Origin: Corallococcus sp. CA047B
GTDB lineage: Bacteria > Myxococcota > Myxococcia > Myxococcales > Myxococcaceae
DNA: 36,692 bases
Assembly: GCF_003612065.1 (NCBI RefSeq)
Contig: NZ_RAWD01000050.1
Location: 1 to 36,692, forward strand
Reading direction: 5' to 3'
The position numbers and the translations under genes were made by a program. Below are positions 1 to 36,692 of the stretch, one piece after another. The notes below the pieces were generated by a model. It had not been told where the DNA came from. It saw only the letters and a program-made list of their open reading frames with translations, and ran no database searches. The number at the start of each line of letters is the position of its first letter. The stretch's first letter is position 1.

Positions 1-7917: not shown

Positions 7918-9533
7918 TGGCCCCCGGGGTTCCTGCGCTGCTCCTGCTGCTGACCGGCGCGGGGACTCCGCACCGCCTCCTCCACGAGGAGGCGGTGGCG
8001 CCGGTGCCGTGGGCGGTCGCCGAGTCCGGACGGCCCACCTCGGCCACCGCGCCCGCGCCACGCTTCGAGCCGACGGAGACGGTGGAGTCCGCTGTCTCCG
8101 AGGGCAATCGCTTCCGCATCCACTTCACCCGCCAGGGGCCGAACGCGGTGCCGCTGGCGGATGCGGATGGCAGCGGCGTGCCCGACTTCGTGGAACTCGT
8201 CGGACGCACCTACGAACGCGTGGCGACGTTCTACGCGGGCCTGGGCTTCCGCCTGCCACCCGACGACGCGACGACGCCGGGAGACAACGGCGGCGACGGC
8301 CGCTTCGACGTGTACCTGGTGGACTTCGCCCTGCGCGCCGATGGGGCCTTCCGGATGGAGACCTGCCTGGATGGCACCACGCGCTGCACCGGCTACATGC
8401 TCCAGGAGAACGACTTCACGGGCTATGGCTACCCGTCCGACCAGGAGGCCGTGGAGATCCTGGCGAGCCACGAGTTCTTCCACGCCGTCCAGGCCGCGTA
8501 CCGCCCCGACCTGGGAGGTATCGCGTCCGAGGGCACCGCCGTCTGGGCCACCGAACGCTTCGAGCCCGCGTTGGATGACCTGGAGGGCTTCAGCCACTCC
8601 TACCTGGAGCTCCCGGACCGCAGCCTGCTGACGGATCCGAGTGGTCCCGGCGTGGGCTTCAGCTACGGCGCGGGACTCTTCTTCCAGTTCGTGGGCGAGC
8701 GCTTCGGGGATGCGCTCCTGCTCGCGCTGCTGGAGGAGTCCGTGCGGCAACCGGACGTGCGCTGGCCGCTGCTGCTGGACACCTGTCTGCGCCGCGACTT
8801 CGCGTCTTCCTTCGATGCGGCCTTCGCGCAGTTCTCCGCGTGGAACCTGGGCACCGGTTCGCGCGCGACGCCCGGTTTCGGCTACGCGCGAGGGGAGGGG
8901 TATGCGCCGCTGGTGACGACCGCCTCGGCGCTGCCCACGTCGCTCGCCTCCGTGCGGGTGGCCGGTGCCTCCTCGCGCATCTTCGAGGTCGCGGGCGGTG
9001 CGTCCTTCGTCTCGGCCTCGTTCGAGCCCGAAGCTGGTACGGACCCCGCCGCGCTGTATCTGCTCGTGGCGGCCGTCACCGACGACGCCGTGCTGCGAGT
9101 CAAACAGGTGGGCGGTCAGGAGCCCCTGCGTGCCCAGGTGGCCGCGGAGGATGCGACGCGGGTCCTGGTCGCCGTCGTGGATGGAAGGACGCAGGGCCTG
9201 GGGCGCTATGGCCAGCTGTGCATCGCGGCCACCGGCCAGGATGCGGACTGTGCACCGGTGCTGCCTCCTCCTCCCGATGCCGGGGCGGACGCCGGTACGG
9301 AAGACGCCGGGACCGTGGACGCCGGGACGGGTGATGCAGGCTCCGCGGATGCCGGACGGCCCCAGGAGCCCATCGATGACCCGCGGGACCCGTCAGGGTC
9401 GGATGGCGGATGTCAGGCCGCGGGGGGCCCTTTGTCGGGTGCGCTCATCGCGCTGCTTCTGGGTGGAGGGCTCAGGCTCCGACGACGGCGGTTGGGAGCG
9501 GATCGCCCTGAGCGGATGCGCAGCGACGACTGA
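7917..9533 (+). CDS. secreted HExxH zinc metalloprotease-like protein with a MYXO-CTERM sorting tail
   Basis: ATG at 7917 overlaps the upstream stop by 1 nt; the ORF-track N-terminal extension from 7500 is off-gene. N-terminal signal-like MAPGVPALLLLLTGAG. HEFFHAVQ (HExxH). A DAG repeat linker (DAGADAGTEDAGTVDAGTGDAGSADAG) is followed by GGCQAAGGPLSGALIALLLGGGLRLRRRR, i.e. Cys, a hydrophobic stretch and an Arg-rich tail, which is the MYXO-CTERM architecture. Confidence 0.75.
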   Translation: MAPGVPALLLLLTGAGTPHRLLHEEAVAPVPWAVAESGRPTSATAPAPRFEPTETVESAVSEGNRFRIHFTRQGPNAVPLADADGSGVPDFVELVGRTYERVATFYAGLGFRLPPDDATTPGDNGGDGRFDVYLVDFALRADGAFRMETCLDGTTRCTGYMLQENDFTGYGYPSDQEAVEILASHEFFHAVQAAYRPDLGGIASEGTAVWATERFEPALDDLEGFSHSYLELPDRSLLTDPSGPGVGFSYGAGLFFQFVGERFGDALLLALLEESVRQPDVRWPLLLDTCLRRDFASSFDAAFAQFSAWNLGTGSRATPGFGYARGEGYAPLVTTASALPTSLASVRVAGASSRIFEVAGGASFVSASFEPEAGTDPAALYLLVAAVTDDAVLRVKQVGGQEPLRAQVAAEDATRVLVAVVDGRTQGLGRYGQLCIAATGQDADCAPVLPPPPDAGADAGTEDAGTVDAGTGDAGSADAGRPQEPIDDPRDPSGSDGGCQAAGGPLSGALIALLLGGGLRLRRRRLGADRPERMRSDD

Positions 9534-9761
9534 CCTGGCTCCGCACGGCGAGGCCGCGCCAGCCGGACGACTGTCAGGAGTTGTCTTTCCAGCAGGGATG
9601 CCTTACGACCAGCGGACCGGGCTGTTTGTATTTGCTCGTTCGCACGCGCGCTTCCGTCAAGATTTCGGAGGACGCGGAGTGCTCCTCGAATGAGCATCCG
9701 CGGCCCCCTCATCTGGTAGAAGGCGCGAGGAACGCATCCGCGCAGGAAGTAGGAGTGAACC

Positions 9762-10982
9762 GTGGCCTCGAACAACATCGCTCATCCCGGTGGACCTGGG
9801 CTGTCAATCCTCGCCGTGGGCGATGTCTTCGTGGACCGCGATGACCCGGCGACGGCCTTCCACTCCGCCCGCGACGTCCTGCGCTCCGGTGACGTCGTCT
9901 TCGGCAACTGCGAGGGCGTCTTCAGCGACGACATCCAGCGTGCCCCCAGCGCCGGCTCGACGCTCACGGCGCCCGCGGCGAACGCCGCCCCATTGGCCAA
10001 GGCGGGCTTCGACATCATGTCATTGGCCAACAACCACAGTCTCGACGGAGGACATGCCGCGCTGCTGTCCATGCGCCGGACACTGGCCGATCTGGACATC
10101 GCCACGGTGGGTGCGGGCGCGAATCTCGCGGAGGCCACCGCGCCCGGGTATCTCGATCGCAATGGAACACGGCTGGCCTTTCTGGCTTTCAGCTCCGTGT
10201 TTCCCTACGGCTATGAGGCGCGCCCGGGTGTCCCCGGCCTGGCTCCCTTCCGTGCACACACCCGATACACTCCCCTGGATCTGAACGCATGGAATCCGGG
10301 CATGGCCCCTCTGGTGAGCACCGAGCCGCTGGTCGAGGATCAGAAGGCGTTCATCGACAGCATCACCGAAGCACGCGCGAAGGCCGACATCGTCGTCGTC
10401 AGCTTCCACTGGGGTGACTCCACCGTGCCGTTCTCGCTGACCGACCACGAACGACGGACGGCCAGGCTCGCCATCGACAACGGGGCCGACGTCGTCGTGG
10501 GCCACCATCATCACATGCTCCGCGGCGTCGAGTTCCATTCCGGAAAACCCATCTTCTACGGTCTGGGACACTATGTGTTCGACCTGCCGAACCTCGCTGA
10601 GCGCCTCGCGAAAGACGGTTACCTGGGCGTGGGACGGCCGGGAGAGATGGCGGCATGGGCCCGCAAGTTCGGCGAGTTCATGATTCGCCCGCGGCAGGGC
10701 TACCCGTTGCTGCCGTTTCACGAGGATTCCAGGCTGACCGGCGCGGCGGTGATCCACATCGCGCCGTCCGGGCGCATCTCCGCCGGCTTCCTGCCCGCGA
10801 TCATCAATCCGGCCAACGAGCCGATGCACGTGTCCGCGGACAGCGACGAAGGCAGGCGGGTGGTCGCCTATCTCGAACGCTGCTGCACGACCGAACAGCT
10901 TCCTACAAGGCTGGTCGCCCCTCGGCCCGACTCCGGACTGCCCACCTCGTGCATCGAGTTCGTCTCGACCTCAACCGACTGA
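9762..10982 (+). CDS. CapA/PGA_cap family metallophosphatase-like protein (poly-gamma-glutamate capsule synthesis type)
   Basis: GTG start with AGGAG 6 nt upstream. Motifs ILAVGDV...GNCE...ANNHSLD...VVSFHWGDS...VVGHHHH are typical of the CapA/YwtB calcineurin-like fold. Confidence 0.7.
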   Translation: MASNNIAHPGGPGLSILAVGDVFVDRDDPATAFHSARDVLRSGDVVFGNCEGVFSDDIQRAPSAGSTLTAPAANAAPLAKAGFDIMSLANNHSLDGGHAALLSMRRTLADLDIATVGAGANLAEATAPGYLDRNGTRLAFLAFSSVFPYGYEARPGVPGLAPFRAHTRYTPLDLNAWNPGMAPLVSTEPLVEDQKAFIDSITEARAKADIVVVSFHWGDSTVPFSLTDHERRTARLAIDNGADVVVGHHHHMLRGVEFHSGKPIFYGLGHYVFDLPNLAERLAKDGYLGVGRPGEMAAWARKFGEFMIRPRQGYPLLPFHEDSRLTGAAVIHIAPSGRISAGFLPAIINPANEPMHVSADSDEGRRVVAYLERCCTTEQLPTRLVAPRPDSGLPTSCIEFVSTSTD

Positions 10983-11052
10983 GCCGATGCGTGCCCGGAG
11001 GTGCTCGGCGAGACGCACCCGTGTCTGCGCCGGACGGATACAAGGTACACCC

Positions 11053-11853
11053 ATGACAACGACGTACGCTCCCAATCAGACGACAACTCGCGGGCATGCC
11101 GTTCAAATCAACGACATTGAGATGTACTACGAGGAGTATGGAGTCGGAAAGCCCCTGGTGCTCTTGCATGGGTTTGGCGGTTGTTCACAGAACTGGCATC
11201 CCTTTACCGCCAGGCTCTCAGAGCGCCATCGACTGATCGTCGTGGATATGCGTGGCCATGGTTACTCCACCAATCCCGAGAACAAATTTACACATCGGGA
11301 AGCGGCCCGTGACGTGTTCCTCTTGCTTGAGAAGCTGGGGGTTGGTCGGTTCTCGGCCATGGGTATGAGTTCTGGCGGGATGGCGCTGCTTCACATGGCA
11401 ACGAGCCAACCCAAGCGCATCGACTCAATGGTATTGATTAGCGCGACTTCCCATTTCCCCGATCAGGCAAGGGCCATCATGCGCAGGGCTTCGTTTGAGA
11501 CGATGCCCCAACAAGTGCGAGAGATGTATCGGGAGTGCGCAAAACGCGGAGATGCGCAGATTCGTCAACTCATTGCGCAGTTCAATGCGTTGAGTAAAGA
11601 CTACGACGACATGAATTTCACTGCGCAGAGCCTGTCGGCCATTACGGCTCGTACGCTCGTTGTGCACGGTGATCGCGACCACTTTTTTCCCGTTGAAATT
11701 CCTGTGAGCATCTACCGGTCCATACCGGATGCCGCGCTATGGATTGTTCCTGGCGGCGACCACGTTCCTGTTTTTGATTCCACGGTTCCATTCACCTCAA
11801 CAGCCCTTCGATTCCTTGAGGGGCCAGACAGCAAGCAGCCATCAGCGGCCTGA
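11053..11853 (+). CDS. alpha/beta-fold hydrolase
   Basis: LVLLHGFGG...GMSSGG (GxSxG nucleophile elbow)...VHGDRDHF. The gene is markedly lower in GC (~54%, many A/T-ending codons) than its neighbours. Confidence 0.75.
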   Translation: MTTTYAPNQTTTRGHAVQINDIEMYYEEYGVGKPLVLLHGFGGCSQNWHPFTARLSERHRLIVVDMRGHGYSTNPENKFTHREAARDVFLLLEKLGVGRFSAMGMSSGGMALLHMATSQPKRIDSMVLISATSHFPDQARAIMRRASFETMPQQVREMYRECAKRGDAQIRQLIAQFNALSKDYDDMNFTAQSLSAITARTLVVHGDRDHFFPVEIPVSIYRSIPDAALWIVPGGDHVPVFDSTVPFTSTALRFLEGPDSKQPSAA

Positions 11854-11903
11854 CAAGGCGCTCCGCCTCCGGTTCCGCGGGCTGACTGCCAGCAGCCGTA
11901 GGA

Positions 11904-13499
11904 CTACGCGTGGGCCGCGTTGCGCTGCGCAGGCTCTTCCCCGCGCAGCTCCGCGACCTCCGCGCGCAAGAGCCAGTCCGACGGGAAGTCGGAGGAGGCC
12001 CGGGCGATCTGCTCCAGCCGGTCCGCCGCGAGCTGCCCCGTCTCACGGAGGCGGCGCACCTCCGTGTAGAGGGCCGCCAGGGACGGGTGCAGCGCCTTCG
12101 CCTTGCGCTCGCGCGCCTGCGCCTCGCCGTCGCCCGCGGTGAAGGCGTTCATCTCCCCGAACCAGCGGTCCCACGCGCCCGGATCCGCGGGGCCACCCGC
12201 CACGGACGGCAGCCGCTCGGTCAGGTACACGCGCGCCATCGACGGCAGCTCCAGCGGCTTGCCCGCGAGCGTCCCGCTCAGGGCAATCACCTCGCCGCCA
12301 TCCACCGCGAAGCCCTCCAGCACCAGCCCGCTGTCCAGCGCCAGTCGGAAGTTCCCGCGCTCCGGCAGGGTGCCCGTTCCAAAGGCCACCAGCGCCGCGC
12401 CGCTGAACGGCTTGTCCAGCGCCTGGCCATCGCGCGACGTGACGATGGGGCCTTCCAGCCGAGCCATCGCGGTGGACAGACCCGGGGCCACCTCCTGCGC
12501 GGCCGGCAGCAGCTCCACCACCTTGCCCGTCACCTCGCGGCCGTCCGAGAGCACCAGGTGGTTCACCGTGCGCGCTCGCAGCGCCTCGTCCAGGCCCAGG
12601 TCCCCGCCGCGCTTCCACGCGAGCGTGGCCTCGAACTCCGCCAGCACCTCGAACAGGTGCTCGAAGTCGCGCGCCACGAAGAGCTGCGGCTGCATGCGGG
12701 TGATGTCGTAGTCCGTGTCCGCGCACGCCACGCCCAGCGGCAGCTTCCGCACCGCGGACGTCAGGCAGTGCTTCGCCTCGCCGATGCTCGACAGCAGGCC
12801 CGCGCCGTAGATGCGCGGGCGCTCCAGGTCGCCCACGAGCCCGTACTCCGCCGTCCACCAGTACAGGCGGCTCGCGCGGGTGCTCTCGCTGATGTAGCGG
12901 TGGCTCTCGTTGGCGGCCTCCAGGCGGGCCTGCGCGTGCGCGATCTCCGCGTCGCTCGCCGTGGGGTCCTCCTTCACCACGGACAGGTTGCGGATGGCCT
13001 CGAAGACGGCTTGGTCCTCCACGCTCGCGATGGCCTTGAACCCCACCAGCCCCACGGCCTTGAGGTACTCCGCGTAGCGGCGGTTCGCGATGATGGGCGC
13101 GTGCCCCGCGCTCTCATGGACGATGTCCGGCGCGGGCGTGTACTGGATGTGCTCGTGCGTGCGGATGTCCGCCGCGATGGCCAGCACCCCCAGCGCCTGC
13201 AGCTCCGTGAAGACCGCCGGAGGGATGAAGCCGCGCACCGCCACGCAGGACCAGCCCAGCTTCGACAGCTTCTCGTTCATCTCGTCCAGGCTGGGGATGG
13301 CCTCCGCGCCAATGCCGGTGGCCTCCAGACCCTCCAGGTAGACGGGATGCGCCTTGTCGCGCAGATGCCCCCGGAGCTGCCCCAGGATGTGACGCCACAC
13401 CGCCTGGTCGCGGGGCGTGTAGGCCGCGTAGTCCTGCGACACCACGTAGCGACGCAGGTGGGCGGGCAGGCGGGCGATCGTCCGTTCCGTGGGGGTCAT
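11904..13499 (-). CDS. biopterin-dependent aromatic amino acid hydroxylase (phenylalanine-4-hydroxylase-like), long form with a ~230-aa C-terminal extension
   Basis: HEHIQYTPAPDIVHESAGHAPII has two His at the positions of the iron-ligand histidines (PDICHELLGHVPL in PAH). YGAGLLSSIGEAKH matches YGAGLLSSFGE (iron-ligand Glu). Start at 13499 with GAAGGAG 8 nt upstream. The 876-aa ORF in the track is a spurious upstream extension. Confidence 0.8.
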   Translation of the reverse strand: MTPTERTIARLPAHLRRYVVSQDYAAYTPRDQAVWRHILGQLRGHLRDKAHPVYLEGLEATGIGAEAIPSLDEMNEKLSKLGWSCVAVRGFIPPAVFTELQALGVLAIAADIRTHEHIQYTPAPDIVHESAGHAPIIANRRYAEYLKAVGLVGFKAIASVEDQAVFEAIRNLSVVKEDPTASDAEIAHAQARLEAANESHRYISESTRASRLYWWTAEYGLVGDLERPRIYGAGLLSSIGEAKHCLTSAVRKLPLGVACADTDYDITRMQPQLFVARDFEHLFEVLAEFEATLAWKRGGDLGLDEALRARTVNHLVLSDGREVTGKVVELLPAAQEVAPGLSTAMARLEGPIVTSRDGQALDKPFSGAALVAFGTGTLPERGNFRLALDSGLVLEGFAVDGGEVIALSGTLAGKPLELPSMARVYLTERLPSVAGGPADPGAWDRWFGEMNAFTAGDGEAQARERKAKALHPSLAALYTEVRRLRETGQLAADRLEQIARASSDFPSDWLLRAEVAELRGEEPAQRNAAHA

Positions 13500-13591
13500 C
13501 TCGGAGGCTCCTTCAAGAGAAACAGGACACCTGGAAGATACCCATGTCAGCGGAGGACGGAAATCCGGCAGAAAACGACGTCTTCGTCGGA

Positions 13592-14512
13592 TTATCGCCG
13601 TTTCTGGAGCCGACGTCGCAGGCCCTCCAATACGGCCCGGGCCCCGGGACTGAGGCCGCCGGAGGGCCACAGGGCGACGACTTCGACCACCTGGGGTTCC
13701 GCCTCGCGCAGGGGCCAGACGTGGACGTCGGCGGGGAACGGCTGGGTGGGCCGTACGTCGGGGGCGATGGCGCAGGCGCGGTAGGCGCGCAGCAATTCGT
13801 AGAGGTGGAGGAAGCTCTCCACGCGGCCCACTTCGTCCACCTTGACCCCCTGGGCGGCGAAGCGCGCGCTGTTGGCGCCGCCGTACGGGTCGTCTCTCAA
13901 CCAGTCCACGAAACGTTGACCCTGCAGGTCCTTCACATCCAGCGCGCGCCGGGAGGCCTGTTCGCGCACCAGCGCGGAGTCCGGGCCGGCGAGCACCACG
14001 AAGGACATGCGCAGCAGGGACTCTGAATCCACGCCGTCGTGGGGTGGCAGGGGGGTGAAGTCCAGCACCAGGTCCTGCTGCCGCGTCTGCACCTGCCGCA
14101 CCAGCTCGTGCGAGCCGCCGAAGCCCACCACCAGCTTGAGGTCGGTGGCGGCCGCGTCCTGCGCGATGCCGCCCAACAGCGACATGGACAGGGTGGGGTT
14201 GAGCCCCAGGCGCAGGGTGGGCTCCACGCGCGCCAGGTCCATGAGCCGCTTCATGTCCAACTGGTGCAGCGGCGTCTGGGTGCCCGCGTAGAGGCGCTCG
14301 CCGCGCGCGGACAGTTGCAGCCTGCGCCCGGGGCCGCGCTCCAGCAGGACCGCGCCGTCCGCCAGGGCCTCCTCCAGCGCTCGGATGTGCTCGCTCACCA
14401 CGGAGCGGGCGACGCCCAGGTGTTCGGCGGCGGCGTCGATGCTGCCCGCCTCCACGGCGGCGGTGAAGGACTCGAGCCAGACCAGGTGTCGCAGCAGCTT
14501 GCGCGGGGGCAT
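13592..14512 (-). CDS. LysR-family transcriptional regulator
   Basis: N-terminal HTH LRHLVWLESFTAAVEAGSIDAAAEHLGVARSVVSEHIRALEEAL followed by a LysR substrate-binding-like domain, 306 aa. The ORF-track N-terminal extension to 14755 is Pro/Ser-rich junk. Confidence 0.8.
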   Translation of the reverse strand: MPPRKLLRHLVWLESFTAAVEAGSIDAAAEHLGVARSVVSEHIRALEEALADGAVLLERGPGRRLQLSARGERLYAGTQTPLHQLDMKRLMDLARVEPTLRLGLNPTLSMSLLGGIAQDAAATDLKLVVGFGGSHELVRQVQTRQQDLVLDFTPLPPHDGVDSESLLRMSFVVLAGPDSALVREQASRRALDVKDLQGQRFVDWLRDDPYGGANSARFAAQGVKVDEVGRVESFLHLYELLRAYRACAIAPDVRPTQPFPADVHVWPLREAEPQVVEVVALWPSGGLSPGARAVLEGLRRRLQKRR

Positions 14513-14561
14513 GAGGGCCTTGTTCCTGGCGCACCCATGCGCCCCGGGGTGGGTGCGACGG

Positions 14562-15383
14562 TCAGATGAAGTAGTCGGGGAACAGCTCCGCGCCGGGCAC
14601 GGACTGGTACTTGTCGAAGTTCGTGACGCCCACGCCGCGCAGCACGTCCTCGTCGATGCAGAAGTTGCCGGTGAAGGAGCGGCTGGGCTTGGTGAGGATG
14701 GCGTGGGCCGCGTCGGCCATGATCTCCGGCGAGCGGCTGCCCTTGATGGTCTCATCGCCGCCCAGGAGGTTCTGCACGGCGGCGGTGGCGATGACGGTGC
14801 GCGGCCAGAGGGCGTTGACGGCGATGCCCTCGTCCTTGAACTCCTCCGCCATGCCCAGCACGCACATGCTCATGCCGAACTTCGCCATGGTGTAGGCGAC
14901 GTGGGGGCCGAACCAGCGCGCCTCCATGTTGAGCGGCGGCGAGTTGTTGAGGATGTGCGGATTGGAGGACTTCTTGAGGTACGGCAGGCACGCCTGCGAG
15001 CACGCGAAGGTGCCGCGCGTGTTGATGCCGTGCATCAGGTCGAAGCGCTTGAGCGGCGTCTCCAGTGTACCGGTGAGGCTGATGGCGCTGGCGTTGTTCA
15101 CCAGGATGTCGATGCCGCCAAAGGTCTCCACCGCCTTGGCCACGGCTGCGTGGATCTGCGCCTCGTCGCGGATGTCCACCACGCAGGGCAGCGCCTTGCC
15201 GCCCGCCGCTTCAATCTCCTTCGCCGCGGTGTAGATGGTGCCGGGCAGCTTGGGGTGCGGGTCGGTCGTCTTCGCCGCGATGATGATGTTGGCGCCGTCC
15301 CGGGCCGCGCGCAGCGCGATGGCCAGGCCGATGCCGCGGCTGGCGCCGGTGATGAAGAGGGTCTTGCCTTTGAGGGTGGACAT
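14562..15383 (-). CDS. SDR-family NAD(P)-dependent oxidoreductase
   Basis: TGASRGIGLAIA Rossmann motif and the catalytic YTMAK (YxxxK). Start at 15383 with GAGGA 9 nt upstream. Confidence 0.8.
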   Translation of the reverse strand: MSTLKGKTLFITGASRGIGLAIALRAARDGANIIIAAKTTDPHPKLPGTIYTAAKEIEAAGGKALPCVVDIRDEAQIHAAVAKAVETFGGIDILVNNASAISLTGTLETPLKRFDLMHGINTRGTFACSQACLPYLKKSSNPHILNNSPPLNMEARWFGPHVAYTMAKFGMSMCVLGMAEEFKDEGIAVNALWPRTVIATAAVQNLLGGDETIKGSRSPEIMADAAHAILTKPSRSFTGNFCIDEDVLRGVGVTNFDKYQSVPGAELFPDYFI

Positions 15384-15479
15384 GGGGCGCATCCTCGCTG
15401 ATTCGAGGCAGGCCGCAATGCCCGGAGCGGCCGGACCCGTGTGGGTCCGACCGCCCGTCAACGGAACTTCAGCCCGGGC

Positions 15480-17828
15480 TCAGGGGGTGTAGAGGAGGGC
15501 CGCGTTGACGCTCGCCCCCGCGTCCCGGTCGTACCCGCCAATGAAGAGCACCTTGCCGTTGGGCAGCAGGGTGGTGCCCATCGAATAGCGGTTCGACGCC
15601 ATGCTGATGGAGAAGGACGTCGTCCCGGTGGCCGGATCGAAGAGCTCCGTCGTCAGGCCCACCAGGGAGTTGCCTCCCGCCAGCAGGAGCTTCCCCGAGG
15701 CCAACTGGACGATGGAGGACGTCGGGCGGTCGTAGCTGAAGTTCCCCGCCGTCGTCTGGACGTTGAGCACGGGGTCATACAGCGCGATCAGGGTGGTGCT
15801 CCCGGCCAGCAGGAGCTTGCCCGACGGCTGCAGGAAGGCGTGCGTGAAGTTGCGGTTGATGAGCCCCGTGGCGTTGCTCCAGGTGTTGGTGGCCGGATCA
15901 TAGAACTCCGCCGGGGAGTTGCCGCCCAAGACGAGGATCTTGCCCGACGGCAGCAACACCGCCAGGTGGCCCGTATGGACGAAGGTCGAGGCCGCCACCG
16001 GCACGAACGTCATCGTCGCGGGGTCGAACAGCTCCGGGATGCGATTGCTCGCGGTGTCGCCCGACGTGTTTCCGCCGATGATGAGCACCTTGCCGTTGGG
16101 CAGCAGCGTCGACGTGTGGCTCCCGCGCGCGAACGCCATGGTCGGCCCGGCCGTCCAGGTGTTGGTGGCGGGATCGTAGAGCTCCACGTTGCGCAGCGGG
16201 GTGGTGCTTGGGTAGAGCCCGAAGCCTCCCGTGACCAGGAGCTTTCCGGAGGGCAGCAGGGTCACCGCCGGCGAGTAGTGCGCCGTCCCCATGGAGGTGG
16301 CCGGGGCCCAGGTCGCCGTGGCGGGATCATAGATTTCGCCGGACACCAGGACGGGGTTCGACACGGTCACTCCCCCGAAGACGAAGATCTTGCCGGAGGG
16401 CAGGGGGATGACGCTCGCGCCGAAGCGACGGACCGTCATGGCGGCCGTGGCATCCCACCGCGCGACGGTGCTCTCCGGAGGCGGGGTGCAGGTCGGCACC
16501 CCCACCACGGCGACGCTGAAGCTCGTGGACGCGGAGAAGCCCAACGCGTTGGTGACGGTGGCGCTGATGGTGGGGCTGGGGCCATCGGGGATGCAGGCCG
16601 GGGCCTTCCAGGCGATCTCGCTGGAGGTGAACCCGGAGGTGGCCGTGCCCAGCGTGCCGTGGCTCGACGCCCAGGCGAAGGTGAGCGCGCTGCCATTGCC
16701 GTCCTCCGCGAGGACGCGGAACGTCACGGTGCCATTGCCCGCCACGGAGAGCGCGCTCTGGTTCGACAGGACGATGCGCGGGGGCACGTTGGCGACGGGA
16801 CCCGTGCCGACGCAGATGCGCAGGGTGCCCTGCGTCTGGCCGCCGTTCGGATCCTTCACGGTGACGGTGAGCGAGCAGTTGCCGCAGGACTCGCCGGCCG
16901 GCACCGCGCTCGGGGTGAAGGACGCCGTGCTGGCGGTGGCGTCGGTCCACGTTCCGGCGCAGGACGCCGTCCACTGGTAGGTCAGCGCATCGCCGTCCGG
17001 ATCCGTCACGTCCGCGACCACGGTGGTGCTCTGGCCCACCGGCAGCGGGGACTGCGACGCGGTGACGCGGTTCACGGCGGGGGAGACGTTGAAGGTCACG
17101 GACACCTGGGCCACGCCCGAGTCCGGTCCGCCGTCCGTCGAGATGACCGTGATGTTGATGCGGATGACCGCGGCGGCGCCGCGCGAGTCGGTGACCGTCA
17201 GCGTCAGCGTGACGACGCCCGGCGTCGCGGGGGCCGTCCAGGTCGTCGAGGCGAGCGCGGCCGAGCCGAAGGTGCCGCCCGTCGCCGTCCACGCATAGGT
17301 GAATGTGTCCGAGGTGTCCGGGTCATGCGCGGTGGCCTGGAGGGACAGCGTGCCCCCGGGCAGCACGGTGCTGGCGGACGCCACCAGCGAGTCGATGCAG
17401 GGCGCGGAGTTGTCGAAGGGCCCGGGCACATTCAGGGCCTGGAGCGTGATGGCGACGACCGACGTGGTGCCCGCCGTGATGGTGACATCCGTTGCCGCGC
17501 CGCGGTAGCGCAGCGAGCCGTCCGCCGCGAAGGCCTCCGCGGTGAAGGTTCGCTGGGTGCCCGCGGGGACCTGGTACAGCGTGCCACTCCAGCTGTCCGC
17601 GCTCTTCGTGAGCACGGCCGTGGACGAGGGCACGCCCGTGGCCGTCAGCGTCACGGTCACCCGGGTGACCTCATCGCCCGCGAGCGCCTGGGGCACCGCG
17701 CTGATGAACCGCACGTCTCCGGTTTCGGGCACGGGCTCGGCGGTGTCAGGGCTGCAAGCCATGACAACCATTGCAAAGCTGGTTACCATGTAAAGCATAA
17801 CGCTAGACAGAGGGGTCTGCCGACGCAT
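15480..17828 (-). CDS. lipoprotein with N-terminal Ig-like (BIG/PKD-type) domains and a C-terminal Kelch-repeat beta-propeller
   Basis: MRRQTPLSSVMLYMVTSFAMVVMAC signal plus lipobox, with AGGAAGG RBS. About four Ig-like modules (…TYAWTATGGTF…, …TYQWTASCAGTWTD…, FAWASSHGTLG). Then six or more Kelch motifs (YDPATATW, YDPATNTW, FDPATMTF, YDPATNTW, FDPATGT; G-G pairs). Confidence 0.8.
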   Translation of the reverse strand: MRRQTPLSSVMLYMVTSFAMVVMACSPDTAEPVPETGDVRFISAVPQALAGDEVTRVTVTLTATGVPSSTAVLTKSADSWSGTLYQVPAGTQRTFTAEAFAADGSLRYRGAATDVTITAGTTSVVAITLQALNVPGPFDNSAPCIDSLVASASTVLPGGTLSLQATAHDPDTSDTFTYAWTATGGTFGSAALASTTWTAPATPGVVTLTLTVTDSRGAAAVIRINITVISTDGGPDSGVAQVSVTFNVSPAVNRVTASQSPLPVGQSTTVVADVTDPDGDALTYQWTASCAGTWTDATASTASFTPSAVPAGESCGNCSLTVTVKDPNGGQTQGTLRICVGTGPVANVPPRIVLSNQSALSVAGNGTVTFRVLAEDGNGSALTFAWASSHGTLGTATSGFTSSEIAWKAPACIPDGPSPTISATVTNALGFSASTSFSVAVVGVPTCTPPPESTVARWDATAAMTVRRFGASVIPLPSGKIFVFGGVTVSNPVLVSGEIYDPATATWAPATSMGTAHYSPAVTLLPSGKLLVTGGFGLYPSTTPLRNVELYDPATNTWTAGPTMAFARGSHTSTLLPNGKVLIIGGNTSGDTASNRIPELFDPATMTFVPVAASTFVHTGHLAVLLPSGKILVLGGNSPAEFYDPATNTWSNATGLINRNFTHAFLQPSGKLLLAGSTTLIALYDPVLNVQTTAGNFSYDRPTSSIVQLASGKLLLAGGNSLVGLTTELFDPATGTTSFSISMASNRYSMGTTLLPNGKVLFIGGYDRDAGASVNAALLYTP

Positions 17829-17979
17829 CGCACCTTCCTGGTGGGGGAGAGTGTTTCGATCTACCAGATTGAATCAGGAAACACAGACTGTGATTGCATT
17901 GGAGGCGGGTGTCTGTTCAAACCCTTCGGGTCGGTGGTTACCCTGGACGTCGGTTGGGAGGGCGCTACGCTCCGGAGCC

Positions 17980-20664
17980 ATGAACCGACTCCTCCTGTCG
18001 CTTGTTGTCGCGGTGACCGTCCGCTGTGCCCACGCGCCGGAGGCCGCGCCCCCGGCCGCCGCGCCTGCCACCCTCGCATGGCCGGAGCCCCGGCCTCCCG
18101 TGCTGCGGCTGCCGGACACGGTGCGGCCCCTGCGCTACGCATTGGACCTGAAGCTGCTGCCCGCGGAGGCCACCTATCCGGGCAGCGTGAGCATCGACGT
18201 GGAGGTGCGCGAGCCGGTGCGTCAGGTGTGGCTGCATGGCCAGGACCTGGAAGTGACGCGCGCCAGGGTGACGGTGGGCGGCCGCACCTTCGACGCGAAG
18301 CCCGTCTCCGAAAGTGAAGGACGGCTGGGATTGCTGTTGCCGGAGGAGCTGCCCGTGGGCACGGCGACGCTCACCCTGGACTTCACCGGCAAGGTGGACC
18401 GCGAGCGCAGCCAGGGTGTCTATGGACAGGCGGAGGGCGGTGAGTCGTATCTCTACACGTTCTTCGAGCCCATCGACGCGCGGCGTGCCTTCCCGTGCTT
18501 CGACGAGCCGGCCTTGAAGGTGCCCTGGAAGCTGCGCCTGACGGTGAAGGCGGGGCACGTGGCCCTGGCCAACCATCCCGTCGTCTCGCGCGAGCCCGTG
18601 GCGGACGGGCTGGAGCGCGTCACGTTCGCGGAGAGCCGGCCCATGCCCAGCTACCTGGTGGCGTTCATCGTGGGGCCGTTCGACGTGGTGGAGGCGGGCG
18701 CGGTGGGGCGCGCGAGCGTGCCCCTGCGCTTCATCGTGCCGAAGGGGCGGGGCGGGGAGACGCGCTACGCCGCGAGCGTCACGCCTCGCATCGTGAAGGG
18801 CCTGGAGGACTTCTTCGACCAGACGTATCCCTACGAGAAGCTGGATGTGGCGGTGGTGCCCCGGTACTGGGGCACCATGGAGCACCCGGGCCTCGTGGCG
18901 CTCGGGCAGCCGTTGACGCTGATTCCTCCCGGGGAGGAGACGCTGAACCGGCGCCGTTCCTATGCGGTCATCGCCAACCACGAATTGGGGCACTACTGGT
19001 TCAGCGCCGTCGTCACCAATGCCTGGTGGGATGACATCTGGTTGAACGAGTCGTTCACGGCGTGGCTGGATCGGCAGACGGTGGACCGGCTGGAGCCGTC
19101 CTGGAGCTTCCAGCAGGAGCGGGCCATGTCCGCGACGGAGTCGGCGTTGGCTTCGGATGCGCTGGAGGCCGCGCTGCCGGTGCGCAAGCCGGTGGCGAGC
19201 AACGACGACATCGTGGGTTCGTTCGACAATGGGACGACGTATGACAAGGGCTCGTCCGTCATCGCCATGTTCGAGGCGTGGCTGGGGGCGGAGCGCTTCC
19301 GCGACGTGATGCGAAGCTATGTCCGCAAGCACGCGTGGGGCGCCGTGACGACGGAGGACTTCCTGGCGGAGGTGTCCCAGGCGGCGGGGCCGGAGGTGGC
19401 GAGCTCCTTCAAGGGCTTCATCGAGAAGGGCGGGGCGCCACGAGTGTCCGCCCAGGTGACGTGCCCGGCGGGGGGCGCGCCGACGGTGAAGCTGTCGCAG
19501 GAGCGGTATCTGCCCGCCGGCTCCCGGGCGAGCACGCAGCAGGAATGGCAGGTGCCAGTGTGTCTGCGCGCGGGGACGGGGACGCGGTCATCCCGGGTGT
19601 GCTCGATGTTGCAGGGGCCTTCGATGGAGGTGGCGCTGCCGACGAAGCAGTGCCCGGCGTGGGTCCTGCTCAACGCGGGCGGCACGGGGTACTACCGCGG
19701 TGGCTACTCGCGTGAGCAGCTCGCGAAGCTGCTGGCGACCCCGGCTTCGGCGTTCACGACGGGAGAGCAGGTGGCCCTCTGGGCGGACGTGGACGCGGCG
19801 GTGGGGCGCGGAGACCTGCCGCTCGGGGAGGCGCTGGAGGCCGTGCCTGCCACGGCGCGCTCGCCGGAGCGGCTGGTGGTGGAGAGCGGGGCCGCGCTGC
19901 TCTGGCAGGTGCGGCTGGACCGGCTGTCGGTGGAGGAGCGGAAGCGATTTCGCGCCTGGGTGGCGTCGCTCTATGCGCCGCGTGCACGGGCGCTGGGGTG
20001 GGTGTCGAGGCCCGGCGACGGTGACGACGTGAAGCAGTCGCGTTCGCTGTTCCTGCGGCTGGCGGGCGGGCTGGGTGAGGATCCGGCGCTGCTGAAGGAA
20101 GCCACGCCGTTGGTGCGTGCGTGGCTCGCGGACCGGAAGTCCGTGGACCCGGAGGCGCTGGCCAGCGCGCTGCCCCGGGCGGCGTCCCACGGCGATGCCT
20201 CGCTGTTCAATGCATTGTTGGAGGCCGCGAAGAAGGAGCAGGACCGCAACGAGCGCGTCCGGCTGCTGTCGGCGCTGAGCTATTTCCGGCAGCCGGAGCT
20301 GGAGCGACGGGCACTGGGATTGGTGGTGGGGTCGGACTTCGACACGCGGGATGCCCTGGCCATCCTGAAGATGTCGCTGAACATGCCGGAGACGCAGCCT
20401 CTGGCCTGGGAGTTCTACCGCCAGCAGTTCGACGTGCTCTCGCAGCGACTGCGCTCGGATGAGCAGGGTGGACTCATCAACCAGGTGGGCAATCTCTGTG
20501 ATGCGACCCAGCTCGCGGAAGCGGAGGCCTTCCTTGCGCCCCGCGTGAAGCGCGTGGAGGGCGGGCCGCGCGCACTGGCCCGGGCGCTGGAGTCCATCCG
20601 GCTGTGCATTGAATCCGCGAAGCTGCAGCAGCAGAGCGTCCAGGACTTCCTCCGCGCTCATTAG
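17980..20664 (+). CDS. secreted M1-family aminopeptidase N-like metallopeptidase
   Basis: MNRLLLSLVVAVTVRCAHA signal peptide. GTMEH (GxMEN-type exopeptidase motif). HELGHYWF (HExxH) with the downstream WLNESF glutamate (third zinc ligand), followed by a C-terminal ERAP1_C-like helical domain. Confidence 0.85.
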   Translation: MNRLLLSLVVAVTVRCAHAPEAAPPAAAPATLAWPEPRPPVLRLPDTVRPLRYALDLKLLPAEATYPGSVSIDVEVREPVRQVWLHGQDLEVTRARVTVGGRTFDAKPVSESEGRLGLLLPEELPVGTATLTLDFTGKVDRERSQGVYGQAEGGESYLYTFFEPIDARRAFPCFDEPALKVPWKLRLTVKAGHVALANHPVVSREPVADGLERVTFAESRPMPSYLVAFIVGPFDVVEAGAVGRASVPLRFIVPKGRGGETRYAASVTPRIVKGLEDFFDQTYPYEKLDVAVVPRYWGTMEHPGLVALGQPLTLIPPGEETLNRRRSYAVIANHELGHYWFSAVVTNAWWDDIWLNESFTAWLDRQTVDRLEPSWSFQQERAMSATESALASDALEAALPVRKPVASNDDIVGSFDNGTTYDKGSSVIAMFEAWLGAERFRDVMRSYVRKHAWGAVTTEDFLAEVSQAAGPEVASSFKGFIEKGGAPRVSAQVTCPAGGAPTVKLSQERYLPAGSRASTQQEWQVPVCLRAGTGTRSSRVCSMLQGPSMEVALPTKQCPAWVLLNAGGTGYYRGGYSREQLAKLLATPASAFTTGEQVALWADVDAAVGRGDLPLGEALEAVPATARSPERLVVESGAALLWQVRLDRLSVEERKRFRAWVASLYAPRARALGWVSRPGDGDDVKQSRSLFLRLAGGLGEDPALLKEATPLVRAWLADRKSVDPEALASALPRAASHGDASLFNALLEAAKKEQDRNERVRLLSALSYFRQPELERRALGLVVGSDFDTRDALAILKMSLNMPETQPLAWEFYRQQFDVLSQRLRSDEQGGLINQVGNLCDATQLAEAEAFLAPRVKRVEGGPRALARALESIRLCIESAKLQQQSVQDFLRAH

Positions 20665-20984
20665 GAGTCGCTGCGTGCTTTTGCGGGAGATCGCCTCTCA
20701 TCTCGCGAAGACTTGGCTTGACGCGTTATTGAAAGTGGATTGGGGGGCGTGTGCGCGATTGTGAGGGGGCAATGCCAGTTGATCTCGTAAGCGGGGTTTG
20801 CCGGATTGACAGGGGCGCGTTAGCTGTTGGATGCTTCGTCAATCTTGTGCGGGGCGGACTTGTGGGGGAGGAGGGCACCTTGGTGCCCTGTGCTGTCTGG
20901 AAGGTGCTTGTGTGAGTCGAATCCCTTCCCAGGCGCAGGCCAGGAAGGATCTGCTCCACTGCCCTCGGTGTTGCCAAGGCTGTG

Positions 20985-21917
20985 TCAGTCCCGTCGCGCT
21001 GAAGGTGGGGGCCCAGGTCGCCATCCACTCCAGGTGACGAGGACCGCCATCTGGTAGCCGACCGTGTACCAGGGGCCTTGTTCAGGACCGTAGAAGCGGG
21101 CGGCTTGCTGGCGCAAGGCATCTCCCTTGAGTCGGCCTTCGAGGATGCTCACGAAGAAGGCGTCCAGCTCCGCGAAGTGTTGGGGGAAGTTCGCGATGTC
21201 CCGGTCCCAGCGCTCCCGGTCCTCGACCTTGCTCACCGCATGGGGATGCGCGTCGGGTCCCCCCGCGGCCGCGAGCATGGCGAAGCCTTCTCCAAAGGCG
21301 CCCATCCATTGGCAGGTGTCCTGGACCTGCTGGGACTGCGTTTCGACCTTCGCGAGGAGGTCGGGACGCTTGCGCCCTCCAAGCCCCACGTGATGCGATT
21401 CGTGGGCGACCATGACCTCGAACTGCGGCTGGGTGAGGTTCGGATCGAGATACAGGAAGATCGAAGGCTCCTTGCCGCCCAGGTCGAAGACGAAGGAGTT
21501 GTCCTGTGGCTTGATCATCGGGCAGAGGGTGAACGATTGCGGACTCCCGGTGGGAAGGAAGCGCTGCACCTTGCGCGAGAGTGATTCCAGGTCCGTCTTC
21601 TTCCATTCCTGAAGGGAGCGGAGGAAGGTCGCTCGCTGGCTTCGCACTTCCGGATTCGTGAGGTGACGGCGGAACGCCTCCAGGTCGACTGTCCGAGGCG
21701 TTCCCAGTGTCTTGCCCAGCGCGACCTCTCGCGCTTCGAGCCGCACGAAGCACTTGCTGCGAAAGAGCTTCCTCCAGTCGGAGGGGCTGGCCGCCTCGCC
21801 TTTCTCCAGGATGGCGAGGGCCGCGTCTGCTTCGGAGGTGTCCCACCGGATGTCGAGCCGGGCCGCTGGCGTCGCGCCAAGAAGGTGTGCGGAGGTCATC
21901 AGGGAAAGAACAAGCAT
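20985..21917 (-). CDS. secreted hypothetical protein with an HESHH (HExxH) motif, possible zincin-like peptidase
   Basis: MLVLSLMTSAHLLGATPAA signal peptide and ...EVMVAHESHHVGLGG. No closer family recognised from memory. Confidence 0.55.
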   Translation of the reverse strand: MLVLSLMTSAHLLGATPAARLDIRWDTSEADAALAILEKGEAASPSDWRKLFRSKCFVRLEAREVALGKTLGTPRTVDLEAFRRHLTNPEVRSQRATFLRSLQEWKKTDLESLSRKVQRFLPTGSPQSFTLCPMIKPQDNSFVFDLGGKEPSIFLYLDPNLTQPQFEVMVAHESHHVGLGGRKRPDLLAKVETQSQQVQDTCQWMGAFGEGFAMLAAAGGPDAHPHAVSKVEDRERWDRDIANFPQHFAELDAFFVSILEGRLKGDALRQQAARFYGPEQGPWYTVGYQMAVLVTWSGWRPGPPPSARRD

Positions 21918-22023
21918 GGGGCCGCCTTGTGCATGAGCCTGAGCGGTGCGGATTCTATACCCGTTGGAAGGTGGCGGCTCATCCAATTCAATTCATGGCA
22001 GAGGTGCCACGGGCGGCGCCGGG

Positions 22024-22440
22024 TCAAGGCCCGTAGGGGCACAGCTTCAGCATCTCCGCGATGGGCGGACGGCAGAGCTGGACGAGCTGCGACTCATCCA
22101 GGAATGAAGACGTCCGTGCCTTGAGGAAGCACGACGCGGGATCATCCGACTGCGTGGCGTACTGGCAGAGCTGGAGCGCCTGCGGATCCGACAGGAAGCC
22201 TCCCTCCTGGACGCGGCGGAAACACCGGGCCGGGGCTTCGGAACGAGCCCCCTGACAGAGCTGGGCCGCGAGGGTTTCACTCGCGGCGCCTCCTCCCGAA
22301 CGGAGCTCCTCGAAGCAGGAGAACTGCGGCGACCCTTCGGACCCTTCTTCGGGCGGGTCCGCTGTCTGTCCCAACGCTGGAGACCCGAGCAGCAGGGCCG
22401 CCAGCCCCATGAGCCCTGCATTCCTGAACCCATCCCTCAT
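22024..22440 (-). CDS. small secreted cysteine-rich repeat protein
   Basis: Signal peptide MRDGFRNAGLMGLAALLLGSPALGQ. The mature part has three or four ~20-aa repeats of the form L(A/V)xQLCQ...(P/A)..CF (LAAQLCQGARSEAPARCF / ALQLCQYATQSDDPASCF / QLVQLCRPP...LKLC), with 8 Cys. Confidence 0.5.
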   Translation of the reverse strand: MRDGFRNAGLMGLAALLLGSPALGQTADPPEEGSEGSPQFSCFEELRSGGGAASETLAAQLCQGARSEAPARCFRRVQEGGFLSDPQALQLCQYATQSDDPASCFLKARTSSFLDESQLVQLCRPPIAEMLKLCPYGP

Positions 22441-22557
22441 CGTGCACCCCCGGAAAGAAGGTGGGGGAGTCATTGCCCGCATGCGACGGGGGGAGATGCC
22501 ACACACGGGGCTGTCCGAACGGAAGGCCTCTCGGAGACCTGTCGTCGCCCCTCCAGC

Positions 22558-22902
22558 TCAGCCGTGCACGGTGCGACTGTCGGCGGGCACGGCTGCCCGG
22601 TCCTTCAGGCCGTAATCCCTGACGACGTGGGCCACTCGCAGCCGGTAGTCGCGGAACACGGACTCTCTTCCTTCACTCTGGGCCTCACGGTGGGCTTCCA
22701 GGCGTCGCCACTCGGCCACCGCGGCCTCGTCACGCCAGTAGGACAGCGACAGCAACTTGCCCGGTTCGCTGAGACTCTGGAAACGCTCGATGGAGATGAA
22801 GCCATCGATGCCCGACAGCAGGGGCCGCAGGGCCGCGGCGAGGTCGAGGTACCGCTGGCGGTGGTCCTCGTGGGCCCAGACTTCGAAGATGACGGCGATC
22901 AA
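22558..22902 (-). CDS. antibiotic biosynthesis monooxygenase (ABM-domain) protein
   Basis: TTG start at 22902 preceded by GGGAGG (6-nt spacer); TTGA overlaps the upstream P450 stop. The 114-aa product IAVIFEVW...GFISIERFQS...LLSLSYWRDEAAVAEWRRLEAH is the ABM ferredoxin-like fold. Confidence 0.65.
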   Translation of the reverse strand: MIAVIFEVWAHEDHRQRYLDLAAALRPLLSGIDGFISIERFQSLSEPGKLLSLSYWRDEAAVAEWRRLEAHREAQSEGRESVFRDYRLRVAHVVRDYGLKDRAAVPADSRTVHG

Positions 22903-24044
22903 GACAGACCTCCCAGGATGCGAGCGTTGGTGGACGCACGCCAGGTGACGGATTGCGACAGAGGGGTGAGATCCAGGCCGCTCGCGAGCACCCGCTCCAC
23001 CGCCGCGGAGACCATCGTCACCGCGAGCGCCTGTCCCGGGCAGGCATGGGCGCCCAGTCCGAACGTGAAGGTCCGGCGGGCCTCGCGGCGGGGGAGGAAG
23101 GCGTCGGGCTGGGGATTCACGCGGGGATCGCGGTTCGCGGCGGCGAGCACGACGACCACCGTCGCTCCCGCTTCCAACTCCTGACCCGCGAGCGTCGCGC
23201 GCGCAGGGAGGAAGCGCCGGGTGTTCTGGACCGGCGACTCGTGGCGGGCTGCTTCGCGGACGACGTCTTCGAGCGAGCACTCACCCCGGGCAAGCTGCTC
23301 GCGCAGCTCGGGCATCCGCGCGAAGGCAATCAGTGAAGCCCCCACGAGGCCCGCGGTGGCTTCATACGCCTGGGTGAGCAATCCCACCGCGTTGGGCACG
23401 AGCGCTGCGATGGGTGCTCCCACCTGTTGCATCCGCGCGGCGAAGGCGCTCAACACCGCGGGGGTGCGAGGCCTTGCTTGAAGGCTGACGGCCACATGTT
23501 CAGTGAGCCGCGCGGCCGCCTCTGCTCCCGCGTGGCTCGCCGCAGGATGGGCGACCGAACGGACATAGGCCTCCACGTCCCGCGCGCGCTCCTCCAGCGT
23601 GTCCTCTGGAAATCCCAGCAGGGAGCCGAGCACGAGCACGGGGAACTGGAGCGCCAGCTCCGGCAGGCGCGACAGCCGGGACTCCGAGAAGAGCCGGGCG
23701 GCCTGGCGGTGGCCCTCCGTTGCCACCGCTTGCATCACCATGGGGAGCACGTCGGCCAGCGCCTGCTTCACGAGCGGGTAGGGCGCGGCGTCGTTCATCC
23801 GCACCAGCCGCCCGAAGAGCACGCCAGCGGCGGAATCCACCAGATGCAGGGGAACGGGCTCCGACGGGGGCCGCACCCGGCAATGCTCGCTCGTGAGCAC
23901 GGCCTGCACCGTGGCGGCATCCGCCGCGATCCACGGCTCGAAGCCCGGGATGCGCTGCAGGCCACCCTGTTCACACAGGGCGGCGTAGTACGGGTAGGGG
24001 TCGGGGTGGGTGACGGCCTGATACGGGTCGGTGGGCGGTGTCAT
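22899..24044 (-). CDS. cytochrome P450
   Basis: Heme-binding loop FTFGLGAHACPG (FxxGxHxCxG), I-helix-like AGLVGASL region, EARHESP (ExxR). GAGGA 5 nt upstream of the ATG at 24044. Confidence 0.85.
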   Translation of the reverse strand: MTPPTDPYQAVTHPDPYPYYAALCEQGGLQRIPGFEPWIAADAATVQAVLTSEHCRVRPPSEPVPLHLVDSAAGVLFGRLVRMNDAAPYPLVKQALADVLPMVMQAVATEGHRQAARLFSESRLSRLPELALQFPVLVLGSLLGFPEDTLEERARDVEAYVRSVAHPAASHAGAEAAARLTEHVAVSLQARPRTPAVLSAFAARMQQVGAPIAALVPNAVGLLTQAYEATAGLVGASLIAFARMPELREQLARGECSLEDVVREAARHESPVQNTRRFLPARATLAGQELEAGATVVVVLAAANRDPRVNPQPDAFLPRREARRTFTFGLGAHACPGQALAVTMVSAAVERVLASGLDLTPLSQSVTWRASTNARILGGLS

Positions 24045-24106
24045 CAGTCCTCGCTTCGGGCACTGTCCTCCTCCTGGACCCTCGCTGTGCTAGGAAACGG
24101 TTCGTC

Positions 24107-24790
24107 ATGGAACGAACGATGGATGCAGGGCCGGACCTCGCCGCGCTGGCGGGCGCCGTGGGGGATGCCACGCGGATCCGGATGCTGGAGCTGCTCATGG
24201 AGGGGCGGTCGCTCGTCGCCAAGGAGCTGGCCTTCGGCACCGGCGTCAGCCCCGCGACGGCCACCGTGCACCTCAAGCGCCTGGAGCAGGCCCGGTTGAT
24301 CCGCTCGACCCGCCAGGGGCGCAACAAGGTGTTCCGGCTCGCCACGCCCACCGTGGCGCGGATGGTGGAGGCGCTGATGACGGTGGCCGTCCGAGGACCC
24401 CGGGCCTCGGCCACGCCGGAGCCGCTCCGGGCCGCTCGCTACTGCTACGACCACCTGGCGGGAAGGCTCGGGATGGGCATCACCGATGCGCTCCTGCGCG
24501 GTGGGCACCTCTCCCTGCGGCGCCGCGCCTTCGCGCTGACCCCGAGCGGCGAGGATTGGTTCGAGGCCTTCGGCATCGAGCTGGCCCCCTTGAGAGAACA
24601 GCGCCGCCAGTTCGCCCACCGCTGTCTGGACTGGAGCGAGCGGCGCGACCACCTGGCCGGGGCGCTGGGGGCGGCGCTCGCCTCACGGGTGTTCTCGCTG
24701 GGCTGGGTGGAACGTCAACCCGACTCGCGCGGACTCGTCGTCACGCCCTCGGGCCAGCGGGGCCTGCGCCGTCACTTCGGCGCGCTGTGA
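24107..24790 (+). CDS. ArsR/SmtB-family winged-helix transcriptional regulator with a C-terminal extension
   Basis: IRMLELLMEGRSLVAKELAFGTGVSPATATVHLKRLEQARLIRSTRQGRNKVFRL is an ArsR-type HTH. The protein is 227 aa, so it carries an extra ~120-aa C-terminal domain. Divergent from the P450/ABM pair. Confidence 0.7.
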   Translation: MERTMDAGPDLAALAGAVGDATRIRMLELLMEGRSLVAKELAFGTGVSPATATVHLKRLEQARLIRSTRQGRNKVFRLATPTVARMVEALMTVAVRGPRASATPEPLRAARYCYDHLAGRLGMGITDALLRGGHLSLRRRAFALTPSGEDWFEAFGIELAPLREQRRQFAHRCLDWSERRDHLAGALGAALASRVFSLGWVERQPDSRGLVVTPSGQRGLRRHFGAL

Positions 24791-25617
24791 GCGGAGAGCT
24801 CCGCGCGTTCCTTCGCGCGCTGGATGCCAATGGACACGGCCTCGCCCACGACGCGTGAGAGCCCGTGGATCTCCAGCGCTTCCAGCCCCGCCACGGTGAT
24901 GCCGCCCGGGGTCGCCACCTCGGCGATGAGGCCCGTGGTGGTGGCGCCGGGTTCGGCCAGGAGCTTCGCCGCGCCAATCAGCGTGCCCCTCGCGAGTGCC
25001 GCCGCCTCCGTGGCCTCCATCCCATGGGCCATCGCGGCCTGGGCCAGCGCCTCCACGAAGCGGAACACATACGCGGGGCCCGTGCCGGACACACCGGTGC
25101 AGACCGTGAGCTGCTCCTCCGTCACCCACAACGGCTGGCCCGTCGCCGCGAACAGGGTGTCGGTCGCCTGCCGCGCGGCCTCCGTGACCCGCGTGCCCTC
25201 CGTGAGCGGTGTCAGCCCCGCGCCCACGCCCACCGGGGTGTGCGGCATGGCCCGGATGACGGCGACCGTGGACGGCAGCGCCGCTTCCAACTGCGCGAGG
25301 CGCACGTCCGAGGACAGCGACACCACCACCTGGCCTGGCTCCAGCGCGGGGGCGATGAGCGCCATCACCTCCGCCATCTGCGCCTGTCGCACCGCGAGCA
25401 TCACCACCGCCGCGCCGCGCACCGCCTGGGCGTTGTCGGTGAGGACGTGCACGCCGTGCCGGGAGCGCAGCTCCTCGCCCCGTTCGGGCCGGCGCACGGT
25501 GACGCGGAGGTCGGACGGGCTCACCTGTCCGGAGCGCAGCAGCCCCTTGATGATGGCTTCCGCGAGCTTTCCTCCACCAAGGAGGACGATGGGTGTGGGG
25601 ACGGGATGGGACGCCAT
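24772..25617 (-). CDS. proC: pyrroline-5-carboxylate reductase
   Basis: IVLLGGGKLAEAI (NADP-binding GxGxxA)...AMPHTP...VATPGGITVAGL are P5CR signatures, 281 aa. Its 3' end overlaps the convergent ArsR gene by 19 bp. Confidence 0.85.
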   Translation of the reverse strand: MASHPVPTPIVLLGGGKLAEAIIKGLLRSGQVSPSDLRVTVRRPERGEELRSRHGVHVLTDNAQAVRGAAVVMLAVRQAQMAEVMALIAPALEPGQVVVSLSSDVRLAQLEAALPSTVAVIRAMPHTPVGVGAGLTPLTEGTRVTEAARQATDTLFAATGQPLWVTEEQLTVCTGVSGTGPAYVFRFVEALAQAAMAHGMEATEAAALARGTLIGAAKLLAEPGATTTGLIAEVATPGGITVAGLEALEIHGLSRVVGEAVSIGIQRAKERAELSAHSAPK

Positions 25618-25641
25618 GGCGGGCAGTCTACTCCTAGAACT

Positions 25642-26184
25642 TCACGCCCACGGTGGTGCGAAGCTGGGTGTCCATCGCCGGCACCGTCGCGGGGGGGCGC
25701 TGTCGTAGGTGAGGTTGAAGCCGATGCCCACCGTGCCGAAGGTGAGCCCGGTGGCCTCCTCGTTGAACAGCACGAAGCGTGGCCCGGCACCCAGGAGGGC
25801 TCGCAACCGGAGCCGGCGGAACTCGTTGTATTCGTGCTGGACGAACGCCTCGCCGGACACGCGCTCCGTGAAACGCCTCCGGAAGCGCACGTGCTCCAGG
25901 ACCTGGCTGACGATGCGCTCGCCGCTGGCGAAGGAGTACTCGCCCCGGATGACGCCCAGCCAGACGTTGCGCTCGGAGCGGAGCTGCCCCACCAGCGAGC
26001 CGCGCACGGAGAACAGCTGCGTGCTGCCCGTGCGCCAGTCGCCACCCAGTTCGATCGCGGCCGCCGGTCCCAGCTCCGCCTTCTCGTCGAAGAGCGCCTG
26101 CACGTTGACGATCTGCGCGGACGCGCTGCCCGCCAGGAGCAGCCCCGCCAGCACCCCCCACCCGACCTTCTTCGCGTGATTCAT
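25642..26184 (-). CDS. putative outer-membrane beta-barrel protein, apparently frameshifted near the C-terminus
   Basis: MNHAKKVGWGVLAGLLLAGSASAQ signal peptide with alternating beta-strand-like sequence. As read, the product ends ...YDSAPPRRCRRWTPSFAPPWA. Adding one base to the C7/G7 run at 25691-25697 gives ...YDSAPPATVPAMDTQLRTTVGVKF*, ending at 25635 with the classic OMP C-terminal Phe. Confidence 0.55.
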   Translation of the reverse strand: MNHAKKVGWGVLAGLLLAGSASAQIVNVQALFDEKAELGPAAAIELGGDWRTGSTQLFSVRGSLVGQLRSERNVWLGVIRGEYSFASGERIVSQVLEHVRFRRRFTERVSGEAFVQHEYNEFRRLRLRALLGAGPRFVLFNEEATGLTFGTVGIGFNLTYDSAPPRRCRRWTPSFAPPWA

Positions 26185-26340
26185 GCCTGCCTGCTGTGCC
26201 TGCTCGGAGCCGCTCGTTCAACCCCGTTGTGGGAGAAAGGACGGTGACGGGCCATGGGCGGGCCCGGCCATGCTTCCACCGGAGCCGTTGTGCGGGCGGC
26301 AGCCTCTTGATGGCGCCCGCGCGGACCGCCAGCTTTCAAC

Positions 26341-26358
26341 TGGGATGATCTCATCCCA
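26341..26358. promoter_or_regulatory. perfect 8-bp inverted repeat (TGGGATGA-TC-TCATCCCA), candidate operator upstream of the sHSP gene
   Basis: Perfect palindrome ~65 bp upstream of the sHSP ATG, in the divergent OMP/sHSP intergenic region. A -35-like TTCAAC lies immediately 5' of it. Confidence 0.35.
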
Positions 26359-26423
26359 CTTCGATTGGAGGGGACTGCCCGACGGGCCAGAGGCCGGCCG
26401 GGCCGCTCTCCGAGGAGGCTGTC

Positions 26424-27092
26424 ATGGCAACCGAAAACGTGAAGGCCGGGGGCTCCGGGGGCTCGAGCACCCCACGGGCTGGGACCCAGGGAACGGAGCA
26501 ACCCAGGCAGGCCGACGTCCCACGCGAAACCGCTCCCACCCGCGCTTCCTCCAGGGGCTCGGGAATCTCGCGCCGCGAAGCGCAGGTCCCCGCCGTCCAG
26601 AGGGGAGGCATCTCCCAGAGTCCATTCGGGTTCTTCCGCCGGATGATGGAGGACATGGATCAGCTCTTCATGGACTTCGGGATGGGACGCGGCCTCGGCC
26701 TCCGGAGCGGAGGCGACGTGGAGTTCGGCACCTGGTCGCCGCAGGTGGACGTGGTGGAGCGGGACGGAAACCTCCTGGTGAGGGCCGACCTGCCCGGGAT
26801 GAAGCAGGAGGACATCCAGGTCGAGGTGCGCGAGGACCTGCTCATCCTCGAAGGTGAACGGAACTTCGAGCAGGAGGAGGAGCAGGAAGGCATCTGGCGC
26901 ATGGAGCGCGACTTCGGCTCATTCCAGCGCGTCGTACCGCTCCCGGAAGGCATCGACACGGAATCCATCCAGGCCCGGTTCGAGGATGGCGTCCTGGAGG
27001 TCTCCATGAAGCTGCCGCAAGCCAGGGCCCTGGGCCGGCGCATCGAAGTGAAGGGTGGCGCCAAGGGCGCTCCGAAGAAGCCCATCCACTGA
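26424..27092 (+). CDS. Hsp20/alpha-crystallin family small heat-shock protein with a long disordered N-terminus
   Basis: GGAGG 5 nt upstream of the ATG. The alpha-crystallin domain is SPQVDVVERDGNLLVRADLPGMKQEDIQVEVREDLLILEGER...FQRVVPLPEGIDTESIQARFEDGVLEVSMKLP. Confidence 0.85.
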   Translation: MATENVKAGGSGGSSTPRAGTQGTEQPRQADVPRETAPTRASSRGSGISRREAQVPAVQRGGISQSPFGFFRRMMEDMDQLFMDFGMGRGLGLRSGGDVEFGTWSPQVDVVERDGNLLVRADLPGMKQEDIQVEVREDLLILEGERNFEQEEEQEGIWRMERDFGSFQRVVPLPEGIDTESIQARFEDGVLEVSMKLPQARALGRRIEVKGGAKGAPKKPIH

Positions 27093-27119
27093 AGGGCCCC
27101 GCGCTTGACGGCGACCGAA

Positions 27120-27143
27120 GGGCGGAGCATGCCTCCGCCTTTC
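27120..27143 (+). terminator. putative intrinsic terminator after the sHSP gene
   Basis: GGCGGAG-CATGC-CTCCGCC (7-bp GC stem) followed by TTTC. Confidence 0.4.
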
Positions 27144-27172
27144 AGCGCCCCTTTCTTCGCTCGGAGTGCCCC

Positions 27173-28060
27173 ATGCAGGTGCAGATCATCGATGCCTTCA
27201 CCCAGACCCCGGGGCAGGGAAACCGGGCAGGGGTGATGCTCGACGCGTCCTCGCTCGATGTCCCCACGATGCAGCGGATCGCCGCCGTGGTGGGGGCCTC
27301 GGAGACGGCCTTCGTCCTGTCCCGGCCGGAGGACCCCACGGTGCGCCTGCGCTACTTCACGCCCGTGGATGAGATTCCCTTCTGTGGTCACGCCACCGTC
27401 GCCACCTTCCACCTGCTCGCGGAGAAGGGGCTGCTGCGAAGCCCGGGCACCTACCGCCTGGAGTGCCCCGCCGGCATGTTCGACATCGAACTGGAGCCCC
27501 GGGGCCCGCGCGGGACGCAGGTCTGGATCGTCACCCCCCAGCCCGCGGCGCAGCCCAGCCCCGTGTCGTTGGAGGCGCTGATGCCCCTGCTGGGTGGCAC
27601 GGTGGCGCAGGTGGACACGGGACTGCCGGTGATCCGCCAGGGCCACCGGCTGGTGGTGCCCCTGAGGCGCAGGGAGGACCTGGAAGCGCTGGCCCCCAGG
27701 GGCGCGGCGATGAACGCCCTGTTGATGCCGCACGGGGTGCGGGGCGTGTATCTCTTCACGCGGGACGCGAAGGAGGAGGGCAGCGTGGCGCAGGCGCGCT
27801 ACTTCGTCCCGGGCTTCGGCATCCTGGAGGATCCCGTGACGGGCTCCGCCGCGGGCCCGCTGGCGGCCTACCTCGCGGAGCACGGCGTCCTGCGCCTGCC
27901 GGAGCAGGGCGGCACCGTGAGCAGCCGCATCGAACAGGGAGACACCCTGGGCAAGCCGGGCCGCATCGACATCGAAGTCACTGGCAGGCCGGGCCGCATC
28001 GAGCGCGCCCGCGTCGGTGGCGTGGCCCTCACCGTGATGGAGGCCACGATCGTCGCGTAG
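27173..28060 (+). CDS. PhzF-family (phenazine biosynthesis-like) isomerase
   Basis: MQVQIIDAFTQTPGQGNRAGVM...SETAFVL...FFTPVDEIPFCGHATVA matches the PhzF/YddE family N-terminus and fold pattern, 295 aa. Confidence 0.8.
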   Translation: MQVQIIDAFTQTPGQGNRAGVMLDASSLDVPTMQRIAAVVGASETAFVLSRPEDPTVRLRYFTPVDEIPFCGHATVATFHLLAEKGLLRSPGTYRLECPAGMFDIELEPRGPRGTQVWIVTPQPAAQPSPVSLEALMPLLGGTVAQVDTGLPVIRQGHRLVVPLRRREDLEALAPRGAAMNALLMPHGVRGVYLFTRDAKEEGSVAQARYFVPGFGILEDPVTGSAAGPLAAYLAEHGVLRLPEQGGTVSSRIEQGDTLGKPGRIDIEVTGRPGRIERARVGGVALTVMEATIVA

Positions 28061-28325
28061 GGCATGTGGGTGTCACGCCAGCAAGCCGCTGCGGGCATTC
28101 TGTGTTTGGGAAACACCCGCGCGATACGGCCGCCAACATCGCGTGCGCGAGCCCTGGACTTTCGCGGCCGGTCGGGTCGCGCCAGGGGCGAAGACGACCC
28201 AGATTCCAACGCAACCCTGTGCAGGTAGCTTCGCGCCGCGCTCCTTTCGACGCTTCCCTGGAGGTGCCCTGCACCCGGGAGCTGGAAGAGGAGCCGCGCC
28301 CGTTCCGAAATCGAAAGAGGCTCGT

Positions 28326-29558
28326 ATGAAGTCAGAAGCACGGCAGTGGTGGGGGTGGATGCTCTTCGTGGTCAGCGCCGTGATGGTGGGCTGTGGGGGC
28401 GAGCCGTCCGCCTCCGGTGCCACCCAGGAGGCACGGACGCAGCCACTGGCGTTGAGGACCGCCAGCAACCGCCTCACGCAAGGGGGCCGGATCGCCGCCG
28501 GCTGGTACCACTCCGTGGCCGTGCTGGAGGACGACACCGTGTGGGCCTGGGGCGAGAACACCTTCGGCCAGGTGGGCGACGGGACGAACGCGACCCGGAG
28601 CTCGCCGATGCAGGTGGCGGAGCTGACGGGTGTCACGCAGGTGAGCGGGGGCGCCTACCACTCGGTGGCGTTGAAGGCGGATGGCACCGTGTGGACCTGG
28701 GGCTACAACGTCTATGGCCAGCTCGGTGACAGGACGACCTTCGCGCGCAACGCGCCGGTGCAGGTGGACGGCCTCACGGAGGTCACCGCCCTCGCGGCGG
28801 GGGGCTACCACTCGGTGGCCTTGAAGGCGGACGGCACGGTGTGGACCTGGGGCTACAACGGCTACGGCCAGCTCGGGGATGGGACGGACACGGAGCGCGC
28901 CCAGGCCCTTCAGGTGCCGGACCTCACGGGAATCACTTCCATCGCCACGGGGCGCAACCACGTGCTGGCGTTGAAGGAAGACGGCACGGTGTGGATCTGG
29001 GGCGACAACACGTTTGGCCAGTTGGGTGACGGGACGACGGTGCACCGACGTTCACCGGTGGAGGTGCAGGGCCTGACGGGCGTCACGGGCGTCTTCGCTG
29101 GCATCTTCCACTCGTTCGCCGTGAGACAGGACGGCACGGTGTGGGCCTGGGGCTACAACGTCTATGGACAGCTCGGAGATGGGACGACCCTGGAGCGCCA
29201 TGCGCCCGTGCAGGTGTTGGACCTCACGGACGTCACGGCCCTGGCCGCGGGGGGCTTTCACACGCTGGCCCTGAAGCAGGACGGCACGGTGCGGGCCTGG
29301 GGCTACAACGGCTACGGCCAGCTCGGGGATGGCACCGACAATGAGCGCAGTAGGGCCGCGCTGGTGCCGGACCTCACGGGCGTCACGACCGTGGCCGCTG
29401 GCTACAATCACTCGCTCGCCGTGAATGCGGACGGCACGGTGTGGACCTGGGGCTACAACGATTACGGCCAACTGGGTGACGGGACGACCGTGCACCGACG
29501 TTCGCCGGTGGAGGTGCCTGGACTGGCGGGCGCTGAAAACGCACTCCAGGGTCCCTGA
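28326..29558 (+). CDS. RCC1-repeat (regulator of chromosome condensation-like) beta-propeller lipoprotein
   Basis: MKSEARQWWGWMLFVVSAVMVGCGG signal plus lipobox, with AAGAGG RBS. Seven consecutive ~52-aa RCC1 repeats (GxYHSVALKADGTVWTWGYNxYGQLGDGT...PVQVxGLTGV). Confidence 0.85.
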   Translation: MKSEARQWWGWMLFVVSAVMVGCGGEPSASGATQEARTQPLALRTASNRLTQGGRIAAGWYHSVAVLEDDTVWAWGENTFGQVGDGTNATRSSPMQVAELTGVTQVSGGAYHSVALKADGTVWTWGYNVYGQLGDRTTFARNAPVQVDGLTEVTALAAGGYHSVALKADGTVWTWGYNGYGQLGDGTDTERAQALQVPDLTGITSIATGRNHVLALKEDGTVWIWGDNTFGQLGDGTTVHRRSPVEVQGLTGVTGVFAGIFHSFAVRQDGTVWAWGYNVYGQLGDGTTLERHAPVQVLDLTDVTALAAGGFHTLALKQDGTVRAWGYNGYGQLGDGTDNERSRAALVPDLTGVTTVAAGYNHSLAVNADGTVWTWGYNDYGQLGDGTTVHRRSPVEVPGLAGAENALQGP

Positions 29559-29751
29559 ATCCAGCGAGCGCCTGTCCGCGTCGCGCGCGGGATGCGGGAA
29601 CCCGAGCTGAAGCGCGGGCTCGGCGGTCACGATGCCAGCTCGCTCTCTTGGCGAGGGTGCCGGGCCCGCCCGGGTGCCGTGCGCCCTCGGGAGAACGACA
29701 GGCCGGGCTTTGAGCGGCGGGGGGCTCGGGCGAGACTGGAGGGCGGTGCCC

Positions 29752-30840
29752 ATGCCCTCCACTTCACCCACCCTGCGACAGTGCCTGGACGGCAGGCGCA
29801 ACAATCTGGACTTCATCCGGTTCGTGGCCGCGGTGGGCGTCATCTTCTCGCACGCGTTCCCCCTGGGACAGGGTGCGGGAACGCCGGAACCGTTCGAGGC
29901 GCTGACCCGCGGGCAGATGACGCTGGGCCGGCTGTGCGTGGCGGTGTTCCTGCTCATCAGCGGCGTGCTCATCACCCAGAGCTACGAGCGCTCGCCGAGC
30001 ATGGCCCGTTACCTGTGGGCGCGGGCGCTGCGAATCTTCCCAGGGCTGGCGTGCGTGTTGTTGGCGACCGTGTTCCTGCTCGGGCCCGCGCTGACGGAGC
30101 TGCCCCTGGCGGGCTACTTCCAGTCGCCGGAGACGTATCTCTATCTCCAGCGCAACCTCGCCCTGTACCAGCCGCAGTGGAACCTGCCCGGCGTCTTCCA
30201 CGGCAACGCCTACCCGGACGCGGTGAATGGCTCGCTGTGGACGCTGCTGTACGAAGTGGGGTTCTACCTGCTGGTCGCGGGGCTGGGCGTGGTGGGGCTG
30301 CTGCGGCGCCAGGTGGCCCTGGTGGCCTGGGCGGTGGCGGCGCTGGTGCCCTTCGTGCCGCGCGTGGGCCCCCGGCTGAACCTCTGGCCGGAGCTGTATC
30401 TCTACTTCGGCGGTGGCCTGTTGCTGTACCTGTTCCGGGAGCGGCTGCGGATGAGCCCCTGGCTGGCGCTGGGCTGCGTGGGAGTGCTGGTGGCGACCGC
30501 GCGCTGGGGCGGCCTGAAGTACGCCGTGGGGAGCTGTGGCACGTACCTGGTGCTGTACCTGGCCTTCCTGCCGAGCCGCCTCTCAAGCTTCGCGCGCCAC
30601 GGAGACTTCTCCTACGGCGTGTATGTCTATGCGTTCCCCGTGCAGCAGACCGTGACCTGGCTGATGGGTGGCTCCGTGGCGTGGTGGGTGAACGCGACGC
30701 TGTCGCTGCCCGTGGTGGTGCTGCTCGCGGCGCTCTCCTGGCATCTGGTGGAGAAGCGGGCCCTCCGGCTGAAGAACTCGCCTCCGGTGTTCGGGTTCAT
30801 GGCCCGTTTCTCTTTCGGGAGTTTTCGCCGACGTGGGTGA
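29752..30840 (+). CDS. membrane acyltransferase family 3 (OafA-like O-acyltransferase)
   Basis: NLDFIRFVAAVGVIFSHAF is the conserved Acyltransf_3 N-terminal motif. About 10 predicted TM helices over 362 aa. Start at the ATG at 29752 inside ORF 29632..30840. Confidence 0.8.
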   Translation: MPSTSPTLRQCLDGRRNNLDFIRFVAAVGVIFSHAFPLGQGAGTPEPFEALTRGQMTLGRLCVAVFLLISGVLITQSYERSPSMARYLWARALRIFPGLACVLLATVFLLGPALTELPLAGYFQSPETYLYLQRNLALYQPQWNLPGVFHGNAYPDAVNGSLWTLLYEVGFYLLVAGLGVVGLLRRQVALVAWAVAALVPFVPRVGPRLNLWPELYLYFGGGLLLYLFRERLRMSPWLALGCVGVLVATARWGGLKYAVGSCGTYLVLYLAFLPSRLSSFARHGDFSYGVYVYAFPVQQTVTWLMGGSVAWWVNATLSLPVVVLLAALSWHLVEKRALRLKNSPPVFGFMARFSFGSFRRRG

Positions 30841-31002
30841 GCTGAAGTCATCGCGGACCGGTGTGGCGTCCCCCTGACCCAGCGGCGTGATGGGTGCACG
30901 GTCGGTAAGGTCGCCGACTCCCTTTTCTGGTGATCCTCCGGATACGTCTCCGCGGCGACGCCTGGGAAGGAGTCCATCGAATACCGCGTGCGGAGAAACA
31001 CG

Positions 31003-33378
31003 ATGTCTCAAGAGCGAAGAAGCAGGCTGTTCTGTCTGGCTGTGGGCCTGATGGTCGCGCTGGCCGGGTGCGTCTCCGAGGATGCGTCCGGAAGCGCGCA
31101 GGTGGTGGTGACGCTGCCTCAGGGGCTGAGTGCCAGTGATGTGGTGCGGGTGGAGTTGACGGTGAGCGGAGAGGGGATGACCGCTCGCACCGACGCGCTG
31201 GTGAAGACGGGCGCCCAGTGGGGCGGCGTGCTGGGAAAGCTTCCTGAGGGAGAGGGGCGCACCTTCCATGGAGAGGCTTTCGACGCGCAAGGTGCGAGGC
31301 GCTACGAGGGAGAGGCGACGGGTGTCCGAATCTTCACCGGTGAGACGACGGCGGTCGCGCTGGTGCTCCAGGAAGTGAATGCCCCCGCGCCCTTTGAAAA
31401 CACGGCGCCCGTCATCACCTCGCTGGTGGCCAGTCCTTCGACGGTCGGACCGGAGGGGGTGGTGGCGCTCCAGGCGAGCGCGGAGGACTCCGACGCGGAG
31501 GACGACCTCACGTATGCATGGACAGCGAGCGCGGGCAGCTTCAGTTCGCCTGGCAGCCTCACCACGACGTGGGTGGCGCCTTCCGTGCCCGGCGCGGTGG
31601 TGTTGACGTTGACGGTGACGGACTCGAAGGGGGCCTCGGACGCCGTCAGCCTGAGCATCACGGTGACGAGTGGCACGGGGAGCGTGGCCGTCAACGTGAC
31701 GGTGAATACGTGGCCCAGGGTGACAGGGGTGACGGCGATGCCCTCATCCGTGGCGGTGGGGCAGGCCACGTCCGTGACGGCCGTGGCGGGTGATGCGGAT
31801 GGGGACAGCCTGGGCTACCAGTGGACGTCGGATTGCCAGGGCACGTGGACGGATGAGACCTCTCCGAACGCGAGCTTCACGCCGACAGCGCAGCCGCCCA
31901 TGGGAAGCGCGTGCGCCCGGTGTTCGCTGAGGGTGACGGTGGCGGACGGCAGGGGAGGGCAGACAACAGGGACGCTGGGCGTCTGCGTTGGGCCCTCGAC
32001 GCAGGCGCGCTTCCCGCCGGAGGTGGTGGAGACGTTCCAGTCCGTCGTCAGTGTTCCGGCGGAGGGGGGAACCGTCGTCTTCAGGGTGAGGGCGAAGGAC
32101 CCGCAGGACAGCGCGCTCACCTTCGCCTGGGCCACCAACGTGGGGGCGCTGGGGGCGGCCTCCAGCGGCGGTGTGACGAGCGAGGTCCTCTGGACGGCGC
32201 CTTCGTGCATCCCCGAGGGCACGACGCCCGCGGTGACGGTGTCCGTCACCAACGCGCTGGGGCTCTCCTCCAGCGCTTCCTTCGGTCTGCAAGGGGGCAC
32301 GGTCTGCACGGCACCGTCGGGGCGCGTGATTCGAATCGCGGGCTCCTACTACTCCACCATGGCGTTGAAGCAGGACGGCACCGTGTGGACCTGGGGCCGA
32401 AACAATTTTGGCAACCTTGGGGATGGGACGACCGTCAACCGCGACACGCCAGTGCAGGTGCAGGGCCTGACGGGGGTGACTGCCATTGCACCAGGCGACA
32501 CCCACATGCTCGCCCTGAAGCAGGACGGCTCCGTTTGGGCCTGGGGTGACAACGGTGCCTATGAGCTGGGGGACGGGACCACGGTCCCTCGTCCCACCGC
32601 GGGGCCGGTGCCGGGTCTGACGGACGTCGTGGCGATCGCGTCAGGTGGCTATCACTCGCTGGCCTTGAAGCAGGACGGCACCGTGTGGGCCTGGGGCTGG
32701 AATATCGACGGCTCCCTTGGAGACGGCTCGAAGGCCGCGCGCGCGGTTCCGGTCCAGGTGCTGGGGTTGACGGGCGTCGTGACGCTCCGAGCTGGCTGGC
32801 ACCACATGATGGCCGTGAAGCAGGACGGGACCGTGTGGGGCTGGGGGCTCAACTCCAGAGGTCAACTCGGGGACGGGACGACCGCTGAGCGCCTCACGCC
32901 AGTCCAGGTCCAGGGCTTGACGGATGTCGCGGCCATTGTCCCTGCCGCCTACCACACGCTGGCCTTGAAGCAGGATGGCACGGTGTGGGCCTGGGGCTAC
33001 AACGACTACGGACAACTCGGGAATGGGACGACCACCAGCAGCTCCTCGCCAGTGCAGGTGCCGGGCCTGACAGGTGTCGTCGCCCTTGCCGGGGGCCGAT
33101 ACCACTCGCTGGCCCTGAAGCAGGACGGCACCGTGTGGGCCTGGGGTTGGAACCACCGTGGCCAGTTCGGGGATGGGACGACCACCCACCGCGGCGTGCC
33201 AGGACGGGTGCCAGGCCTGACGGGGGTTTCGGCACTCACCGCGGGGCAGCAGTCCACGTTTGCCTTGAAGCAGGACGGCACCGTGTGGGCCTGGGGTGAC
33301 AATGGCTGGGGCGCCCTGGGGGCCGGACCGTCCACGGACCAGCACTCGCCCGTGCAGGTCCACGTGTTGGGGCACTGA
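31003..33378 (+). CDS. lipoprotein with N-terminal Ig-like domains (paralogous to those of the Kelch lipoprotein) and a C-terminal seven-repeat RCC1 beta-propeller
   Basis: MSQERRSRLFCLAVGLMVALAGC lipoprotein signal (ATG at 31003 with GGAG 7 nt upstream; the GTG at 30988 is an alternative start). Ig-like modules are ~60% identical to those of the 15480..17828 protein (NAPAPFENTAPVITSLVASPSTV... vs NVPGPFDNSAPCIDSLVASASTV...). Then seven RCC1 repeats (YHSLALKQDGTVWAWGxNxxGQLGDGT). Confidence 0.85.
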   Translation: MSQERRSRLFCLAVGLMVALAGCVSEDASGSAQVVVTLPQGLSASDVVRVELTVSGEGMTARTDALVKTGAQWGGVLGKLPEGEGRTFHGEAFDAQGARRYEGEATGVRIFTGETTAVALVLQEVNAPAPFENTAPVITSLVASPSTVGPEGVVALQASAEDSDAEDDLTYAWTASAGSFSSPGSLTTTWVAPSVPGAVVLTLTVTDSKGASDAVSLSITVTSGTGSVAVNVTVNTWPRVTGVTAMPSSVAVGQATSVTAVAGDADGDSLGYQWTSDCQGTWTDETSPNASFTPTAQPPMGSACARCSLRVTVADGRGGQTTGTLGVCVGPSTQARFPPEVVETFQSVVSVPAEGGTVVFRVRAKDPQDSALTFAWATNVGALGAASSGGVTSEVLWTAPSCIPEGTTPAVTVSVTNALGLSSSASFGLQGGTVCTAPSGRVIRIAGSYYSTMALKQDGTVWTWGRNNFGNLGDGTTVNRDTPVQVQGLTGVTAIAPGDTHMLALKQDGSVWAWGDNGAYELGDGTTVPRPTAGPVPGLTDVVAIASGGYHSLALKQDGTVWAWGWNIDGSLGDGSKAARAVPVQVLGLTGVVTLRAGWHHMMAVKQDGTVWGWGLNSRGQLGDGTTAERLTPVQVQGLTDVAAIVPAAYHTLALKQDGTVWAWGYNDYGQLGNGTTTSSSSPVQVPGLTGVVALAGGRYHSLALKQDGTVWAWGWNHRGQFGDGTTTHRGVPGRVPGLTGVSALTAGQQSTFALKQDGTVWAWGDNGWGALGAGPSTDQHSPVQVHVLGH

Positions 33379-33385
33379 GACGTCG

Positions 33386-33422
33386 AACGGCCGCCCCGCG
33401 CCCCGTGGGCAGGGCGGCCGTT
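33386..33422. terminator. bidirectional hairpin between convergent genes
   Basis: AACGGCCGCCC-(15 nt)-GGGCGGCCGTT, 11-bp perfect inverted repeat between the stops of the RCC1 lipoprotein (+) and the PQQ-dehydrogenase (-). Confidence 0.45.
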
Positions 33423-33487
33423 GCGTAAGAGGCGTCGTGAGCCACGCGATGCTGTACGTGCGCACGAGTTGAGCGTGGGGCGTCTGG

Positions 33488-34885
33488 TTATCGCTGGTAG
33501 CCGATTGCGATGATCTGGCCTGACGCGTCGCTGCTCACGAACAACTCGCCATTGGGGCCCACCCCCAACCCCACCGGCCGATGCGGCCAGCCGGCTGCGG
33601 TGTCGCTGGTGCCGTCGAACTCGAAGAACGGCTCGTAGCGAACCGGCAACCCGTTCTCGAACACCACCCGCGCCACCTCGTAGCCCTGGGCGGGCTGTCG
33701 ATTCCAGGAACCATGGAAGCTGACGAAGGCGTCGTTGACCACCTCGGGCGGGAAGGACGCGCCGTCGTAGAAGATGATGTCGAGCGGCGCAACGTGAGCG
33801 GGCATCGCCAACATTGGAGGCACCACATTGTTGACGTCGCGGCACCACGCATCGGAGTGGGTGCCATCATTCATGAAGCCCGGATCTGCCCACTGTGTCT
33901 TCGGGCCCATTCCCACGCCAGCCGGAAGCAGGAACTCACTGAAGCAATAGGGGTAGCCATAGAACCGCCCGGCTTCAGCGAAGAGATTCAGCTCTTCAGC
34001 GGGATTGTCGGTGTGGATGTCGCCCCCGAGGTCAGCACGGTTGAGGTTGTCTCGCCCGTTTTCCACACCCCACAGCCGGCCCTGGCTGTCGAAACGCAGG
34101 CCCGCTTCGTTCCGAAGGCCATCGGCAAACACCTCGCCGTCCGTGAAGGCCACGTTGCCCGCCTGAACCTGGGCCGCGGTGAAGCGACGAATGCGAGCGC
34201 GCGTCGAGTTGCTGTCCACGTTCGCGGCTGAACCGACGCTCACGTAGAGGCGGCCTTCGGCGTCGAAGATGATGGTCCGGGTGACATGGCCGCCCGCGGG
34301 GATGCCGGTCACCACTTCTTGCTGGCCGCTCAGCGCTGCCCTCATTCCGGTTGCGAACGGCCAACGCAGGACGCGCGTCGCGGAAGAGGCATAGAGAAAT
34401 CCGTCGTGCAGTGTGATGCCATGGTTGAGCCCGCTGACTTCGACCAGCGTCGCCCGTTCGGACGAATCCGAAACGCCGTCACCGTTCGAGTCGTAGAGCG
34501 CGGTGACTCGGCCCGCGCTGCGCTCGACCACCAGGACGTCTCCGTTCGGAGCGACGATCAACCCTCGCGGATCAGAAATGGTCGCCCAGGTCCATGCACA
34601 GTACCCCGCTGGCAACCTCGCATTGGCCACGTTGGCGCTCGCGGGCCCCAGGCAACTGTTCTTGAGAGAAGCGCCGGCATCGGAACTCCCGCCGCCGTCG
34701 GCCACACCGGCGTCACCCGTTGGGTTTTGATCTCCGGCATCGGTCCGATCCCCGGCATCCATTTCGACGCCGGCATCGCTCCCGGTAGAGGACGGGTCTG
34801 AACAACCCAGGAGGACAGAGGCACAGAGCGCTGCGACGAGCCCAAATCGCTGGTGAGACGGGAGGGAGAAGCATCTTCCAGTCAT
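33488..34885 (-). CDS. PQQ-dependent sugar dehydrogenase (soluble glucose/sorbosone dehydrogenase family) lipoprotein
   Basis: MTGRCFSLPSHQRFGLVAALCASVLLGC lipobox, then a DAG-rich linker (DAGVEMDAGDRTDAGDQNPTGDAGVADGG), then an SGDH-type six-bladed propeller (GRLYVSVGS...HGSWNR...GELFVSSDASGQI). Confidence 0.7.
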   Translation of the reverse strand: MTGRCFSLPSHQRFGLVAALCASVLLGCSDPSSTGSDAGVEMDAGDRTDAGDQNPTGDAGVADGGGSSDAGASLKNSCLGPASANVANARLPAGYCAWTWATISDPRGLIVAPNGDVLVVERSAGRVTALYDSNGDGVSDSSERATLVEVSGLNHGITLHDGFLYASSATRVLRWPFATGMRAALSGQQEVVTGIPAGGHVTRTIIFDAEGRLYVSVGSAANVDSNSTRARIRRFTAAQVQAGNVAFTDGEVFADGLRNEAGLRFDSQGRLWGVENGRDNLNRADLGGDIHTDNPAEELNLFAEAGRFYGYPYCFSEFLLPAGVGMGPKTQWADPGFMNDGTHSDAWCRDVNNVVPPMLAMPAHVAPLDIIFYDGASFPPEVVNDAFVSFHGSWNRQPAQGYEVARVVFENGLPVRYEPFFEFDGTSDTAAGWPHRPVGLGVGPNGELFVSSDASGQIIAIGYQR

Positions 34886-35321
34886 GGTGTTATTGCCTCA
34901 AAGAAAGAGGGGTTTGCTGCGGCCCGTGTTCCTTGTCGAGCGCTCCAGTGCTCCTGGCCGGGCGATCGACAGAAATACGCCCCGAGCCCGCGGGGCACCA
35001 GGGACTGAAATTGAATGGGCTTTAAAGGAGAGATTTAAAATGGGGTGCGCCCTGCGGGCATTGAAGAGGACACCGACGCGGCGATGCTTCACTTCGCACT
35101 GGGCCAGAGCGCGAGGGCAAGTACGAGATCGCGCCGCGGGTCGTTCTCGTAATCCAGGCTGGCGGTTGAGGTCTGGCAGCATACCAGCGCCCCCCTACCG
35201 TAGGTTCAACTGGTGCGAGGTGGTCGTGCCGAACAGCGCATTGCCGGGTACGCACGAGGTGTGAAGTGTGAGGCAGCGTCGCTCATTGACACTCGCGCGC
35301 TGTTGGGGCCACGCTGCGACG

Positions 35322-36035
35322 ATGACCAATACTCGTCACAGTGGCTCCCTTCGACAAGCGCTGACTGTAGTGGCTGCGTTCGCGCTCATGCTCGGCATCG
35401 GCAACGAGGCTGAGGCTCAACAAACGGGCAAGACGACCCGATACTGGGATTGTGCCAAAGGAAGCGCTTCGTGGACTGGGAAAGCCTCAGTTACCGGTCC
35501 GGTTAAAGCTTGCGCAAGCGATGGCGTCACCGTGCTCAGTCCGAATGCGCAAAGCGGTGCGAATGGTGGTACTGCCTTCATGTGTAACAACAATCAGCCA
35601 TGGGCTGTGAATGATAGTCTGGCGTATGGGGTTGCCGCAGCGTATGTGCCCGGCGGGTCAGAAGCCACTTTGAGCTGCGCCTGTTACGAATTGACATTCA
35701 CCAGCGGGTCCGCGAATGGCAAGAAGATGGTGGTTCAGGTTGTTAATACGGGAGGGCCTTCGGGTGACACCCATTTCGACCTGCTAATCCCTGGCGGGGG
35801 TGTTGGCATGTTCAATGCCTGTACGCCTCAGTGGAATGCTCCCTCCAGTGGTTGGGGTGCCCAGTACGGCGGCATCAGCAGTCGAGATCAATGCTCCATG
35901 CTGCCGTCTCAATTGCGGCCGGGCTGTTATTGGCGATTCGATTGGTTCAAGAACGCGGATAATCCTACCGTGAGCTTCAAGCCGGTCGCCTGTCCCACGG
36001 CAATCACCAATAAAACTGGCTGCATCCGCAAGTAA
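35322..36035 (+). CDS. glycoside hydrolase family 45 endo-beta-1,4-glucanase (eukaryote-like, cf. fungal EGV), secreted
   Basis: Signal peptide [32 protein letters not shown]. The mature part aligns almost residue-for-residue with Humicola EGV: TTRYWDC... vs STRYWDCC (catalytic Asp); [42 protein letters not shown] vs [50 protein letters not shown] vs [22 protein letters not shown] (second catalytic Asp); [36 protein letters not shown]. The gene is ~56% GC with many A/T-ending codons. Confidence 0.85.
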   Translation: [237 protein letters not shown]

Positions 36036-36178
36036 GGTAGGCGAACGTATCGTTGACCCCCTGCGCGGGCCGGGTTCCTTCGGGGACTCGGCCCTTTGCT
36101 TTCTGAGGGAGTGATCGGGCGAATGAGCTAACCCAGAGCCCGTTTGACGCGATCGCCGAGGTTTGATCTCCTCGGGGC

Positions 36179-36316
36179 ATGAGCGAAGGACTTCCCACGC
36201 CGGAGAAGTTGCGGCGGACCATCGTGCGCGCTTTCCACGAGGAGGGCCTCTCGTACGAGCAGATTGCCCACTTGCTGGGCATCGGAGAGGCCACGGTCAG
36301 TGCAATACCTCCATGA
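36179..36316 (+). pseudogene. IS630/Tc1-mariner-family transposase N-terminal fragment (remnant)
   Basis: MSEGLPTPEKLRRTIVRAFHEEGLSYEQIAHLLGIGEATVSAIPP* contains the IS630-family N-terminal HTH (LSYEQIA.LLGIGEATVSR...). It is truncated after 45 aa and the rest of the transposase is absent. Confidence 0.5.
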
Positions 36317-36352
36317 TTCGCGAGTACGGATGGGCGCCCGTGGGCCAACGGT

Positions 36353-36462
36353 GGAGGCGGAGGGAATCGAACCCACGGCCGGCGTTGCGAAAACCCCAGC
36401 AGAATCGCGCCCTTACCTCGCAACCGCCCGGAACCACTCGGATTCGACTTCCCTCCGCGTCC
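36353..36462 (-). ncRNA. tRNA-like element: canonical T-arm plus acceptor-like 3' strand closed by a 12-bp inverted repeat; possible tRNA-like gene or tRNA-derived att remnant
   Basis: The minus strand reads ...GCCGGCCGUGGGUUCGAUUCCCUCCGCCUCCA (T-loop UUCGAUU, stem GUGGG/CCCUC, then CGCCUCC-A). The only partner for the acceptor strand is GGACGCGGAGGG ~95 nt upstream (plus 36451-36462), giving an 11/12-bp closing helix. I could not fold a standard 76-nt cloverleaf. Confidence 0.3.
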
Positions 36463-36692
36463 CGCCCTGTCCCGGTTCGTCCCAACCCGTTCCGCAGCCT
36501 CCTGCGACATACGTGCAACATGGCGCCAGCCCCCGAGCAGTGAGGGCCGGCACCTGGGCGCCGTCCTACCACGGTGATCACGGCGGTTGAGGCGGGTAGC
36601 CGCAGTAGGCGAACCAGGTCGCTGCGTCCTGTGGCCGCACGGTTGCGAGTGCCTCTCGCATCGCTTCGCGGAGGGCCACATGCGTGCGGGCG

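Follow-up and report, generated by a model that had tools for sequence, protein, structure and literature searches.

One four-domain lipoprotein stalk joined at a fixed cysteine to many different heads in a myxobacterial protein family

A common stalk under two unrelated propellers

The analyzed stretch of Corallococcus sp. CA047B DNA (36,692 nucleotides; hereafter, the window) encodes two predicted lipoproteins with similar N-terminal regions and different C-terminal beta-propellers, which raises the question of how one N-terminal region came to carry both and what such proteins might do. The first, the Kelch protein (15480..17828, minus strand; 782 aa), consists of a lipoprotein signal, a four-domain stalk, and a six-bladed Kelch propeller, as judged from its open reading frame, translation, Pfam matches, and AlphaFold2 (AF2) model. 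The second, the RCC1 protein (31003..33378, plus strand; 791 aa), was identified by translation, Pfam, and an exact-sequence match as WP_147446540.1 of Corallococcus sp. CA047B. As seen by BLASTP, residues 12 to 450 of the Kelch protein and 9 to 438 of the RCC1 protein form a single 442-residue alignment (E = 9e-120), with 48% identity and 63% positives over the shared part of about 440 residues. The homology claimed in the initial annotation therefore stands, and its identity, put there at about 60%, comes down to 48%, still far above the 25% below which the claim was to be abandoned. The similarity stops at one conserved cysteine, C447 in the Kelch protein and C435 in the RCC1 protein, past which BLASTP gave no alignment of the two above chance.

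Both proteins begin with a bacterial lipoprotein signal, that is, a signal peptide followed by a lipobox of the type [LVI][ASTVI][GAS]C. In the Kelch protein, residues 1 to 25 (MRRQ..FAMVVMAC; 17754..17828, minus strand), read from the sequence, end with Cys25, the predicted lipidated residue; the start is conserved in orthologs, and the lipobox VMAC is slightly atypical in having M at position -2. The corresponding segment of the RCC1 protein, also read from the sequence, spans residues 1 to 23 (MSQERRSR..MVALAGC; 31003..31071, plus strand) and is followed by the four-domain stalk (residues 24 to 435, up to the junction Cys435; 31072..32307), delimited by BLASTP against the Kelch protein and by a stalk HMM, of which positions 3 to 425 were matched. 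Besides the lipoboxes (..VVMAC and ..ALAGC), the two conserved motifs that had been reported were recovered in both proteins: TYAWTAS.G.F, as TFTYAWTATGGTF in the Kelch protein and LTYAWTASAGSF in the RCC1 protein, and CxxCSL.VTV, as CGNCSLTVTV and CARCSLRVTV, respectively.

The AF2 model of the shared part has the lipobox followed by four beta-sandwich domains with short hinges between them, in agreement with the four Ig-like modules originally described, although in Pfam just domains 2 and 3 score above cut-off. Domain 1 (residues ~36 to 128; 17445..17723), delimited by AF2 strands, had no Pfam or NCBIfam match when scanned alone, and it and domain 4 are Ig-like in the AF2 models only, with no Pfam match at threshold. 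Domain 2 (residues ~138 to 228, or 144 to 228 in AF2; 17145..17417) is PKD-like, contains the TYAWTA motif, and matches K319L-like_PKD (45.6 bits; cut-off, 27) and PKD_4 (32.6 bits, likewise above cut-off). Domain 3 (residues ~244 to 338; 16815..17099) is Big_9/cadherin-like (Big_9, 51.4 bits; cut-off, 23.6), contains the CxxCSLxVTV motif, and is associated with the conserved Cys290, Cys315, Cys318, and Cys339. Domain 4 (residues ~351 to 447, or 351 to 442 in AF2; 16488..16778; all four domains on the minus strand) ends at the junction cysteine, Cys447, which, like Cys412 upstream of it, varies little or not at all. A disulfide is predicted between Cys412 and Cys447, and others are predicted in domain 3. 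Low-confidence hinges fall at residues 233 to 244, a disordered linker ahead of domain 3 with pLDDT below 50, at 344 to 346, and at 448 to 451, the four residues before the propeller. No solved structure related to the stalk by sequence was found; by fold, Foldseek matched it to nothing beyond generic Ig strings (TM-scores of about 0.2), the PDB matches being S-layer proteins, cadherins, contactins, and invasin. In NCBIfam, the whole stalk aligned to positions 1190 to 1566 of the myxosortase-dependent M36 metallopeptidase model NF038112. That identity was rejected: the match reaches 75 bits when at least 1500 are needed, is confined to those positions, and comes with neither an M36 catalytic domain nor a C-terminal MYXO-CTERM. 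Since domain 1 lacks any match and domain 4 alone matched the M36 models weakly (E of ~3e-4 and 8e-4), the alignment reflects generic PKD-like repeats and not a common cassette.

The C-terminal part of the Kelch protein (residues 452 to 782; 15483..16475, minus strand) is a Kelch-repeat beta-propeller. Its six blades each contain a [YF]DP motif (residues 499 to 729), and Pfam Kelch_1, 2, 3, 4, and 6 score above cut-off over residues 463 to 780 (Kelch_6, 96.4 bits; Kelch_1, 79.5; Kelch_2, 74.6; Kelch_4, 70.1; cut-offs, 20 to 25). In the full-length AF2 model (pLDDT, 84.3), the head exceeds 90, and its top Foldseek matches are the six-bladed Kelch domains of NS1-BP, KLHL, and Keap1 proteins (E = 1e-17; target-normalized TM-score up to 0.74). 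In four further Corallococcus assemblies, those of C. terminator, C. carmarthensis, C. coralloides, and C. sicarius, the gene has orthologs 63 to 95% identical, set in a conserved SDR - Kelch - M1 peptidase context. The C-terminal part of the RCC1 protein (residues 436 to 791; 32308..33375, plus strand) is an RCC1-like domain, with seven RCC1/RCC1_2 repeats in Pfam at residues 436 to 790 (RCC1, 261 bits in 7 stretches; RCC1_2, 206.7 bits; WD40_RLD, 310 bits; cut-off for the last, 150); its closest PDB relatives are UVR8 (E = 3.5e-64) and the RCC1-like domains of HERC2. The unrelatedness of the two propellers, as first proposed, is thus borne out. In GenBank the RCC1 protein is named "kelch-like protein" despite the absence of any Kelch repeat, a name apparently passed on via the shared stalk.

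The window encodes a further lipoprotein (28326..29558, plus strand), recognized by translation and Pfam, in which a lipobox (..VMVGC) and a linker of about 45 residues precede a seven-repeat RCC1 propeller without a stalk. With just 55% identity between this protein and the head of the RCC1 protein, we ruled it out as a recent donor of that head; in a six-frame translation of the window, the stalk HMM matched only the Kelch and RCC1 open reading frames. These two genes share 58% nucleotide identity, and their third codon positions match at about 53%, which is background at this G+C content. There is no nucleotide breakpoint between them, protein identity merely fading at the junction, and the two proteins fall in separate clades of the stalk tree. 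Judged from their sequences, the two genes are ancient paralogs of different subfamilies. Given the 58% identity and the saturated third codon positions, a separation of 13 kb is no sign of a recent local event; the domain shuffling proposed for this locus holds as shuffling at a domain boundary, between old paralogs. Likewise, the coincidence of cassette boundaries with nucleotide breakpoints, which had been suggested as a check, is absent from the window pair and present in two closer comparisons described below.

Extent of the family and recombination at the junction

A query with the stalk alone recovered 180 relatives, all named ones belonging to genera of the Myxococcaceae or Archangiaceae, and a stalk profile retrieved 1314 cluster representatives at E < 1e-30. 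Among 193 retrieved relatives with a complete stalk, this block is always N-terminal, starting within the first 62 residues (median, 16), and is followed by C-terminal tails of 0 to 1139 aa. The heads form more than 50 BLAST-distinct clusters. Their Pfam types include Kelch, RCC1, Laminin_G_3, Fibrinogen_C-like, TARSH_C, Lcl_C, Laminin_B, and ALK/LTK Gly-rich, as well as DUF1554/endostatin-like, Stig1, LDL-receptor class B, NHL, tectonin, and beta-helix. A few heads are enzymes (Metallophos, 5'-nucleotidase, and GH43-like), so that binding heads are not universal. Stalk-only members also occur; five of six end 0 to 4 residues past the junction cysteine, and the sixth ends 14 residues past it. 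The two window proteins thus belong to a large myxobacterial family in which more than 50 different heads are attached to the same stalk at a single fixed cysteine, and the proposal of different propellers on a shared stalk is upheld by four bead-like AF2 domains, a hinge, and a propeller, as well as by the presence of the same stalk under the other heads or on its own. The family is apparently new to description: our literature search returned no account of it and only broader studies of MYXO-CTERM, lipoprotein sorting, and vesicle proteomes. Many of the heads are of kinds that serve innate pattern recognition in animals, namely, fibrinogen-related, tectonin, LamG, and endostatin-like, the last of which we take to adopt a C-type lectin-like fold.

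In the stalk tree, head types are interleaved, and one clade holding four head types has 100% bootstrap support. Unrelated heads sit on stalks 80 to 87% identical, and 20 pairs with different heads and stalks at least 80% identical have a sharp drop in identity at residue ~440. In one pair from Archangium-like assemblies with 86%-identical stalks, P0044 (Kelch) and P0041 (RCC1), the DNA is 83 to 98% identical from -135 nt to about +1185, 72 to 77% identical up to about +1305, and no more than background past the junction codon, and the flanks are unrelated; since the identity block begins about 135 nt upstream of the start codon, it may include the promoter. A second footprint was observed between the window Kelch gene and its syntenic ortholog in the metagenome-assembled genome PMG_225, where nucleotide identity is about 95% over residues 31 to 450 and 72 to 85% over residues ~455 to 700, dS being 0.13 for the stalk and 0.32 for the head, as though heads had been exchanged between alleles. 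Heads also evolve faster than stalks (omega of 0.4 to 0.6 and 0.1 to 0.35, respectively). These footprints fit both head swapping and gene conversion of the stalk, which leave an identical pattern, and among the pairs with near-identical stalks, several were taken from metagenome assemblies, in which chimeric assembly is possible and coexistence in one genome not demonstrable. Stalk length varies as well: in a five-member array of C. exiguus, two members have domain 3 alone, one has domains 3 and 4, and two have all four domains, RCC1 heads being present on three of the five.

Anchor, location, and alternative readings

A lipobox-like motif was found in 123 of 139 N-terminally complete family members. 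In Myxococcus xanthus, inner-membrane lipoproteins are distinguished by Lys at position +2 and those of the matrix by Ala at +7 (PMC3222651). Only 2 of the 123 members have Lys at +2 and 11 have Ala at +7, which makes the outer membrane the likely default for the family. The conserved cysteine pairs of domains 3 and 4 fit an oxidizing, extracytoplasmic compartment. More indirectly, proteins specific to outer-membrane vesicles of M. xanthus include an RCC1-repeat protein (PMC4158809), which may or may not be a member of the stalk family.

Building on the architecture, fixed junction, head diversity, and recombination footprints observed here, we consider these proteins to be, probably, lineage-specific outer-membrane or surface lipoproteins with a common stalk and swappable, mostly ligand-binding heads, diversified by recombination at the junction; what we infer is that they are lipidated, that they sit at the outer membrane or surface, that the stalk serves as a spacer, and that the heads bind ligands. 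A member would comprise a Sec/lipobox signal, a four-domain Ig-like stalk of ~420 aa, the near-invariant cysteine, a hinge of a few residues, and an interchangeable head. The lipid anchor would hold the stalk at the outer membrane, most likely at the cell surface, and the stalk would act as a spacer that keeps the head away from the membrane. Specificity would come from the head, which in the window is either a six-bladed Kelch or a seven-bladed RCC1 propeller, both presumably non-catalytic binding modules. Recombination at the stalk/head junction, together with gain or loss of stalk domains, would then yield several members per genome with different heads or stalk heights. Tentatively, leader and stalk could even constitute a self-contained display cassette, recombined before many binding domains to give combinatorial surface receptors for prey, matrix, or kin, with the number of stalk domains (0, 1, 2, or 4) setting the distance of the head from the membrane; we regard this extension as possible and rather doubtful.

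Surface exposure and a periplasm-facing orientation are two outcomes that sequence alone cannot separate. In the latter case, the stalk would point inward from the inner leaflet of the outer membrane and the head would meet peptidoglycan or periplasmic or inner-membrane proteins, as the LpoA and LpoB activators of Escherichia coli reach inward from the outer membrane. The same lipobox and sorting features apply to both orientations, the 5'-nucleotidase and metallophosphoesterase heads are typical periplasmic enzymes, and no dedicated surface-export gene adjoins the family genes in the five contexts inspected, which likewise share no neighbor encoding a transporter or partner. Nevertheless, we hold an inward orientation to be unlikely, as most heads resemble extracellular recognizers of glycans or matrix (fibrinogen-related, LamG, Lcl_C, laminin B, tectonin, and endostatin-like), and heads that evolve faster than their stalks and are exchanged between alleles are more typical of outward-facing proteins, although neither argument is decisive. 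It is improbable, in turn, that the members are ordinary paralogs in which promiscuous PKD/Ig repeats happen to form the N terminus and the C termini have no common functional theme. The generic Ig-domain strings among the PDB matches, the NCBIfam M36 peptidase matches arising from the PKD-like domains only, and the thousands of proteins with many PKD repeats that the profile also hits would agree with such a view, but the stalk consists of four different domains that keep one order as a fixed block, with a family-specific domain 1, always N-terminal behind a lipobox and always ending at the same cysteine, and it also exists as a complete protein on its own.

The layout of conserved N terminus, sharp junction, and hypervariable C terminus resembles that of polymorphic toxin-like systems, in which a conserved delivery region carries variable effectors against competitors or prey, and myxobacteria are known to exchange lipoprotein toxins, as described in the literature on TraA and outer-membrane exchange. 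We judge this identity very improbable and rejected it, as no toxin family was found by Pfam in any head scanned and no adjacent immunity gene beside the window genes, whose downstream neighbors are a short-chain dehydrogenase and a convergent glucose/sorbosone dehydrogenase-like gene, with no small immunity-like open reading frames. It is hardly credible that the Kelch head acts as a radical copper oxidase or sialic-acid mutarotase, with the stalk a mere enzyme tether. Weak matches in this direction (GlxA, 57 bits; Glyoxal_oxid_N, 34.5 bits; NanM/YjhT, 25 and 19.6 bits) stay below the curated cut-offs of 800, 37.5, and 416 and 256 bits, respectively; the propeller has six blades rather than seven, the protein ends with it and so lacks the C-terminal domain of galactose oxidase, GlxA, and glyoxal oxidase, and the closest structures are six-bladed, peptide-binding Kelch domains. 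Both enzyme identities were therefore discarded.

If the surface-lipoprotein reading is true, social and predatory myxobacteria own a standard chassis that presents ligand-binding modules at the cell envelope, among them candidate receptors for prey or matrix recognition, a poorly understood step of myxobacterial predation. It would also give a single entry point to dozens of proteins in each genus whose annotation at present reads "hypothetical," "PKD domain," or "kelch-like," and the stalk would be a natural scaffold with a defined junction for the display of foreign domains.

Comparison with known systems

In the Bacteroidota, surface glycan-binding lipoproteins of the SusE/SusF type are lipid-anchored at the N terminus, with an Ig-like spacer domain next to the membrane and non-catalytic binding modules at the C terminus, and they occur as several paralogs per genome with different specificities, in polysaccharide-utilization loci with partner genes. 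The stalk family is alike in its lipid anchor, Ig-like spacer, C-terminal modules, and multiple paralogs; however, the SusE/SusF type has one Ig-like domain and partner genes, whereas the stalk is a fixed four-domain block that stands alone and carries far more varied heads, and the two have no known sequence relationship. Polymorphic toxins such as CdiA, Rhs, and the myxobacterial SitA lipoproteins join a conserved N-terminal region, across a sharp recombination junction, to many alternative C-terminal domains. The stalk family shares these three features, but its heads are propellers, lectin-like or matrix-like modules, and a few hydrolases rather than toxins, and immunity genes are absent beside the window genes. 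In invasin/intimin-type adhesins, too, a rod of Ig-like domains holds a terminal binding domain off the outer membrane, with a beta-barrel anchor in place of the lipid; invasin (1cwv) was a generic Ig-string match to the stalk (TM-score, 0.15).

With regard to export, PulA and InvL are N-terminally lipidated proteins that reach the cell surface via the type II secretion system (PMC12802150; discussed in PMC11980579). By analogy, and with no sequence similarity between these proteins and the stalk family, type II secretion is a plausible export route. From the same organisms as the stalk family, TraA is a polymorphic, lipid-anchored cell-surface receptor whose stalk is conserved and whose recognition domain varies, with diversification among strains (PMC3325183, PMC13184517, and PMC11980579). 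Both systems thus unite a lipid anchor, a conserved stalk, and a variable domain. TraA has its variable domain at the N terminus, a stalk of Cys-rich repeats, and a C-terminal MYXO-CTERM anchor processed by myxosortase, whereas the stalk family replaces whole head folds, instead of varying a single domain, and has an N-terminal lipobox anchor and an Ig-like stalk.

Two propellers on a common stalk

Genes were called from third-position G+C and Pfam matches; at the window G+C of approximately 69%, long spurious ORFs are common. Alignment of the Kelch lipoprotein (15480-17828, minus strand, 782 aa) with the RCC1 lipoprotein (31003-33378, plus strand, 791 aa, identical to WP_147446540.1) by BLASTP covered 442 residues with 48% identity and 63% positives (E 9e-120). 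Homology of their N-terminal regions is therefore beyond doubt, although the ~60% identity given in the initial annotation was too high. The last similar position is a conserved cysteine, C447 in ...VGVPTC/TPPP of the Kelch protein and C435 in ...GGTVC/TAPS of the RCC1 protein, which separates the common stalk from the C-terminal head. Both proteins have a basic N terminus and a hydrophobic stretch followed by a lipobox cysteine. As annotated initially, both have a lipobox and contain the motifs TYAWTAS.G.F and CxxCSL.VTV, and the heads are different propellers. Pfam gave matches to Kelch_1/2/3/4/6 at aa 463 to 780 and to seven RCC1 repeats at aa 436 to 790, respectively. Both heads are genuine members of these superfamilies. 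The RCC1 protein is labelled "kelch-like protein" in GenBank (RKH17876.1 and relatives), yet it has no Kelch repeat, and the name was apparently carried over via the common stalk. A stalk HMM run across the window found no copies beyond these two genes; the same strain, CA047B, also carries a member consisting of the stalk alone (P0036, locus tag D7X74_00980).

The common part matches K319L-like_PKD/PKD_4 at aa ~140 to 228 and Big_9/Cadherin_5 at aa ~259 to 339 in Pfam; no match to domain 1 was found in Pfam or NCBIfam, nor was a relative of known structure found for the stalk by sequence. The four Ig-like modules proposed initially were recovered as beta-sandwich domains at aa ~36 to 128, 144 to 228, 244 to 338, and 351 to 442 in AlphaFold2 models of both the stalk alone (79-sequence alignment, pLDDT 82.8) and the full Kelch protein (42 sequences, pLDDT 84.3), and the fold resembles only generic Ig-domain strings. 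Stalk hinges of low confidence were observed at aa 233 to 244 and 344 to 346, and a further hinge (448 to 451) directly follows the junction cysteine of the Kelch protein, after which the propeller is modeled with pLDDT of >90. Family-wide, Cys290, 318, 412, and 447 show no or almost no variation and Cys315 and 339 almost none, a pattern that fits putative disulfides in an extracytoplasmic protein. The Kelch propeller has six [YF]DP blades and its closest structural matches are the six-bladed Kelch domains of NS1-BP, KLHL, and Keap1, so a seven-bladed oxidase was rejected; tests of the head as a radical copper oxidase or as NanM also failed.

Extent of the stalk family

A stalk-only query found 180 proteins, and all named relatives were in Corallococcus, Myxococcus, Pyxidicoccus, Hyalangium, Stigmatella, Archangium, Vitiosangium, or Cystobacter. 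Searching 1.84 billion proteins with a profile made from nine sequences (the two window stalks and seven stalk-only proteins) yielded 1314 cluster representatives at E<1e-30. The complete stalk was present in 193 retrieved proteins, starting within the first 62 residues in every one (median, 16) and followed by 0 to 1139 residues; a lipobox was found in 123 of the 139 members with an intact N terminus. The tails form more than 50 BLAST-distinct clusters, the largest being Kelch (65), RCC1 (16), fibrinogen-like (10), and LamG (at least 5). Further heads include TARSH_C, Lcl_C, Laminin_B, ALK/LTK glycine-rich, DUF1554/endostatin-like, DUF4215, Stig1, LDL-receptor class B, NHL, tectonin, beta-helix, TIG with four LamG, and a three-fold repeat with a QxW-like motif, together with a few enzymes (metallophosphoesterase, 5'-nucleotidase, and GH43-like); for many heads, no Pfam match was found. 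Heads start within a few residues of the junction cysteine, and five of six stalk-only proteins end 0 to 4 residues past it, the sixth ending 14 residues past.

The number of stalk domains also varies. In C. exiguus (JAFIMT010000001.1, 3841-16155), five lipoprotein genes of the family lie in tandem. They encode domain 3 with an unknown tail, domains 3-4 with RCC1, a stalk only, domain 3 with RCC1, and a full stalk with RCC1; the number of stalk domains is one in two genes, two in one gene, and four in two genes. The separate domain 3-RCC1 gene lies 90 nt after the stalk-only gene. The full-length gene, 62% identical to the window RCC1 protein, is likely its ortholog. The window also encodes a lipoprotein without a stalk (28326-29558, plus strand), in which a lipobox and a linker of ~45 residues precede a seven-repeat RCC1 propeller that shares 55% identity with the fused head. 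Its gene is 1.4 kb upstream of the fusion gene, and an acyltransferase_3 gene separates the two. Thus, the RCC1-type head is found behind 0, 1, 2, or 4 stalk domains.

Age of the window genes and exchange at the junction

Codon-aligned, the two window stalk genes share 58% nucleotide identity, with a ~53% match at third positions, which amounts to saturation at the window G+C and indicates that the genes are old. In the stalk tree, the Kelch protein clusters with Corallococcus and Myxococcus Kelch orthologs (93% bootstrap) and the RCC1 protein with RCC1-headed, TARSH_C-headed, and stalk-only Corallococcus members. The closest Kelch ortholog is from C. terminator CA054A (94.6% amino-acid identity). 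Four further Corallococcus assemblies (those of C. terminator, C. carmarthensis, C. coralloides, and C. sicarius) have the gene flanked by a short-chain dehydrogenase on one side and by an M1 aminopeptidase on the other; in the metagenome-assembled genome PMG_225, the dehydrogenase side is kept and the contig stops short of the other. Saturation, separate tree groups, and synteny argue that the two genes are ancient paralogs and their 13-kb spacing no record of a recent event. The initial reading of domain shuffling within 13 kb thus holds for the modular fusion, but not for proximity as the trace of a local event.

Several neighboring ORFs deserve comment. A gap of just 22 nt separates the start of the longest M1 aminopeptidase ORF (17851-20664, plus strand) from that of the divergent Kelch gene; since the alignments with three of the four orthologs do not start until residue 15, 41, or 82 of this ORF, its true start may be further downstream. 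The RCC1 gene is flanked by secreted carbohydrate-active proteins, a GH45 endoglucanase (35268-36035, plus strand, E 3.4e-73) and a TrAA12/glucose-sorbosone dehydrogenase-like propeller (33488-34885, minus strand). An 876-aa ORF with a biopterin-dependent aromatic amino-acid hydroxylase domain (11904-14534, minus strand) overlaps a LysR regulator ORF (13592-14755, minus strand) and is probably over-extended, as is frequent at this G+C. A 763-aa ORF (4478-6769, plus strand) with Pfam matches to MVP_shoulder (1.3e-44) and Vault, Vault_2, Vault_3, and Vault_4 repeats is a predicted myxobacterial homolog of the eukaryotic major vault protein, a vault-shell protein.

Across the stalk tree, members with different head types are intermixed, for example in a clade of 12 stalks with Kelch, RCC1, fibrinogen-like, and Gly-rich heads (100% bootstrap) and in a fibrinogen and Kelch clade (97%). 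In 20 different-head pairs with stalks at least 80% identical, identity fell from 80 to 100% to background inside one 20-residue window at ~440. A nucleotide breakpoint at the cassette boundary, absent from the saturated window pair, was found between P0044 (Kelch head) and P0041 (RCC1 head), whose surrounding genes are unrelated: identity is 83 to 98% from ~135 nt upstream of the start codon to ~+1185 and 72 to 77% to +1305, then background, the junction codon being 443. The window Kelch gene and its syntenic PMG_225 ortholog share ~95% nucleotide identity over aa 31 to 450 and 72 to 85% from aa ~455 to ~700 (dS, 0.13 for the stalk versus 0.32 for the head). When window 15483-16475 (minus strand) is compared with that locus (L002, 230-2566), the Kelch head forms a divergent island, and the downstream dehydrogenase is 98% identical at the amino-acid level. 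Several sequences in this evidence derive from metagenome assemblies, and the divergent head may reflect either allelic replacement or chimeric assembly. Among orthologs generally, heads evolve faster (omega, 0.4 to 0.6 versus 0.1 to 0.35 in stalks). Head replacement and stalk gene conversion would leave footprints alike in pattern, not distinguishable here.

Proposed working and comparison with known systems

In this architecture, a lipobox is followed by a fixed block of four domains and, past a short hinge, by a swappable head. Architecture and evolution are well supported, and from sequence we infer the function as follows. Stalk lipoproteins would undergo Sec export, lipidation, and delivery to the outer membrane. 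In M. xanthus lipoproteins, Lys at +2 marks inner-membrane and Ala at +7 matrix localization (PMC3222651); these residues occur in 2 and 11, respectively, of the 123 lipobox members. The stalk may act as a spacer of up to roughly 15 nm if extended, as estimated from four Ig-size domains, and the head would bind the ligand.

In other organisms, most of these head types are known to bind glycans or matrix. Such head types, fast head evolution, and head exchange favor a surface location, with recognition of targets outside the cell (prey envelopes, polysaccharide, or matrix, for example), over the main rival, in which the lipoproteins would face the periplasm. For a surface-exposed stalk, type II secretion is a possible route, as proposed both for MYXO-CTERM proteins and for pullulanase and similar lipoproteins (PMC11980579; PMC12802150). 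An RCC1-repeat protein specific to outer-membrane vesicles of M. xanthus (PMC4158809) is at most a candidate relative.

In its proposed mode of action, the family is similar to the surface glycan-binding lipoproteins of Bacteroidota, to the TraA receptor of myxobacteria, and to Ig-rod adhesins such as invasin, without sequence relation to them. Its genetic layout resembles that of polymorphic toxin families; no toxin domains were found in the scanned heads and no immunity genes by the window genes. The family thus appears to belong to none of these four kinds. Kinship with the myxosortase-dependent M36 peptidase model was rejected, since that match rests on generic PKD-like repeats. No description of this stalk family was found in the literature searched, and database names of its members follow the heads or read "PKD domain-containing." Surface proteins of modular build with Ig-like stalks are already known; what sets this family apart is its fixed lipoprotein stalk of four domains, its single junction, its wide range of heads, and its clear recent exchanges.

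Follow-up and report, generated by a model that had tools for sequence, protein, structure and literature searches.

The locus described here raises the question of whether a gene for an outer membrane protein of the soil predator Corallococcus sp. CA047B, the reading frame of which is interrupted at a run of seven identical bases, has been misread, is switched on and off, or has been lost. The gene is located on the minus strand of a 36,692-nt stretch of DNA, which as a whole is hereafter called the window. The original prediction, which had recognized the run, left three options, namely, a sequencing or assembly error, a recent inactivating mutation, and slipped-strand phase variation of a surface protein, and it called for a comparison with the orthologous gene of related strains. 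This comparison confirmed the frameshift, with all the orthologues being in frame and carrying a tail of the restored type. Judging from the aligned sequences, it is likely that the gene is a real, recently inactivated unitary pseudogene of Corallococcus sp. CA047B, which carries two independent disabling lesions (Table 1).

Table 1. Parts of the DUF481 gene remnant and its downstream neighbor in the window, and barrel strands in the model of the closest orthologue
Feature	Position	Strand	Remarks
Remnant of the DUF481/YdiY-family outer membrane beta-barrel gene, from ATG to ancestral TAG	25634..26184	-	Two lesions compared to the 258-aa orthologues
ORF as read, 180 aa, WP_233602055.1	25642..26184	-	Last 15 residues (RRCRRWTPSFAPPWA) are an out-of-frame translation; TGA stop at 25642-25644
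C7 run with one base missing (G7 on the + strand)	25691..25697	-	From DNA alignments with nine orthologue loci
Junction of the in-frame 225-bp (75-codon) deletion	25734..25735	-	TTC GG[CA] CG GTG; orthologue residues 151-225 missing
Ancestral C-terminal coding segment, now out of frame (ATVPAMDTQLRTTVGVKF, then stop)	25634..25690	-	Last barrel strand and C-terminal assembly signal; DNA almost unchanged
Intact start codon and signal-peptide-like N terminus (MNHAKKVGWGVLAGLLLAGSASA/Q)	26116..26184	-	Read from the sequence; common to the orthologues
proC (pyrroline-5-carboxylate reductase), intact downstream neighbor	24772..25617	-	Begins 16 nt past the ancestral stop
Strands 1-6 of the P0001 model	residues 39-52, 57-69, 73-86, 89-104, 109-120, 125-141
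Strands 7-12 of the P0001 model	residues 145-160, 171-188, 191-202, 209-219, 225-236, 246-257

Reading frame at the C7 run

The run was found as predicted, since positions 25690 to 25698 of the plus strand read C-GGGGGGG-C. It is the sole homopolymer of at least seven bases in the 36.7-kb window, which contains 20 runs of six bases. As read, the minus-strand ORF encodes 180 aa and terminates with DSAPPRRCRRWTPSFAPPWA (in a longer excerpt, NLTYDSAPPRRCRRWTPSFAPPWA). When one C is inserted into the run, the C terminus becomes DSAPPATVPAMDTQLRTTVGVKF (in a longer excerpt, NLTYDSAPPATVPAMDTQLRTTVGVKF), followed by a TAG stop at 25634 to 25636.

The alignment showed that the restored tail of 19 aa agrees with that of the orthologues, which is ATVPAMDTQLRTTVGVKL in a Myxococcaceae metagenome-assembled genome (MAG) and in C. 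terminator and ends with VGVKF in C. sicarius. The same agreement holds for the C termini of nine intact orthologues, and the restored tail can thus not be ascribed to chance. Furthermore, the tail in the shifted frame was recovered by tblastn with 95% identity, and G or C occupies the third codon position in 17 of 18 codons of the restored frame versus 10 of 15 in the tail as read. It follows that a single added base does restore the C-terminal strand of an outer membrane protein, as had been proposed. The C terminus, described in the original prediction as canonical and aromatic, is aromatic in part of the family but not invariably so, the last residue being Phe in four of the nine orthologue loci and Leu in the other five. 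The protein as read ends with RRCRRWTPSFAPPWA, without a hydrophobic or aromatic C-terminal strand, and the ancestral ending TTVGVKF lies out of frame.

Family assignment, orthologues, and synteny

The gene belongs to the DUF481 family, with a match to Pfam PF04338 that scores 41.1 bits as read and 49.4 bits after repair of the frame (gathering threshold, 21.1 bits). The match covers only positions 1 to 112 of the 210 positions of the profile and falls short of the full-length domain of 12 strands and about 250 aa. The family corresponds to TCDB 1.B.75, which is listed with 12 strands (PMC4827864), and its function, including that of Escherichia coli YdiY, is unknown (bioRxiv 10.1101/2024.12.09.627556). 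A search of a large protein collection retrieved 59 relatives, nearly all of 248 to 287 aa. The closest ones, from Corallococcus species and the Myxococcaceae MAG, are intact proteins of 258 to 259 aa with 81 to 95% identity, and their alignments cover only 82% of the repaired query. At the nucleotide level, the remnant is 94% identical to the orthologue of the MAG and 91% identical to that of C. terminator. Moreover, a hydrophobic N-terminal stretch ending in ASA/Q, a putative signal peptide, is conserved in the alignment of the orthologues.

The AlphaFold2 model of the closest orthologue, P0001, is a 12-strand barrel (mean pLDDT, 86; pTM, 0.79), the best PDB matches of which include the 12-stranded barrels NanC (TM, 0.58/0.71) and KdgM-type porins. 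Thus, the window gene resembles the DUF481/YdiY family (PF04338; TCDB 1.B.75; E. coli YdiY) in scoring above the Pfam threshold and in having an orthologue that is modeled as a 12-strand barrel. Different from the members of that family, it keeps in frame only the N-terminal half of the domain and strand 11, with strands 8 to 10 deleted and strand 12 frameshifted.

The gene order PhzF-DUF481-ProC-HTH-P450 is conserved. In the window, proC comes immediately after the DUF481 gene, as it does in four of the orthologue loci (L001, L005, L006, and L008); three others, those of C. terminator (L004), C. soli (L007), and strain Z5C101001 (L010), have no proC there. The window (26424 to 27092, plus strand), L004, and L007 have an Hsp20 gene between PhzF and the DUF481 gene. 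In L001, no Hsp20 gene is present at this site, and in L005, L008, and L010, it flanks PhzF on the opposite side. The gene order is therefore locally fluid.

A 225-bp deletion in the same gene

The alignments with the orthologues revealed a second lesion. The DUF481 gene lacks 225 bp (75 aa) in frame, with the junction at 25734/25735, and the missing block, which in the protein alignment sits between GLTFG and TVGIGFN, is present in every orthologue as well as in the Pfam DUF481 profile. When mapped on the P0001 model, the deletion takes away the second half of strand 7, strands 8 to 10, and the first residue of strand 11, corresponding to about 4 of the 12 strands. It joins two strands of the same orientation, 7 and 11, and leaves an even number of strands, namely, eight. 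The microhomology at the junction amounts to only 2 bp (CA). A deletion mediated by repeats was considered and rejected: in the orthologues, a 7-bp direct repeat, GGCATCG, occurs near both ends of the block, but the junction uses the 2-bp CA. The metagenome scan returned no match to the deletion junction.

Since 75 internal residues are also gone, the protein would remain incomplete even with the run repaired. The original prediction was therefore right about the site of the frameshift, the one missing base, and the strand that it costs, but the frameshift is not the sole lesion of the gene, the 225-bp deletion having been overlooked. The case illustrates that the mending of a homopolymer frameshift is no proof that a gene is otherwise intact; here, it was the comparison of length with the orthologues that exposed the larger lesion.

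The in-frame deletion also bears on whether a shortened protein could work, the barrel having passed from 12 to 8 strands. In that case, the frame would be genuinely unbroken, or else -1 slippage on C CCC CCG, ribosomal or transcriptional, would rescue it in part. The fusion of strands of the same orientation, with eight strands left, could hint at a shortened foldable protein and thereby count against a pseudogene, and the AlphaFold2 model of the frame-repaired protein with the 75-residue deletion does contain eight strands, with a mean pLDDT of 78.5. However, the pLDDT drops to 42 at the junction, the alignment used for this model was built from 12-strand homologues and biases it, and the Foldseek comparison with solved barrels gave no good match (TM, 0.2 to 0.4; root mean square deviation, above 10 Å). 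Moreover, a deletion is expected to be in frame by chance in one case out of three. A viable eight-strand barrel is disfavored by the low-confidence junction and by the want of a good barrel match. Changes in barrel strand number through gain or loss of hairpins, known from studies of outer membrane protein evolution and engineering, are similar in that an even number of strands is removed in register; they differ from the present case, in which there is nothing to indicate folding of the shortened barrel and the model matches no known eight-strand barrel.

As for slippage, GCC CCC CCG is, in the zero frame, a formal match to the pattern X XXY YYZ, and the sequence of the orthologues is exactly what a -1 slip would give. 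Nevertheless, the downstream 91 nt fold at -31.6 kcal/mol versus a mean of -32 for shuffled sequences (z = 0.11), so that the RNA is no more structured than the shuffles and no stimulatory structure was detected in this segment. Programmed -1 frameshifting was rejected in view of this unremarkable downstream RNA, of the in-frame state of all the orthologues, and of a heptamer that matches in form only. Neither the deletion nor the frameshift is shared by any orthologue. Overall, a functional shortened protein appears very improbable; were it real, CA047B would show a barrel in the course of evolving a new number of strands.

Integrity of the neighboring genes and quality of the assembly

If the run had been miscounted during sequencing or assembly, the true sequence would be C8 (GCC CCC CCC), and the product would be an in-frame protein of 183 aa with only the 75-aa deletion. 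In agreement with such an error, the site is the longest homopolymer in the window, the tail downstream of the run has not decayed, and C8 could be attained through synonymous changes alone, as one orthologue has CCC CCC at the tract and the intact orthologue of C. soli has an in-frame G8 elsewhere. In general, Illumina sequencing rarely miscounts runs of seven to eight bases at the consensus level. The genome of CA047B (RAWD00000000) was obtained by Illumina HiSeq 2500 sequencing (2x250) with a mean coverage of 81.4x and was assembled with SPAdes 3.7 (PMC6306037).

The genes around the lesion are intact. About 13 neighboring genes align over their full length in a single frame at the protein level, the DUF481 gene being the only split one, and no further frameshift was found in them despite the 20 runs of six bases. 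Across the approximately 17 kb that can be aligned to relatives, the tract is the only uncompensated coding indel with a length that is not a multiple of three, the others being intergenic or compensating alignment pairs. In addition, the same gene carries the independent 225-bp deletion, which cannot be a homopolymer miscall and, having no flanking repeats, is not plausible as an assembly artifact, and the gene thus already looks dead. The sequencing method and its depth (81x), the intact single-frame neighbors, and the presence of another lesion in this gene make it unlikely that the homopolymer was miscounted.

One further switch of coding frame was noticed in the window, near positions 1700 to 1757, where an RdgC-like ORF (1068 to 1757, plus strand) overlaps an ORF in another frame (1627 to 2433, plus strand). 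The former matches only positions 21 to 156 of the 298 positions of the RdgC profile, and the latter shows no similarity to RdgC even at an E value of 5. The two ORFs are probably two genes rather than the trace of a second frameshift.

The 180-aa ORF as read is identical to RefSeq entry WP_233602055.1 (P0074 in our set), which is named DUF481 domain-containing protein. RefSeq treats it as a normal protein, a point that speaks against a pseudogene. The protein collection holds no GenBank (RKH) accession for this ORF, unlike the neighboring ProC, which is 100% identical to RKH17871.1/WP_120532927.1 of Corallococcus sp. CA047B. Together with CA031B and CA031C, strain CA047B has been placed in Group B species 4 (PMC6306037). 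No DUF481 protein of CA031B or CA031C (C. praedator) was found in the collection, though their ProC (P0061, 99% identical) is present, which hints that these two strains, too, have no intact DUF481 gene.

Origin of the C7 tract

In the DNA alignments with the nine orthologue loci (L001, L002, and L004 to L010), the coding strand of the orthologues reads AGC GCN CCG CCC GCG (S-A-P-P-A), and that of the window reads AGCG-CCCCCCC-GCG, with one base fewer. The codons vary among the orthologues, with GCG, GCA, or GCT for Ala, CCA or CCC as variants for the first Pro, and CCT for the second one. The longest C run at this tract is C6, which occurs in L010 only (CCC CCC). Because long runs are lacking at this position in all the orthologues, the tract is a new one, neither ancestral nor a conserved switch.

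The history of the tract bears on phase variation, according to which the C run would be a contingency tract that turns a surface protein on (C8) or off (C7). The gene encodes an outer membrane protein, a change of one unit restores its frame, and a poly-C/G run of seven is at the lower edge of the lengths that are prone to slippage. In this respect, the locus is similar to the poly-G/C contingency loci of Neisseria, Haemophilus, and Campylobacter, in which the frame of an outer membrane protein gene is set by the length of a G/C run. Different from those loci, however, the tract is only 7 nt long, is unconserved (it is absent in 9/9 orthologue loci), and is located at the 3' end, within the last 10% of the gene. 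Furthermore, the protein in the on state would still lack residues 151 to 225, about 4 of the 12 strands, and would not be complete. The scan of metagenome contigs found no match to either the C7 or the C7+1 allele of the tract. In the window, 7-mers of G or C are depleted approximately 20-fold (1 observed versus 21 ± 7 in dinucleotide-preserving shuffles), which suggests that such runs are avoided here. On these grounds, the proposal of phase variation finds no support, and we consider it extremely improbable.

The frameshift site is the single exception to the window-wide depletion of G/C homopolymers of at least seven bases. In the intact orthologue of C. soli (L007), an in-frame G8 is located at positions 1638 to 1645 of the locus (nt 138 to 145 of the gene), within CTG GGG GGG GAC (L-G-G-D). 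Intact copies of the DUF481 gene can therefore tolerate long runs, and this example shows that such runs arise by drift in this GC-rich gene.

Probable recent loss of the gene

Among the options that had been put forward, a recent inactivating mutation is the one favored by the two lesions and the intact orthologues. The orthologues are intact in conserved synteny, and the disabling lesions occur in the window only, as is typical of a unitary pseudogene. The following course of events may be proposed. The 225-bp in-frame deletion would have removed residues 151 to 225, about 4 of the 12 strands. One base would have been lost in the GCC-CCG/C-CCC codons, where the removal of the G between C4 and C3 would yield C7 directly; alternatively, synonymous changes may have first produced a transient C8, from which slippage would then have taken one C. 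The frameshift exchanges the last strand and the C-terminal Bam insertion signal for 15 junk residues.

The product as read is predicted to have a signal-peptide-like N terminus and seven strands in frame ahead of these residues. Outer membrane protein assembly through Bam needs a C-terminal strand with a hydrophobic or aromatic terminal residue, and for this reason the product should not assemble. Having kept its putative signal peptide and seven strands but being presumably unable to close the barrel, it would most likely be exported and then degraded. We infer the loss of the protein's function and the order of the two events, like this fate of the product, from the lesions.

The presence of two lesions in one gene of 777 bp is what would be predicted from relaxed selection after the first hit. 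The substitutions specific to this lineage are seven synonymous and three nonsynonymous ones (V10G, Y101F, and Q126R), a pattern indistinguishable from that of intact orthologues and a count with too little power to demonstrate relaxed selection. Thus, the substitutions give no positive sign of relaxed selection, and recent lesions are not expected to leave one. The tail, although no longer in frame, hardly differs from the DNA of the orthologues. Because the 7:3 changes resemble those of intact orthologues and the DNA of the tail is nearly unaltered, both lesions are recent.

The gene shares with ordinary bacterial pseudogenes that originate by deletion and frameshift the presence of intact syntenic orthologues, several disabling lesions, and little other decay. 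Nothing material sets it apart from them; the kind of event is already known, and the window gene is one more instance. It is almost certain that WP_233602055.1 derives from a decayed gene, and a pseudogene flag would probably be appropriate for this entry; beyond housekeeping, this correction is of little importance. The DUF481 gene is conserved and syntenic in the relatives that we recovered from Corallococcus, Myxococcus, and Archangium. The loss of such a conserved gene suggests that it is dispensable in CA047B, which offers a small handle on a family of unknown function.

Other features of the window

A segment of about 1.36 kb (20655 to 22021) is absent at the same position in the MAG (L001) and in C. 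terminator (L004). Its GC content is 62 to 65%, compared to 70 to 74% in the flanks, and it contains an ORF (20985 to 21986, minus strand) for a DUF5700 putative zinc peptidase (E = 1e-18). The segment is probably a strain-specific insertion.

An ORF of 763 aa (4478 to 6769, plus strand) matches the Pfam families MVP_shoulder (E = 1e-44), Vault, and Vault_2/3/4, and it looks like a bacterial homologue of the eukaryotic Major Vault Protein. Upstream of it, tandem GDSL-lipase paralogues are located at 2477 to 3439 and 3406 to 4335 on the plus strand (Pfam Lipase_GDSL, E of about 1e-21 to 1e-22 each). Finally, the plus strand encodes RCC1-repeat (beta-propeller) proteins at 28143 to 29558 and at about 30934 to 33378, and the internally repetitive DNA of these genes gives rise to many self-similar BLAST hits.

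What the first reader, a model, noticed from the sequence alone, without database searches (positions are those of the whole stretch)
35322..36035. Eukaryote-like GH45 endoglucanase with atypically low GC: likely horizontally acquired cellulase
The mature protein matches fungal GH45 (EGV) almost motif for motif, including both catalytic Asp positions (YWDC and HFDL). GH45 enzymes are overwhelmingly eukaryotic (fungi, some invertebrates) and rare in bacteria. The gene is ~56% GC against ~70% for its neighbours, with many NNA/NNT codons. It is preceded by a 436-bp low-GC spacer and followed by an IS remnant and a tRNA-like element, which together suggest a small acquired island.
Basis: partly seen in the sequence, partly recalled or inferred. 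Interest (0 to 1): 0.75.

Follow-up and report, generated by a model that had tools for sequence, protein, structure and literature searches.

The report
Eukaryote-type GH45 cellulase cassette in Corallococcus
A soil myxobacterium carries a small secreted cellulase gene of the kind normally found in fungi and soil animals. The gene sits in a roughly 1-kb low-GC cassette that has moved between myxobacterial genera. This is a clear but already catalogued case of a eukaryote-type gene living in bacteria.

Summary
Window 35322-36035 (+) encodes a 237-aa precursor: a Sec-type signal peptide followed by one GH45 subfamily-A domain (Pfam E 2.8e-73; AF2 model TM 0.96 to springtail Cel45 5H4U). Tyr8, Asp10, Ala74 and Asp121 are kept. 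The stabilising Asp114 is Pro.

The composition is foreign: GC 56.6%, GC3 0.60 and CAI-like 0.37, against 0.76-0.95 and 0.55-0.84 for the contig's genes. The window is a whole contig of Corallococcus sp. CA047B.

Relatives occur patchily in Corallococcus, Myxococcus, Pyxidicoccus and Archangium, each in a different neighbourhood. Homology is limited to about 0.9-1.0 kb (upstream region, ORF, terminator) at 82-92% nt identity, and it does not follow the species relationships. All other close relatives are eukaryotic.

Every bacterial copy has lost the Cys16/Cys86 pair. The window's subclade has also lost Cys12/Cys47.

So the gene is ultimately eukaryotic (donor unresolved; soil-invertebrate-like or fungal), and this genome probably got it from another myxobacterium. 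The 'IS remnant' is only a generic HTH fragment. The 'tRNA-like element' is a degenerate tmRNA-like fragment.

The protein is already in public databases and in a published supplementary tree. I rate it a new member of a known kind, of moderate interest.

The parts
35105..35321 (+). Conserved 5' non-coding part of the cassette. It contains an invariant TTGACA box at 35286-35291, 30 nt before the ATG.
   Evidence: It is 86-94% identical to the region upstream of the GH45 gene in L001-L004. Homology starts at 35105 (L002, L004), 35157 (L003), 35203 (L001) or about 35275 (L006). No full sigma-70 consensus promoter was found by the scan, so any promoter role is inferred.
35322..35417 (+). Signal peptide: 32 codons with a basic n-region, the hydrophobic core [15 protein letters not shown], and AEA before the predicted cleavage site.
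   Evidence: The sequence was read directly. AF2 pLDDT is below 50 for most of residues 1-26. The peptide is nearly identical in both bacterial subclades and absent from eukaryotic homologues. No signal-peptide predictor was available, so cleavage after Ala32 is inferred from the -3/-1 rule.
35418..36035 (+). Mature GH45 subfamily-A catalytic domain (205 aa) plus stop codon. There is no CBM or linker. Key codons: Asp10-equivalent 35448-35450, Asp121-equivalent 35778-35780, Pro replacing Asp114 at 35757-35759.
   Evidence: Pfam PF02015 E 2.8e-73. PDB hits E 5e-79. AF2 mean pLDDT 87.3. Foldseek TM 0.96 / rmsd 0.9 Å to 5H4U and 0.90-0.93 to fungal Cel45A structures. Residue table.
36036..36128 (+). 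Conserved 3' part of the cassette, with an intrinsic-terminator-like hairpin at 36067-36094 followed by TTTGCTTTCT.
   Evidence: The terminator scan finds a 12-bp stem with 9 GC pairs. The region is 92-98% identical in L001, L003, L004, L006 and L009 and is truncated inside the hairpin in L002.
34886..35104 (.). Non-conserved part of the intergenic spacer, between the AA12-like gene and the cassette (59% GC).
   Evidence: It has no homology to any related locus. Composition.
36179..36316 (+). 45-aa helix-turn-helix ORF fragment. It may be a remnant of a transposase or regulator N-terminus.
   Evidence: Pfam Sigma70_r4_2 E 2.8e-6 and HTH_23 E 1.1e-5. NCBIfam IS630 scores only E 0.029. Assignment as an IS remnant is weak.
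36349..36525 (-). Degenerate tmRNA-derived mini-element. It keeps the 5' acceptor-like end and the 3' T-arm/acceptor, with the body deleted.
   Evidence: Rfam RF00023 at 30 bits, E 8e-10, below gathering 47. ARAGORN finds no gene. A 75%-identical 177-bp copy lies directly upstream of the cassette in L004. Shorter pieces lie directly upstream in L002 and L009.

Best explanation
**What it is.** The gene encodes a secreted, single-domain GH45 subfamily-A endo-beta-1,4-glucanase.

**How it most likely works (steps marked shown or inferred).**
1. The precursor is exported by Sec and cleaved after Ala32 (inferred).
2. It folds into the six-stranded double-psi beta-barrel with five of the seven ancestral disulfides (fold shown by modelling; pairings inferred).
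3. It cleaves beta-1,4-glucan by the inverting mechanism, with Asp43 (Asp10 in H. insolens numbering) as base and Asp153 (Asp121) as acid (residues shown; activity inferred).

**Evolutionary history.** The gene descends from a eukaryotic GH45-A (soil invertebrate or fungus) that entered the Myxococcaceae/Archangiaceae lineage. There it acquired a bacterial signal peptide and lost the Cys16-Cys86 disulfide. In the window's subclade it also lost Cys12-Cys47 and a 13-codon N-terminal extension.

Since then it has moved between myxobacterial genomes as a unit of about 1 kb (5' region, ORF, terminator) that lands in unrelated chromosomal places. It remains compositionally foreign in most hosts.

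In this genome (Corallococcus sp. CA047B) it lies 657 bp from a contig end, next to a tmRNA-like remnant. This looks like a repeat-rich variable region.
For: **Family and fold**
- Pfam, PDB and fold matches.
- 67 of the 74 positions that are at least 95% conserved in 65 eukaryotic GH45-A are kept, including Tyr8, Asp10, Ala74 and Asp121.

**Foreign composition**
- GC3 0.60 and CAI-like 0.37.

**Source**
- The window is a 36,692-nt contig of Corallococcus sp. CA047B. The protein is RKH17878.1, annotated 'hypothetical protein'.

**Rarity in bacteria**
- The only named bacteria among the best 120 of 768 hits are 11 Myxococcota. The rest are fungi, springtail, nematodes, rotifers, a tardigrade, or unnamed.
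- In the literature, 31 of 16,401 bacterial species have GH45. Corallococcus coralloides and C. macrosporus are scored absent.

**Cassette behaviour**
- Homology between the window and L001-L004 is confined to W 35105-36128, at 82-92% nt identity. No flanking similarity appears even by tblastx.
- All ten myxobacterial loci examined have different neighbours.
- The Corallococcus CA053C copy is closer to the Archangium lansingense copy (91% in the CDS) than to the window's copy (88%).

**Single bacterial origin**
- The window subclade has 92% bootstrap, the second subclade 93%, and the two together 52%.
- The signal peptide is shared across subclades. Cys16 and Cys86 are absent from all 21 bacterial sequences and present in all 65 named eukaryotic ones. 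They are also present in all metagenomic GH45 loci covered at those positions except the myxobacterial L014 and the divergent L076.

**Eukaryote link**
- The nearest sequences that keep all cysteines (P0012, P0045) lie on contigs of 36% GC, with GC3 0.33.
- The published ML tree nests the myxobacterial group among Collembola sequences, with supports of 78-87.

**Gene under selection**
- Six copies are all exactly 711 nt, with at least 280 substitutions and no stop codon. P is about 2-6e-5 if the gene were unconstrained.
- dN/dS is 0.26 at core positions.
Against: **Activity is untested.**
- The stabilising Asp114 is Pro and Leu115 is Ser in this copy. Substitutions at Asp114 correlated with loss of activity in five beetle GH45s, though not in two others.
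- Constraint is relaxed. Overall dN/dS is 0.5-1.0 among the low-GC copies, and the three codon positions diverge about equally in the mature region.
- The catalytic acid is replaced in 2 of 9 close and 7 of 11 more distant bacterial homologues, so the family may be drifting away from hydrolysis.

**Phylogeny is weak at depth.**
- Monophyly of all bacterial copies has only 52% NJ bootstrap, and the link to a specific eukaryotic sister only 13%. The donor and the number of entries are not settled.

**Mobilisation is unexplained.**
- No integrase or intact transposase lies near any copy, and the cassette ends are ragged.

**No amelioration signal.**
- Third-position changes are AT->GC 23 against GC->AT 18. 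This is unexpected for a gene resident in 68-70% GC genomes.

**Unverified details.**
- The disulfide pairings rest on the co-loss pattern plus my memory of the H. insolens structure.
Its numbering agrees with the 2ENG alignment coordinates and with the residue names.
Confidence: 0.75

Rival explanations
1. The gene is a decaying or repurposed GH45. It is kept as an open reading frame but no longer works as a cellulase. It could be an expansin/loosenin-like wall-loosening or glucan-binding protein, or an enzyme with shifted specificity such as xyloglucan.
For: Asp114 is Pro and Leu115 is Ser in the active-site loop. That loop (EGV positions 109-115) is variable in bacterial copies but at least 97% conserved in eukaryotes. 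The catalytic acid is replaced by S/G/N/A/E in many bacterial homologues. Overall dN/dS is 0.5-1.0. D121E and D114E correlate with xyloglucanase activity, and other Asp114 changes with inactivity, in beetle GH45s.
Against: This particular copy keeps Tyr8, Asp10, Ala74 and Asp121. Core positions are under purifying selection, with dN/dS 0.26. The fold model fits GH45-A (TM 0.90-0.96) and not expansins (TM 0.24-0.30). Two beetle enzymes with Asp114 changes stayed active.
Confidence: 0.25
2. This is an ancient bacterial GH45 inherited vertically in myxobacteria and lost in most lineages. Its low GC would then be an intrinsic property of the gene rather than a sign of transfer.
For: The gene belongs to a bacterial clade in which several members share a similarly low GC. 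No amelioration signal is seen. No mobility gene is adjacent.
Against: Ten loci lie in ten different neighbourhoods, including two Corallococcus strains. The gene tree is incongruent with the genera: Corallococcus-Archangium 91% exceeds Corallococcus-Corallococcus 88%. dS is 0.13-0.33 across family-level hosts. The one flanking gene shared by L002 and L004 is 72% identical, against 87% for the cassette. The bacterial clade shows derived cysteine losses relative to an otherwise invariant eukaryotic pattern. Distribution is patchy.
Confidence: 0.05
3. This is an assembly or contamination artefact: eukaryotic DNA wrongly joined to a bacterial contig.
For: The gene lies 657 bp from the end of a draft contig. 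It is compositionally foreign.
Against: The cassette is flanked on both sides by high-GC bacterial sequence here and in ten other assemblies. Three of these are records of 10-13 Mb (M. stipitatus CP004025, A. gephyra CP043495, A. violaceum CP069396). It carries a bacterial-type signal peptide and an intrinsic terminator. It also has bacterial-clade-specific cysteine losses.
Confidence: 0.01
4. The transfer went the other way: myxobacteria were the source of GH45-A for some soil invertebrates.
For: In the published supplementary trees, a few nematode and mite sequences sit inside the myxobacterial group.
Against: For the family as a whole, eukaryotic diversity is vastly larger (128 of 409 fungi against 31 of 16,401 bacteria). 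The bacterial clade carries derived losses of cysteines that are invariant in eukaryotes. Its composition is foreign to its hosts. The embedded animal sequences could be contaminants and were not examined here.
Confidence: 0.05

Closest known systems
Humicola insolens endoglucanase V / Cel45A (PDB 2ENG, 3ENG, 4ENG), together with Melanocarpus, Thielavia and Neurospora Cel45A: the reference GH45 subfamily-A enzymes
   Same: Same fold (TM 0.89-0.93, rmsd 1.0-1.7 Å, 52-56% identity). The same catalytic Asp10/Asp121 dyad, Tyr8 and Ala74 are present. The catalytic domain has the same size.
   Different: It has a bacterial signal peptide. It lacks 2 of the 7 cysteine pairs. Asp114-Leu115 is replaced by Pro-Ser. 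It has no CBM1 or linker. It is encoded in a 68% GC bacterial genome.
Cryptopygus antarcticus (Antarctic springtail) GH45 cellulase, PDB 5H4U
   Same: It is the best solved match by sequence (E 5.4e-79) and by structure (TM 0.96, rmsd 0.9 Å). It shares the WxAPSxGWGxxYGG loop form. This fits the published tree that nests the myxobacterial sequences among Collembola.
   Different: The springtail enzyme keeps all 14 cysteines and Asp114, and it is an animal gene.
Other myxobacterial GH45 genes: Myxococcus stipitatus DSM 14675 'beta-1,4-endoglucanase', M. llanfair..., Archangium gephyra, A. violaceum and A. lansingense, Pyxidicoccus spp., Corallococcus praedator, CA031C and CA053C
   Same: They belong to the same bacterial clade, share the signal peptide, share the loss of Cys16/Cys86, and are single-domain proteins. 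The C. praedator and CA031C proteins differ from the window's by one residue.
   Different: The M. stipitatus copy is ameliorated (GC3 0.85) and has Tyr8Ala and Asp121Glu. Subclade-2 members keep Cys12/Cys47 and a 13-residue N-terminal extension. Several lack the catalytic acid.
Legionella GH45 clade, suggested to be an animal-to-bacterium transfer (Muelbaier et al. 2024, PMC13084967)
   Same: It is another case of a eukaryote-type GH45 inside a bacterial genus that lives in contact with soil or amoebal eukaryotes.
   Different: It is a separate clade on a very long branch, placed within oribatid mite sequences. It was not examined here.
Fungus-to-animal GH45 transfers (Bursaphelenchus nematodes, Phytophaga beetles)
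   Same: The same gene family moves between kingdoms. After transfer, the catalytic and stabilising residues diversify.
   Different: The recipient here is a bacterium. The gene then spreads between bacterial genera as a cassette of about 1 kb.

Membership tests
GH45 subfamily A (CAZy) / Pfam PF02015 | Sequence match to the family profile above the curated threshold | tested here: met
   246.8 bits against a cutoff of 27, covering profile positions 2-213 of 214. E 5e-79 to 4e-68 to ten solved GH45-A chains.
GH45 subfamily A (CAZy) / Pfam PF02015 | Six-stranded double-psi beta-barrel with the long substrate-embracing loops of subfamily A | tested here: met
   AF2 model with pLDDT 87.3. Foldseek TM(target) is 0.89-0.96 to subfamily-A structures, against 0.46-0.47 to subfamily-B (5XBU, 1WC2) and 0.24-0.30 to expansins. 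This rests on a predicted structure, not a solved one.
GH45 subfamily A (CAZy) / Pfam PF02015 | Catalytic base Asp10 (YWDC) and catalytic acid Asp121 (HFD) | tested here: met
   Asp43 and Asp153 of the precursor align with Asp10 and Asp121.
GH45 subfamily A (CAZy) / Pfam PF02015 | Supporting active-site residues Tyr8, Ala74 and Asp114 (stabilising site) | tested here: inconclusive
   Tyr8 and Ala74 are present. Asp114 is Pro and Leu115 is Ser. Changes at Asp114 often, but not always, abolish activity in beetle GH45s.
GH45 subfamily A (CAZy) / Pfam PF02015 | The fourteen conserved cysteines (seven disulfides) of eukaryotic members | tested here: not met
   Ten of the 14 are kept. Cys12, Cys16, Cys47 and Cys86 are replaced by Ala, Ala, Ala and Ser. 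All 65 named eukaryotic sequences keep all 14. This is a conserved feature rather than a family-defining one.
GH45 subfamily A (CAZy) / Pfam PF02015 | Inverting endo-beta-1,4-glucanase activity | not testable with these tools
   This needs an enzyme assay.
Expansin / loosenin / non-catalytic DPBB proteins | No Asp10-equivalent base; small DPBB domain without the GH45-A loops (expansins also carry a second, CBM63-like domain) | tested here: not met
   Asp10 is present. Fold similarity to expansins and cerato-platanin is low (TM 0.17-0.30). No expansin Pfam family was hit.
tRNA/tmRNA-targeted integrative genomic island | Integrase gene plus direct repeats of the 3' end of an intact tRNA/tmRNA gene bounding the island | tested here: inconclusive
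   tmRNA-like fragments lie beside the cassette in W, L002 (two direct copies 6.9 kb apart), L004 and L009. No intact tRNA or tmRNA gene and no integrase was found. The window's contig ends 167 bp past the fragment.
ISCR / IS91-type rolling-circle gene capture | Y2 transposase gene with oriIS/terIS adjacent to the captured gene | tested here: not met
   Only C-terminal transposase fragments are present (NCBIfam NF052416, E 3.6e-6, 25.8 bits against a cutoff of 925). They lie beside the cassette in L001 and L003 and are absent from the window.

The most novel reading that the evidence does not exclude
A eukaryotic secreted cellulase was domesticated once by myxobacteria and is now an autonomous unit of about 1 kb (promoter, gene, terminator) that hops between genera. 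It may ride on tmRNA-derived mini-elements or IS91/ISCR-like capture events.

Its stepwise shedding of disulfides (first Cys16-Cys86, then Cys12-Cys47) would record adaptation of a eukaryotic, ER-folded enzyme to folding in the bacterial periplasm.

Its persistent low GC, with no amelioration signal, would mean either an unseen lower-GC reservoir or selection that keeps rare codons.
Probability: 0.3. Interest if true: 0.6.

Novelty: new member of a known kind. Interest (0 to 1): 0.4.

Why it matters
Transfers of functional genes from eukaryotes to bacteria are far rarer in the record than the reverse. Here the transferred gene is small, structurally well understood and easy to assay.

The myxobacterial clade offers a natural series for asking how a disulfide-rich eukaryotic secreted enzyme adapts to a bacterial export and folding system:
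- copies with all but one ancestral disulfide;
- copies with two disulfides lost;
- ameliorated and non-ameliorated copies;
- copies with and without the catalytic acid.

It also bears on what predatory myxobacteria do with a cellulase. Candidates are plant litter, oomycete walls, amoebal cysts or prey biofilm cellulose; this list is speculation.

There is a practical point too. NCBIfam has no GH45 model, so these genes are labelled 'hypothetical protein' and are easy to miss in bacterial CAZyme surveys.

Tried and rejected
**Extending past the contig end.** I tried to recover sequence beyond the contig end, or the C. praedator contig, by exact-protein look-ups. Nothing was on record.

**A two-gene lignocellulose island.** I asked whether the neighbouring TrAA12-like gene made this a two-gene island of eukaryotic origin. 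Rejected: its relatives are ordinary Myxococcota PQQ sugar dehydrogenases at up to 91% identity, and it does not accompany the cassette elsewhere.

**A plasmid or phage reservoir.** There was no tblastn hit in 72,556 plasmids or 50,697 phage records.

**Real tRNA or tmRNA genes.** None were found in the window or in six related loci.

**A sigma-70 promoter.** None was found in the spacer. Only a conserved TTGACA box is present.

**Positive selection.** I tested whether diversifying selection explains the high pairwise dN/dS. Rejected: partitioned dN/dS is 0.26 (core), 0.69 (intermediate) and 1.0 (variable). No class exceeds 1, so this is relaxed constraint, not demonstrable diversifying selection.

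**A structured RNA.** The tmRNA-like element folds no better than shuffled sequence (z -1.7).

**Disulfide map.** Literature searches for the GH45 disulfide map found nothing usable.

**Donor taxon.** The neighbours of the closest all-cysteine relatives (L007, L013) have no recognisable domains, so the donor taxon could not be named.
Full report
**1. What is there**

The window is a complete 36,692-nt contig of Corallococcus sp. CA047B. The product of 35322-36035 (+) is GenBank RKH17878.1, annotated 'hypothetical protein'. It differs by one residue from the C. praedator and CA031C protein.

The ORF encodes 237 aa. It matches Pfam Glyco_hydro_45 over essentially the whole profile (E 2.8e-73). 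It also matches ten solved GH45 subfamily-A structures. The best is the springtail Cryptopygus antarcticus cellulase 5H4U (E 5.4e-79).

An AlphaFold2 model built on a 46-sequence alignment has mean pLDDT 87.3, with values below about 50 over the first three 10-residue blocks. It superposes on structures as follows:

| Target | TM (target) | Note |
|---|---|---|
| 5H4U (springtail) | 0.96 | rmsd 0.9 Å |
| Fungal Cel45A structures | 0.89-0.93 | subfamily A |
| Subfamily-B GH45 | about 0.46 | |
| Expansins | 0.24-0.30 | |

The N-terminus is [34 protein letters not shown]. This is a Sec-type signal peptide by the -3/-1 rule (inference; no predictor was available). There is no CBM.

**2. Active site and cysteines**

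I aligned the protein to H. insolens EGV. Its numbering agrees with the 2ENG alignment coordinates and with the residue names used by Busch et al..

- Kept: Tyr8, Asp10 (base), Ala74 and Asp121 (acid).
- Changed: the 'stabilising' Asp114 is Pro and Leu115 is Ser.

Of the 74 positions that are at least 95% conserved in 65 named eukaryotic GH45-A sequences, the window protein keeps 67. The exceptions are Cys12, Cys16, Cys47, Cys86, Thr109, Asp114-Leu115, and one alignment gap.

In beetle GH45s, changes at Asp114 often but not always go with loss of activity. D114E and D121E go with xyloglucanase activity. Cellulase activity is therefore likely but not assured.

**3. Composition**

| Measure | GH45 gene | Rest of contig |
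|---|---|---|
| GC | 56.6% | 68.4% (whole window) |
| GC3 | 0.60 | 0.76-0.95 |
| CAI-like index (22 reference genes) | 0.374 | 0.55-0.84 |
| Rare codons | 16% | 3.3% |

**4. Relatives**

Among 768 homologues with E <= 1e-10, the best 120 contain only 11 named bacteria, all Myxococcota. These are Corallococcus, Myxococcus, Pyxidicoccus and Archangium. The remainder are Mucoromycota, Ascomycota, Basidiomycota, a chytrid, a springtail, nematodes, rotifers, a tardigrade and unnamed metagenome proteins.

The literature agrees. Muelbaier et al. 2024 found GH45 in 31 of 16,401 bacterial species against 128 of 409 fungi. They score C. coralloides and C. macrosporus as lacking it. Their supplementary trees already contain 'Corallococcus_praedator' with five other myxobacteria, nested among Collembola sequences (supports 78-87). 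Their text discusses only Legionella. Busch et al. 2019 also noted one bacterial sequence inside the Collembola clade.

The gene is therefore catalogued, but the myxobacterial case has not been analysed in the papers I could read.

**5. Phylogeny and shared derived characters**

My NJ tree covers 199 domain columns, 121 sequences and 100 bootstraps:

| Grouping | Bootstrap |
|---|---|
| Window subclade | 92% |
| Second bacterial subclade (A. gephyra, A. violaceum, Pyxidicoccus 3LG, M. stipitatus, M. llanfair...) | 93% |
| Both subclades together | 52% |
| Link to a sister group of unnamed sequences | 13% |

Evidence outside the tree columns supports one bacterial origin:
- The signal peptide is nearly identical between the window subclade and A. 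gephyra.
- Subclade 2 shares an N-terminal ...(F/L)xYLS... extension.
- All 21 bacterial sequences lack both Cys16 and Cys86. All 65 named eukaryotic sequences keep them. So do all metagenomic GH45 loci covered at those positions, except the myxobacterial L014 and the divergent L076.
- Cys12 and Cys47 are lost together in the window subclade, and independently in P0079.

The strict pairwise co-loss fits the disulfide pairs 16-86 and 12-47. The pairings come from my memory of the EGV structure and were not verified here.

The two nearest all-cysteine relatives lie on 36% GC contigs with GC3 0.33, which is eukaryote-like.

**6. The unit that moves**

Comparison of the window with Myxococcus qinghaiensis (L001), Corallococcus CA053C (L002), Archangium lansingense (L003) and Pyxidicoccus 3LFB2 (L004) shows similarity only from W 35105-35203 to W 36073-36128. 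Identity there is 82-92% nt. Nothing in the 6-10 kb flanks matches, even by tblastx.

The shared piece consists of:
- 120-215 bp of 5' non-coding sequence with an invariant TTGACA 30 nt before the ATG;
- the ORF;
- a conserved terminator hairpin at 36067-36094.

Its ends are ragged: a different breakpoint appears in each genome.

Ten myxobacterial loci have ten different neighbourhoods. The CDS identities do not follow taxonomy. CA053C against Archangium is 91%, while the two Corallococcus copies are 88%. Synonymous divergence among the low-GC copies is only 0.13-0.33. The one flanking gene shared by L002 and L004 is 72% identical, against 87% for the cassette.

I conclude that the cassette has moved between myxobacterial genomes since the genera split. 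CA047B probably received it from another myxobacterium.

**7. Selection**

Six copies are each exactly 711 nt with no indel. They carry at least 280 substitutions and no stop codon. About 10 stops would be expected without constraint, giving P about 2-6e-5.

Pairwise dN/dS is high, at 0.4-1.0. It partitions as follows:

| Codon class | Codons | dN/dS |
|---|---|---|
| Conserved in eukaryotes | 90 | 0.26 |
| Intermediate | 46 | 0.69 |
| Variable | 69 | 1.0 |

This is a real but relaxed constraint, not demonstrable positive selection.

The active-site loop (positions 109-115) and Asp121 are unusually labile in the bacterial clade. Asp121 is replaced in 2 of 9 close relatives and 7 of 11 more distant ones.

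**8. Composition through the clade**

| Copy | GC3 |
|---|---|
| A. violaceum | 0.53 |
| A. gephyra | 0.56 |
| Window subclade | 0.60-0.65 |
| M. llanfair... | 0.72 |
| M. stipitatus | 0.85 |

The low-GC copies show no drift toward host composition. Lineage-specific third-position changes are AT->GC 23 against GC->AT 18. Roughly 5:1 would be expected on the way to GC3 0.88. This is unexplained.

No copy exists in the plasmid or phage collections.

**9. Surroundings in the window**

- **Upstream.** A divergently transcribed TrAA12-like/GSDH PQQ sugar dehydrogenase (33488-34885) is an ordinary Myxococcota gene. The rest of the contig carries typical myxobacterial genes.
- **Downstream.** A 45-aa generic HTH ORF sits at 36179-36316; its assignment to IS630 is weak. 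A degenerate tmRNA-like element sits at 36349-36525 on the minus strand. The contig ends 167 bp later.

Copies or pieces of the same tmRNA-like element lie directly upstream of the cassette in L004, L002 and L009. L002 has two direct copies 6.9 kb apart that bracket the cassette. In L001 and L003 the cassette instead abuts 3' fragments of an ISCR/IS91-like transposase gene.

No integrase, intact transposase, tRNA gene or tmRNA gene was found. The mobilisation mechanism is therefore open.

**10. Verdict**

The protein is a GH45 subfamily-A member by profile, fold and catalytic dyad. It departs from the eukaryotic pattern in two disulfides and in Asp114.

It is a new, already deposited member of a known family, and one of a handful of eukaryote-type GH45 lineages in bacteria. 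The cassette behaviour, the ordered disulfide loss and the missing amelioration are the parts worth following up.

Noticed in passing
window 10987-11853 (+): A second compositional outlier on the contig. It is an alpha/beta-hydrolase gene (Pfam PF00561, E 7.6e-30) with about 58% GC, GC3 0.62 and the lowest CAI-like value on the contig (0.356). It may be another acquired gene.
   Followed up: no
window 36349-36525 (-); L004 6591-6767; L002 9714-9754 and 16641-16673; L009 7791-7833: A degenerate tmRNA-derived mini-element that keeps the 5' acceptor-like end and the 3' T-arm, with the body deleted. It scores 20-30 bits on Rfam tmRNA, below gathering. It recurs right beside the GH45 cassette in four of the low-GC loci, although no intact tmRNA gene is nearby.
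   Followed up: partly
L001 10965-11326 and 15590-15949; L003 18066-18425 and 9765-9840: Repeats of about 360 bp that encode the C-terminal end of an ISCR/IS91-like transposase (NCBIfam NF052416, E 3.6e-6) plus its 3' terminus. One end abuts the cassette in L003, and a copy lies 190 bp downstream of it in L001. No full-length transposase was seen.
   Followed up: partly
L001 (M. qinghaiensis), L006 (A. gephyra), L011 (A. violaceum), L005 (M. stipitatus), L012 (M. llanfair...): The catalytic acid Asp121 is replaced (Ser, Ser, Ala, Glu, Glu) in intact ORFs. The two Myxococcus Glu variants also have Tyr8Ala. This suggests loss or change of activity in many bacterial members.
   Followed up: partly
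window 35322-36032 versus L001-L004, L009: The low-GC copies show no amelioration. Lineage-specific third-position substitutions are balanced (AT->GC 23, GC->AT 18) despite dS of 0.13-0.33 in genomes whose genes have GC3 near 0.9.
   Followed up: partly
window 35322-36035 and all related GenBank records: NCBIfam has no model that hits this GH45. Apart from the M. stipitatus record, the myxobacterial copies are deposited as 'hypothetical protein'.
   Followed up: yes
window 33488-34885 (-): A TrAA12-like / glucose-sorbosone dehydrogenase with a long low-complexity N-terminal region sits divergently next to the cellulase gene. It is widespread in Myxococcota (91% and 85% identical relatives). 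Its GC3 (0.76) and CAI-like value (0.55) are somewhat low.
   Followed up: yes
window 28143-29558 (+) and 30988-33378 (+): Two large RCC1-repeat proteins. The second also has PKD, Big_9 and cadherin-like domains.
   Followed up: no
supplementary trees of PMC13084967: Nematode sequences (Prismatolaimus, Mesodorylaimus) and a mite sequence (Eniochthonius_2) fall inside the myxobacterial GH45 group. This could be contamination of those assemblies or a secondary bacterium-to-animal transfer.
   Followed up: no

Follow-up and report, generated by a model that had tools for sequence, protein, structure and literature searches.

The minus strand of positions 36352 to 36523 of the DNA analysed here, a stretch of 36,692 nucleotides from Corallococcus sp. 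CA047B (the window), is probably an attR-type attachment-site relic of integrative islands that target ssrA, the tmRNA gene, in Myxococcaceae. The original prediction for this locus had described an IS630 remnant next to a tRNA-like element closed by a 12-bp inverted repeat and had proposed for the latter an unusual tRNA-like RNA, a tRNA-derived integration scar at the edge of a GH45 island or a MITE-like structure. This interpretation was partly supported: the IS630 remnant and the integration scar hold, and the tRNA-like RNA and the MITE fail. The idea of an edge next to the GH45 gene was essentially right, except that the gene copied is that of tmRNA instead of a tRNA and that the feature is not 110 nt long, ending at 36462, but a full arm-plus-core unit of 172 nt that reaches 36523. 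The coordinates of all features are given in Table 1.

Table 1. Features of the unit and its surroundings in the window (A1, alignment of the repeat family; columns are those of the 172-nt unit)
Feature	Positions	Strand	Basis
GH45 cassette (gene 35322-36035, then probable terminator hairpin)	35105-36128	+	Pfam Glyco_hydro_45, E 3.4e-73
IS630-family copy A	36129-36351	+	TA target at 36129-30; left end ACCCAGAGCCCGTTTGACG from 36131; BLASTN to L038 and L037
45-codon ORF, N-terminal HTH of IS630 OrfA	36179-36316	+	Pfam and OrfA identity
Probable att unit of 172 nt (P arm and core)	36352-36523	-	84% identical to the family consensus over all 172 nt
Core: T-arm GTGGG TTCGATT CCCTC, acceptor 3' strand CGCCTCC, discriminator A	36352-36376	-	Rfam tmRNA match; 24-mer; ssrA identity
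Inverted degenerate core copy inside the arm (columns 61-85)	36439-36463	-	Consensus GGGACGCGGCGGGATATCGACTCCC versus reverse complement of the core GGAGGCGGCGGGAATCGAACCCGC; contains the distal stem arm
GGRAC, repeated five times in the arm at intervals of ~10 nt (columns 31-75)	36449-36493	-	Read from A1; also in the diverged arm of L074
Motif TGTTGCACGTATGTCGCA, outer end of the P arm (columns 4-21)	36503-36520	-	Recurs downstream of the core in other loci
Cargo-side flank of the unit, shared with Corallococcus interemptor	36524-36566		L050 flank CGCCAACCCCAGGGCCGTGAGGGATGGCACCTGGGGCCGTCCTAGTTCGT matches the window up to the TA
IS630-family copy B	36567-36692, runs off the window	-	TA target at 36567-8; element end CCACGGTGATCA from 36569

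The last 25 nt of the unit, its core, mimic the 3' end of a tmRNA. The T-arm GGGTTCGATTCCC (36362-36374) occurs once in the window, in which 0.09 chance matches are expected, and is directly followed on the same minus strand by CTCCGCCTCCA; the T-arm and acceptor 3' strand that had been placed 36 nt from the transposase ORF were thus found in the letters as described. A permissive Rfam scan matched the tmRNA model RF00023 to 36349-36412 of this strand with an E-value of 3.5e-10 and 30 bits, versus a gathering score of 47; the match skips 318 of the 374 model positions and comprises only the two ends of the tRNA-like domain. The stretch CGGCCGTGGGTTCGATTCCCTCCGCCTCCACC (36350-36381) has 2 mismatches in 32 nt to real tmRNA 3' ends, and the similarity between the window and tmRNA is confined to these 32 nt. 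The last 13 nt of the core, its 3' half, are identical to those of genuine myxobacterial ssrA genes (L100 and L010), which are 362 to 364 nt long and encode the tag ANDNVELALAA. Among 34 IMG/VR stretches that contain the 24-mer GGGTTCGATTCCCTCCGCCTCCAC, it forms the 3' end of a tmRNA called by ARAGORN in 18 and of a tRNA-Ala in one; the others are gene-less fragments, frequently at provirus ends.

The window feature itself has neither the tag reading frame nor the pseudoknots of a one-piece tmRNA, its RF00023 score is below threshold, and ARAGORN, run for tRNA and tmRNA genes, called none anywhere in the window, in which only the T-arm and the acceptor 3' strand are canonical. The model of the two-piece permuted tmRNA, RF04321, reached 13.2 bits versus 47 in the window (E 2.6). 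A mini-tmRNA or D-armless tRNA at 36349-36412, running from GGGCGCG to the T-arm, was considered and rejected, as no stem is free of mismatches, ARAGORN makes no call and the 5' part is unlike that of genuine myxobacterial ssrA (GGGGGCGACCTGGCTTCGAC). The arms of the closing inverted repeat, GGAGGCGGAGGG (36353-36364) and CCCTCCGCGTCC (36451-36462), do pair at 11 of 12 positions with one C.C mismatch, at a distance of 86 nt and not of 95 nt as first given. This stem is merely the outer part of a long imperfect palindrome (36349-36462) that folds as a single hairpin, with an MFE of -61.6 kcal/mol and z = -3.85 (z = -4.05 for the opposite strand), and its distal arm is conserved P-arm sequence of the unit. 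Nor is the distal arm the only possible 5' partner of the acceptor strand, since GGGCGCG at 36406-36412 pairs equally well and was the partner picked by cmscan.

The unit is a member of a repeat family. The lead was the segment 36450-36527, which recurs near GH45 genes in Archangium lansingense (L002) and Corallococcus sp. CA053C (L001). A scan of one genome per species with a degenerate pattern made from this segment yielded 60 stretches. All belong to Archangium, Corallococcus, Myxococcus, Hyalangium, Pyxidicoccus, Cystobacter or to MAGs that carry related labels; several copies occur per genome, as many as 7 in one MAG, and the sequences on either side of the copies vary. Conservation extends beyond the scan pattern to the whole unit in almost all stretches, from CCATGTTGCACGTATGTCGCAGG to GCGGGTTCGATTCCCGCCGCCTCCA, and has sharp ends, starting at CCATG and stopping at the discriminator A. 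There are 49 full copies, nearly all of 172 nt; in the alignment of the 45 distinct ones (A1), mean column identity is 92%. The distal stem arm, the palindrome and the C.C mismatch of the window copy are features of the family, the mismatch lying at acceptor position 4 in 44 of the 45 copies. The segment 36450-36527 was also examined as the end (TGT...) of an rve-type IS or of a Tn7-like element, as it follows an rve remnant in L001; this reading was discarded because the segment is the 5' part of the 172-nt unit. A literature search for a described myxobacterial repeat or tRNA-like element returned nothing specific.

The 147 nt that precede the core look like one arm of an attP site. The motif at their outer end is a putative arm-type integrase site and the regularly spaced GGRAC repeats are candidate protein-binding sites; either may be bound by the integrase or by an excision factor. 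Conservation within the unit peaks in GTAAGGGCGCGATTCTGCT (36398-36416, columns 108-126), a block that is located in the loop of the hairpin and resembles a tmRNA 5' end (GGGxxxGAUUCUG). Judged by eye, the 5' part of the unit fits the consensus of a sigma-54 or sigma-70 promoter poorly.

The family is linked to integrases by several junctions. The IMG/VR provirus L099 carries a full unit and, after it, first a terminator hairpin and then a convergent gene for a tyrosine integrase of 402 aa (Pfam Phage_integrase, 5.9e-30), which is 71% identical to the integrase of L100 described below. In L018 and at a second site of L001, L001(b), TCGCACGTATGTCGCA or TTGCACGCATGTCGCA stands 46 nt beyond a core fragment; this is the motif of unit columns 4-21, and in L018 a 71%-identical integrase comes next. 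From this order of core, 46 nt and motif, together with the integrase of L099, it was predicted that a genuine ssrA gene should be found joined to the same arm. Metagenomes were scanned with a pattern consisting of the real tmRNA 3' end, a gap of 40 to 55 nt and the arm motif, and one contig, L100, was found. It carries a tmRNA gene called by ARAGORN with the tag ANDNVELALAA, then 46 nt, TGTTGCACGTATGTCGCA and, on the opposite strand, a gene for a tyrosine integrase of 407 aa (Pfam Phage_integrase, 1.2e-30). The motif is located exactly 46 nt downstream of the core, beside an integrase gene, in three independent loci (L100, L018 and L001), and 144 nt upstream of the core in the window. Slightly diverged forms of it, TGTTGCATATACGTCGCA in L069 and TGTTGCACTTATGTCGCA in L074, lie ~44 to 47 nt downstream of the core. 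A complete junction is found at L074 4426-4800, where an arm with GGGAC repeats, a core, the P' motif and an integrase C-terminus follow one another, and in L069 a core, the P' motif and an integrase remnant are found 1.4 kb upstream of a full unit. For the family, the core is present at the 3' end of an intact target gene beside a tyrosine integrase (L100), and the window feature itself contains the 3' fragment of this target gene.

Orientation was recorded in the 11 loci with more than one copy. All 13 extra copies or core fragments have the same orientation as the reference copy, at distances of 1.3 to 7 kb, for which the chance is ~1e-4; none of the extra core fragments is a tRNA gene according to ARAGORN. 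The T-stems are likewise informative. The family type is GCGGG/CCCGC and that of genuine ssrA (L010 and L100) is GAGGG/CCCTC; hybrids are found as GCGGG/CCCTC in L001(b) and L093 and as GTGGG/CCCTC in the window, where a family-type arm is joined to the host-type 3' half of the T-stem. Such hybrids fit the product expected on the attR side of a crossover in the T-loop, which is where we would place it from these sequences. Another integrase family may use the same site: the genuine myxobacterial-type ssrA of L010 (5200-5330) continues into another kind of island arm, with repeated TGCGTAGTSATTYCGG motifs, which suggests that a second family recombines at the same tmRNA 3' end.

The following course of events is proposed. 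The attP site of the circular island would have three parts: a P arm of ~147 nt that ends on its outer side in TGTTGCACGTATGTCGCA and contains five GGRAC sequences, one every 10 nt; a core of 25 nt that reproduces the tmRNA T-arm and acceptor 3' strand; and a P' arm in which the motif recurs 46 nt from the core and after which the tyrosine integrase gene lies on the opposite strand. The integrase would recombine the island core with the T-loop region of ssrA. At attL, island sequence would then complete the tmRNA gene and be followed by the P' arm and the integrase gene, while at attR, on the far side of the island, the P arm would still be attached to the 3' end that was displaced from the tmRNA gene. 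As islands integrated again and again and integrase genes were lost, small cargo cassettes would accumulate in arrays, with direct repeats of the unit at their borders. Later, at the window locus, a TA located 44 nt beyond the unit on its cargo side took up an IS630 copy, and the opposite, core end came to adjoin the interior of another IS630 copy that already carried a deletion. The copy in the window is presumably inert now. This scheme agrees with what is described for other islands that integrate into tDNAs, in which a tDNA fragment marks one island end, attP is ~250 bp long and holds the target fragment, the tmRNA gene is the most enriched integration target, and classes with a crossover in the T-stem region occur (PMC4383910).

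Several observations count against the attachment-site reading or are not explained by it. The window contains a single unit copy and neither an integrase gene nor an intact ssrA. Only a few copies of the family (L099, L074 and L069) have an integrase or a remnant of one nearby, and a clustering of neighbouring ORFs revealed no recurrent recombinase within 3 kb of the units, the clusters being mostly spurious frames through the unit itself. In complete genomes, copies are found on both strands, so that they are not all part of one array at ssrA. The inverted core copy and the conserved tmRNA-5'-like block in the arm are not required by a simple attP model. Lastly, the sequence after the window core is neither the region downstream of ssrA nor a P' arm, but the interior of IS630 copy A (with an overlap of 2 nt, 36350-36351), and a further rearrangement is therefore needed.

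The unit sits as a relic between two broken IS630-family copies, which were assigned to this family by an HTH N-terminus, a DDE_3 C-terminal piece and TA at both element ends. The 45-codon ORF (MSEGLPTPEKLRRTIVRAFHEEGLSYEQIAHLLGIGEATVSAIPP) matches Pfam HTH_23 with an E-value of 1.1e-5 and also the HTH of Sleeping Beauty transposase, and it is 84 to 91% identical to the N-termini of Corallococcus IS630-type OrfA proteins (142 aa; P0122-P0135), which were retrieved together with DDE_3 relatives by a composite query of three transposase-like translations. By BLASTN, positions 36124-36300 and 36301-36350 correspond to positions 3946-4122 and 4474-4523 of an IS630 region of Corallococcus exercitus (L038), with respect to which copy A has an internal deletion of 351 nt at 36300/36301 and is truncated at 36351. 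The ORF is short because this deletion cuts it, and its original description as the N-terminal HTH of a decayed IS was confirmed. Copy A also aligns with L037 7545-7769 by BLASTN, and its TA and left end are common to L037 and L038. The L037 element, an IS630 copy of Corallococcus exiguus, has the same 351-nt deletion and encodes a protein of 70 aa (P0121); the deleted variant appears to have spread or to have been inherited. Copy B is 98.4% identical to the second element in L038 (6056-5930), with which it shares its TA and end. Translation of its minus strand (36578-36691) gives a transposase C-terminus ending in ALATVRPQDAATWFAYCGYPPQPP and a stop codon, which matches the DDE_3 proteins P0125 and P0128, ending in ALSTVRPQDAAAWFAYCGYPPQPPCSPC. 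The uninterrupted target of copy B is found in C. interemptor (L050). In L038 (3946-6056), two different IS630-family elements, each with a split HTH ORF and DDE_3 ORF, lie side by side and are the closest relatives of copies A and B.

The protein encoded by the GH45 endoglucanase cassette on the other side of copy A is 100% identical to a protein of Corallococcus praedator. The cassette has a GC content of 0.587 versus ~0.69 around it, and its DNA is 88 to 89% identical to L001 9784-10753 and L002 9657-10808, in unrelated surroundings. In A. lansingense (L002), the cassette comes immediately after a partial unit (columns 1-75), at the CCATG end of the latter. In L001, it is preceded by a derivative of the unit that has lost its interior and keeps CATGG and columns 135-172, and a second core is present 6.9 kb away in the same orientation. 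In the window, the homology starts at 35105, the cassette end that abuts the unit in the relatives is missing, and the sole unit is on the other side, behind copy A. These comparisons suggest that the cassette is mobile cargo of the island traffic, possibly of eukaryotic origin; outside the myxobacteria, the most similar GH45 proteins are fungal and animal, with 55 to 67% identity. A G+C-rich hairpin followed by a T-rich run just after the stop codon (36067-36104) is probably the GH45 terminator, and a match of the sobemovirus frameshift element in Rfam to the same positions (20 bits versus 55) was dismissed as merely this hairpin. In two other loci, L047 and L059, the cargo side of the unit holds, from ~100 nt beyond CCATG, lipoprotein genes with a lipobox, one of which encodes a C-terminal DUF6310 domain (E 4.6e-60). 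They resemble SitA-type polymorphic toxin cassettes, and att-bounded cassettes may thus spread kin-discrimination toxins.

It is unlikely that the unit, or its 3' 111 nt, is instead a transcribed tRNA-like or mini-tmRNA-like small RNA, borne by the island and also serving as an integration target. Such an RNA would have an acceptor-like stem of 7 to 13 bp, a perfect T-arm, a long central hairpin and a conserved loop, and the family offers much of this: the consensus has a perfect T-arm (GCGGG TTCGATT CCCGC) and a closing stem of 13 bp, the length is fixed at 172 nt, and conservation is strongest in the tmRNA-5'-like block. The 5' 60 nt of the unit are accounted for by the arm motifs, however, and the intrinsic-terminator hairpins that follow some copies belong to the integrase-side arms. 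The fold score speaks for an RNA, although the opposite strand folds about equally. A U.G in the T-stem of 7 copies pairs only on this strand, whereas the C.C mismatch at acceptor position 4 is shared by nearly the whole family. RNAalifold found no compensated pairs. In both a cloverleaf-like structure and the hairpin, 88 to 90% of the cells are paired, as in shuffled controls; 3 to 4 cells are compensated and broken ones are far more numerous, the pair 70-163 for instance being compensated in 2 cases and broken in 7. This pattern fits the neutral decay of copies. ARAGORN was silent on the window and on 49 family loci, apart from one dubious call, and the Rfam score remains below the gathering score. 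The tRNA-like RNA of the original prediction is unsupported on the same grounds, namely the lack of an ARAGORN call and of covariation and the predominance of broken pairs. A more specific form, in which the unit encodes an island-borne small RNA that mimics the tRNA-like domain of tmRNA with an acceptor stem, a T-arm, a short substitute of helix 2 and the GGGCGCGAUUCUG loop, is quite unlikely. If it were true, this RNA could titrate or exploit SmpB, alanyl-tRNA synthetase or tRNA-processing enzymes, or guide the integrase.

We also regard it as improbable that the unit is a non-autonomous transposable element of the MITE, PATE or SINE kind, mobilized by a transposase encoded elsewhere, with a tmRNA-like end that would be incidental or a target mimic. 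Many copies per genome with sharp ends and variable flanks, and a long hairpin, are what such an element would show, and the window copy abuts transposase remnants, its junction with copy A lying exactly at the end of the unit. Against this, terminal inverted repeats are absent (6 matches in 30 between the two ends) and there is no consistent target-site duplication, 23 of the 49 copies having none and the longest being 4 nt with liberal offsets. The clustering of ORFs within 3 kb revealed no recurrent transposase. The 13 extra copies, all direct repeats, have integrase remnants in some of the intervals between them, and the same core and motif occur at a genuine junction of ssrA and integrase. 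The MITE option of the original prediction, for which the many copies (60 stretches across the family) would have spoken, is lost by the same absence of terminal repeats and duplications and by the arrangement of the copies around integrase remnants. That the feature is a one-off, locally decayed tmRNA or tRNA pseudogene, or a chance palindrome from IS630 activity, as its location between two IS630 remnants and its mismatches in the T-stem (U.U) and acceptor stem (C.C) could suggest, has next to no probability and is effectively refuted by the family alignment, since all 172 nt, including the palindrome and the C.C mismatch, are kept in 60 stretches of six genera.

As an attachment site of tmRNA-targeting islands, the unit is comparable with several known systems. 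Like the displaced tDNA fragments of Islander-type islands (Williams 2002/2003; PMC4383910), it contains a 3' fragment of the tmRNA gene with T-arm and acceptor strand, and its copies share one orientation; tyrosine integrase genes beside the regenerated gene end, a crossover of the T-stem/loop class and tandem accretion are further likenesses. Unlike these islands, the window has no intact ssrA or integrase, and the fragment in the unit carries a 147-nt arm that is conserved across genera and present in unusually many copies, on both strands of some genomes. The arm resembles that of a lambda-type attP site in its length of ~150 nt on one side of the core, in the 18-nt motif present in both arms, 144 nt upstream and 46 nt downstream, and in the tandem repeats that recur every 10 nt from the outer motif towards the core. 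It differs in holding an inverted core-like copy and in folding as one hairpin, and the arm sites are putative here. The cassettes resemble CIMEs, the integrase-less elements flanked by att sites that are accreted next to ICEs, such as ICESt3/CIME of Streptococcus thermophilus. They are 1.3 to 7 kb long and bounded by direct att repeats, their integrase is absent or a remnant, and their cargo is varied (GH45, DUF6310 lipoprotein toxins and kinase-like genes). The host group and the target gene are different. With the tmRNA gene itself (RF00023), the unit shares the T-arm, the acceptor 3' strand, the discriminator A and a GGGxGCGAUUCUG-like stretch, whereas most of the model, the tag reading frame and the pseudoknots are missing. 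Like the MITEs of IS630/Tc1-mariner elements, it is short, non-coding, multi-copy, able to form a hairpin and next to IS630 remnants; it differs from them by its lack of terminal inverted repeats and of a TA duplication at its ends, which are unrelated to the IS630 ends found here (ACCCAG... and CCACGG...).

Site-specific integration at the tmRNA gene would thus explain the odd tRNA-like structure, as its footprint. The unit escapes the standard finders of tRNA and tmRNA genes as well as Rfam, and an island attP arm that is conserved across genera can pass as a repeat family or as an RNA gene. For the very large genomes of the Myxococcaceae, the 172-nt unit can be used as a practical marker of island boundaries and of cassette arrays, the cargo of which includes lipoprotein toxins and kinase-like genes.
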